A stretch of 32,000 nucleotides of DNA from Candidatus Heimdallarchaeota archaeon (GTDB lineage Archaea > Asgardarchaeota > Heimdallarchaeia > Heimdallarchaeales > Kariarchaeaceae). The notes under the pieces are model-generated. The model saw only the letters and a list, made by a program, of their open reading frames with translations. It was not told where the DNA came from and did no database searches. The position numbers and the translations under genes are program-made. This document shows positions 1 through 32,000 of this stretch, one piece after another; the stretch's first letter is position 1; each line of letters starts with the position of its first letter. The stretch covers positions 270,001-302,000 of the forward strand of contig JASBSB010000003.1 in the NCBI GenBank assembly GCA_030149205.1. Direction: 5' to 3'.

Positions 1-1
1 A

Positions 2-2629
2 AAAATTAGTTTAGAGAAAGATACCTCAATCCCAACGACCTCAATTCAGGATTATAAAGGTATTGCCTATACTTCCAACTTAGTTGGATTAAAGGTATTA
101 GACGATTCAGGAAATGGTACTCTCTCATCTGTGTTAGCCGGGGTGAACTGGGTATTGGCAAATCATAATACATATAATATCACAGTAGTAAATCTTAGTT
201 TAGGACTTGGTACTGTTTCTGTTAACTTGGATACTGCAATAAATGATTTAGCAAACGCAGGGGTGATACCTGTAGTAGCTGCGGGTAACGATGGCCCAAA
301 TGCACTAGGGGTGGGATCTCCTGGGTCTGCTGCATTAGCAATCACTGTTGGCGCTGTAAACCCTATGAATCAAATTACCTATTATAGCAGCAGAGGTACA
401 AGTTCATTTAACTCTCAAGTTATGAAGCCAGATGTACTTGCACCAGGAGGCTCAGCAGCGATACCAGGGTTAGCGGACAATTCAGCATACTTACCAGGAC
501 TTGGTGAGATAACTTCAGTTCAGTCTAATCTGCATTCAAGTCTGGGGTTATCGAAGAACAACCTACTAGACGAACAGGGTACCAGTATGGCCTCACCACA
601 TATTGCAGGATTGGCACAGGACCTAATAGGTTACTTGATTAATAATGGCACGTATGTCAAAAGTCTTGCAACTGTAAAGTTAATCAAAAATGCTATTTTA
701 GCTACAAGTTTTGAAGTAGCAAATATTTATGGTGGAGCTGAAAACTTAAATGGTGGACTGGCAGCTTCACCTACAATCGATAGGACAGGAAAAGATTATT
801 ATGAGGGATGGGGAGCAGCTAATGCTATGGCAGCACTTCAATTCCTTAAAAATTCACTAAAGGTGAACTCTGCCACTTCATTTAAATTGAGTCTATTAAA
901 TCCATTCCAACCGAAATCATATTCCGCAACCATCAATTTGATTGGAGGAACTAGTTACAATTTTACAGTAACTGTGCCCAGTGGTGCAGATGCAGATTTA
1001 TGGGTTGTTAATTCAGCTGGAAACTCGAATGGTGAACCTCAAATTTTAGCTTCAAGCACAAAAACTGGAAGTGTAAATGAATCACTGGTATTTACACCAG
1101 CACAATCAGGAGAGTATCACGTGGTGGTAAAGTTAGTTAACTCAGCAAACAGTGTGGATAATTTTGCATTATACGTTTTTGATCCTACTTATACCCCAAT
1201 TGTAGATTTCATTCAACCTTTAAATAATCATTATTATAACTCTTCCAGCCTTCAGGCTATTTTTAGCACCCCTGAAAACCTTGGTCAGATTTATTTAGAT
1301 AATGTTTTCCTTGGTTCCTCTGGTTCACCCTATCAACTACCAACTCTCACAGAAGGCGGTCATAATTTGACTGTTTGGACATCTAACCCTAGAACCGGTA
1401 AATCTGCAGGGAATACATCATTGTTCACCATCGATATTACAAAACCCACCCTTACTGGAAATCTAACGAATCTAAACACAGATAAGAATTTTATAGTGAC
1501 ATACTCGTCAACTGATAATTTTGCCATGGCAAATGTCTCACTGTATTTAGGAGGCACTTTAGCAGCCAGCTCAAATACTCCCTCTGGTAGTTTGACTGTG
1601 AATGTAGCCAGCTTTCCTCCAGGTACATACACAATGAACTTGGTCGCGATAGATAAAGCAGGAAATACAAAATCAATAACTGCAACTTTAGTATTAACAC
1701 ATGAAATTTACTTTGTTCCCAAACCAAGTGACATATTAGAATGGAGGAGTTCACCACAAACAATTACTTGGGAGGTCTACTCAAATAAACCTAAAAGTTA
1801 TAGTATATCTATTGATGGAACTAATATTATCAATAAAGTAACATGGGATGGAAAACCAATCTCATTTACTCATAACTTTACCAAGCTAGGAAACTTTGTG
1901 TTAAACCTCACAGTAACAACAACCACAGGAATTACACAGAAGATATTTACTGCTTTAACTATAAGAGACACACTTCCACCTCAGATTAGTGCAAATCTTA
2001 ATCCTGGGATATATGACGCAAGCAATTCTTATGATTTAACCTTCACATATAAAGAACCTTTCCCCTCATCAGTGAGTGTTCTCAAGGATAGTCAGACATT
2101 GGTTAGTATAAGCCCCTGGGATGGAAATCTAAATTTCTTGCCAATCAAACTTTCAAGTTCAAAAATTGGGATTACAGAGAATTATGTTATAAAAATCACC
2201 GATAGTTCAGGAAATACAGGTACTTCCTTACTCCCTATTGAATGGAGAGATTTAACCAAACCTCTTATTGAAAACATTACAAATGTGTTGATATCGAACA
2301 ATGAGTTAACGTACAAGTTTAGAGTTTATGATAAGTTTTTGGCAAATGTAAATGCCAGCTTCAATGACAAATTAGTTTTCTCAAATCCCACACCTAAAAT
2401 TAATGATACCTACACCATAAACGTTAAGAATTTACAGCCAGGATCATATACAATAAACATATTTGCAGATGACCTGGGTGGAAATCTTGTTCAAAAATTA
2501 ATTTCCTTTAAGCTAAACAAGATTTCATCCTCAGCCAACGCTGGGTTCCTTGAGATTGGAGTTTTACCATTGATTTTTAGCGGGTTACTAATTATTCTAA
2601 TTTACAACTATCACCGAAGAAGAAATTGA
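2..2629 (+). CDS. S8 subtilisin-like serine protease, 5'-truncated by the window edge; followed by a PPC-like domain, Ig-like repeats and a C-terminal AGF-TM-basic anchor
   Basis: The frame is open from base 2 (KISLEK...YKGIAYTSNLVGLKVLDDSGNG), so the ORF-track start at 131 is not the true start. Oxyanion motif AAGNDGP and catalytic Ser motif GTSMASPH are present; catalytic Asp and His lie upstream of the window. Repeated DxTxP Ig-like boundaries; tail SSSANAGF-hydrophobic-RRRN. Confidence 0.93.
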   Translation, partial: KISLEKDTSIPTTSIQDYKGIAYTSNLVGLKVLDDSGNGTLSSVLAGVNWVLANHNTYNITVVNLSLGLGTVSVNLDTAINDLANAGVIPVVAAGNDGPNALGVGSPGSAALAITVGAVNPMNQITYYSSRGTSSFNSQVMKPDVLAPGGSAAIPGLADNSAYLPGLGEITSVQSNLHSSLGLSKNNLLDEQGTSMASPHIAGLAQDLIGYLINNGTYVKSLATVKLIKNAILATSFEVANIYGGAENLNGGLAASPTIDRTGKDYYEGWGAANAMAALQFLKNSLKVNSATSFKLSLLNPFQPKSYSATINLIGGTSYNFTVTVPSGADADLWVVNSAGNSNGEPQILASSTKTGSVNESLVFTPAQSGEYHVVVKLVNSANSVDNFALYVFDPTYTPIVDFIQPLNNHYYNSSSLQAIFSTPENLGQIYLDNVFLGSSGSPYQLPTLTEGGHNLTVWTSNPRTGKSAGNTSLFTIDITKPTLTGNLTNLNTDKNFIVTYSSTDNFAMANVSLYLGGTLAASSNTPSGSLTVNVASFPPGTYTMNLVAIDKAGNTKSITATLVLTHEIYFVPKPSDILEWRSSPQTITWEVYSNKPKSYSISIDGTNIINKVTWDGKPISFTHNFTKLGNFVLNLTVTTTTGITQKIFTALTIRDTLPPQISANLNPGIYDASNSYDLTFTYKEPFPSSVSVLKDSQTLVSISPWDGNLNFLPIKLSSSKIGITENYVIKITDSSGNTGTSLLPIEWRDLTKPLIENITNVLISNNELTYKFRVYDKFLANVNASFNDKLVFSNPTPKINDTYTINVKNLQPGSYTINIFADDLGGNLVQKLISFKLNKISSSANAGFLEIGVLPLIFSGLLIILIYNYHRRRN

Positions 2630-2690
2630 TTAGCTAATTTAATAGATAATTACTGGAAAATATTGCATATAATTGACACTATACGTAGAA

Positions 2691-4397
2691 TTAGGGATGT
2701 CTAAATACATAGGTATCAGAGTGAACCAATGCGTCAACAACCCAGCCACCTTCTGCTAAGTATTTAACATAAAAGGGGTAGAGATCAAGTTTATACTTAG
2801 GGATCACTGCATAGTTATAACCACTAGAGAATTGAGAATCGAAGACTGATTTTGCAGTAAGTGGGAATTGCTCGTTAAAATTAACCCAAAAGACGCTCAC
2901 ATTCCTGTGAAGGTAAGTAAAGGCACCTGTCCAAAACCACTTTTCAACAATAATGACACCTTTTAGATTGACAGCAACCCTGTTAATATGTTCTAATGCT
3001 GCGTTTGTCCCCTCATTAAATGTCACTGGAGCTGTAGAGGGGTTATAAAATGAACCTATACTCGTCAACGCAAACAATACCATGAGAAAAAAGACGAGAT
3101 AAGTTTGTAAATCAAAACTCGGTCTCTTTAATCGAGATTTGGGTACTGATGAAGAATTGTTTCCCTTTTCTTTCACAATATATGTAATCATAAAGATAAA
3201 CTGAGCCAAAATAATCAGGAGAAGAACCGATAGGTTTGAAACAAATCTCTCCTCTTTGTGACTCATAGATTCCCAAAAAAACGGTAATGATCTCCAAGGT
3301 GACTCATAAATCAGCCAGGCAAGGACAAGCATTAAGAACGTCATGTCCAAATTTTTTCTTTGAGTTCTAATGACTTCATTAAAATCAAACATACTAGGCT
3401 TGAATAAACGGATTAAATAGTAAATCAGAATTGAACTAACCCATAATAACAACCCAGGCTTATACACCAGGTAGTATGCATAAGCTCCAAAGGGAACCAA
3501 ACCAAAGATGTCTGAGTATGACTTAATGATGTTAAATCTAAACCATTGGAGTGGAACCGTCCCAAAGTCAACAATACTGGTGGAATGATAAAGGATAAAA
3601 TCCAATGACATTCCTAAGATCCAACCTAGTAGCATTAACAACCCAATTTTAACCCATTTTGTCATATACACCTTGACTTGTCTTTGATATCTAAATAGGT
3701 AAATCATCAAGAAAAAGCTAGCCAGTAGAATTAGAAGGTCAAGACGGGTATAGGTGACAACCCCAAGACAAAAAATTACAATTAAAGAATCCCGAGCCTT
3801 AATTTCATGATCAGATTTTAAGTATTTTAGAACTACATATAACCCGAAGAAATACTCTGGTAGAAACACAGTGTTATACAGCAACCTAGTGCTAAAATAC
3901 AAAAGCCTCCAATTTATTGCCACCATAAATCCGGCGAGGTATCCAATTTTCTTATTTTCTGTCACTTCTGTGGTTAATTTGTAAACTGCTGGAATTAATA
4001 GGATCGAATTAAATGCTGCTGTTAAATGAATCAATGTAAGAGTTCCATCATAATAATCCAGATGTAAGAAAGTCCCAATACGGAACATTATACTAATCAG
4101 AAATGGTAAGACCCAAGAACGAGATCTTGCATACTCTGGTATACCTGGATTTGTCTGCTGAAATTCAGCAGGAACATACCCGTATCCAAATGCAAGATAA
4201 TGGCCCATCTCTATACTTTGAAAGACTTCATCAGGGTGAGTCATCCCAGTGTATACTATAGAGACCAATATTCTAACCAAAGAGCCAATTACAAATCCAA
4301 AAACATACAAGGAAAAGAAAGGATTATTTTTTATAAATTGAATTGAAAGTTTAGAATTGAGTGTGTCACTCTCAGAAACTCTTGATTCAATGTCCAT
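2691..4397 (-). CDS. PIG-B/Alg9-like (GT22, GT-C fold) polyprenol-phosphate-mannose-dependent mannosyltransferase
   Basis: Multi-pass membrane protein. HPDEVFQSIEMGHYLAFGYGY...RSWVLP matches the PIG-B first luminal loop (PDEYWQSLEVxHxxVFxYGY...RSYxxP); HKEERF matches the HKExRF motif; C-terminal soluble domain TGAFTYLHRN. Confidence 0.82.
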   Translation of the reverse strand: MDIESRVSESDTLNSKLSIQFIKNNPFFSLYVFGFVIGSLVRILVSIVYTGMTHPDEVFQSIEMGHYLAFGYGYVPAEFQQTNPGIPEYARSRSWVLPFLISIMFRIGTFLHLDYYDGTLTLIHLTAAFNSILLIPAVYKLTTEVTENKKIGYLAGFMVAINWRLLYFSTRLLYNTVFLPEYFFGLYVVLKYLKSDHEIKARDSLIVIFCLGVVTYTRLDLLILLASFFLMIYLFRYQRQVKVYMTKWVKIGLLMLLGWILGMSLDFILYHSTSIVDFGTVPLQWFRFNIIKSYSDIFGLVPFGAYAYYLVYKPGLLLWVSSILIYYLIRLFKPSMFDFNEVIRTQRKNLDMTFLMLVLAWLIYESPWRSLPFFWESMSHKEERFVSNLSVLLLIILAQFIFMITYIVKEKGNNSSSVPKSRLKRPSFDLQTYLVFFLMVLFALTSIGSFYNPSTAPVTFNEGTNAALEHINRVAVNLKGVIIVEKWFWTGAFTYLHRNVSVFWVNFNEQFPLTAKSVFDSQFSSGYNYAVIPKYKLDLYPFYVKYLAEGGWVVDALVHSDTYVFRHP

Positions 4398-4452
4398 ATA
4401 AGCGACATAATTTAATTGACTTAAGGGTATTTTTGTTACAACCTAGTTTGCT

Positions 4453-6909
4453 TCATTCATCTGATTCAAATTTAACTTTTACTGTAAAATCTGTGATATC
4501 TAACTTTGCATCCTCCTGAAAAGTTGTAGAAAACTCAAATATCCCATGCATGGCTTTTATATCTGCTTCTAGTTTGATAAGTGGGGTGGGGATGTTTGCA
4601 AACCTAAGTGATGAGCGTAGAGATATACCATTCTCTTGTTTTAATTTCCAGATAGCACTGTTATATTCAACAAGTAAATCTGTTACATTGTTATCAAAAT
4701 CAATTTCAACTAACTCTGGGAACAACGATTTGTGTACACTTTTATCAAAGAGTTCTCTATAGATGTAATCTGTGATAAAGGGAGTAATTGGTGCAATTAA
4801 CCTAATTATTGCATCTAAACACGTATACAGAGTCAGTTTTGCTCCTTTTGACTCAAGTTCACTAAACTGACCATTACGATTGTATGCTCTTGATTTGACT
4901 AGCTCCATATATTGGGAAGCGAATAAGTCTGTTGTAAATTTTCTAATACTCCTTGTCGCAGGATGGAAGTCAAAGGAGGTATATCCTGCAAGAGATTCCG
5001 TAATAGTGTTATTTAATTCACTTAAAATCCATTTATCCGTGTTTTGAAGTTCACCGGATTCAGGACGGTCAAAGCTGGCAATAAAGCGAGAAATGTTATA
5101 TAATTTATTAAGAAATTTAGAACCACCCTTCAACCTTTCTTCTGAAAATCTTATGTCGGACCCTACTGAAGCTTCCATACACCCAAAGAATCTAAGGGCA
5201 TCTCCTCCATATCTTTCAAGCATTATTTCAGGGTTAACAGAATTTCCCTTTCTTTTGCTCATTTTTTCCCCTGATTCTGTTACAACATGTCCTGAAATCC
5301 ATGCATGTTGAAAAGCTGGTTTATCAAAGAGCTGGTGAATTCGAAGCATGGTATAGTGGAACCAAGTTCTTACTATATCCTTACCTTGAGGACGCATGTT
5401 TGCCAGATAAGGTCTAGTTGAAGCAATATTGATTAGCTTATCAGTCTCGATGTTGTTGGGATATTTTGTTACATAATAAGCTGATATGCTTGAATCTACC
5501 CAAGTATCAAATGTTCTTTCATCCCCTCTGAATTTCTTGTTTCCACATTTTTCACATTTTTCAAATGGAGGATCGTCTTTCCATGGTTGATAGTAAGGGC
5601 CTGGAGGAGGAACCATAGGATGTTCACATTTTGTACAGTACCAAACGGGGACCTCAGTCCCATAAAACCTTCTTCTAGAAATTGGCCAGTCTATTGAGAC
5701 CCTATCTAACCAATTCATCCAAATTTGCTTCATGAAATCTGGGTGAAATTCGACCTTCTCACTGTATTCTCTAAGTGTTGGCACAAATTCATTCTGTTTG
5801 AGATAGTATTCTTTCATTCCAATAAACTCAATCGGAGCACCTGAACGTTCCGATACAGGAAATCTATAGGGTACTACTTTTTCACCTACAATGGCTCCAA
5901 TTTCTCTTAACCTTTTAACAATTTTCTCCCTACCCTCCTTTATTTTCATCCCAGCAAACTCTCCAGTCTGTTCTGTCAATCGTCCATTGGTATCAATTGC
6001 ATATACTGGGTCTAAATCAAATTCTCGTATCACTCTAACATCCTGAATATCACCGTATGAGCAAATTTGAACAATACCGCTTCCAAATTCTGGATCAGCC
6101 ATTGGATGCTTTCTAATTTTTACAGATATATTCCAAAGGGGAATAATCGCAGTCTTACCTTCGAGCTGTGAGTATCTATTGTCCTCTGGATTGAACACAA
6201 TTGTTCTAATCGCAGGGATTAACTCGGGTCGAGTTGTAGAAAAATGGAATTTTTCATTTGTCTCTTTTATTCTGAATTGGATATCATAGAGTGGGTGCTC
6301 TCCCTCTTCATATTCAATCTCAGCATCTGCAACTGTTGTTTGAAGTCTATAGTCCCAATTATTAGGCCGATCATCTTCATATACCAATCCCTTCTTCCAA
6401 ACCTCTATGAACGTCTCCTGAGTTAACGCACGATATTGAGGGTCATCTGTTCTGTAAACAGAATCCCATTCAAAGGAGTTTGCACTTAATCCTAGCTTGT
6501 AAGCCACATCTAGAACTGCTTTCCCATATTTGTTCAGAATTTTTTGACAGAGATCCAAAAAGTCAGCTCTCGGTACATTGTGCATGTTAACTTTGAATTC
6601 TTTTTCTGCGGCAATTTCTATAGGAAGACCGTTTCTATCCAACCCCATCGGGAAATGAACCGAATGACCCTTCATTCGCATGATTCGAGCAATCATATCT
6701 ATTTGAGAATAATGAATTGCACCACCCATGTGCCATGGAGCATTTGTATAAGGAGGAGGAGTGTCAATTGTAAAAAGAGAGGATTGATCCGTTATGGTAT
6801 CAGGGTTGAACTGATATAACCTCTCATCTTGCCACAAATTGAATATTTCCTCTTCTTGTATTTTGAAATTATACTTCTTTTTTGACAATCTCTTTTTCTC
6901 TTTTGACAT
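4453..6909 (-). CDS. valS: Valyl-tRNA synthetase, archaeal type
   Basis: TIDTPPPY...HMGG (HIGH), GEKMSKRKGN (KMSKS), DWPISRRRFYGTEVPVW, FDTWVDSS. ATG at 6909 preferred over TTG at 6915. Confidence 0.96.
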   Translation of the reverse strand: MSKEKKRLSKKKYNFKIQEEEIFNLWQDERLYQFNPDTITDQSSLFTIDTPPPYTNAPWHMGGAIHYSQIDMIARIMRMKGHSVHFPMGLDRNGLPIEIAAEKEFKVNMHNVPRADFLDLCQKILNKYGKAVLDVAYKLGLSANSFEWDSVYRTDDPQYRALTQETFIEVWKKGLVYEDDRPNNWDYRLQTTVADAEIEYEEGEHPLYDIQFRIKETNEKFHFSTTRPELIPAIRTIVFNPEDNRYSQLEGKTAIIPLWNISVKIRKHPMADPEFGSGIVQICSYGDIQDVRVIREFDLDPVYAIDTNGRLTEQTGEFAGMKIKEGREKIVKRLREIGAIVGEKVVPYRFPVSERSGAPIEFIGMKEYYLKQNEFVPTLREYSEKVEFHPDFMKQIWMNWLDRVSIDWPISRRRFYGTEVPVWYCTKCEHPMVPPPGPYYQPWKDDPPFEKCEKCGNKKFRGDERTFDTWVDSSISAYYVTKYPNNIETDKLINIASTRPYLANMRPQGKDIVRTWFHYTMLRIHQLFDKPAFQHAWISGHVVTESGEKMSKRKGNSVNPEIMLERYGGDALRFFGCMEASVGSDIRFSEERLKGGSKFLNKLYNISRFIASFDRPESGELQNTDKWILSELNNTITESLAGYTSFDFHPATRSIRKFTTDLFASQYMELVKSRAYNRNGQFSELESKGAKLTLYTCLDAIIRLIAPITPFITDYIYRELFDKSVHKSLFPELVEIDFDNNVTDLLVEYNSAIWKLKQENGISLRSSLRFANIPTPLIKLEADIKAMHGIFEFSTTFQEDAKLDITDFTVKVKFESDE

Positions 6910-6921
6910 ATTCAAAACTAC

Positions 6922-6943
6922 TCAGATTACCCTCATAATCTGA
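6922..6943. promoter_or_regulatory. Perfect 8-bp inverted repeat between the Rab-like gene and valS (operator or hairpin candidate)
   Basis: TCAGATTA-ccctca-TAATCTGA, 12 nt upstream of the valS ATG and just downstream of a TTTTAAAG TATA-like box on the minus strand. Confidence 0.45.
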
Positions 6944-6997
6944 TCTTTAAAACTTATAGATAAATTAGAGACATGAATTCCTGTGGGGAAGAATAAA

Positions 6998-7579
6998 CTA
7001 AAACAATCCATTTTCCTCTAGTTTCTCTATTATAAATTTGAAAATATCTTCAACATTCTCCCCACTTTTTGCTGAAGTTCTAACTAAGGTAATTCGATCA
7101 TCAAATTTGCTTTTATACTCTTCAAACTTCTTTAAAACCCTTTTTTCATTAACAATTTGAATATCATCAGAGTTTGATTTAATAAGATCTAGCTTGTTTC
7201 CTACCAAAACAATTGGAATAGATTCTACTGTTTCATAACCAACCTCATTTGTAACTTCCTCTATCCAATTATCTAGATGATCAAAGGAATCTGGGTCTAC
7301 CAGACTAAAGATCAGAACTATGGCATTTAAATCATCATAATATAATCTCCTAACTGCCTGAAAATCCTTTTGACCTGCAATGTCCCAGATTTGTAAAACT
7401 ATATTGCTCACCCCACGGTTGATTCGTTTTACTGCAAAATCTGCTCCCACAGTCAGAGAATAACTCTGTGCAAAATTATCCCCAAAATAACTCTTTCTGA
7501 TACTGGTTTTACCAACTCTTGCATCTCCTAAAAGAATTACTTTTAATTGAACTGTGAGTGGTTCATCGAACACAAACAA
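6998..7579 (-). CDS. Rab-like small GTPase (Ras superfamily)
   Basis: G1 GDARVGKT, G2/RabF1 TVGADF, G3 LQIWDIAGQ, G4 GNKLD, G5 TSAK. TTG start preceded by GAGGAG. No C-terminal Cys. Confidence 0.93.
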   Translation of the reverse strand: MFVFDEPLTVQLKVILLGDARVGKTSIRKSYFGDNFAQSYSLTVGADFAVKRINRGVSNIVLQIWDIAGQKDFQAVRRLYYDDLNAIVLIFSLVDPDSFDHLDNWIEEVTNEVGYETVESIPIVLVGNKLDLIKSNSDDIQIVNEKRVLKKFEEYKSKFDDRITLVRTSAKSGENVEDIFKFIIEKLEENGLF

Positions 7580-7677
7580 TATACGAACTCCTCTTATTAA
7601 AGGAGTATCATAAAATATCTCGGTATATTCTAACTTTTGTAAAATTTTAGAAAAACAAAAAGAAAATTACTTATATA

Positions 7678-9393
7678 TTAATAATTATTTGGGGAATATT
7701 TTTTCAATTTTAATTTTTTAATTTTAGTAAGATCCAACTCAAAGCAGGAGACTGGGACTTTGATCCCAAAGTTTTCAAGAACCTCTATTTTTACCTCACC
7801 AATAGCTCCCAATTTTGTTGAATCCTCGCTGAATACTGTTGCACTTCGACCATCTATCAGTTCAGACATCTCTGAAACTTCTAATTTGTATTTTACTTTA
7901 ATTGAATTGAAGAAAGCATCTAAAATACGGTGCGATGTTTCGAACGTCTCATTTGCACCAGCCAAAAGCACTGCAAGATGAGTTTTAGTCACAGGTATAT
8001 TGTTCTTATAGATCGTAATTTCACCAGTTTCAAAAATATGATGAGGAAAGGGTGCTTCGATATTTTTTGAGGTAAACCTGATTAATCCACTTAAAAGGTC
8101 AGGTCTTAATATGGAATAACTTTGTGAGACTGGGTTCTTAAGATACACGACTTTGTTTTTAAAATCTAACCCTCTTGACATCTTTGTGACCACTGAATCT
8201 AAATCTGTAAGATTGTAATTCAATATTTCCTGAAGGGAGGCCCCAACCATTATTTCTCTTATCATATTTTCTTTTTCAGTAGATAGATCTAAGGCACCTT
8301 GGGTAAAGAGGTTTGGAATTCTGACATTAAACAAGTTATAATCTGATGCGATGGCAATTTCTTCACTCAAATCAACCCAGTGAATAACATCTTGCCTGTA
8401 AGGGGGAAGTTCTACCTGTAATTGATCTCCATGATCTTTTGCATCTAGCCTTCGTTTTCGCAATAATTTCAAAAGTCTGGCTTCAGAGAATCTTGTACCA
8501 AGATATCGATTTACCTCCTTCTTTGTCAAATTCATTTTCAAAGTTGATTGGGTGGGAGTTATGATTGTTTTCGAATGGTAATTTATTAACACTGACTCAA
8601 CTTTAGCCCCTCTATCTTGTAGTATTTGGGCGAAAAGATCTGTAACTTGATTTACAGCTATTTCATTTGTTCCTGTTACCTCCAACAGAACATTTTCTGT
8701 GGATTCTGTAATTCTTCCGACATCATTAGAATTTATAATAGGAGGCATGGAAAGAACCCTGTTGTTTGAATCTATAAGCATTGGAACCATTGTAAATGGC
8801 TTTAGAATGTTTTCATATTCTATACCCTTTGGATGCTGCTTAAAAATCTCATCAACTGTAAGCTCTTTGTCAAACTGAAGAGGTACAAATTTGAAATCCC
8901 TCCCTACTGTGGTGTATTGTATTGGACTTGAAATCAAATGTAAATTGTAAAGTCCTATGGAGGTTCTCTTTCGCTTTCGACCAAAAGAAAAATCTAGTTT
9001 GTCCTGAGCCTGTATAAATTGTTTTATTAAGAAATTATCTAATTTTAGACCCTTTGCAATAACAGCCCCAATGTATGGTCGAATCTCTTTTACACTTTCA
9101 TCAACAATGATTTCATATGTAGAGCTTGGGAACTTAAAATTTGGAAGACCAGGTTTGTCTAACATCCCCCGAATCTCTCTTGCAAGGCCTTCTGCAGACC
9201 ACAAATCAGGTCGGTTTGCAGTCTTAACGTCTACTGAAATTTTAGTATGACCATTTTCATCTGGTCCCTCTGGGTCTGAATCTACCTCTGCCTTGGCAAA
9301 TGCCAAGTATTTGTCTAATTCAACAACAGTTAGTGCTTCTTTTTTACCCAAAAGCTCTGAAAAATCTTCTATTGAAATATCTATAGTAACCAT
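7678..9393 (-). CDS. pheT: Phenylalanyl-tRNA synthetase beta subunit, archaeal/eukaryotic type
   Basis: NRPDLWSAEGLAR, QDKLD..GRKRKRTSIGLY, PPIINS, PPYRQDVIHWVDLSEEIAI, NPVSQSYSILRPDLL; SD GGAGTGA; 3 nt after the pheS stop. Confidence 0.96.
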   Translation of the reverse strand: MVTIDISIEDFSELLGKKEALTVVELDKYLAFAKAEVDSDPEGPDENGHTKISVDVKTANRPDLWSAEGLAREIRGMLDKPGLPNFKFPSSTYEIIVDESVKEIRPYIGAVIAKGLKLDNFLIKQFIQAQDKLDFSFGRKRKRTSIGLYNLHLISSPIQYTTVGRDFKFVPLQFDKELTVDEIFKQHPKGIEYENILKPFTMVPMLIDSNNRVLSMPPIINSNDVGRITESTENVLLEVTGTNEIAVNQVTDLFAQILQDRGAKVESVLINYHSKTIITPTQSTLKMNLTKKEVNRYLGTRFSEARLLKLLRKRRLDAKDHGDQLQVELPPYRQDVIHWVDLSEEIAIASDYNLFNVRIPNLFTQGALDLSTEKENMIREIMVGASLQEILNYNLTDLDSVVTKMSRGLDFKNKVVYLKNPVSQSYSILRPDLLSGLIRFTSKNIEAPFPHHIFETGEITIYKNNIPVTKTHLAVLLAGANETFETSHRILDAFFNSIKVKYKLEVSEMSELIDGRSATVFSEDSTKLGAIGEVKIEVLENFGIKVPVSCFELDLTKIKKLKLKKYSPNNY

Positions 9394-9397
9394 TTTA

Positions 9398-10894
9398 TCA
9401 CTCCATATTTATTCCAGAACTAACTGGTGATTGTCTTAGCCACTCTAAGTCTTGTGAAAATAACTCACGAATATCACTGATGTTGTGTTTAACCATAAAC
9501 AACCTATCTATACCTAATCCCCAAGCAATTACAGGATAGTCGATTCCAAATGGTTGAACCACCTCAGGTCTAAATATACCTGCACCACCAAATTCTATCC
9601 TCCCTATAGTTGGATGTTCAGCGCTTAGTTCAACAGAAGGTGAGGTGAATGGGTAATAATCTGGTCGAAAACTTATGTTCTCAGCCCCTGCTATATCCTC
9701 TGCAAAAATTGTTAAGATTCCTAATAAATCTCTAAAGGTCAGACTTGGATCACAAACGATTCCTTCAACCTGATAAAATTCAGCACCATGAGTTGCATCG
9801 ATATCATCTGGTCGAAAGCATTTTGCAATTGAAAAATACTTAGCTGGTGGTTTTACGTTCCTTAAGGTTCTTGCAGACAAAGTTGTCCCCTGAGGTCTCA
9901 ATAGGAACCTTGACGCCTTTTTATAGTCCCATGAATATCTATGTCCTTTAGATCCAGTTTTCCATCCAGTTTCATGTGTCTCTCTTACATTTTCTACGAA
10001 TTCCTCCTTAGGGAGTATCCCGTGATCATGCGGATTAATCAGAAAAATATCCTGATCTTCTCTTGAGGGGTGGTCTTGTGGTGAGTAGAGTGAATCAAAA
10101 TTCCAGAATTCCATTTCAACTAGACTACCTTTCATCTCTTGAAATCCCAGAGCCATAAGGTTTTGACGAACAAAGTCATGAAAGTGGCGGTAGATGTGAT
10201 ATTTTCCAATGTTGAGTCGCCTTGGTTTGGTTTTTATGTTATAGGGTTTTATAACATAATTTTTCCACCTGCCAGAGGCAATGAGCTCGGGAGTTAGTTT
10301 AGTTAATTCCTCTTGAACCTTGATCTCTTTTAGTTGAATTTCATCAATTTTAGGAATGATTTTTGTGATTTGTACTTCTGAGGTTTGAATTAAACCTCTT
10401 CCAATAAGCTCTTCAATCTCCTGAGAAATAGGAGGTTTTATTGAAGTTATCATAGCTAACATTTTTGTGTTCTCTTTTACAAAACTCTCAAATGAAGCCT
10501 TATCATTTAGAGAAATCTCACCATTTTTGATGTTGATAAATTTCTTCCTTTTTAACAATCCAATACCAGCTGAAATTTCTTGTTTATCACCTTTAACCTC
10601 CTGAAAAACCGACTGCATGGAAACTCTTTCTTTATCTGTCAAGAGTTGAAATAACCTGTTCTCTATCAATCCCTTCTCTAAAGCTTCTTTCCCACGTGAA
10701 GTCAATTCATATGCAATAACAGTTTTAACAATTTTATCAATAAGGTTGTTTTTATAAAGTGACTCAACCTCAGACGCAACCAAGTTAGGATCAAACTCAC
10801 TTTTAACCGTTAGTTCATCAAGTTGAATTTTTCCAGATTGAAGTATTTGCTCTAGTATCCTGTATGTAATTGGTTTAATGACTACTTTATTCAT
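9398..10894 (-). CDS. pheS: Phenylalanyl-tRNA synthetase alpha subunit, archaeal/eukaryotic type with N-terminal winged-helix extension
   Basis: WNFDSLYSPQDHPSRE, FRPDDIDATHGAEFYQVEG, FRPDYYPFTSPSVE, EFGGAGIFRPEV, AWGLGIDRL; SD AGGTGA. Confidence 0.97.
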   Translation of the reverse strand: MNKVVIKPITYRILEQILQSGKIQLDELTVKSEFDPNLVASEVESLYKNNLIDKIVKTVIAYELTSRGKEALEKGLIENRLFQLLTDKERVSMQSVFQEVKGDKQEISAGIGLLKRKKFINIKNGEISLNDKASFESFVKENTKMLAMITSIKPPISQEIEELIGRGLIQTSEVQITKIIPKIDEIQLKEIKVQEELTKLTPELIASGRWKNYVIKPYNIKTKPRRLNIGKYHIYRHFHDFVRQNLMALGFQEMKGSLVEMEFWNFDSLYSPQDHPSREDQDIFLINPHDHGILPKEEFVENVRETHETGWKTGSKGHRYSWDYKKASRFLLRPQGTTLSARTLRNVKPPAKYFSIAKCFRPDDIDATHGAEFYQVEGIVCDPSLTFRDLLGILTIFAEDIAGAENISFRPDYYPFTSPSVELSAEHPTIGRIEFGGAGIFRPEVVQPFGIDYPVIAWGLGIDRLFMVKHNISDIRELFSQDLEWLRQSPVSSGINME

Positions 10895-11086
10895 AATTTC
10901 ACCTGTCTATCATGAATTTTAGATGTACAATCCTTCTTAATATTGATCATTAAAATTCCAAGGCAACAAACCTCTTTGAAAGTTCCTTTATTTAGGATTT
11001 AAAAACTTTCTTGAAATTTTCAGATTTATCATAAAATTTGATTTACTAACCGAATAGCTAAATAACAAGAAGTGACTTTGACCTTA

Positions 11087-11151
11087 GGCAATGATGAAAA
11101 AACCCCAGAAGGAGTCAATAGACGATGAAATCCACACGACAATTCTGAGCC
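11087..11151 (+). ncRNA. Box C/D guide sRNA (candidate 2'-O-methylation guide)
   Basis: Terminal stem GGC(11087-89)/GCC(11149-51), perfect C box ATGATGA (11091-97), perfect D box CTGA (11145-48), C'-like ACGATGA (11122-28), degenerate D' (CAGA 11106-09 or AGGA 11110-13). About 65 nt, intergenic. Confidence 0.8.
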
Positions 11152-11159
11152 ATTATACT

Positions 11160-11489
11160 TTACCCAAATAACTGTTCTATCCCTTCGATCTCTTTCTTCA
11201 AACTATGAAGAGTTCCAGATTTCGAAATAATTTTTACAAACTGATCTTGGAAAGCCAAGATAAACCCACTTTCAACCTCTGAAATCTGTTCAAGATTTGA
11301 TTGTAATATGATGAGTTGCCCTTTTATTGTATCTTCTAAGCTTATAAGAGTTAGATTAGACTTTGCTAGGGTAATATCCCCGTACAAATTTTGAATTTTC
11401 AGTCGAATCAGTTCAAGAAGGTTCTTTTTTGAAAAATTTCCAGGGTAAATAAACCCCAACAAGTACCTTTTTTTGGAATGCTTTATCAT
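11160..11489 (-). CDS. rnp2: RNase P protein subunit Pop5/Rpp14
   Basis: N-terminal KKRY motif, C-terminal SGTLHSLK, 109 aa, directly after Rpp30 with a 4-nt overlap; conserved operon position. Confidence 0.82.
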   Translation of the reverse strand: MIKHSKKRYLLGFIYPGNFSKKNLLELIRLKIQNLYGDITLAKSNLTLISLEDTIKGQLIILQSNLEQISEVESGFILAFQDQFVKIISKSGTLHSLKKEIEGIEQLFG

Positions 11490-12124
11490 AATTTCACCTC
11501 ATCTATCCCAACATATTCAGATTTCCTCTTAGTTTGATTATTTAAGACTCTTTGTTGAACTTTAGCAGAAGACGTTAATGTGGGAGGAAGTCCAAATGTC
11601 TTTGCAACTGATTGTAAATCTTTGTAGCTTCTGATTAAATTTAAATCAACAACATTTAAGTAAAGAAAACATGGAACCTTACAGAAATTTACCTCGCGGA
11701 TCAGTCTAAAAAATTCCTTTGCTTTCCATTGATTGACCTCTGTGTAAAAGGGTGACAAATCTATACCAATTTGTATCCCTTGCCTTTTGAGTTTTTTTAA
11801 AAATTCTTGCTTGAAGTAAGATTTGTTGATGCCAAGTTCAAAGGTAACTATATCGATCAAACTAAAATCAAATTGTCCCAATTTGATAGAATTTTTATTT
11901 ATTAGTAAATTTATAAGATCTACTCGTTTTCTAACTTTCATTATTTTATTTGTCAACTGCTTCATCGACTGTGTATCAGAACTAATAGTCATTAAGGAGG
12001 TTATATTGGAGGATTTCTCAAATTTTGATAATTCATAAATAAAAGAATCGGTCTTAGAAAGAATCTTTAGAATATTGGAATCCATTTTTTGAATGGTTGC
12101 AGGAAGGAGTGTTAGATTCTTCAT
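11486..12124 (-). CDS. rnp3: RNase P protein subunit Rpp30 (divergent)
   Basis: C-terminal LIRSYKDLQSVAKTFGL and NNQTKRKSEYVG resemble the Rpp30 LRSPRDLxAL and RNRxK motifs; lies between COG1325 and Pop5. Confidence 0.72.
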   Translation of the reverse strand: MKNLTLLPATIQKMDSNILKILSKTDSFIYELSKFEKSSNITSLMTISSDTQSMKQLTNKIMKVRKRVDLINLLINKNSIKLGQFDFSLIDIVTFELGINKSYFKQEFLKKLKRQGIQIGIDLSPFYTEVNQWKAKEFFRLIREVNFCKVPCFLYLNVVDLNLIRSYKDLQSVAKTFGLPPTLTSSAKVQQRVLNNQTKRKSEYVGIDEVKL

Positions 12125-12127
12125 TGT

Positions 12128-12538
12128 TCATCTCAAAAACTTACTGAGCTCTGTCTTGATATCATCTATTTCATTCTTATTATATGTTGTGAATTTTATT
12201 TCCATTCTTATAATATCTGATGTTTCACTTAAGCGTATTGGATTTTCTACCTCAAAGAAAGCGAATTTATCTAATTTTAAAATTAGCTTCCTGTCCGATT
12301 CGATGAAGAACTTGCCAAAGTTTTCGAAAATGTTGGATTTATCGGTTATTGATAATCTATTCAAGACTTTTTCGAATAATTTCTTTGCTTTGTTCTTATG
12401 AAAATGAACTGTCCAGATCTGGATTGAGTCTCCAAACTGACCAAAAACAGTCTCCTTGCTAGCGATAGATTGTATACCGAATTCATTTTCAAGCAACTCA
12501 TCGATTTTCTCTAGTAAAATAGTAGCATCTTCAGTCAC
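12128..12538 (-). CDS. Predicted RNA-binding protein, COG1325/DUF54 family (exosome superoperon-associated)
   Basis: VFGQFGDSI and LILKLDKFAF...DIIRMEIKF match the family pattern GHYGNPI...LYLRxDKQ...DxIxVxIK; canonical position between rpl15e and rpp30. Confidence 0.72.
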   Translation of the reverse strand: MTEDATILLEKIDELLENEFGIQSIASKETVFGQFGDSIQIWTVHFHKNKAKKLFEKVLNRLSITDKSNIFENFGKFFIESDRKLILKLDKFAFFEVENPIRLSETSDIIRMEIKFTTYNKNEIDDIKTELSKFLR

Positions 12539-12606
12539 GTATGTGAAAAAAATTAATTTTGCATAACTGATTTGGATAATATCAACTCATTATTTGTTGT
12601 GTATAT

Positions 12607-13191
12607 CTATTTAAGTCTTCTTCCATGTCTTCTTAGACTTGGTCTGGCTTTCTCTGCACCAAATCCTTTCCTGTTCAATCCTCTTGATCTCTTTCCAGCA
12701 CTAGTTAAGCCTCTAAATACCCTTCTGGTATTATTCTTCTTGAAGATCCAAGAAATTCTATGGTCATTGACAATTGCAGGATGTACGGGATCAACGAGAA
12801 TTATTTCAAACCATTTGCTCCTTCCATCTTGTCCCACCCAATAGGAACCTAAAACCTCTAAGTTTGTGTATTTTCTAGATGCTCTGGTTTCAGCAATCCA
12901 TCGTAGGTTCCTTCCTGATGTCTTATCCACCGCAAGATTTACTCCACGACTCCTACCTCTTGTAGGTCTAGACATCCTTCTCGCACCACGTCTAACTTTT
13001 GCTCGAACTATCACATATCCAGGTTTGGCCTTATATCCCAACGATCTGGCTCTGTCGATTCTTAAAGGGCGGTTTACCCTAAGGATCGTAGGTTCTCTTC
13101 TCCATTGAATCAAACGTGGTCTTTGGATCTCTTTGAATTCATTTGAATTTCTATTTCGCCAAAAATCTCTAACATTTTTGTATAGGTTCAT
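12607..13191 (-). CDS. rpl15e: 50S ribosomal protein L15e
   Basis: IDRARSLGYKAKPGYVIVR, NLEVLGSYWVGQDG, RVFRGLTSAGKRSRGL, RPSLR; SD GAGGTGA. Confidence 0.97.
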   Translation of the reverse strand: MNLYKNVRDFWRNRNSNEFKEIQRPRLIQWRREPTILRVNRPLRIDRARSLGYKAKPGYVIVRAKVRRGARRMSRPTRGRSRGVNLAVDKTSGRNLRWIAETRASRKYTNLEVLGSYWVGQDGRSKWFEIILVDPVHPAIVNDHRISWIFKKNNTRRVFRGLTSAGKRSRGLNRKGFGAEKARPSLRRHGRRLK

Positions 13192-13205
13192 TTTTTACTT
13201 CACCT

Positions 13206-13231
13206 CTGTGTCACACATTGATCATACACAG
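13206..13231 (-). promoter_or_regulatory. Canonical kink-turn in the rpl15e 5' leader (candidate L7Ae binding site)
   Basis: Minus strand reads CTGTG-TAT-GATCA-ATG-TGTGA-CACAG: 5-bp C-stem, 3-nt bulge, tandem G-A/A-G, U-U, C-G, A-U, 3-nt loop. Last G overlaps the SD GAGGTGA; TTTAATAA TATA-like box at 13254-13261. Confidence 0.72.
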
Positions 13232-13323
13232 TTAATTTACATCAGATTAATTGTTATTAAAAATAAACTATCGTGTCACTAAAAATAATTAAAATTGTTT
13301 ATATGAACTATAGAGATTTCAAA

Positions 13324-16300
13324 TTACTTTCTTAACTTCTTTCTCACAATCCATGCAACAGCAACAAAGGCAAGGAAAACAGGTAGAGGAGAAATGGGGA
13401 TAAATCCTCCACCTGCAGATGGACTTGTTGGTTTTGGAAAGTTCGGTAAAACTTCAACTATCGTCTCATGAACTGTCGATTTTCCAAAATCATCAGTTGC
13501 AATAAGTTTAAGAACAAAGATACCTACTTTTTTGGGAGAAATTTGCGTTAAATAGGTGAACTCTGTATTATCCCAACTCATTTTCTTGGGGGAAGTAAGA
13601 TTTCCTGAAATTTGAATTGATTTTGGTGCAAAGCTACTTAATGAGAGGACAATTGTTTGAGTTGAACCATTAAGTACAGCAATGTGAGTTGGTCCGATTA
13701 CCTTTGGTCCTTTGAAGAAGTCCTGGGGGGTGAATTCTGGAGTATAATCGACCAAATTTTCAATTACCTGTTGGCTTTCATAGGAACTTGAATATAGCAA
13801 TGAGGTGGATAAGTACATTATATACCCTGAACCAATTTTCTTTGCTAGTACAGAAATTTCAGAGAATTGATTTTGGTCTCCTACAAGTAAATAATCATTA
13901 GTTCCATATCCTGAAAAATAGCCAGTTGGATTATCAAAAGGTGTTACACTCACTCGATTTGGTGTGAAGAATAGCTTTGCATTTGGTTCCAGAATTCTTA
14001 CTGGATGAGGGGTCACATATTGATTGTAAACTAGACCACCCACCAATGTAATAAGATTGGGTTTTGTAGAGTTATAATACCCCGACCCCTCGTTTATTAC
14101 ATATTTAATGGAACCACCATTTTCAGCAACCTTGAGCAAATCAGAGTTATATTTTGAAAAATTTAAATTGGGTGTCCCATAATAGAAGTTTGGTCTCAAC
14201 AGATAAATTTCCGAGAATTCAGTAATGTCCACTGAAGAGGTAGGGTCAAAAGGATTTATACGAACTATCTCTACATTCGAATCTCTTCGTAAAGCTGATT
14301 CAAAGTTATATGAATAGGAACTTGAAATTAATAGAATTCGCTTAACAACCCTAACAAACCCACTGACAAAGTTATCATCAAGAAAAGTCTCACTCCCAAC
14401 TTTTGCGAGATTACCTGTTAGCAAGAATGAGCTTAAAGTTGTGGCTCTGTATTTGAATACCATAATCAGTGTTCCTCCAGCTTTGATAGAGGGTACTTGA
14501 ATTGTAGTAAGTTCTGAATTTACTTTAACGTCTAATGTTGTTATAGGAGAGGATCTGCTTCCAGTGTTCGTTACAATGAAATAATAGTTTGTGGTTGTGT
14601 TTATTCCAGCATTTGATCCCCATAGGTTCATGTGTAGATTATCAGTTGGTACAGGTAATACCCCAGGTCCATAAATTGCGTACACCTTATTTGGAGAGCC
14701 ACCGTATGTATAGTTCGTAGATACTCCTTGCTCTAAAAGCAATCCAGTTAATTGGTCGTAGATTGAATAAACTCCACCATATGGTGATATCCCTTCCCAG
14801 GTTGACCGAATACTTCCTTGATAATTATATGAACCAGCTTTGTCAATAGTAGTATAATCATTTGTCCATCCTATGCCCTCTCCATCAGGTATTGCAAAAG
14901 GAAAAATGGAACCAAAATCTGTTTTAAATGTCAAAATATTGAAAAGGTAAGTATTTGTAAATGAAAATGAAGAGTTCAAAATGTTACCTATCAATCTAAA
15001 TTCTACATAAATTGGGTCAATAGTTGATTTGAATTCAAAACTATAGTTTGCAAATATGCCACCTTGCCTACCAATTACACCGTTAAGTGAGAACCATATC
15101 TTTTTGTTAAGAGGTACGTTTAACCTTGACTGGAGTGCCTTTATTGAAAATTCATAGAAATTATTGGCTAGATTAGTCTCATTAAGGTATTTCGTAGTTG
15201 AAAAATTAAAGTTATGAATGCCTTTAACAGATGCATTCCATTGGTATTGAACTATAACTCCTCTTCCAGCCTGAACATCGGTTGTACCTGTTAGGACTAT
15301 TGTTTTATTTATAGAGAGTGAGTAACTAACAGATGTTGCATTTTTCAATCCAAAATTTAAAATCATAAATTTAAAAGTTGAATTAGAATTAACAAGTTTG
15401 TAGGCTGAAGGTGTCTTAACGGGATGAACTCCAATTTCATTTTCAGCAATCTTTGTTGAAATTTTTGTAAACTTTATACTTGTGTTGCTTAAGAAATTGA
15501 AACTATCTTTGCTTATTTCTAATGCATCATTCGAACCCGCACCTTTATTTAATCCAATAGAGGTTGATCTACTTTGAGTTGCACTTAAATAATTAAAAAC
15601 TATTTCATTTTTATTGTTAAGAACTACTTGGAAGGAAACCAATCCTGCAACGTTAAAGCTTCGAAGATCTTTCCATTGGAATATTACATGGTCTTTGTAG
15701 GATTTAAAGGAGAAATGAGTAGTATTTATGTCTCTGTACGAAATATAAAATGTCGGATCAAAAAAAGGTGCAATTATGTAAGGATACCGATTCGTAGGAA
15801 ACTTAACAGACTCATAAGAAGAAACAAAAACAGGGTCATAAACTGGAGATAAAGCACCTGATGGTGACATAAACATAATGTCACTCTTATACCCATAGAG
15901 ATCAAATACAAAAGGAAGTTTTATAGGACCAAAGCCACCGGATCCTAGAGTGAAATTAGTTGCCCCACTTGAGGCATCACTCCATGTAGTTGATGTAGCA
16001 CTATACTCATAAGTAGATGTGGGTAGATCAAAGATCATGGAGTTATTGTTATTGTTAGTGTTGATCTCACCAGTAACGGGGTCAACAGTAAGTGTATAGT
16101 TAAAGGTTCCACCTCCAGTTGAAATCAGAGTATAATTTACAGAATAAATTGAACCTGTAGACAACGAGGGAATAGTTTTTTGTTTAACGACTTTACCATT
16201 TTCAAATAGTCTGACTATTAAGTTAGATTCTGTTGTTGTTCCAAAATTTAACACAGATCCTCTAATTATTATCGGGGACAATGCACTCGCATCAATGACC

Positions 16301-17820
16301 GGATCCATCAAAGCTATTAGGTCATTAGTTGGTCTTTTTGCCGAAGAAACTGAATTAAGTGCATCTATACGACCATATCCAAATTTCTCATCAAATCCTT
16401 TAGTTCCAAGGTCTTTTGAGGTAGTTCTCAAGAGATAATTGATTTCTTCCTTGTTAAGGTCGTTTTGTTTTACTAACATCAATGCTATCAATCCACTAAC
16501 ATGGGGTGTCGCCATAGAGGTTCCAGATTTTGATCCATATGTATTATGAAGAAGTGTTGAATAAATATCTGAACCAGGGGCTGCAACATCAACAGATTTC
16601 CCATATGAACTAAAATATGAAAGACCATCACTTTGATCCGTGGAAGATACGGTAATCACCCCAGGAATAGCACCTGGATAATGTGAATCTGCATCTGGCC
16701 CAAACCCATTGCCTGCTGCTGCAACAACTATCACTCCTTTTGATAATGCATAGTCCACTGCATCTTTAATAATGTCAGAAGGAGGACCACCCCAAGAATT
16801 ACTTAGAATATCAGCACCATTGTCCACTGCATGTATAATTGCTTTGGCACCGTCAGTATCTGAACCAAAACCTCCTGAAGAGAGGAATTTTTCAGCCATA
16901 ACCTGAACATATGTGCTCCCCTGACCAGCAACTCCAGCAATACCTAAATTGTTATTTATTTTTGCTGCTATAATACCTGCAACATGTGTTCCATGTCCAT
17001 GGTCATCCATTGGATCATTGGTATTGTGATAAAAATCATAGCCCCCTGTTTTATATATGGGAGAAATATCGGGATGTGTATAGTCGATACCTGTGTCGAT
17101 TACTGCAACTACAATTGGTTTTATTGGGGTTCCAGTAATTAAATCCCAGGCTTTGTCTGCACCGATTTTTTGAGGACCCCACTGCCTGTACCAATCGGGA
17201 TCATTGGGGATCGAATTTAATTCAACATCTGTAACCGATTGTAATTCATCAATTTTCATCTGAGCAACTTCCGCAATTGACAAAATTTGATTGTTCCCAG
17301 ACTTAAGTAATTCAGTGTTAATTGATATAATATCACCACTTATCTGAATTCTATTCAATTCAGGAATTGTATTCTTCAGTGTTACCTTTGTAAGGTCAAG
17401 TCCTTGGGTAAATTGAATTAATTCTGCCACATTTGAGAATTTAAGATTTAGATCTAAAGTCCTACCATTCTCAAAGAGATTTGGATTAACAACTAAATCC
17501 TGTAATGCAGGAGACACAAGATCATTAGGGACAGAAATATCATGAGCTTTCAATTTGTCTTTTAATGCAATCATCCTCGGTGTCTCAAAATCAGGGACAA
17601 AATTCGTTGAAGATTGTTCGGCTTTTGCCGTTTTCATAAAATCTTTCTGGGAATTTCCAGCTACCGTGTTAGCTTGAATGCCATCAGTAGATATAGATTT
17701 TATCTCTGGCGTCATCGAGTTTATACTTTTTGTGTAACCTAAAGTAGGTGTCACTAAAAACAAAAGTACAAACACAATAACCCCGAATTTAATAATTCGA
17801 GATTTATTATTTATTTTCAC
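13324..17820 (-). CDS. Large secreted S8 (thermitase-like) protease with CARDB-like repeats, a NIDO-like domain, a GATase-like alpha/beta domain and a GGF-TM-basic anchor
   Basis: Signal peptide; full triad VAVIDTGID, DDHGHGTHVAG, GTSMATPH plus AAAGNG. Three CARDB-like units ending ExNxxNN/DDN; LPFVFDLYG...IIAPFFD...IFQW...FQVVL resembles NIDO; tail SAGGGFIP-hydrophobic-RKKLRK. GTG start with SD GGTGA. Confidence 0.92.
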   Translation of the reverse strand: MKINNKSRIIKFGVIVFVLLFLVTPTLGYTKSINSMTPEIKSISTDGIQANTVAGNSQKDFMKTAKAEQSSTNFVPDFETPRMIALKDKLKAHDISVPNDLVSPALQDLVVNPNLFENGRTLDLNLKFSNVAELIQFTQGLDLTKVTLKNTIPELNRIQISGDIISINTELLKSGNNQILSIAEVAQMKIDELQSVTDVELNSIPNDPDWYRQWGPQKIGADKAWDLITGTPIKPIVVAVIDTGIDYTHPDISPIYKTGGYDFYHNTNDPMDDHGHGTHVAGIIAAKINNNLGIAGVAGQGSTYVQVMAEKFLSSGGFGSDTDGAKAIIHAVDNGADILSNSWGGPPSDIIKDAVDYALSKGVIVVAAAGNGFGPDADSHYPGAIPGVITVSSTDQSDGLSYFSSYGKSVDVAAPGSDIYSTLLHNTYGSKSGTSMATPHVSGLIALMLVKQNDLNKEEINYLLRTTSKDLGTKGFDEKFGYGRIDALNSVSSAKRPTNDLIALMDPVIDASALSPIIIRGSVLNFGTTTESNLIVRLFENGKVVKQKTIPSLSTGSIYSVNYTLISTGGGTFNYTLTVDPVTGEINTNNNNNSMIFDLPTSTYEYSATSTTWSDASSGATNFTLGSGGFGPIKLPFVFDLYGYKSDIMFMSPSGALSPVYDPVFVSSYESVKFPTNRYPYIIAPFFDPTFYISYRDINTTHFSFKSYKDHVIFQWKDLRSFNVAGLVSFQVVLNNKNEIVFNYLSATQSRSTSIGLNKGAGSNDALEISKDSFNFLSNTSIKFTKISTKIAENEIGVHPVKTPSAYKLVNSNSTFKFMILNFGLKNATSVSYSLSINKTIVLTGTTDVQAGRGVIVQYQWNASVKGIHNFNFSTTKYLNETNLANNFYEFSIKALQSRLNVPLNKKIWFSLNGVIGRQGGIFANYSFEFKSTIDPIYVEFRLIGNILNSSFSFTNTYLFNILTFKTDFGSIFPFAIPDGEGIGWTNDYTTIDKAGSYNYQGSIRSTWEGISPYGGVYSIYDQLTGLLLEQGVSTNYTYGGSPNKVYAIYGPGVLPVPTDNLHMNLWGSNAGINTTTNYYFIVTNTGSRSSPITTLDVKVNSELTTIQVPSIKAGGTLIMVFKYRATTLSSFLLTGNLAKVGSETFLDDNFVSGFVRVVKRILLISSSYSYNFESALRRDSNVEIVRINPFDPTSSVDITEFSEIYLLRPNFYYGTPNLNFSKYNSDLLKVAENGGSIKYVINEGSGYYNSTKPNLITLVGGLVYNQYVTPHPVRILEPNAKLFFTPNRVSVTPFDNPTGYFSGYGTNDYLLVGDQNQFSEISVLAKKIGSGYIMYLSTSLLYSSSYESQQVIENLVDYTPEFTPQDFFKGPKVIGPTHIAVLNGSTQTIVLSLSSFAPKSIQISGNLTSPKKMSWDNTEFTYLTQISPKKVGIFVLKLIATDDFGKSTVHETIVEVLPNFPKPTSPSAGGGFIPISPLPVFLAFVAVAWIVRKKLRK

Positions 17821-17840
17821 TATTTCACCATCTTAATAAA

Positions 17841-17872
17841 AGGATAGGAACACTATCCTGTAGGAAAATTCC
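17841..17872. promoter_or_regulatory. Tandem palindromes over the predicted transcription start of the large S8 protease gene
   Basis: AGGATAG-gaaca-CTATCCT (17841-59) and GGAA-aa-TTCC (17863-72), between a minus-strand TTTATATA box (17881-88) and the SD/start. Confidence 0.42.
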
Positions 17873-18158
17873 CATGAGCATATATAAAACTATCTAATTG
17901 AATAATGTTGAACATCATAGTTCTAATCAGCTTAAATCCCAAGAAATTGCATTTTAACCTCTTTAGATTTTGACTTACAATTAAATTAACTTTACCTTCT
18001 TTTTGTAGATTGAAATTTCAGCAAGTATGGGAGTTTTGCAAACATGGTTACAAAAATTATGGACAAATAGTACATATTTAATTCAAAATCTAGCAATTTG
18101 AAAAATACCAAGGTTTCAAAAAACAAATACTTTTTACTCTCTAAACATAATAGAAATT

Positions 18159-19649
18159 GTGTTTCAATCCCCAGTTATACGAGTACTTTTTGCTACAATT
18201 ATTTCTCTCCTGCTTATCACGGTTTCATGGGGTGCCTTCATCATAATTGTCTCTCCGCAATCCTCCAAAACAGATATAAAATTGTTAGATAAGTCTCTAT
18301 TTATCCGTAACACATCAATACAAAATACCCAATTAGAAGGAAATAACATTATTTTATCTCTAACTTTGTACTCAACTTACTACTCTCTATCACTTAGAGC
18401 AATAGAACTGAACTTGACAAAAAATGGGAAATCTTTGGTATCTAATTTTTCAATTAATTTTCACCTTCAAAAAGACAAAAATACAACAGTTCAGTATAAC
18501 ATTCCGAGAGGATTTTCAGATGCATCAAACCATAAGTTCATGTTGATTGATAAGGGAAATTACACTCTCAATTCTATTGCTCTTAGGTACAACAGTACCT
18601 CAGTTTACACTTCAAAAGCCTTTCTAATCGGCTCATCATTTAACATAATAGGAGAACCAATTTCGCAAATGCAAAGGGGGTCTCTATGGACTGCTGAACA
18701 AATTGATCTCAGTACGGGGAAGCGTATCTCGAACTTCTTTCTGACAATGAAAGAGAGTTCAATTAAAATTAACGCTGATTTTAATAGTACCTTTATATTG
18801 AGAAGTCAAATCAACCTCACTTCCGTTAACTTTGTAAAATTGTCAAGTTCTGGAAAATCCCCCACGAATTTTTTCATAAATGGGTCTTCAGCAGTTGTTA
18901 CGTTAAATTCTTCTTCTTCAGCCAATGTTGCTCAATTTAGTAACACCACTAAATTTGAGGTGGTATTTAATCTTGAGAAAGGCGAATCTTTAACCATTTC
19001 AATTCTCGTTCCAAAACAGTTGATTGTCCTTTACTATGGTATTGCAGATGACCATTGGGAAACAAACTTTGAGAATCCATTAATCACAATGAATTTAGTT
19101 AACAAATACTTTAAAGAATGGTTCAATATCAAATTTGTATTCTCAATAAAAATAAATTTTGTCTCTCCGAGTACAACAAACCTTCCAACTATGATGTTAT
19201 CTGCTGCTAAGCAGTTCGGTGAGGCATTAGGGTTAATGAATAACACCTGGGACATAGGACCTGGAAAACGGAAAGGAAACTTGGGGCTGGATTTTTTGTT
19301 AATCATTTCAAACAAAACAATGTCTAATTATGGCATGGTTCTTGGAGATAGGAATGCGGGGTATAATATGGCATCCAATGTAGGAGGAAGTTTAAACGCA
19401 AGAGGATTTAGACTTGCTCAGGATTGGGCTGACAACCTCTTTCAACACGAGATTAGCCACATGTTTAATGCACCTGATCGATACACTGGACAGGATCCTC
19501 CATCTATAATGACGAAAAGTAGTACTCCAGAACAAGTGGTCAGTGACATCTCGGCTGGGACATCATGGTTACAAATTAATAATTGGTTACCTCAAGACTT
19601 GGTTACTATGGCAAACGCAATTAAAGAATTTCAGACCTATCAGAATTGA
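18159..19649 (+). CDS. N-terminally membrane-anchored protein with a C-terminal metzincin (reprolysin/M12B-like) zinc metalloprotease domain
   Basis: N-terminal hydrophobic helix, Asn/Ser/Thr-rich beta region, HEISHMFNAPD (19446-19478) followed by the Met-turn PSIMT. Confidence 0.72.
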   Translation: MFQSPVIRVLFATIISLLLITVSWGAFIIIVSPQSSKTDIKLLDKSLFIRNTSIQNTQLEGNNIILSLTLYSTYYSLSLRAIELNLTKNGKSLVSNFSINFHLQKDKNTTVQYNIPRGFSDASNHKFMLIDKGNYTLNSIALRYNSTSVYTSKAFLIGSSFNIIGEPISQMQRGSLWTAEQIDLSTGKRISNFFLTMKESSIKINADFNSTFILRSQINLTSVNFVKLSSSGKSPTNFFINGSSAVVTLNSSSSANVAQFSNTTKFEVVFNLEKGESLTISILVPKQLIVLYYGIADDHWETNFENPLITMNLVNKYFKEWFNIKFVFSIKINFVSPSTTNLPTMMLSAAKQFGEALGLMNNTWDIGPGKRKGNLGLDFLLIISNKTMSNYGMVLGDRNAGYNMASNVGGSLNARGFRLAQDWADNLFQHEISHMFNAPDRYTGQDPPSIMTKSSTPEQVVSDISAGTSWLQINNWLPQDLVTMANAIKEFQTYQN

Positions 19650-19671
19650 TGTAATAAATAGAATATAACTT

Positions 19672-20163
19672 TTAATTATCTAACTCTTCAAGATTTTTCT
19701 TTGCATTAGTTGTAAATTCCTTTTCGAGGTTAACCATTATTGTAAGTAACTGTTTTAGATTTAACTCCCCGTATTTCTCATGGTTTATTTTGTATTTAAC
19801 CCAATCTTCTTCGGATTCCAAGGTGTTTAATTGTATTAAGAGTTTTGCCCTTGCATTCATGAATTCAGTAATATTACCTTTAACACTTTCATCTTCCAGG
19901 TCAACACTTGATAAAATTTTTTCGAGGTCGAAATCATGAGTGAAGGGGACAGACTCATCCTTTAACATACGGTCAACTCGATTTGTTAATCGTAATGAAA
20001 TTTCTTTAAGCAGAATTAGGTATTCAAGAGAGTTATAGGGAATTCCATCCATCTTATGTAGTAAATCTGAACGTTTACGACCAAAATACAGCTCATGTAA
20101 CTTATTTCCCGTGGTAACTAAATCGTTGTGTAAAGAATTAATATCTCTATCTTCAATATCCAT
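19672..20163 (-). CDS. DinB/YfiT-like four-helix-bundle protein, metal-binding His residues apparently absent
   Basis: NRVDRMLKDESVP..DFD, FMNARAKLL..L..LESEEDW..KINHEKYGELNLKQLL follows the DinB_2 pattern; the expected HL and HExxH positions read LL and LEKEF. Confidence 0.55.
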   Translation of the reverse strand: MDIEDRDINSLHNDLVTTGNKLHELYFGRKRSDLLHKMDGIPYNSLEYLILLKEISLRLTNRVDRMLKDESVPFTHDFDLEKILSSVDLEDESVKGNITEFMNARAKLLIQLNTLESEEDWVKYKINHEKYGELNLKQLLTIMVNLEKEFTTNAKKNLEELDN

Positions 20164-20226
20164 AGTTTTTTTTTAAGATAATACTTTTTAAAATTATAAA
20201 TAAATTTCAAGTTGATTGGATGATTT

Positions 20227-22989
20227 TTATGCTTTTAACCCCAGGATATTCTCCAAATTTTTGAAGGTCTCTATAACCTTGGAAGCTAGTTTTCCTCCTC
20301 CGCTAATAACTGAACCTTTTCCTCCACCACCACCTCCAATATTCTTACCTATTGACCTAACAAATTGATTTAAGTCAACATCGATTTCTGGTGACTTCCC
20401 AATGCAAAAAACAGCCTTTTCAGCAAATTCTCCAAGAACAACAGATATTAATGGTTCTTTAGACTGTTTTAACACTTCTTCAACGAGAGAAGCTAAAGTT
20501 GATTGATCAGAGTTGAGCAACTGTTTTGAAAATTTAAAAGTAACACCATTAAAAGAGACAATTTTTGCCTTTTCTACAATATTTGGGATCTGAGCTATGA
20601 TTAACTCTTTTGTGAGTTTATCAATTTCTTTTCTTTGTTCTTTCCATTCATTCCAAAACCGTTCAGCAGTTTTTGGGAGTATATTTGAAGGAACCTTAAA
20701 CACCTTTGATGCAGAATTCAATATGTCATCTATTTCTTGCGAACTTCGAATTGCGGTTGTTCCTGCTGTTAACGTTATCCTTATTACACCATCCTGAATT
20801 TTTTCAGTCGCTAATAGCTTTATGAAACCTATTTCACCCGTTTGAATTACGTGAGTACCTCCACAAGCCTCAACATCAAATTCGGGGATTTCAATAATTC
20901 TAAGATATTTCCCTGGAATTACGGGCCCTTGATAAATTGTGAACCCAAATTTTTTTTCCGCTTCAGTTCTTTCCATAACATATTTGTTAACGTATACGTT
21001 TTCCATCACGATTCTATTGGCAACTCTTTCAATTTCTTTTAATTCAGATTCAGTGATGTTGTCCCAATGAGTGATGTCAAGCCTGGCTTTCTGAATTGAT
21101 TTATCTGTACCAGTTTGCCATATGTGAGAGCCTAAAACCTCTCTTGCAGCACCGCCGACTATATGAACTGCTGAATGATGACGCATTAATATTTCTCTTC
21201 TATCAATATCAAGGTGAATTTTCACCTTTTTACCTAGTTTTAAGGTTGAAATCGGTTCGCTTAATGTATGGACTATGGCCTTTCCGATTTTTTCAGAATT
21301 GATTACCCTCCCAGATTTTGCCCCTATTTTGATATCTGCATTGTCCTCATGTTGTCCTCCTCCCTTTGGATAGATAATGGTTTTATCTAGGATGAATTCT
21401 GTATCAGATAAAATTTTGATAATTTTGCCCTCCGATTCATATTTATAGGGAATTTCATAATATTCAGGATAGGTTTCAATACCATCAAGTTCCTTAAGCC
21501 TTTTTTCTTCTTTAAGACTTTTAGCAACCTCTGTTTGCAATTCTCCAACTTTCGTATAAAAATCGCTTGGAACATCAACTGATTTTCCTAGTTCCTTTCC
21601 TATCTGTGCTACTATTTCTGGTGAGATTCCTTGACTTTGGTACAAGTCTATTAACTCATTCTCTGATAATTCATCTTTTGATTTAAGCATTCTCCTAACT
21701 TGGTTTGTTCCCTTTGATATTGTATTTTTTAGTCTTCCATATTCAAGATCCAATAATTCTGAGACATAGTCCTCAATCTCCATCACCCTTGGATAACTCT
21801 TTGAAAGGTATTTTGCATGCCTTATCATTAACTCAGAGATATCAATTTTAAAATCATACATATCATTTAATGTAAAAACCCTTCTTAAGGTGGTTCTTAG
21901 GTTGTATCCGCCACCCACATTGCTTGGAACTGCTCCATCTGCAAAGGCATAAACTAAAGTCCTTGTGTGGTCTCCGATTGCGTACAGTGCTTCTATTTTT
22001 TCCAATTTCTTGTTAAGCTCTGTAAGTGTCAGACCCATTGATTTAGCAATCCCTGAACGAGCCAATTTTACGTCTGTTACATCTTCAACATTTAATAAAC
22101 CAGATTTAATAGTATACTGTTCCAAAAACTCTTTATCTACTTCAACCCCCGTAACATCTTTTAGGTAGTTTAGTTCCTTTGGAAATGTTGCATCATAAAT
22201 TGTTGGTACTCCCTGAGAAAACCAACTGACTCTCTCTACACCCCAACCTACATCAATTACTTTCAAATCCATCTCTCGATAGCCTTCTGAGGTATTAGCA
22301 TATTGCATAAACACAGAATTCACTATCTCCATTCCATAAGCCATACTTTCTAAGTTAGGGCCAAAATTACCGCCTCCCATCCAAATATCCTCAACATAGC
22401 TTATCTCATCCTGAGGTATCCCCAAAACAGTATTTAAGAAATTAAAATTTAAGTCAATGCATTTATCCATCCAATAGCCCCCCTTTAGTGATTGACTGTT
22501 AAACGAATGTTGCCCAAACATAACAAAAGATGAGAGGTGTCGACCTGTACGACCAATATTATCCATATCGTTAAATTCTCCCCCAAATCTCAGACAAGGT
22601 TGAGGAATCCCTAACGGGTTAGCTGGAGGATCAATTGTCCCATTAGTTACCCATGGTTGAAATGTAGCGATGCTAGCGATCGTGAATTCAATATCTGGTC
22701 GCCATCTTGCTACCACAGGATAGGCGTCAATGATTTCATGCCCATTTTTTTTAAAGAATTTTGACAACTCAGAAATTGTCTGATGAAAATCCCAATTCTT
22801 TCCTTTGGTTCCAATAAACTGGTAACCTCCCTGACACATTGTATCACCACAAACCTTTCTATCCCTATCCAGTGTCCAAAAATACTTTTTGCAATTCTGA
22901 CACTGATTTCGAACAAATCCTTTCTCTTTGAATAGCTCAACCTGATATTGTTCAGGTGTGAATATTTTCTTTAAAGATGCTTTATCCAT
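20227..22989 (-). CDS. alaS: Alanyl-tRNA synthetase, archaeal type
   Basis: N-terminal CxxC...CGD..C, QPCLRF, GRHLSSFVM, WMGGGNFGP, DVGWGVER, GDHTRT, editing-site HHSAVH and CGGTH, C-terminal GGGGGKG. Confidence 0.97.
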   Translation of the reverse strand: MDKASLKKIFTPEQYQVELFKEKGFVRNQCQNCKKYFWTLDRDRKVCGDTMCQGGYQFIGTKGKNWDFHQTISELSKFFKKNGHEIIDAYPVVARWRPDIEFTIASIATFQPWVTNGTIDPPANPLGIPQPCLRFGGEFNDMDNIGRTGRHLSSFVMFGQHSFNSQSLKGGYWMDKCIDLNFNFLNTVLGIPQDEISYVEDIWMGGGNFGPNLESMAYGMEIVNSVFMQYANTSEGYREMDLKVIDVGWGVERVSWFSQGVPTIYDATFPKELNYLKDVTGVEVDKEFLEQYTIKSGLLNVEDVTDVKLARSGIAKSMGLTLTELNKKLEKIEALYAIGDHTRTLVYAFADGAVPSNVGGGYNLRTTLRRVFTLNDMYDFKIDISELMIRHAKYLSKSYPRVMEIEDYVSELLDLEYGRLKNTISKGTNQVRRMLKSKDELSENELIDLYQSQGISPEIVAQIGKELGKSVDVPSDFYTKVGELQTEVAKSLKEEKRLKELDGIETYPEYYEIPYKYESEGKIIKILSDTEFILDKTIIYPKGGGQHEDNADIKIGAKSGRVINSEKIGKAIVHTLSEPISTLKLGKKVKIHLDIDRREILMRHHSAVHIVGGAAREVLGSHIWQTGTDKSIQKARLDITHWDNITESELKEIERVANRIVMENVYVNKYVMERTEAEKKFGFTIYQGPVIPGKYLRIIEIPEFDVEACGGTHVIQTGEIGFIKLLATEKIQDGVIRITLTAGTTAIRSSQEIDDILNSASKVFKVPSNILPKTAERFWNEWKEQRKEIDKLTKELIIAQIPNIVEKAKIVSFNGVTFKFSKQLLNSDQSTLASLVEEVLKQSKEPLISVVLGEFAEKAVFCIGKSPEIDVDLNQFVRSIGKNIGGGGGGKGSVISGGGKLASKVIETFKNLENILGLKA

Positions 22990-23077
22990 GCAAATTAAAC
23001 CTTATTCTAATTTTAGTAACCATAGTGGTTAATAACTTGTTTGATGAGTCTTTCAGGAATAATTGTAAAATACAGGA

Positions 23078-23641
23078 CTAAATCTGTCGAACTAACTCGA
23101 CAAGCTTATTGATTAATCCACCAGTTGCACCCCAGATGGTTTCATTTTTAAGGTGGTAGTAGTGAATTTTATAGGTAATTTGTTGGTACTCCTTATTTCT
23201 TGTTTCGTGAATATCCTTGTTTTCAAAGTCAGCAAAATCAATCTGGAGAACAGAGCTAATTTCAGATCGATTATAATTGACCAAAGATGGTGCTTCATCA
23301 ATAAAACCGAGGAAAGACGACACTGTAGAATAGAATGGAGTCCAAAAAAACTCCCAGCGTTTTAAGTAATTGAAGGAACTTACTGAAAGTTCCTCTTCCG
23401 TTTCTCTTAATGCTGTAAATTTATCATCTTTATCAGGTTCTTCTTTAGTTCCACCAGGGAAAGAGACCTGACCACCATGTTTCGTAAGATTGGGAGACCT
23501 TTTTGTAAGAATTAACCCTGCATTATTGTTTTGTAGCTTTATAATTGGAATTATCACAGCGGCTTGATAACCCGGGTCAAACTTTGGTTCATCTAAATTT
23601 TCGGTGAACCACCTCTTTATTTCCCAGTAATTGGTTTCCAC
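23078..23641 (-). CDS. Nudix hydrolase, CoA pyrophosphatase (NUDT7/8-like) subfamily
   Basis: LILTKRSPNLTKHGGQVSFPGG (UPF0035 CoA motif), Nudix box GTKEEPDKDDKFTALRETEEEL, IWGATG. Confidence 0.9.
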   Translation of the reverse strand: METNYWEIKRWFTENLDEPKFDPGYQAAVIIPIIKLQNNNAGLILTKRSPNLTKHGGQVSFPGGTKEEPDKDDKFTALRETEEELSVSSFNYLKRWEFFWTPFYSTVSSFLGFIDEAPSLVNYNRSEISSVLQIDFADFENKDIHETRNKEYQQITYKIHYYHLKNETIWGATGGLINKLVELVRQI

Positions 23642-23743
23642 ATGTTACTATAAATCCATGACCTAAAAATAATTGTTGTAAAGGAAAAGTAATCTCAAAA
23701 TCATACTATATTCCACTTTCTAGAAAGAATTCTTCAAAGCTTA

Positions 23744-24112
23744 ATGCAAATCCTTTTTTTATTTAAGGTTTTAATACAAGTATTGCCCCGAGATAAAATA
23801 CCATATGAACTTAGGTCACTGGAGCTCAGCCTTGTCAAACAGGCTCAAAAAGATGGGTACATCTCAGCTGATGAGGCAGAACTTATTAATAGAGTACAAA
23901 TTGATGTCAGAGAATTTGAAAATAAGATAATTGAACTTAAAAAACAATATTCTGAGGAGAAAAATATCAAATTAATTCAATCAGATGCATTCTCTCAAAT
24001 TTTGAAGAACGCGACACAGACAGCCTTAAAGGATGGAAATATTACAGAAGAGGAAGAGGAAATGCTGAAAGTAATTCGAGAGAAGCTTTCAAGTTTTAGC
24101 CAAAATGAATGA
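23744..24112 (+). CDS. Hypothetical helical protein with two KDGxIxxxE motifs (TerB-like or EF-hand-like); start codon uncertain
   Basis: KDGYISADEAEL and KDGNITEEEEEML; 8-nt ATGAATGA overlap with the downstream phosphatase gene. Confidence 0.6.
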   Translation: MQILFLFKVLIQVLPRDKIPYELRSLELSLVKQAQKDGYISADEAELINRVQIDVREFENKIIELKKQYSEEKNIKLIQSDAFSQILKNATQTALKDGNITEEEEEMLKVIREKLSSFSQNE

Positions 24113-24554
24113 GTATTTTTCGAAAAATTTCACTTGGATCGATAGCTTCATTTCTGGCGCTCCCGCTCCACAATCAGTTGAAGATATAAAATTTTTAAAC
24201 AATGAGGGGATAACAGACATCATCTGTCTATTACCAACAATACCCTTTATAGAAATAAACAACCCCATGGTCAAAGTTCATCAGATTCCAATTTCACAAC
24301 TACCTAATAGAAATCAGCTAAAAGAGTTTTTAGAGTTAGTTGAAAACTTAAAGAACAACCACAAAAAGGTTTTAATCCATTGTCAGTTTGGACAGGAAAG
24401 AACTGGTATATTCTTAGCGGTCTACTTAATAAAATTTTATAATTTGAAACCTAAAGAAGCTGTAAGTAAGATCAGAAAACTGAGACCAACAACATTAAAA
24501 TCATCTATTTCGACTGAATTTGTATTATCAATAACTGACAAATCCTTTTCATAA
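24105..24554 (+). CDS. Dual-specificity protein phosphatase (DUSP23/Cdc14-like)
   Basis: NFTWI..ISGAPAP N-terminus, P-loop IHCQFGQERTG (HCX5RT), EAVSKIRKLRP. Confidence 0.87.
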   Translation: MNEYFSKNFTWIDSFISGAPAPQSVEDIKFLNNEGITDIICLLPTIPFIEINNPMVKVHQIPISQLPNRNQLKEFLELVENLKNNHKKVLIHCQFGQERTGIFLAVYLIKFYNLKPKEAVSKIRKLRPTTLKSSISTEFVLSITDKSFS

Positions 24555-24648
24555 TAATAAAAAATTTTTTAGATTTCCTTAGATTGTATATTCAACTTGA
24601 ACGTTAAGATAGGGTCTTTAAATTAAAATTAACTACTGGTATTTTTAT

Positions 24649-24969
24649 TTATTCAGGATAAATTTTTATTGCAACAACAGGACAGTCATCTTCACAAGCA
24701 AGACATTCAATACAGTCAGGCTCCCTTGCGGGGGCTGCTTTCTTAGTTGACGCTTCATGTCCTTCATACTCAACCCATTCAAAAACATCTTCAGGACACA
24801 CATCAACACATGCTCCGTCTCCTATACAGATGTCGAAATCAACGGCAACCCTTGATCCATGGATACCTAATTTCTTTGGTGGTTCGTAGTCACCCCAAAT
24901 ATCATAACCATATTCTGGGTGTTTTGCTACAACAGTGAGTTTTTCCTTAAAGTCTTCATCTATTGCCAT
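24649..24969 (-). CDS. Seven-iron ([3Fe-4S][4Fe-4S]) dicluster ferredoxin of the Sulfolobus/Thermoplasma zinc-ferredoxin family
   Basis: MAID...EPPKKLGIHG..VAVDFDICIGDGACVDVCP...GHEASTKKA.P..DCIECLACEDDCPVVAI aligns to zfx-type ferredoxins. ATG at 24969 preferred; the GTG at 24978 is part of the SD-like AGTGA. Confidence 0.9.
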   Translation of the reverse strand: MAIDEDFKEKLTVVAKHPEYGYDIWGDYEPPKKLGIHGSRVAVDFDICIGDGACVDVCPEDVFEWVEYEGHEASTKKAAPAREPDCIECLACEDDCPVVAIKIYPE

Positions 24970-25277
24970 TTCAATCACTTTTTTTATGAATCTAGTGGGT
25001 TTACCACGCGATTACAATCTAAATTTATTCATCCTCATAAATAAAGGATTCTACAGACTAAATTATATTTTCAAAAGTAAGCCCAAAAAGCTTTACAAAA
25101 TTCAAGAATCATACTGTATTAATTAGTCTGTGAAAAACTAATCATTTCGTACAACCGAAAGAAAGTAACGACTGAATTAAAGATAGAATATGATTTCATC
25201 CTGTGCAAGTTTAAACTGTACCAATATTTTATTCGATCAGGAAAGTAGCTCGCTAATAAACCTTAGGATTACCTTAA

Positions 25278-25727
25278 CTATTCATACACCCAATTATTAG
25301 TTACTGGTTTCCAATTTACTAATTCAGATTCGTCAAAGTAAATTTTTAATTCTGCCAGTGCATTCTCCACACTATCTGAAGCATGAATTAAATTTCGACC
25401 TATCTGAATACCAAAGTCTCCCCGAATTGTCCCTGGGCTTGCGTCTAATGGGTTTGTAGCTCCAACTATTTTTCTGGTTAAAGCAACTGCATTCTCTCCT
25501 TCAATAACTAAAGCTACAGTTGGACTAGAGGTAATGTATTTTACAAGTCCAGAATAGAATGGTCTTTCTTTATGAACTTCATAGTGTTTCTCAGCCTGAT
25601 CTTGACTTACCTTAAGAAATTTCATTGCTACGATTTTTAATCCGGTTCTTTCTAATCTAGTGATAAGCTGCCCAATTAATCCTCTCTGGACAGCATCAGG
25701 TTTAAGCATGACAAATTCGTGTTCCAT
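25278..25727 (-). CDS. ndk: Nucleoside diphosphate kinase
   Basis: FVMLKPDAVQRGLIG, HYEVHKERPFY, PGTIRGDFG, RNLIHASDS. ATG at 25727 gives a typical length; the ORF track extends to a GTG at 25775. Confidence 0.97.
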   Translation of the reverse strand: MEHEFVMLKPDAVQRGLIGQLITRLERTGLKIVAMKFLKVSQDQAEKHYEVHKERPFYSGLVKYITSSPTVALVIEGENAVALTRKIVGATNPLDASPGTIRGDFGIQIGRNLIHASDSVENALAELKIYFDESELVNWKPVTNNWVYE

Positions 25728-25867
25728 ACTAAGTGAATATTTATTTTGACTTTTTATTTGACTCCTTTGAAACACTTACTGAGTGAACAGCTTTTGAATA
25801 AAAACAATGAGAGGAATTAATGAGAAAATATCTTTATATATTTATGTAAGATGTGAGATGTGTAATT

Positions 25868-27676
25868 ATGGAAGAAACTGAAATTGGCTCTCGCATAAGA
25901 GCACCTATTGGAGTTATTATGGGGCATGTGGATAGCGGGAAGACATCTCTTTTAGATAAAGTAAGGAAAACTGCGGTTCAGGCCAGAGAGGCCAAAGGTA
26001 TAACTCAACATATAGGTGCGAGTTTCTTCCCAAGAGAGACAATTGAGGAGGTAGGGAGAGCGATACATCAGGGAAAACTAAGCCTTAAGATTCCTGGAGT
26101 GTTAATGGTAGACACCCCAGGTCACGCAGCATTTATGAATCTTCGCTCTAGAGGAGCTTCAGTAGCAGACATAGCAATAGTAGTCGTTGACCTAACCTCT
26201 GGGTTTCAAGCCCAAACATATGAAAGTATTCAAACTTTAAAACGACGTAAAGTTCCATTTGTGATTGCTGCAAATAAGGTTGACAGACTACCCGGTTGGA
26301 AGAGCAATAAAGATACACCTTTTGTAAAAAGTTATGAATCACAAAATGTTACTGCAAAAGCAGCGTTGGATTCCAAAATTTATGAAATAATGGGAGAGCT
26401 TGGCACCTTGGGGTACGAATCAGACAGATATGATAAAGTGAAGAATTTTACAAAGAAAGTTGGTATCATACCTACCTCAGCTTCTTCCGGAGAAGGGATA
26501 TCTGATTTGTTCCTTGTTATATCTGGATTAACTCAACAGTTCCTGATGGCAAAGTTAGAAACCACACAAAAACCGGGGAAAGGAGTAATTTTAGAAGTTA
26601 AGGAGGAGCAGGGGATGGGAACAACGATTGATGTGATCCTTTATGATGGAACACTAAAGGAGAAGGACACAATAGTAATCGGAACTAGAAATGGGGCAAT
26701 ATCAACAAAAATGCGAGCAATGTTTCTCCCCAAACCCTTGGATGAAATGCGAGATCCTAAGGATAAATTTCAAAAAGTTAAAATTGTTCATGCTGCCTCA
26801 GGGATAAAAATCACGGGGAGTGGTTTAACCGATGCCATGGCAGGAGCTCCATTATACGTTTCTGTTACCAAAGATGATGAAGACAAATACAAACAACTTA
26901 TAAATGAGGAACTTGCTGAATTTCAAATTAAAACAGATAAAGAAGGGATAGTGGTTAGAGCTGACACATTAGGATCTTTGGAAGCTCTTGTGGGGATGAT
27001 TAAAGAAAAAGGTATCCCAATAAAATCAGCAGATGTGGGAGATGTATCTAAGAAAGATGTGATTGATGCTGTAATTACCTCTAGGAGCAATCCAGAACAT
27101 GGAGTGATTCTTTGTTTTAATGTTAAAATAAGTGATGACGCTGAAGAATACGCAAATATTGAAGGTGTAGAGGTTTTCAAGAATAATGTTGTCTATAATT
27201 TGCTTGATTCTTACCTAGAATGGTTAGAAGAAAAACTCACCAAGCAAAGAAAAGAGGAAGAAGGGATTCTTAAAAAACCGACAAAGATTAAATTAATACC
27301 GGAATATGTATTTCGTAAAAATAAACCCGCTGTGGTTGGAGTTGAAGTTTTGAGTGGGGAGCTAGAGCCCCATGATTTGTTGCTCAATGAACAAAACAAA
27401 AGGGTAGGTTCAATTCAACAAATCCGACACAATAATGATCCGGTGAAAAAGGCAACTAAAGGAATGCAGGTAGCAATCAGTGTAAGAGGTCCAACCATTG
27501 GAAGGCAGATTCAGGCAGATGAAATTTTATATGTAGATTTGAGACAAAGAATCGCATTAAAATATATTTCAGAGAGTTCTCATAAACTAACTGAAGATGA
27601 AAAGCAAACCCTCAAGGATCTGGAGTTAATTAAAAAGAGAGCTGGTTTAACATACTGGCCATTTGCAAACAACTGA
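25868..27676 (+). CDS. infB: Translation initiation factor aIF5B (IF-2 homolog)
   Basis: IRAPIGVIMGHVDSGKT, GITQHIGA, DTPGHAAFMNLRSRG, NKVD, ADTLGSLEAL. TTTATATA at 25833-25840 favours ATG 25868 over 25853. Confidence 0.97.
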   Translation: MEETEIGSRIRAPIGVIMGHVDSGKTSLLDKVRKTAVQAREAKGITQHIGASFFPRETIEEVGRAIHQGKLSLKIPGVLMVDTPGHAAFMNLRSRGASVADIAIVVVDLTSGFQAQTYESIQTLKRRKVPFVIAANKVDRLPGWKSNKDTPFVKSYESQNVTAKAALDSKIYEIMGELGTLGYESDRYDKVKNFTKKVGIIPTSASSGEGISDLFLVISGLTQQFLMAKLETTQKPGKGVILEVKEEQGMGTTIDVILYDGTLKEKDTIVIGTRNGAISTKMRAMFLPKPLDEMRDPKDKFQKVKIVHAASGIKITGSGLTDAMAGAPLYVSVTKDDEDKYKQLINEELAEFQIKTDKEGIVVRADTLGSLEALVGMIKEKGIPIKSADVGDVSKKDVIDAVITSRSNPEHGVILCFNVKISDDAEEYANIEGVEVFKNNVVYNLLDSYLEWLEEKLTKQRKEEEGILKKPTKIKLIPEYVFRKNKPAVVGVEVLSGELEPHDLLLNEQNKRVGSIQQIRHNNDPVKKATKGMQVAISVRGPTIGRQIQADEILYVDLRQRIALKYISESSHKLTEDEKQTLKDLELIKKRAGLTYWPFANN

Positions 27677-27689
27677 CCTGTGTGTAAGA

Positions 27690-28874
27690 ATGAATTTTAG
27701 AGACCTATTTCAAGACCAAATACAAAATAGAATTTATTTGGATAGCATATCACAAACTTTGATACCCAATCGAACAATTAGAGAGATATCAGAGTTTTTG
27801 AAGCATAACCCATTGACAACCAGTCCTTCAATTCATAAAGAATCGATCGACAATCAAGCATTAATAAATGGATGCAAATTTAAATTTCAAAAATTTCTAC
27901 AGCTGGACGAATTCTCAACCATTCTATTTACGAGTAGAGAAACCGCTTTAAATCAGGTTTTATATTCAATTATTTCTATTTCTCATAGGAACCAACTAAT
28001 TGGGTCAATTTGGGATGATAACACCATCCATTCTATCTTGATTGCTCATGAGAAATTAACGAAATCAACTTTACATTTATTTGATATTTGGGAAATAGAA
28101 GATGTTGAAAGCTATAAGCATAAATTACCAAGTAATGGTGTCATGATCTTAAACTCAGAATCATTAATAAGCACCAAAAGATATCCACTAGAGAAATTAC
28201 TTATGATTTCAAAAGCTATGGGCAATATTAACATCTTAGATGCATCATTTTCCGATTTCCAAGCCTTGCAAACGCTTCATGATCTTCAAATCGATATACT
28301 TATCATTGATACCCGGTATAATCTTTATACTCTCCCTGGATATTGCCAGGTGTTCTTTAAAACAAATTATCAGCTCGAACCTTTGTTGTACTCAAGTAAA
28401 AACATCACTCAGATAAATGCTCAGAAGTCATCATTTGAGGTCAGTACTGAACAAAACATTGAAGCTTTGGAATTTGAAAAAATTAATCCAGTTGTTGTAA
28501 CATCCTTAATTGAGTCGATGAATATCCTCCAGCAATATTCTGTGAAATCTATAGAAACTTATCTCTTAGATATTAAATCAGATTTGCTCTCCAACAGAAT
28601 TCTAAGTTCCCGAATTCCCCACCTAACTCTAAAAAATGCACCTTTGAATTTATTTATCCCAATTAATGTATCACCTTTTTCATCTCATGATGTTGCAATC
28701 CTCCTAGATGAAAACTACAATATCAAGGTCAGATCTGGCTTATTATGCTCACACTTGGGTGTTAACAAGTTGGGGGTCTCTGATTTGATTTTGCTATCAT
28801 TACAGTTCTATAATACTAAAAATGAAATTCAATTATTTTTAACCGCAATTGAAGAAATCTTCAATCCTGAATAA
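27690..28874 (+). CDS. Divergent SufS/CsdA-like class V aminotransferase-fold protein lacking the PLP-binding lysine (probable pseudoenzyme; ORF intact)
   Basis: IYLDSISQT, LFTSRETALN, ILDAS, SHDVAILLDENYNIKVRSGLLC, SLQFYNTKNEI are SufS landmarks; the SGHK position reads DTRY. ATG 27690 preferred over TTG 27663. Confidence 0.78.
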   Translation: MNFRDLFQDQIQNRIYLDSISQTLIPNRTIREISEFLKHNPLTTSPSIHKESIDNQALINGCKFKFQKFLQLDEFSTILFTSRETALNQVLYSIISISHRNQLIGSIWDDNTIHSILIAHEKLTKSTLHLFDIWEIEDVESYKHKLPSNGVMILNSESLISTKRYPLEKLLMISKAMGNINILDASFSDFQALQTLHDLQIDILIIDTRYNLYTLPGYCQVFFKTNYQLEPLLYSSKNITQINAQKSSFEVSTEQNIEALEFEKINPVVVTSLIESMNILQQYSVKSIETYLLDIKSDLLSNRILSSRIPHLTLKNAPLNLFIPINVSPFSSHDVAILLDENYNIKVRSGLLCSHLGVNKLGVSDLILLSLQFYNTKNEIQLFLTAIEEIFNPE

Positions 28875-28940
28875 AAATTTATTTAATCGGTTATTGTCCA
28901 TGATTATGATTTTATAACCCTAGAACAATAATTGTTTGTA

Positions 28941-29837
28941 ATGACTCTTTATGTTAAGTTTCATCCAAACTACATGGTTGAGATTATAGCTATCATGGGA
29001 AGGGTCAAAACAAAAAAAATTCACCTTCTAATAAACCCGGAAAGGGATTTAGATAAAACGCCAAACAACAAATATGAAATAGACCTACCAAAATTAACTC
29101 ATTTGTTTTTCATCAGAACAACCCCTGATTCAGGGCATCAATTTGAATTTATGAGAGACTTGTCTGAGACCTTGAATATCCCCATAATACTTGAAGATAG
29201 CGCATTACATAGAGCTACGGAACATCATATCAACCGTAGGCAGATTAGAACATTAACAGCTTTCAATGAGGTATACCCCAAGTTCAAATTAGGACTGATT
29301 AAGTATGAACCAAAGATCCATAATGCTGAATCTGAAAGAATCAAGTTTAAAAACGAAAAATCTGAGATTCAACAGACCCAAGATTTCATTATGAAGGTTA
29401 TCAACACAACCACCATAAGACCAATAAATTCAGTGTTTGCCCGCATTCCTCAAGGGTTCAAAAATATTTTCAGACCCATAAAAAGGATTCGACCAAAGCT
29501 TCCATTAATTGTTGATGAACCTGAGAGTGATCTGCTTTCATACTACCCAATGACTCTTAAAATTGAATTCAAAACGGACGTGTACTTTATCCCGTTAACT
29601 TCACATGGTAACAAACATATGCTTAGCTCCGCGAGACATTACCTTCCAAAAGTTGTGATAAAGACCCAACCGAGTATATCTGACATTCAAGACTTTAATG
29701 GGTTGGTTGAAAAGTTGGTTTTAATTGATAATAAAGTTGATAAGGATCAATTTGAAATTTCAGAATTTTTCAACCCTTCAATTCACACAAATATGACAAT
29801 TGGGGCATTAGGTCAATGGATAGAAATTAGTTTGTAA
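28941..29837 (+). CDS. Hypothetical protein, probable degenerate metallo-beta-lactamase (UPF0173/UlaG-like) fold
   Basis: By-eye alignment: MTLYVKFHPNYMVEI ~ MKITWLGHACFLI; HLLINP ~ ILIDP; IDLPKLTHLFFIRTTPDS ~ EDLPKIDxxLxSHxHxDH; C-terminal LGQWIEI ~ PGESIEL. Start uncertain (28932/28941/28974). Confidence 0.5.
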   Translation: MTLYVKFHPNYMVEIIAIMGRVKTKKIHLLINPERDLDKTPNNKYEIDLPKLTHLFFIRTTPDSGHQFEFMRDLSETLNIPIILEDSALHRATEHHINRRQIRTLTAFNEVYPKFKLGLIKYEPKIHNAESERIKFKNEKSEIQQTQDFIMKVINTTTIRPINSVFARIPQGFKNIFRPIKRIRPKLPLIVDEPESDLLSYYPMTLKIEFKTDVYFIPLTSHGNKHMLSSARHYLPKVVIKTQPSISDIQDFNGLVEKLVLIDNKVDKDQFEISEFFNPSIHTNMTIGALGQWIEISL

Positions 29838-29872
29838 TTAAATTTTTATTAGAATTAATTTCCCGTCCTATT

Positions 29873-31105
29873 TTACAAGTTAGGAGCAGTCATTTTAATA
29901 GAATCTTGAATTATGTTAAAAGCAGTGTCAATTTCATCTTTAGAAATAATTAAAGGAGGTGCAAACCTGATTGTTGTTTCATGTGTTTGCTTTGCTAACA
30001 ACCCTCTTTCTTTCATTGCAAGAACATAGGGTTTTGCTTTTCCTGCTGCGCTTGTAAACTCTATGGCAAGTAACAAACCTCTTCCTCTTACCTCCTTCAC
30101 AACTTGTGAAGGCAGAGTCTTTAATTTATCTAAGAAGTATTTACCATTTTCTTGAGATTTTTGAGCTAAGTTTTCTTCAACTAGCACATCAATTGCTGCG
30201 CTCCCTACAGCACATGCCAATGGGTTTCCACCAAATGTAGACCCATGTGACCCACTGCTTAACACAGACATCACCTCTTTAGACCCTAAAGTTGCAGAGA
30301 TAGGCATGATTCCACCTCCTAAAGCCTTTCCAACCAGCAAAATATCTGGTTGTACATCATCATACATAAAGCAGAAAGGTTTTCCAGTCCTACAGAAACC
30401 TGTTTGAATTTCATCTGCAATGAGGAGGATATTATTTTCCTGACAAACTTCATACACATTTTTTAAATAACCCTGAGGAGGGGTGATTACCCCCGCTTCT
30501 CCTTGTATAGGTTCAACCAAAAATGCAACTGTGTTTGGTGTAATAGCTGCTTTTAACGCATCAACGTCACCAAAAGGGATTTTTACAAAGCCAGGTGTTG
30601 CAGGACCAAAATCACCGTAAGTGTCTGGATCTGAGGAGAACCCAACAATGGTGGTTGTACGTCCATGAAAATTGTTTTCACAAACTATGATCTCAGCCTT
30701 ATCCTTTGGAACTTTCTTCTTCCAATATCCCCACCTTCTTGCCACCTTGATTCCGGTTTCAACTGCTTCAGCACCAGTATTCATGGGGCAAGCCATTTCA
30801 TATCCGGAGTACTCGCATAACTTTTGAAGAAATCCACCTAACTTGTCATTATAAAAAGCTCTTGAAGTAAGTGTAATCCTATTAAGTTGGTTCTCAGCTG
30901 CTTTTATTATGTTTGGATGGAGATGCCCCTGGTTTACTGCAGAATACGCTGATAAGCAATCAATGTATTTCTTGCCATCAACATCCCATACATAGATTCC
31001 TTCACCTTTAGATAATACAACAGGAATTGGAGTATAATTTGGGCTAGCCCATGTATTCTCCAATTTGATAAATTCTTGTGTTTTGGATTCATTTAATTGA
31101 GCCAT
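29873..31105 (-). CDS. rocD: Ornithine--oxo-acid aminotransferase (class III PLP)
   Basis: NYTPIPVVLSKGEG, YIDCLSAYSAVNQGHLHP, LTSRAF, MNTGAEAVETGIK, NFHGRT, EPIQGEAG, DEIQTG, GKALGGG, HGSTFGGNPL. Confidence 0.94.
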   Translation of the reverse strand: MAQLNESKTQEFIKLENTWASPNYTPIPVVLSKGEGIYVWDVDGKKYIDCLSAYSAVNQGHLHPNIIKAAENQLNRITLTSRAFYNDKLGGFLQKLCEYSGYEMACPMNTGAEAVETGIKVARRWGYWKKKVPKDKAEIIVCENNFHGRTTTIVGFSSDPDTYGDFGPATPGFVKIPFGDVDALKAAITPNTVAFLVEPIQGEAGVITPPQGYLKNVYEVCQENNILLIADEIQTGFCRTGKPFCFMYDDVQPDILLVGKALGGGIMPISATLGSKEVMSVLSSGSHGSTFGGNPLACAVGSAAIDVLVEENLAQKSQENGKYFLDKLKTLPSQVVKEVRGRGLLLAIEFTSAAGKAKPYVLAMKERGLLAKQTHETTIRFAPPLIISKDEIDTAFNIIQDSIKMTAPNL

Positions 31106-31246
31106 TTTGACAATTATCTATTGGTAACATTTTAAATTTCCGTTAGATTTACTCGCTAAATTTTTGATTTAGCATTTTTATGATTAAACAAGTTATTAAG
31201 AAACTTTAAAGAGGTTTAATAAGGTCAATTTAATTGTCATTTAAGT

Positions 31247-31435
31247 ATGAAAGCTTGTAGAAGATGCAGGACAATCAATCATGACAAAAACAATCCTCGC
31301 TGTGAACGATGCAACTCTACAGATTTAACCGTAGATTTTTCAGGTGTTGTCTATATCATTGATCCAGAAACATCTGAAATCGCCAAAAAGTTACAGATAG
31401 AAGAACCAGGGGAATATGCACTAAAAATTCGGTGA
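31247..31435 (+). CDS. spt4: Transcription elongation factor Spt4 (RpoE'')
   Basis: KACRRC...CERC zinc ribbon, DFSGVVYIIDPETSEIAK, PGEYALKIR. TTTAATAA at 31215-22 is 24 nt upstream of the ATG, consistent with a leaderless mRNA. Confidence 0.95.
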   Translation: MKACRRCRTINHDKNNPRCERCNSTDLTVDFSGVVYIIDPETSEIAKKLQIEEPGEYALKIR

Positions 31436-31439
31436 ACAT

Positions 31440-31970
31440 ATGCAGCCTTTACATCTAAAGCTCCCAGTAAAACTTAGGGAAAAATTATCCAACCCAATTG
31501 GAGATCTGCTTGTTGGAGAACCTAATGAGGTGATTCAATCATTTAAGGAGAAGTTCACAAGTTACAAGTACTTGATAACAGTTGGGGATGTCGTGTCACG
31601 CACTTTTTTAGAGGCAAATCTAAACCCAAACCTTATAATAACAGATGGACAGACAAAAAGAAGCAAATTAGAGAATAAATTAAACGTAAAGGGTTATAAA
31701 ATCAGTAGAACAGAATCCAAAGCAGCAGAAATTAGCAGAGAATCATGGATAGCTATTCAGGAGGCATTCCTTGATGTTTTTGAAAAGATCAACGTTCATA
31801 TAGAGGTAAAGGGGGAAGAAGATCTATTGGTTTTACCTGTAATATTAGAAGCCCCTGAGAATTCCCTCGTTATTTATGGGCAACCAAATGAAGGAGCTGT
31901 CGTTATTCGAGTAACACAATCAAAGAAATTTTTAATAAGAAAAATCATAGACGAGATGGAGATAATCTAA
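31440..31970 (+). CDS. GTP-dependent dephospho-CoA kinase (DUF359/COG1909)
   Basis: LREKLSNPIG, ITVGDVVS, ITDGQTKR, VKGEEDLLVLP, IYGQPNEG; canonical position after spt4. Confidence 0.92.
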   Translation: MQPLHLKLPVKLREKLSNPIGDLLVGEPNEVIQSFKEKFTSYKYLITVGDVVSRTFLEANLNPNLIITDGQTKRSKLENKLNVKGYKISRTESKAAEISRESWIAIQEAFLDVFEKINVHIEVKGEEDLLVLPVILEAPENSLVIYGQPNEGAVVIRVTQSKKFLIRKIIDEMEII

Positions 31971-31972
31971 AC

Positions 31973-32000
31973 ATGGATGTTAATATCATAGAACAAAAAG
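31973..32000 (+). CDS. rps24e: Start of 30S ribosomal protein S24e (3'-truncated by the window edge)
   Basis: ATG 2 nt after the DUF359 stop, reading MDVNIIEQK; matches the S24e N-terminal pattern and the conserved spt4-DUF359-rps24e order. Only 9 codons visible. Confidence 0.6.

What the first reader, a model, noticed from the sequence alone, without database searches (positions are those of the whole stretch)
2691..4397. PIG-B-like mannosyltransferase beside a C-terminally anchored surface protein: candidate proto-GPI or glycolipid anchor pathway
Seen: PDEVFQSIE...GYGY...RSW and HKEERF motifs; the gene is convergent with an xGF-CTERM protease and co-oriented downstream of valS. Known: eukaryotic PIG-B/Gpi10 adds the third GPI mannose, which carries the ethanolamine-phosphate bridge to protein; archaeosortase substrates receive an ethanolamine-containing archaeal lipid. 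Inference: this enzyme may mannosylate a lipid or lipid-linked glycan used for the envelope proteins. Caveats: Alg9/PIG-B-like proteins also occur in bacteria, and adjacency alone is weak evidence.
Basis: partly seen in the sequence, partly recalled or inferred. Interest (0 to 1): 0.75.

Follow-up and report, generated by a model that had tools for sequence, protein, structure and literature searches.

The report
Heimdallarchaeial ALG9/PIG-B-family membrane mannosyltransferase gene
This is a real, intact archaeal relative of the eukaryotic ER mannosyltransferases (ALG9, ALG12, PIG-B), most likely adding mannose to surface glycans on the outer face of the membrane; nothing ties it to a GPI-like protein anchor.

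Summary
Window 2691-4397 (-) encodes a 568-aa polytopic GT22 protein (Pfam PF03901, 95 bits). It carries the HPDEVFQSIE, RSW and HKEERF motifs, lies downstream of valS and is convergent with an S8 protease that ends in AGF, a transmembrane segment and RRRN.

The residues that do catalysis and donor binding in human ALG9 are all conserved. The AlphaFold model (pLDDT 93.9) matches ALG12 and ALG9 best.

The genome is a Heimdallarchaeia-type Asgard archaeon. Within the phylum sample, GT22 occurs only in this class and is patchy even within one genus. In my trees the protein sits in a Heimdall-only clade, apart from the Myxococcota and cyanobacterial homologues.

The proto-GPI reading is not supported. 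Nine GPI-pathway families gave no significant hit. The C-terminal signal is accounted for by a heimdallarchaeosortase gene, which is also present in 14 of 15 relatives that lack GT22. The protease adjacency is limited to two genera.

The most likely role is polyprenyl-phosphate-mannose-dependent extension of an envelope glycan, probably the N-glycan. AglB and a DPM1-like synthase are both present.

I could not obtain PIG-B, PIG-Z or ALG12 sequences, so the "PIG-B-like" label is untested. Published large-scale analyses already link eukaryotic lumenal glycosyltransferases and GPI synthesis to Asgard archaea. The scan has also noted similar GT22 genes on other DNA.

The parts
2691..4397 (-). GT22 (Alg9/PIG-B family) GT-C glycosyltransferase gene, 568 aa (P0001)
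   Evidence: ORF. Pfam PF03901, 95 bits. AF2 pLDDT 93.9. Foldseek top hits are ALG12 9s6t and ALG9 9s6s/9s6u.
4209..4238 (-). First outer-loop motif HPDEVFQSIE (residues 54-63). D56 aligns with the catalytic base D82 of human ALG9.
   Evidence: In the profile-to-PDB alignment the D82A position of chain 9s6s falls on the D of the DE motif. D56 and E57 are 90% or more conserved in 118 sequences. The role of D82 is given in PMC13503287.
4119..4121 (-). R93 (ARSRSW), counterpart of the donor-phosphate ligand R112 of human ALG9
   Evidence: R93 is nearly invariant. HMMER offsets the RS(W/Y) motif by a few residues, so this correspondence is inferred from the motif.
3531..3533 (-). N289, counterpart of the donor-orienting N288 of human ALG9
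   Evidence: Aligned. Invariant in the Heimdall clade and 90% or more conserved overall.
3243..3260 (-). HKEERF motif (residues 380-385). H380 and R384 are counterparts of ALG9 H366 and R370.
   Evidence: Aligned with the HKEERF of 9s6s. R384 is invariant and H380/K381/E382/F385 are 90% or more conserved. Roles are given.
2694..3044 (-). C-terminal alpha/beta domain (residues 452-568) after the last transmembrane helix, predicted to face outward
   Evidence: AF2 secondary structure. The K/R-rich loop 409-431 before the last helix places it outside. The domain is present in 117 of 118 aligned homologues. Its orientation is inferred.
4398..4452 (-). 55-bp spacer between the valS stop and the GT22 start, containing an A/T-rich TTAAATTA element about 12-20 nt before the ATG
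   Evidence: Sequence. Whether the gene has its own promoter or is read through from valS is not resolved.
4453..6915 (-). Upstream co-oriented class I aminoacyl-tRNA synthetase (read as valS). This neighbour is specific to this genome.
   Evidence: Pfam tRNA-synt_1 plus Anticodon_1. In relatives L020-L024 the upstream neighbour is a Dak2/FakA-like gene instead.
2..2629 (+). Convergent S8 subtilase surface protein (5' end outside the window) with 16 N-x-S/T sequons and a C-terminal AGF-TM-RRRN signal (2522-2629)
   Evidence: Pfam Peptidase_S8 plus Ig-like domains. Tail sequence. Sequon count. Homologous protease convergent with GT22 in L020, L021, L024 and L121.

Best explanation
The gene encodes a GT22-family GT-C(A) membrane glycosyltransferase of a Heimdallarchaeia-type Asgard archaeon. 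By analogy with ALG9 and ALG12, it takes mannose from a polyprenyl (dolichyl) phosphate-mannose donor on the outer face of the cytoplasmic membrane and transfers it, with inversion, to a glycan acceptor.

The proposed residue roles are:
- D56 in the first outer loop acts as the catalytic base.
- R93 and R384 hold the donor phosphate.
- N289 and H380 orient the mannose.

The acceptor is most likely the N-glycan of surface proteins, either lipid-linked after flipping or already attached to protein, in the way AglS acts in Haloferax. That would make this an accessory, lineage-variable glycan-decorating enzyme.

It is not part of the C-terminal anchoring machinery of the neighbouring protease. That job belongs to a heimdallarchaeosortase encoded elsewhere in the genome.

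Shown: family, fold, conserved catalytic residues, distribution and absence of detectable GPI genes. Inferred: donor sugar, membrane side and acceptor.
For: Family and fold:
- PF03901 at 95 bits.
- Profile hits to ALG9 (4.9e-28) and ALG12 (7.7e-25) in the PDB.
- AF2 pLDDT 93.9, pTM 0.93.
- Foldseek ranks ALG12, then ALG9 twice, then STT3/AglB/PglB, ArnT and PMT.

Active site:
- ALG9 D82, N288, H366 and R370 align with D56, N289, H380 and R384. R112 corresponds to R93 by motif.
- The functional roles come from PMC13503287.
- All five positions are 90% or more conserved across 118 homologues.

Topology:
- The HPDE loop follows TM1.
- The K/R-rich loop 409-431 puts the C-terminal domain outside.

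Pathway context in the same genome:
- AglB/STT3 at C2:535032-537314 (171 bits).
- A 240-aa GT2 whose best solved relative is Pyrococcus Dol-P-Man synthase 5mlz, E 7e-19.

Accessory nature:
- Single copy here.
- Present in 26 of 41 relatives, but in only 8 of 19 genomes of genus g11, and missing from two one-contig genomes.
- Restricted to one class of the phylum.

Independence from anchoring:
- Heimosortase is present in 14 of 15 GT22-negative relatives.
Against: - No biochemical data exist for any prokaryotic GT22, so donor sugar and acceptor are extrapolated from eukaryotic enzymes that share only about 14% identity.
- Gene neighbourhoods give no consistent glycosylation operon. Neighbours are MoxR/DUF58, Dak2, ETF, EamA, a sulfotransferase or housekeeping genes, depending on lineage.
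- myo-Inositol-1-phosphate synthase (two copies) and five PIG-L-family genes are present, so an inositol-glycolipid acceptor is not excluded.
- The eukaryote-derived HMMs for GPI proteins had no positive control among prokaryotic genomes, so divergent homologues could have been missed.
Confidence: 0.6

Rival explanations
1. Glycolipid mannosyltransferase: the enzyme extends a membrane glycolipid, for example a glycosylated archaetidylinositol or another free GPI-like lipid, rather than the N-glycan. It would have no role in attaching proteins.
For: - PIG-B and PIG-Z belong to the same GT22 family.
- Two myo-inositol-1-phosphate synthase genes and five PIG-L-family deacetylase genes are present.
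- JGI labels close metagenomic relatives of the broader prokaryotic group 'phosphatidylinositol glycan class B' or 'GPI mannosyltransferase 3', but these labels are automatic.
- Published large-scale analyses tie eukaryotic GPI synthesis to Asgard and Myxococcota, the same two groups that hold the nearest homologues here.
Against: - No PIG-M or PIG-V, which add the first two mannoses that PIG-B would extend, and no significant PIGA-domain hit.
- PIG-L and inositol-phosphate synthase are widespread and not specific to GPI (controls).
- The subfamily position relative to PIG-B is untested.
Confidence: 0.15
2. One reading: a proto-GPI pathway in which this enzyme builds a mannose-containing bridge used to lipid-anchor xGF-CTERM proteins such as the adjacent protease.
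For: - GT22 and a homologous S8 protease with a C-terminal signal are convergent neighbours in five genomes of two genera, although the upstream side has been rearranged.
- Several proteins with PGF-like tails exist in the genome.
Against: - No transamidase subunits, EtNP transferase, PIG-M/V or GWT1 were detected.
- A heimdallarchaeosortase is present and occurs in nearly all relatives whether or not they have GT22.
- The adjacency is missing in genera g2-g4 and in every other family.
- Convergent genes cannot be co-transcribed.
- From established knowledge of Haloferax ArtA, archaeosortase anchoring needs no glycan bridge.
Confidence: 0.04
3. A different outer-face acceptor: protein O-mannosylation, or a secreted or capsular polysaccharide, or a donor sugar other than mannose.
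For: - GT-C(A) relatives include PMT, ArnT and DPY19, which have protein or lipid A acceptors.
- NCBI names some archaeal members 'glycosyltransferase family 39'.
- In genus g11 the gene is followed by a sulfotransferase and lies near an EamA transporter.
- Earlier follow-ups of bacterial GT22 genes in this scan proposed varied envelope targets.
Against: - The residues that select mannose in ALG9 and ALG12 (N288 and H366 equivalents) are conserved.
- The nearest solved folds are ALG12 and ALG9, not PMT or ArnT.
Confidence: 0.2

Closest known systems
ALG9 and ALG12 (eukaryotic ER-lumenal Dol-P-Man mannosyltransferases, CAZy GT22; PDB 9s6s, 9s6u, 9s6t)
   Same: - Same Pfam family and GT-C(A) fold.
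- The same catalytic Asp in the first outer loop, the same HKEERF motif, and the same Asn, His and Arg donor ligands.
- The active site is predicted to face away from the cytoplasm.
   Different: - Only about 14% identity.
- In the tree ALG9 is a long outgroup branch (2.65 substitutions per site), not a sister.
- It would act at the archaeal cell membrane, not the ER.
- The acceptor is unknown, and no ALG3, ALG6 or ALG8 partners are detectable apart from one weak PMT_2/ALG3-like protein.
PIG-B/Gpi10 and PIG-Z/Smp3 (GPI mannosyltransferases III and IV, also GT22)
   Same: - Same family.
- From memory only, the HPDE-x-FQS-x-E form of the first-loop motif resembles PIG-Z/Smp3 and PIG-B more than the DE-x-FNYWEP form seen in the ALG9 sequences I retrieved.
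   Different: - No reference sequences could be retrieved, so orthology is untested.
- The rest of the GPI pathway was not detected in this genome.
Bacterial and DPANN GT22-like proteins (Myxococcota, Nostocales, Chloroflexota, Spirosoma; Nanoarchaeota and Parvarchaeota)
   Same: The motifs, overall length class and C-terminal alpha/beta domain are shared.
   Different: The window's protein sits in a separate clade that is Heimdallarchaeia-only among prokaryotes (UFboot/SH-aLRT 100/99). The bacterial sequences form their own 100/99 clade.
AglS of Haloferax volcanii (archaeal Dol-P-Man mannosyltransferase that adds the last N-glycan mannose outside the cell)
   Same: The proposed mode of action is the same: mannose from Dol-P-Man is added on the outer face to an N-glycan (described in PMC4973528).
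   Different: AglS is described there as having no obvious evolutionary relationship to the eukaryotic lumen glycosyltransferases, so this is a functional analogy only and was not tested here.
Heimdallarchaeosortase system (NCBIfam NF045528)
   Same: It is the known kind of machinery for C-terminal xGF-TM-basic signals such as the one on the neighbouring protease, and it is present in this genome.
   Different: It is unrelated to GT22 in sequence, lies on a different contig, and its distribution is independent of GT22.

Membership tests
GT22 / Pfam PF03901 (Alg9-like mannosyltransferases) | Sequence match to the family model above the curated cut-off, over its full length | tested here: met
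   95.1 bits against a cut-off of 23.8; profile positions 9-414 of 414.
GT22 / Pfam PF03901 (Alg9-like mannosyltransferases) | GT-C(A) polytopic fold most similar to solved GT22 enzymes | tested here: met
   AF2 pLDDT 93.9. Foldseek ranks 1-3 are ALG12 9s6t and ALG9 9s6s/9s6u, TM-score 0.57-0.66.
GT22 / Pfam PF03901 (Alg9-like mannosyltransferases) | Catalytic base Asp/Glu in the first outer loop (HsALG9 D82) | tested here: met
   D56 aligns with the D82A position of 9s6s and is 90% or more conserved.
GT22 / Pfam PF03901 (Alg9-like mannosyltransferases) | Donor ligands (HsALG9 R112, N288, H366, R370) | tested here: met
   R93 (by motif), N289, H380 and R384.
GT22 / Pfam PF03901 (Alg9-like mannosyltransferases) | Uses dolichyl/polyprenyl-phosphate-mannose as donor | not testable with these tools
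   Only indirect support: a DPM1-like GT2 (best PDB hit 5mlz, E 7e-19) is encoded in the genome.
PIG-B (GPI mannosyltransferase III) orthologue | Groups with PIG-B rather than ALG9, ALG12 or PIG-Z in a GT22 phylogeny | tested here: inconclusive
   Only ALG9 references could be retrieved. The trees show a Heimdall-only clade with ALG9 as a distant branch.
GPI-anchor biosynthesis and attachment pathway | PIG-M (PF05007) and PIG-V (PF04188), which add mannoses 1 and 2 | tested here: not met
   No match at E <= 0.1 in the own genome, which is 93.5% complete. For PF04188 no control genome gave a hit.
GPI-anchor biosynthesis and attachment pathway | Ethanolamine-phosphate transferase (PigN, PF04987) and inositol acyltransferase (GWT1, PF06423) | tested here: not met
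   No match. No control genome gave a hit for either model.
GPI-anchor biosynthesis and attachment pathway | Transamidase subunits GPI8 (PF01650), Gaa1 (PF04114), PIG-U (PF06728) and PIG-T (PF04113) | tested here: not met
   No match at E <= 0.1.
GPI-anchor biosynthesis and attachment pathway | PIG-A (PF08288) and PIG-L (PF02585), the first two steps | tested here: inconclusive
   PIGA domain: only a 15-bit hit in a frame with stops. PIG-L family: five genes, but the family also hits 9 of 14 control prokaryotes.
Functional module with the neighbouring xGF-CTERM protease | Conserved linkage or co-occurrence with the sorting system | tested here: not met
   The adjacency is found only in g1 and one g5 genome. 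Heimosortase is present in 14 of 15 GT22-negative relatives.

The most novel reading that the evidence does not exclude
The Heimdallarchaeia-only GT22 clade could be the direct archaeal forerunner of the eukaryotic lumenal GT22 enzymes. In the cell it could mannosylate a free inositol-archaeol glycolipid, a GPI-core-like lipid not linked to protein. That would mean outer-face Dol-P-Man mannosylation of an inositol lipid predates the ER. The evidence leaves this open: inositol-phosphate synthase and PIG-L-family genes are present, the clade does not nest in bacteria, and the position relative to PIG-B and PIG-Z is untested.
Probability: 0.08. Interest if true: 0.8.

Novelty: new member of a known kind. 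Interest (0 to 1): 0.35.

Why it matters
Older work described ALG3/9/12 and the GPI mannosyltransferases as apparently unique to eukaryotes (PMC4973528; 10.1101/2024.10.30.621208). A conserved, catalytically intact GT22 clade confined to Heimdallarchaeia, the class usually placed closest to eukaryotes, gives a concrete gene for testing whether outer-face Dol-P-Man glycan extension existed in the archaeal ancestor.

Recent large-scale analyses already assert this Asgard link in general terms (PMC12872458 and 10.64898/2026.05.08.723234). What this report adds is the gene-level detail: residues, clade structure, patchy distribution and independence from the sortase system. It does not add a new kind of system.

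For annotation, the practical message is that the gene should not be read as evidence of GPI anchoring in archaea.

Tried and rejected
P0001 alone gave 5 hits, a 39-sequence profile gave 18 and the animal-group profile gave 3. None returned PIG-B, PIG-Z or ALG12 references; only ALG9 orthologues came back. The GT22 subfamily question therefore stays open.
- The three cluster look-ups gave few names.
- The single-sequence PDB search found nothing; profiles were needed.
- Pfam Exosortase_EpsH (PF09721) found no sortase, whereas TIGR04178 and NF045528 did. That negative was a sensitivity artefact.
- NCBIfam found no model for the C-terminal 50 residues of either S8 protease.
- The ESM Atlas feature search returned only bacterial GT22 and PMT_2 clusters, so it gave no subfamily information.
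- The 386-aa GT2 with three C-terminal transmembrane segments is not clearly a Dol-P-Man synthase; its best PDB hit is only E 2.5e-6 to a generic GT2.
- Neighbourhood analysis across 38 Asgard loci gave no conserved glycosylation operon.
- No RNA holder was listed for the gene among public runs.
- I considered and rejected assembly contamination as the source of the animal GT22-like sequences: they lie on scaffolds of 118 kb to 67 Mb.
Full report
**What is there**

Window 2691-4397 (- strand) is an intact 568-aa ORF, P0001. It matches Pfam PF03901 (Glyco_transf_22, the Alg9-like mannosyltransferase family) at E 7e-27 and 95 bits over the whole profile.
- HPDEVFQSIE at residues 54-63
- GYGY
- ARSRSW
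- SHKEERF at residues 380-385

The co-oriented upstream gene (4453-6915) is a class I aminoacyl-tRNA synthetase read as valS. The convergent gene (2-2629, + strand) is an S8 subtilase with Ig-like repeats and 16 sequons. It ends in SSSANAGF, a hydrophobic segment and HRRRN.

**Organism**

A Ras/Rab-family GTPase lies two genes away (Pfam Ras, E 2e-40). The closest GT22 loci in named genomes are Heimdallarchaeota, Hodarchaeota and 'Promethearchaeota' MAGs. The window is G000:C7:270001-302000 of a 3.3-Mb, 12-contig genome that is 93.5% complete. The DNA is held by a sediment metagenome, possibly the source of the assembly, and in part by a hydrothermal-vent metagenome.

**Is the enzyme intact?**

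A profile of the Heimdall clade hits human ALG9 (9s6s) and chicken ALG12 (9s6t) in the PDB. In that alignment:
- The D82A position of the ALG9 construct falls on D56.
- N288 falls on N289.
- The HKEERF of ALG9 (H366, R370) falls on H380 and R384.
- R112 corresponds to R93 of the RSW motif, with a small HMMER offset.

The structure paper assigns D82 as the catalytic base, R112 and R370 as phosphate ligands, and N288 and H366 as the residues that orient the donor mannose (PMC13503287). All five positions are 90% or more conserved across 118 homologues.

The AlphaFold2 model built on that alignment has pLDDT 93.9 and pTM 0.93. Its best Foldseek matches are ALG12, then ALG9 twice. STT3/AglB/PglB, ArnT, DPY19 and PMT follow, which is the GT-C(A) class.

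The HPDE loop follows the first transmembrane helix. The K/R-rich loop 409-431 precedes the last helix. Together these put the active-site loops and the C-terminal alpha/beta domain (452-568) on the outer face; this orientation is inferred. The C-terminal domain is shared by 117 of 118 homologues, so it is not a peculiarity of this gene.

**Distribution**

The gene is single-copy here. It occurs in all 11 other genomes of the family and in 26 of 41 relatives. It occurs in only 8 of 19 genomes of genus g11 and is missing from two one-contig genomes.

In a 301-genome sample of the phylum, clear hits are confined to the window's class:

| Family | Genomes with GT22 | Note |
|---|---|---|
| f1 | 8/8 | window's class |
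| f2 | 13/27 | window's class |
| f4 | 3/3 | window's class |
| f5 | 5/19 | window's class |
| f6 | 9/9 | window's class |
| f7 | 1/2 | window's class |
| f11 | 0/71 | other class |
| f14 | 2/92 | other class; marginal hits only |

Outside Asgard, the nearest homologues are in Myxococcota, Nostocales, a Dehalococcoidia MAG and DPANN archaea.

**Phylogeny**

Three tree runs agree: a 97-row quick tree, a 49-row quick tree and the finished careful search on the same 49 rows (LG+C20+F+G4 PMSF).
- The window's protein lies in a clade that is Heimdallarchaeia-only among prokaryotes (100/99).
- The bacterial sequences form their own clade (100/99).
- That bacterial clade groups loosely with DPANN-type sequences and a second Heimdall type.
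- ALG9 is a long, distant branch.

I could not obtain PIG-B, PIG-Z or ALG12 sequences because the homologue searches were exhausted. 'PIG-B-like' as opposed to simply 'GT22' remains untested.

**The proto-GPI idea**

In the window's own genome there is no match at E <= 0.1 for:
- PIG-M and PIG-V
- PigN
- the C13 peptidase GPI8
- Gaa1 and PIG-U
- GWT1
- Gpi16/PIG-T

. The PIGA domain gives only a 15-bit hit in a frame with stops. Five PIG-L-family genes and two inositol-1-phosphate synthase genes are present, but both families are common in prokaryotes. One caveat applies: several of these eukaryote-derived models had no prokaryotic positive control.

The C-terminal signal of the protease has a ready explanation. 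A heimdallarchaeosortase lies at C2:524675-525403 (NF045528, 228 bits against a cut-off of 130), about 10 kb from AglB. Several other proteins carry PGF-like tails. The sortase occurs in 38 of 41 relatives, including 14 of the 15 that lack GT22 and both closed genomes without GT22. The sorting system therefore does not depend on GT22.

**Gene neighbourhood**

The convergent GT22-protease arrangement recurs in all four genomes of genus g1 and in one genome of g5. It does not recur in g2, g3, g4 or any other family. This looks like inherited local synteny, and convergent genes cannot share a transcript.

valS is a neighbour only in this genome. Relatives have a Dak2/FakA-like gene and a MoxR/DUF58 cluster upstream instead. 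Other lineages show ETF, EamA, sulfotransferase or housekeeping neighbours. Gene context does not identify the acceptor.

**Most likely function**

The enzyme is most likely an outer-face, polyprenyl-phosphate-mannose-dependent, inverting mannosyltransferase that extends an envelope glycan. I favour the N-glycan for three reasons:
- AglB is present.
- A DPM1-like GT2 is present; its best solved relative is Pyrococcus Dol-P-Man synthase (E 7e-19).
- The patchy, strain-level distribution fits a glycan-decorating enzyme better than a core anchoring step.

A glycolipid acceptor remains possible.

**Literature**

Lombard 2016 described the lumen glycosyltransferases as apparently unique to eukaryotes, and a 2024 phylostratigraphy preprint mapped them to the origin of eukaryotes. 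A 2026 Nature paper reports that lumenal monoglycosyltransferases and GPI-anchor synthesis are 'Asgard-derived' (PMC12872458). A 2026 preprint infers a chimeric Asgard plus Myxococcota origin of GPI synthesis. The evolutionary link is thus already asserted at the survey level. I found no paper that deals with this gene family in Heimdallarchaeia specifically. Earlier notes of this scan record GT22 genes in bacteria and in other archaeal genomes, including one convergent with a glycosylated protease.

**Side observation**

Long 'Mannosyltransferase' proteins of marine invertebrates are the only eukaryotic sequences identified among the named proteins in the best 150 hits. They come from Priapulus, Tubulanus, Lymnaea, Littorina, Batillaria, Elysia and Branchiostoma, and are encoded on large scaffolds. 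They nest inside the Heimdall clade (99/96). Forcing the Heimdall rows to be a clade without them costs 34 log-likelihood units (AU p = 0.021). I defined that group after seeing the tree, so the p-value is optimistic.

**Verdict**

The family assignment is supported, the GPI-anchor interpretation is not, and the PIG-B subfamily claim is untested. This is a new member of a known kind and is moderately interesting for eukaryogenesis.

Noticed in passing
Proteins P0048, P0063, P0154, P0045, P0081, P0095, P0116 (not in the window): An orphan group of 670-840-aa GT22 proteins from marine invertebrates (priapulid, nemertean, molluscs, amphioxus), encoded on large scaffolds. It nests inside the Heimdallarchaeia GT22 clade (99/96; AU p 0.021 against exclusion), together with metagenomic P0110 and P0120. 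This could be an Asgard-to-animal transfer or a relic eukaryotic paralogue.
   Followed up: partly
G000:C2:524675-525403 (+) and C2:535032-537314 (-), outside the window: A heimdallarchaeosortase (NF045528, 228 bits) lies about 10 kb from the single AglB/STT3 gene. AglB's best NCBIfam hit is the 'archaeosortase A system-associated' STT3 subfamily, but well below that model's cut-off.
   Followed up: partly
window 6998-7579 (-): A 193-aa Ras/Rab-family small GTPase (Pfam Ras, E 2e-40) sits between the Phe-tRNA synthetase beta-subunit gene and valS. This is an Asgard hallmark.
   Followed up: partly
G000:C9:58636-61179 (-), outside the window: An 847-aa polytopic protein with a sub-threshold PMT_2 match (23.7 bits) and weak ALG3-like similarity. 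It recurs in 7 of 12 genomes of the family and is probably a second uncharacterised GT-C transferase.
   Followed up: partly
G000:C7:467113-467835 (-), same contig, about 165 kb from the window: A 240-aa GT2 with no transmembrane segment. Its best solved relative is Pyrococcus furiosus dolichol-phosphate-mannose synthase (E 7e-19). From memory, lacking a membrane anchor resembles the human-type DPM1 architecture.
   Followed up: partly
L034:2161-3240 (+) and equivalent positions in L031, L035, L037-L040: In genus g11 the GT22 gene is followed about 75 bp downstream by a co-oriented sulfotransferase (Sulfotransfer_3), and an EamA-family transporter lies nearby. This may be a glycan-modification pair.
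   Followed up: no
L020:4949-5887 (+) and its counterparts in L021-L024: A Dak2/FakA-like (fatty-acid-kinase-like) gene lies directly upstream of GT22 in five related genomes, but is replaced by valS in this window.
   Followed up: no
L044 / L108 (DATKZI010000025.1): A MAG whose record calls it 'Candidatus Bathyarchaeia' falls in the same class as the window in the genome collection's grouping, and carries Heimdall-type GT22 genes. The record's taxonomic label is probably wrong.
   Followed up: no
G000:C4:470989-472373 (-): Two tandem myo-inositol-1-phosphate synthase genes, arranged the same way in all four genomes of the genus.
   Followed up: no

Follow-up and report, generated by a model that had tools for sequence, protein, structure and literature searches.

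A predicted protein-binding k-turn at the 5' end of the rpl15e mRNA in a Heimdallarchaeial family and its possible relation to the archaeal eL15 leader

Known k-turn leaders, Kt-15 and the eL15 leader

The protein L7Ae binds both simple and complex kink-turns (k-turns). Its affinity for simple k-turns lies in the pM range (PMC4382518), and a G at position L3 lowers the affinity of L7Ae about 100-fold (PMC3553981). Messenger RNA leaders in which a k-turn adjoins the Shine-Dalgarno (SD) sequence are repressed by L7Ae (Daume 2017, PMC5539422; Huang 2019, PMC6298567). A published rule holds that a k-turn does not fold without protein when 3b is not C, 3n is not G and the -1b:-1n pair is not C:G (PMC6298567). 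In the accessible part of the Daume 2017 supplements, L15 is not mentioned.

In the ribosome, Kt-15 of 23S rRNA is a complex k-turn held jointly by L7Ae and eL15; the two proteins together make the pocket that takes up its extruded U, as related in the part of PMC1808587 that cites Klein 2001. Without L7Ae, Kt-15 does not fold (PMC4382518). A leader of the gene for eL15 has also been described, as Rfam family RF03144 (the eL15-Euryarchaeota leader). Eckert and Weinberg (2020, PMC7247131) proposed eL15 as its ligand because rpl15e was the only regulated gene. The text of that article reports an incomplete likeness of the leader to the bulged-G module and refers neither to kink-turns nor to L7Ae.

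The hairpin considered here lies upstream of rpl15e in a 32,000-nucleotide stretch of DNA from a Heimdallarchaeota archaeon (hereafter the window). We propose that it is a protein-binding k-turn predicted to form the 5' end of the rpl15e mRNA, that it represents a simple-k-turn variant of a Kt-15 decoy, and that it would serve regulation by L7Ae together with eL15. We assign this reading a probability of roughly 0.55. An initial annotation of the locus had suggested that such a leader was undescribed for rpl15e. The leader itself was in fact already known as RF03144, but in the text of PMC7247131 it is not treated as a k-turn and L7Ae is not named. What is new, as judged from the sequences compared, is a lineage-specific k-turn variant of a known predicted r-leader, together with the reading of the whole leader family as a mimic of Kt-15.

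The rpl15e hairpin and its conservation in the window's family

Direct reading of the minus strand from 13231 to 13206 gives a 26-base hairpin, CUGUG/UAU/GA/UCA/AUG/UGU/GA/CACAG (Table 1). A Watson-Crick C helix of 5 bp is followed by a 3-nt bulge, the pairs G1b.A1n and A2b.G2n, a U.U juxtaposition at 3b.3n, and the pairs C-G (4b-4n) and A-U (5b-5n), which close the 3-nt loop AUG. The features of a simple standard k-turn in the Lilley nomenclature (a 3-nt bulge, tandem G.A and A.G pairs, and a Watson-Crick C helix) are all present, and by its sequence the hairpin is a consensus simple k-turn with a predicted kink. The sequence determinants of an L7Ae site are present as well: L3 is U, G1b and G2n are in place, and L2-L3 (AU) and both GA are invariant in the family. 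The anatomy agrees base by base with that given in the initial annotation, which had left the strand unstated.

Table 1. Positions of the hairpin elements, promoter, SD sequence and neighbouring genes within the window
Feature	Position	Strand	Basis or remark
k-turn hairpin (K-type rpl15e leader)	13206..13231	-	sequence; covariation in 13 distinct family sequences
C helix of the k-turn hairpin	13231-13227 with 13210-13206	-	
Bulge L1-L3, UAU	13226-13224	-	
G1b A2b	13223-13222	-	
3b-5b, UCA	13221-13219	-	
Loop AUG	13218-13216	-	
5n-3n, UGU	13215-13213	-	
G2n A1n	13212-13211	-	
Predicted archaeal promoter, BRE-like CGATAG then TATA region TTTATTTTTAAT	13256..13274	-	conserved in family
SD sequence, GAGGUGA	13200..13206	-	ends 8 nt before ATG
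rpl15e (eL15, 194 aa)	12607..13191	-	Pfam PF00827, E = 1.3e-70
T7 run within the 68 nt that separate rpl15e from the PF01877 ORF	12546..12552	-	possible archaeal terminator
PF01877 RNA-binding protein	12128-12538	-	Pfam
Rpp30	11486-12124	-	weak Pfam match, 20.3 bits, below the curated cut-off of 35 bits
Pop5	11160-11489	-	Pfam

The hairpin occupies an intergenic region of 132 nt, and the upstream gene on the same strand, which encodes a 1498-aa subtilase, ends at 13324. A TTTTTAAT box at 13263-13256 ends 24 nt before the hairpin, close to the spacing of about 23 nt noted earlier. Its counterpart is conserved in the family as aACGnTAG-TTTTTAAT or TTTAAT, ending 23-27 nt before the core hairpin in 13/13 sequences. 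The TATA position and the usual archaeal spacing predict a transcription start site (TSS) near 13233 +/- 2, which would put the hairpin within about +1 to +4. The k-turn would thus come first in the message, and the SD and the start codon (ATG at 13191) after it, with a predicted leader of ~42 nt. The earlier placement of the hairpin at the predicted mRNA 5' end is thus consistent with the conserved TATA element 23-27 nt upstream. A sequence CUGAUGU is also seen on the minus strand at 13241-13247, 10 nt upstream of the hairpin and upstream of the predicted TSS; it lacks a partner strand and is not conserved in relatives.

The overlap reported between the last base of the hairpin and the SD was confirmed, in that G13206 ends the C helix and also begins GAGGUGA. 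Relatives carry an equivalent GGUGA or GUGAU 0-3 nt after the stem, or partly inside it. The SD lies mostly outside the helix and in most relatives is not sequestered by it. With a k-turn hairpin at the predicted 5' end that abuts the SD, the locus would have the geometry of known L7Ae-repressed leaders.

Taken on its own, the single window sequence is not significant. The 3.3-Mb genome, which has 35% GC, contains 1174 instances of a loose form of the motif (a stem of at least 5 pairs with G-U allowed, NNU, GA, 3-14 nt, GA), and ~1164 are expected under a Markov model. Because the genome-wide count matches chance expectation, single-sequence statistics were dropped. Fold stability showed no excess over shuffled sequences (z = 0.10), which is no surprise given that the stem is short and includes non-canonical pairs. 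The significance of the hairpin comes instead from its conservation in relatives.

To place the hairpin in context, L15e loci were gathered from 40 genomes of the order, 60 genomes of the class, 80 named archaeal contigs and 80 metagenome contigs. The window's own family comprises 15 L15e loci (13 distinct sequences) with an L15e identity of at least 70%. The hairpin is found at the same place in all 15 of these loci. It takes the form C helix, NAU, GA, 7-10 nt, GA, C helix', and ends 7-16 nt before the start codon. We refer to this form as the K type. No real match to it was found in ~144 other distinct L15e upstream regions.

In an alignment of the 13 distinct sequences (A1), 97.3% of cells are paired, compared with 65% in shuffled alignments, and 0/500 shuffles reach the observed value. 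Slid controls of the same alignment give just 13-54% paired cells. Four of the five C-helix pairs change on both sides, with 27 cells changed in this manner. For example, family C helices include CUGUG/CACAG, GCGUG/CACGC, GGGCU/GGCCU and UGGCU/GGCCA, as well as GGUC/GACC, GAGUC/GACUC, GAGCC/GGUUC and GAGCU/GGCUC, and C-helix length in these rpl15e leaders ranges from 5 to 10 bp. The invariant columns are exactly L2-L3 (AU), G1b A2b and G2n A1n. Conservation of the GA pairs in close relatives, on which the initial annotation had staked its proposal, therefore holds for both GA, and the C helix covaries around them. Some relatives are nearly devoid of an NC helix (GAC-GAAAAU-GA) and correspond to k-loops. 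Position 3b is C in 7/13 family sequences; the window has U.U at 3b.3n and G:C at -1b:-1n.

A covariance model built from A1 (R1) has a single significant match in the 3.3-Mb genome, which is the window site (31.3 bits). Three marginal matches (17-19 bits) all fall inside ORFs, and no second genomic copy was found with R1. These findings argue against a regulon.

The genes downstream of rpl15e had been put forward as further targets, with L7Ae coupling eL15 synthesis to that of the RNase P proteins Rpp30 and Pop5. This coupling is not supported, because in two genomes of the same genus (G001, locus L004; G003, locus L003) the PF01877-Rpp30-Pop5 block has the opposite orientation and converges with rpl15e, and the k-turn is kept in both. 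The T7 run in the gap that follows rpl15e in the window, as a possible terminator, likewise argues against tight coupling. On the evidence of gene order, rpl15e is the sole consistent target of the leader and the RNase P genes are probably no more than neighbours. A related suggestion, that two L7Ae sites bracket the operon, also fails, since the second site, a box C/D-like RNA at 11087-11151, lies on the plus strand and thus outside this transcript. That RNA, opposite the pop5 strand, reads GGC, AAUGAUGA ... GAUGAAA ... CUGA, GCC and looks genuine by eye; it has no Rfam match at the gathering score.

The E-type leader, RF03144 and Kt-15

Every sampled archaeon outside the window's family that carries a leader motif has a different hairpin at this spot, which we refer to as the E type. 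It consists of S1, RAUGU, S2, loop, S2', GAA and S1', and lies between the promoter and the SD of rpl15e. It was found in all other Heimdallarchaeial families sampled (f2-f6), in Bathyarchaeia, in Nitrososphaeria and in many DPANN, the outgroups of the window's family being E-type throughout. The sampled rpl15e leaders of Thermoplasmatota and Thermoproteota contain neither the K-type nor the E-type motif. Thermoplasmatota metagenome loci (L120-L191) share a conserved stretch of their own after the TATA box, TTTAAATAA...CUUCCUAUGCUCCUACC.

An alignment of the E type (A2) has 86.8% of cells paired, compared with 54.8% in shuffles (0/500 reach the observed value). Both stems covary, and 86 cells are changed on both sides. 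AUGU never varies, nor does the middle A of GAA, and the flanking G and A are nearly invariant (at least 90%). The E-type hairpin is helix 2 of RF03144. The Rfam model matches Bathyarchaeia loci above its cut-off, as it does the control genomes of Haloferax volcanii and Methanosarcina acetivorans. The same model gives no match in 13100-13400 of the window at E <= 10 and none in 41 genomes of the order at E <= 1, so that neither type is annotated in its Asgard form. A search of the whole window against Rfam at gathering score returned nothing.

The internal-loop nucleotides of RF03144, RAUGU and GAA, are absent from the window hairpin, which has UAUGA and (U)GA instead. An E-type model (R2) does not match the K-type hairpins at E <= 10. 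Its best match among K-type loci (13.6 bits, E = 0.31) falls in the SD and start region of one relative (G002; L002:1479-1506), just after the k-turn; this match is probably due to chance, although it could be a remnant. In the closest relatives (L002, L003) the SD region reads GGGAUGUGA...GAACC. The K type nevertheless appears to be this family's version of the archaeal eL15 leader. Descent from the E type is suggested by position, architecture, phylogenetic distribution and the shared NAUG, and it lacks support from profile matches, given that R2 does not score the K hairpins.

Comparison with the rRNA offers a structural interpretation of both types. In the 23S rRNA of the same genome, helix 15 (~262-296) reads CC-GAA-[UGCCUUUG...CAAAGGUA]-CAU-GU-GG, and the sequence signature and numbering of this segment fit its identification as Kt-15. 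Three relatives (families f1, the window's own, and f2) have the same frame, CC-GAA-[hairpin]-NAU-GU-GG, with bulges GAU or UAU. In Pyrococcus helix 15, the bulged U that L7Ae recognises is at position 292 (PMC3553981); that of the window's genome is at ~290. The E-type leader and Kt-15 agree in their five core nucleotides and in how these are distributed over the two strands (NAU, G, U / G, A, A), although in the leader it is the opposite helix that carries the loop. From the shared core we read the E-type leader as a putative Kt-15 decoy, a reading that we did not find stated in the literature searched.

The window's family departs from this likeness in its leader and not in its rRNA. The rRNA keeps a complex Kt-15, whereas in the leader U is replaced by A at 2b and GAA by NGA. 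The k-turn frame, AU at L2-L3 and the G1b.A1n pair remain common to the two.

Candidate ligands and mechanism

It is plausible that L7Ae binds this leader, most likely together with eL15, and thereby represses translation of rpl15e. L7Ae would fold and bind the k-turn, and surplus eL15 would join it on the leader as it does on Kt-15. The resulting small RNP, adjoining the SD, would block binding of the 30S subunit, and eL15 would in this way be made in proportion to the free rRNA sites available. Any such occlusion must be steric, because the SD is mostly outside the helix. In the window's family, the decoy would have become a standard simple k-turn or k-loop (NAU, GA / GA).

L7Ae is favoured as at least part of the ligand because the k-turn frame, AU at L2-L3 and G1b.A1n are common to the complex and simple forms, and L7Ae accepts both kinds of k-turn. 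Since the leader in this family changed the nucleotides specific to Kt-15 and the rRNA did not, a protein that reads those bases is argued against. Two further observations argue for a signal that depends on eL15. The element is tied to rpl15e everywhere it occurs, and its C helix of 5-10 bp should be far stronger than those of l7ae leaders, such that L7Ae alone would probably be a permanent occupant.

We also consider a broader proposal, which we regard as tentative and somewhat more apt to fail than to hold. Across archaea, the eL15 leader would be a Kt-15 decoy that assembles an L7Ae-eL15-RNA complex on the rpl15e message, with L7Ae acting as a co-repressor of its ribosomal neighbour in addition to itself. 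The Heimdallarchaeial family would then represent a conversion from a complex to a simple k-turn with function kept.

Among the alternatives, regulation by L7Ae alone would have free L7Ae tune eL15 and, via the operon, Rpp30 and Pop5, linking assembly of the ribosome with that of RNase P. All L7Ae determinants are invariant (U at L3, G1b.A1n and A2b.G2n), the change from complex to simple k-turn keeps exactly what L7Ae needs, and the protein has both the affinity and the precedent for such repression (PMC4382518; PMC5539422). However, the leader is tied across archaea to rpl15e and not to the RNase P genes, given their inversion in G001 and G003 and the T7 run after rpl15e. In addition, a C helix of 5-10 bp should make a much stronger site than the 2-3 bp of l7ae leaders, and L7Ae would probably fill a k-turn of this strength at free concentrations still too low to shut off l7ae, which would make the site a poor sensor. 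The initial proposal of L7Ae riboregulation therefore stands in part: the conserved consensus k-turn fits an L7Ae site, but L7Ae as the only sensor is doubtful, and we consider this alternative unlikely.

We rate no higher the classical autogenous scheme put forward for RF03144, with eL15 as the sole regulator. Here eL15 would bind its own leader through the likeness to its rRNA site, and L7Ae would play no part. It would account for rpl15e being the only consistently linked gene (PMC7247131) and for the occurrence of the motif in the genome only before rpl15e, and eL15 does contact Kt-15 in the ribosome. However, the family changed Kt-15-specific nucleotides in its leader (U to A; GAA to NGA) with the rRNA unchanged, and a reader of those bases should lose its site. 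Moreover, a consensus k-turn is unlikely to stay free of L7Ae in a cell full of it, and folding of Kt-15 requires L7Ae (PMC4382518).

Somewhat less likely again is a 5'-terminal hairpin that acts on mRNA stability, or that is bound by another k-turn protein such as L30e, in which case the effect could even be positive. The predicted location at +1 to +4 of the transcript and the exposure of the SD in most relatives are consistent with this possibility, and the genome encodes L30e, a second protein of the L7Ae family (C8:262478-262753). However, in a plain hairpin with a protective role, six unpaired or non-canonical positions would not stay invariant beside a covarying stem, and L30e has no known link to rpl15e. 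Finally, a chance k-turn-like hairpin without function, as the unremarkable frequency of the loose motif in an AT-rich genome and the missing thermodynamic signal might suggest, is very improbable and is already contradicted by the covariation result, since the hairpin stands at the same site in 15/15 family loci, its stem changes are compensatory and its core bases do not vary.

The l7ae leaders of the order were also inspected by eye (L218-L240). They share a conserved k-turn-like hairpin, CC-(U)NAU-GA-[hairpin]-N-GA-GG(UGA), with the SD inside a C helix of 2-3 bp, and these hairpins match published sites of L7Ae autoregulation. The genome's own l7ae lies at G000:C7:202629-202979 on the minus strand, with a leader that extends to ~203060. 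A scan of this leader for a simple k-turn found none; its n strand is set apart by a 15-nt insertion.

Comparison of the preferred L7Ae-eL15 reading with known systems

The reading favoured here has several consequences. It supplies a structural interpretation, a k-turn that copies Kt-15, for a predicted r-leader with neither fold nor ligand settled before, and it extends the eL15 leader in minimal forms to Asgard archaea, DPANN and Bathyarchaeia, of which the Rfam model misses the Asgard ones. If L7Ae takes part, L7Ae riboregulation would extend past its own gene to a protein that shares its rRNA site, and would offer a simple means of balancing two neighbours in ribosome assembly. Orthologous leaders with either a complex or a simple k-turn, alongside an rRNA that stays complex, amount to a natural experiment; if the broader proposal above is true, the kinked shape and not the sequence of Kt-15 would be under selection. 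The hairpin is also a compact natural candidate for an L7Ae switch. Haloferax volcanii and Methanosarcina acetivorans, both carriers of E-type leaders, are genetically tractable.

Of the systems described, the autoregulatory k-turns of l7ae leaders (Daume 2017; Huang, Ashraf and Lilley 2019) are similar in having a short stem-loop with a (G/N)AU bulge and G.A/A.G pairs that adjoins the SD. The U.U at 3b.3n in the window should, by published rules, prevent folding without protein. In contrast with those leaders, the hairpin precedes a different gene, its C helix is 5-10 bp long rather than 2-3 bp, the SD is mostly outside the helix, and several rpl15e relatives have C at 3b and may fold in Mg2+.

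There is also some resemblance to archaeal box C/D RNAs, with AUGAUC on the b strand recalling the C box (RUGAUGA) and GUGA on the n strand recalling the D box (CUGA), and the k-loop relatives with GAC-GAAAAU-GA are similar to C'/D' motifs. Unlike box C/D or C'/D' RNAs, the window hairpin measures 26 nt, lacks both a guide region and a second motif, and belongs to an mRNA leader. Identity as a box C/D sRNA was ruled out by the 3-nt loop and the lack of a guide; Rfam searches around the site at E <= 10 gave noise only, with a sole weak snoRNA match of 16.9 bits against a 55-bit cut-off.

The resemblance to RF03144 includes the position directly upstream of rpl15e, between promoter and SD, with rpl15e as the sole consistent target. 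It also includes an outer stem and a capped inner stem, between which lies an internal loop with 5 nt, AUG among them, on the 5' side and purine-rich sequence on the 3' side. Unlike RF03144 (RAUGU / GAA), the window core is NAUGA / (N)GA, with tandem sheared G.A pairs and thus a simple k-turn. The first hairpin (P1) is missing, and the K type goes undetected by the Rfam model and by R2.

With rRNA Kt-15, the window hairpin shares the NAU bulge with an extruded U expected, the G1b.A1n pair and a predicted k-turn geometry. The strand order is permuted relative to the rRNA, such that the loop caps the NC helix in the leader and the C helix in Kt-15. Finally, unlike the complex Kt-15, the leader has its A2b on the strand of the bulge and its G2n beside A1n, the arrangement of a simple k-turn.

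Follow-up and report, generated by a model that had tools for sequence, protein, structure and literature searches.

A 394-codon gene in the analysed stretch of DNA from a Heimdall-group Asgard archaeon (the window; 32,000 nucleotides, contig C7:270001-302000, in a genome of 3.3 Mb and 93.5% completeness) encodes a SufS-like protein that, judged from the residues of its active site, no longer binds PLP or cysteine and is not a cysteine desulfurase. The gene is placed by phylogeny as a diverged member of a well-supported, old, Asgard-wide clade of paralogs that lack the catalytic lysine (Lys-less), and its structure model, open frame, kept positions and loop identity point to a product that is folded and selectively maintained. 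We consider that there is about an even chance that this protein is a PLP-independent, cysteine-based persulfide carrier, a mechanism that we infer from the residues retained in the clade. The features of the locus are the following:

25853-27676, plus strand: aIF5B/infB, directly upstream with a 13-nt gap (PRK04004, 772 bits).
27690-28874, plus strand: Lys-less SufS-like gene, 394 aa plus stop, recognized by Pfam, the AlphaFold2 model and a structure match.
28941-29837, plus strand: gene for a 298-aa MBL-fold protein (c13) without HxHxDH, adjoining the SufS-like gene in the genus.
29873-31105, minus strand: ornithine aminotransferase, convergent, a positional marker common to the Kariarchaeum ortholog.

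The coordinates and the intact, full-length reading frame given in the initial annotation were reproduced, with an ATG at 27690 and no stop within 27690-28874, and so was the spacing of 13 nt from infB, whose TGA lies at 27674-27676. The choice of this ATG is supported by the agreement of the N-terminus with the clade-conserved residues F7 and Y16-L17-D18. The functional link to aIF5B that had also been proposed was not supported, since four genes separate both genes in the congeneric genome G001 and the SufS-like gene has another upstream neighbour in the congener G003 and in Kariarchaeum. An A/T-rich TTAATTAAAAAG is located at window positions 27625-27645, in the 3' end of infB and about 50-60 nt 5' of the ATG, and it could be a putative internal TATA-like promoter for the SufS-like gene.

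The HMM comparison with PF00266 (Aminotran_5), suggested initially as a check, revealed an end-to-end match (86 bits, positions 1-371), and the score against the curated SufS model TIGR01979 was 81 bits, below its cut-off of 475. The bit score against the family profile was rejected as a separator of Lys-less and Lys-bearing proteins because true SufS proteins reach 300-350 bits with it, so that a phylum-wide tally of profile hits does not give the size of the family. The AlphaFold2 model, obtained with 26 relatives as input, showed a pLDDT of 88.4 and a pTM of 0.90, and the best Foldseek matches were E. coli SufS (8vbs, TM 0.82) and the Thermococcus onnurineus desulfurase (TM 0.81-0.82). On the basis of this model, a type II cysteine desulfurase (SufS) fold with class-V architecture is predicted with confidence for the product, and the quality of the model together with its similarity to E. 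coli SufS argues that the residue pattern described below is not due to chance. The ESM Atlas search returned generic class-V clusters only. The residues and motifs considered in the analysis of the active site are the following:

27741-27743, plus strand: Asp18 of YLD, clade-invariant, equivalent to E. coli SufS D28, the contact of R359.
28239-28241, plus strand: Asp184, the pyridine-nitrogen Asp, the sole fully retained former PLP ligand, 97% in the clade.
28317-28319, plus strand: Tyr210, column of the PLP Schiff-base Lys in the alignments with NFS2 4q75, the own SufS and the homologs.
28728-28754, plus strand: VRSGLLCSH loop, with Arg348, Gly350 and Cys353 invariant and His355 as a clade-specific gain.
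28791-28793, plus strand: Leu368, in place of the substrate-carboxylate Arg; 81% of the clade have Gln here.

The lysine column was placed relative to Arabidopsis thaliana NFS2 (4q75), the SufS of the same genome and, through the family profile, the T. onnurineus desulfurase 5b7s. The replacement of the Schiff-base lysine by tyrosine, noticed initially from the letters of the sequence, was recovered in several alignments. In the phmmer alignment with 4q75, SSHK was placed over DTRYN, RSGHHC over RSGLLC and the Arg of RaS over Leu, and Lys was absent throughout DILIIDTRYNLYTLPG. The loss of the substrate-binding arginine held as well, with Leu368 occupying the Arg column of the RxS motif, in which 99% of the Lys-bearing homologs have Arg. 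A comparison of 27 Lys-less relatives with 104 Lys-bearing homologs has been carried out, and the positions considered as lost were those 76-100% conserved in the Lys-bearing group and gone in the Lys-less group. The E. coli SufS numbering used here is what we take to be the correct one, anchored on PDB variant names and on PMC11507941. With this numbering, the replacements in the window protein are T95 to E84, N175 to L159, Q203 to F187, S223 to D207, H225 to R209, K226 to Y210, T278 to K264 and R379 to L368, and the second His of the GHHC motif is also gone (Leu352). Among the PLP-binding residues T95, N175, D200, Q203, S223, H225 and T278, the Asp alone has been retained. Since nearly every PLP- or cysteine-binding position has been replaced, two of them by acidic residues, the protein is predicted to be unable to act as a PLP-dependent desulfurase; this inability was already proposed in the initial annotation, and the eight replaced positions of the site now extend the case made there. 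B6 binding of any kind is unlikely given the acidic residues at two phosphate-binding positions, and no Lys column conserved in at least 50% of the sequences was found within the Lys-less clade; together, these results exclude that a nearby lysine binds PLP instead.

The persulfide cysteine was kept, as first described, in an RxGxxC-type loop (Cys353, 28746-28748, in VRSGLLCSH), and in a MAFFT alignment that included the own SufS and 135 homologs this column was Cys in 135/135 of the aligned homologs. The VRSGLLCSH sequence was the same in all three genus copies aligned. Five residues were invariant over 26 clade members when the window protein was included (D18, R348, G350, C353 and S370), and the same columns were 97-100% conserved when it was excluded. 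The E. coli SufS equivalents of D18, R348 and C353 are D28, R359 and C364. In E. coli SufS, R359 touches D28 and the alpha3-alpha4 loop, and D28, R359 and R56 have roles in transpersulfuration; changes of SufS residues caused moderate desulfuration defects and abolished the stimulation by SufE, that is, the transpersulfuration step (PMC11507941). Because the invariant D18, R348 and C353 match these E. coli residues, the clade seems to have retained the persulfide hand-over half-site and discarded the half-site for C-S cleavage.

Several residues have been gained in the clade, namely a Gln at the R379 position (81%), the His of an STH motif, two residues past the invariant Ser (89%), a CxH His (70%), an Asp at the S223 position (59%) and an Arg at the Q203 position, the Arg of DxSR (52%). 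As new residues have been acquired in the old pocket, this pattern looks like remodelling rather than decay. The window copy has two of these gains, D207 and H355, with F187, L368 and Q372 instead of the others; of the 36 positions with at least 75% conservation among the other clade members, it retains 25. The equivalents of R56, G57 and H123 are absent from the genus copies, and the window copy additionally lacks Gln368 and His372. The loss of R56, H123, the DxSR Arg, Gln368 and the STH His suggests that the window copy may have moved away from the function of the family.

The best non-self matches of the window protein among 1.84 billion representative sequences had only 25-29% identity, and nearly all the top-scoring ones were without the lysine. 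A FastTree phylogeny of 162 rows has revealed a branch with support 99* that splits off a Lys-less side of 44 rows, 41 of them without Lys; the three other rows have a Lys or an Arg-type residue that is secondary according to the tree. The window copy was found in a 99* subclade together with Kariarchaeaceae sequences, on a long branch that makes its exact place within the clade unsure. All named clade members are Asgard archaea, with organism names taken from cluster look-ups, and they include Kariarchaeaceae, Kariarchaeum pelagius, Heimdallarchaeaceae, Heimdallarchaeota, Odinarchaeota, Ranarchaeia and Promethearchaeota; one record labelled as Methanobacteriota is identical to the copy in a genome of the window's own genus. 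By sequence inspection, Lys-less copies occur in six GTDB families of three classes, with tandem Lys-less pairs being frequent in the sister family, and the clade members carry only the annotation 'aminotransferase class V-fold PLP-dependent enzyme'. In the congeneric orthologs, the DTRYN of the window is DGTKD in G001 (L060, G001:C1:159015-160145) and DGTRD in G003 (L069, G003:C91:14370-15479), with a Lys or an Arg, respectively, back in the Schiff-base column and the remaining PLP site gone.

In the mechanism favoured here, Cys353 would work cofactor-free. The sulfane sulfur that it accepts would come from environmental polysulfide or from another protein able to generate it, for example the SufS-SufU of the genome or a rhodanese; Cys353 would hold this sulfur as a protected persulfide within the remodelled pocket and would hand it to an acceptor. 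The hand-over would be governed on the solvent side of the pocket by D18, R348 and C353, as the equivalents of D28, R359 and C364. A persulfide relay, put forward in the initial annotation along with a redox sensor and a heterodimeric regulator as candidate roles, is a plausible role for Cys353 on sequence grounds. The main rival explanation, which we regard as possible but rather unlikely, is that Cys353, together with the clade-gained His, donates a ligand to an Fe-S cluster or a metal held by a scaffold, with the sulfur supplied as free sulfide in an anoxic habitat. This role has a precedent in a Lys-less desulfurase homolog whose Cys ligates a [2Fe-2S] cluster on IscU (PMC7585200, PMC8918507), and the CxH and STH His and the Asp at the S223 position gained in the clade putatively line the old pocket. 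However, the invariant set consists of Asp, Arg and Cys and is not a His/Cys cage, the STH His has been lost from the window copy (Gln372), and IscU, SufU or SufBC genes were adjacent in 0/17 neighbourhoods of the family. Across these 17 neighbourhoods, no sulfur, Fe-S, IscU, SufU or SufBC gene was found as a conserved neighbour, and no IscU or SufU gene was found within 5 genes of the SufS-like gene. A conserved operon partner was also ruled out, as the neighbourhoods share lineage-level synteny only, with an ARPC4-like gene, GlmS, saccharopine dehydrogenase, S10 and a nucleotidyltransferase. The ARPC4-like gene (Arp2/3 subunit; PF05856, E 3e-9), found at L061:201-686(-) with homologs in L062, L063 and L065, is a conserved divergent neighbour of the Lys-less gene in the sister family, where an unannotated 148-aa gene flanks it as well.

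A complete sufB-sufS-sufU-sufC operon is present on contig C4 of the window's genome, encoding a SufS that scores 537.5 bits against TIGR01979 and has the SGHK motif, and two further Lys-bearing paralogs are found in this genome. Type II Lys-bearing enzymes coexist with the Lys-less copy in 5/5 of the complete Asgard genomes checked. This constant coexistence, and the fact that each SufS active site takes H55 and R56 from the partner subunit (PMC11507941), would favour a regulatory heterodimer in which the SufS-like protein lends or withholds the alpha3-alpha4 loop and tunes the output of an active desulfurase. Nevertheless, we consider this heterodimer improbable, because the R56 and G57 equivalents have been lost in this genus, the gene lies apart from the suf operon, and the tandem Lys-less pairs of the sister family suggest pairing with each other instead. 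In one of the Lys-bearing SufS paralogs of the window's genome (L002:1417-2766, G000:C4:327754-328935), about 20 extra residues separate the Cys loop from the RxS strand; this paralog scores 307 bits, below the SufS cut-off of 475, and is conserved in G003 with 64% identity.

The divergence of the gene within its genus has been analysed by comparing the window genome with its congeners G001 and G003. The identities obtained are the following:

aIF5B: 73% to the congener (G001 only).
Ornithine aminotransferase: 82% to the congeners.
Lys-bearing paralog: 64% to the congener (G003 only).
SufS-like gene: 25-29% to the congeners.
Downstream gene: 24-25% to the congeners.

The low values of the SufS-like gene could indicate a decaying relic, a former enzyme left without function under relaxed selection in this genus, and the window branch is also the longest of its subclade (1.41 versus a median of 0.67) and has lost several clade-specific residues. 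However, the genus is broad, with about a dozen distinct genes showing from 22 to 82% identity, mostly 45-65%, so that the SufS-like and downstream genes are at the low end of the range but not outside it. Near relatives of the window protein were not found in a search of 5.8 billion proteins, among the 1.84 billion representatives or in metagenome contigs, and the congener copies are saturated for dN/dS. Selection was estimated in relatives with the Nei-Gojobori method; in the sister family, 43 pairs of orthologs gave dN/dS values of 0.04-0.32. A pair of Kariarchaeum pelagius contigs gave a dN of 0.032, a dS of 0.338 and a dN/dS of 0.095; this positional ortholog has the same convergent ornithine aminotransferase downstream and is among the nearest tree neighbours of the window protein. 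The dN/dS and Cys conservation tests proposed at the outset have therefore revealed purifying selection in the relatives and a Cys conserved in all the homologs aligned, and not the relaxed selection with loss of the Cys that would be expected for decaying orthologs. The frame of the window gene itself, in a genome of 35% G+C, is still uninterrupted after more than one change per site, and when neutral drift to 50% identity was simulated 200 times with the base composition of the window, at least 6 stops appeared in 200/200 simulations (mean 16). With the loop conserved in the three genus copies and 25 of the 36 positions kept, we regard the relic explanation as very doubtful.

That the protein is still a B6 enzyme, with PLP or PMP bound non-covalently or through another lysine for a different reaction, is hardly credible even though Asp184 is kept, A. 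fulgidus IscS binds PMP without the lysine and a Lys occupies the column in the G001 ortholog, because none of the four phosphate ligands, the O3' Gln and Asn175 has been kept, with Asp or Glu at two of these positions, no Lys column of the clade reaches 50%, and the G001 Lys is secondary on the tree (Arg in G003, Tyr in the window).

The persulfide carrier proposed here shares with the type II enzymes SufS, CsdA and CsdB (8vbs, 1jf9, 6mr2; 5b7s; Bacillus subtilis 5xt5) the two-domain class-V fold, the RxGxxC loop, the Asp of YLD, the HD motif and the C-terminal S..YNT, and with the T. onnurineus 5b7s type a one-residue insertion after the Lys position. It differs from them in the absence of the Lys, the phosphate cup, Gln203, Asn175 and the substrate Arg, in its low TIGR01979 score (81 bits versus the cut-off of 475) and in its location outside the suf operon. 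Archaeal homologs without the catalytic Lys that keep the loop Cys have been described before, namely A. fulgidus IscS (4hvk, 4eb5; Lys to Asp199) and Methanosarcina acetivorans IscS1. Both lack desulfurase activity (PMC7585200, PMC8918507), and A. fulgidus IscS binds PMP and has a Cys that ligates the [2Fe-2S] cluster of IscU (PMC8918507, PMC7585200). These homologs are type I (IscS/NifS) proteins with IscU encoded alongside and with the binding of PMP or PLP preserved, whereas the window protein belongs to type II, is encoded by a stand-alone gene and shows a dismantled B6 pocket, and it has neither the SxGSAC loop nor the adjacent IscU of the A. fulgidus type. Type I IscS-like genes with SSND or SANS for SxHK were observed in several complete Asgard genomes (L053:8129-9313(-), L067:8083-9267(-), L095 and L094), twice located two genes from a Lys-bearing SufS, and according to the tree this type I loss of Lys, in which Asp takes its place just like in A. 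fulgidus IscS, is independent.

Compared with its Asgard clade (for example, MHA2248876.1 from Kariarchaeaceae, MFW9995652.1 from Odinarchaeota and MGB1995590.1 from Kariarchaeum pelagius), the window protein shares the five invariant residues, D207 and H355, and it is among the most diverged members, with Tyr at the Lys position instead of the Ile, Leu or Val of the clade, Phe for the DxSR Arg, Leu for Gln368 and Gln for the STH His; its gene is also accompanied by an MBL-fold gene that is confined to its GTDB family. The sole inactive desulfurase paralog in a 2022 review is the type I A. fulgidus IscS (PMC8918507). No Asgard or type II Lys-less SufS was found in the literature searched, most subscription papers being outside this search, and the Asgard cofactor-less SufS-fold family is apparently undescribed.

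Inactive desulfurase homologs are known chiefly from type I, and the role of A. fulgidus IscS is still debated. The family described here would add a type II scaffold without the whole B6 site, with the copies of relatives under purifying selection, in the archaea closest to eukaryotes. Since the retained set is the Asp-Arg-Cys tied to persulfide hand-over, the family may serve as a natural separation-of-function variant for studies of protected persulfide transfer. The family may also represent a missing link in the sulfur trafficking of archaea, in which little is known about the donors that serve Fe-S clusters, tRNA thiolation and SAMP/Urm1-type chemistry. With these genes annotated as PLP-dependent enzymes or cysteine desulfurases, the capacity of Asgard genomes for cysteine desulfuration is overestimated.

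The downstream c13 gene was detected, with one query, only within its GTDB family, in 9/11 genomes versus 0/29 genomes from the remaining families of the order. In the window and in the congeners G002 and G003 it comes immediately after the SufS-like gene, and in G001 one small ORF lies between the two; in one further genus both genes are near each other, and elsewhere in the GTDB family they are unlinked or distant. The predicted fold of the protein (pLDDT 77, moderate confidence, with a disordered basic insert at residues 131-195) matches UPF0173/Igni18-type metallo-beta-lactamase folds (E 4e-5, TM 0.53-0.56 relative to the target), and in place of the HxHxDH metal motif only a T-H is conserved. 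The c13 protein may be a candidate partner of the SufS-like protein in this genus. A broader scenario, which we put forward tentatively and consider rather improbable as a whole, is that the SufS fold became a cofactor-free persulfide (or Fe-S) carrier early in Asgard archaea, providing a separate sulfur route beside the SUF/IscS-like system, and that in the Kariarchaeaceae-type lineage of the window it would have co-diverged with the metal-less MBL protein into a two-pseudoenzyme module whose new function would be lineage-specific.

Other sulfur relay components have also been considered. A selenium relay was rejected, with no SelD above the cut-off in the 93.5%-complete genome, and so was SufE as a general partner, with PF02657 in 0/5 complete Asgard genomes with the family and 0/5 without it. 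In the window's genome, a tandem-rhodanese gene (295 aa) immediately precedes an orphan SufE-domain gene (148 aa) at G000:C2:540460-543837 (L106:1474-2895, minus strand). This rhodanese-SufE pair may constitute a PLP-independent persulfide route that, as SufE was not found in the ten other complete Asgard genomes, may be lineage-specific.
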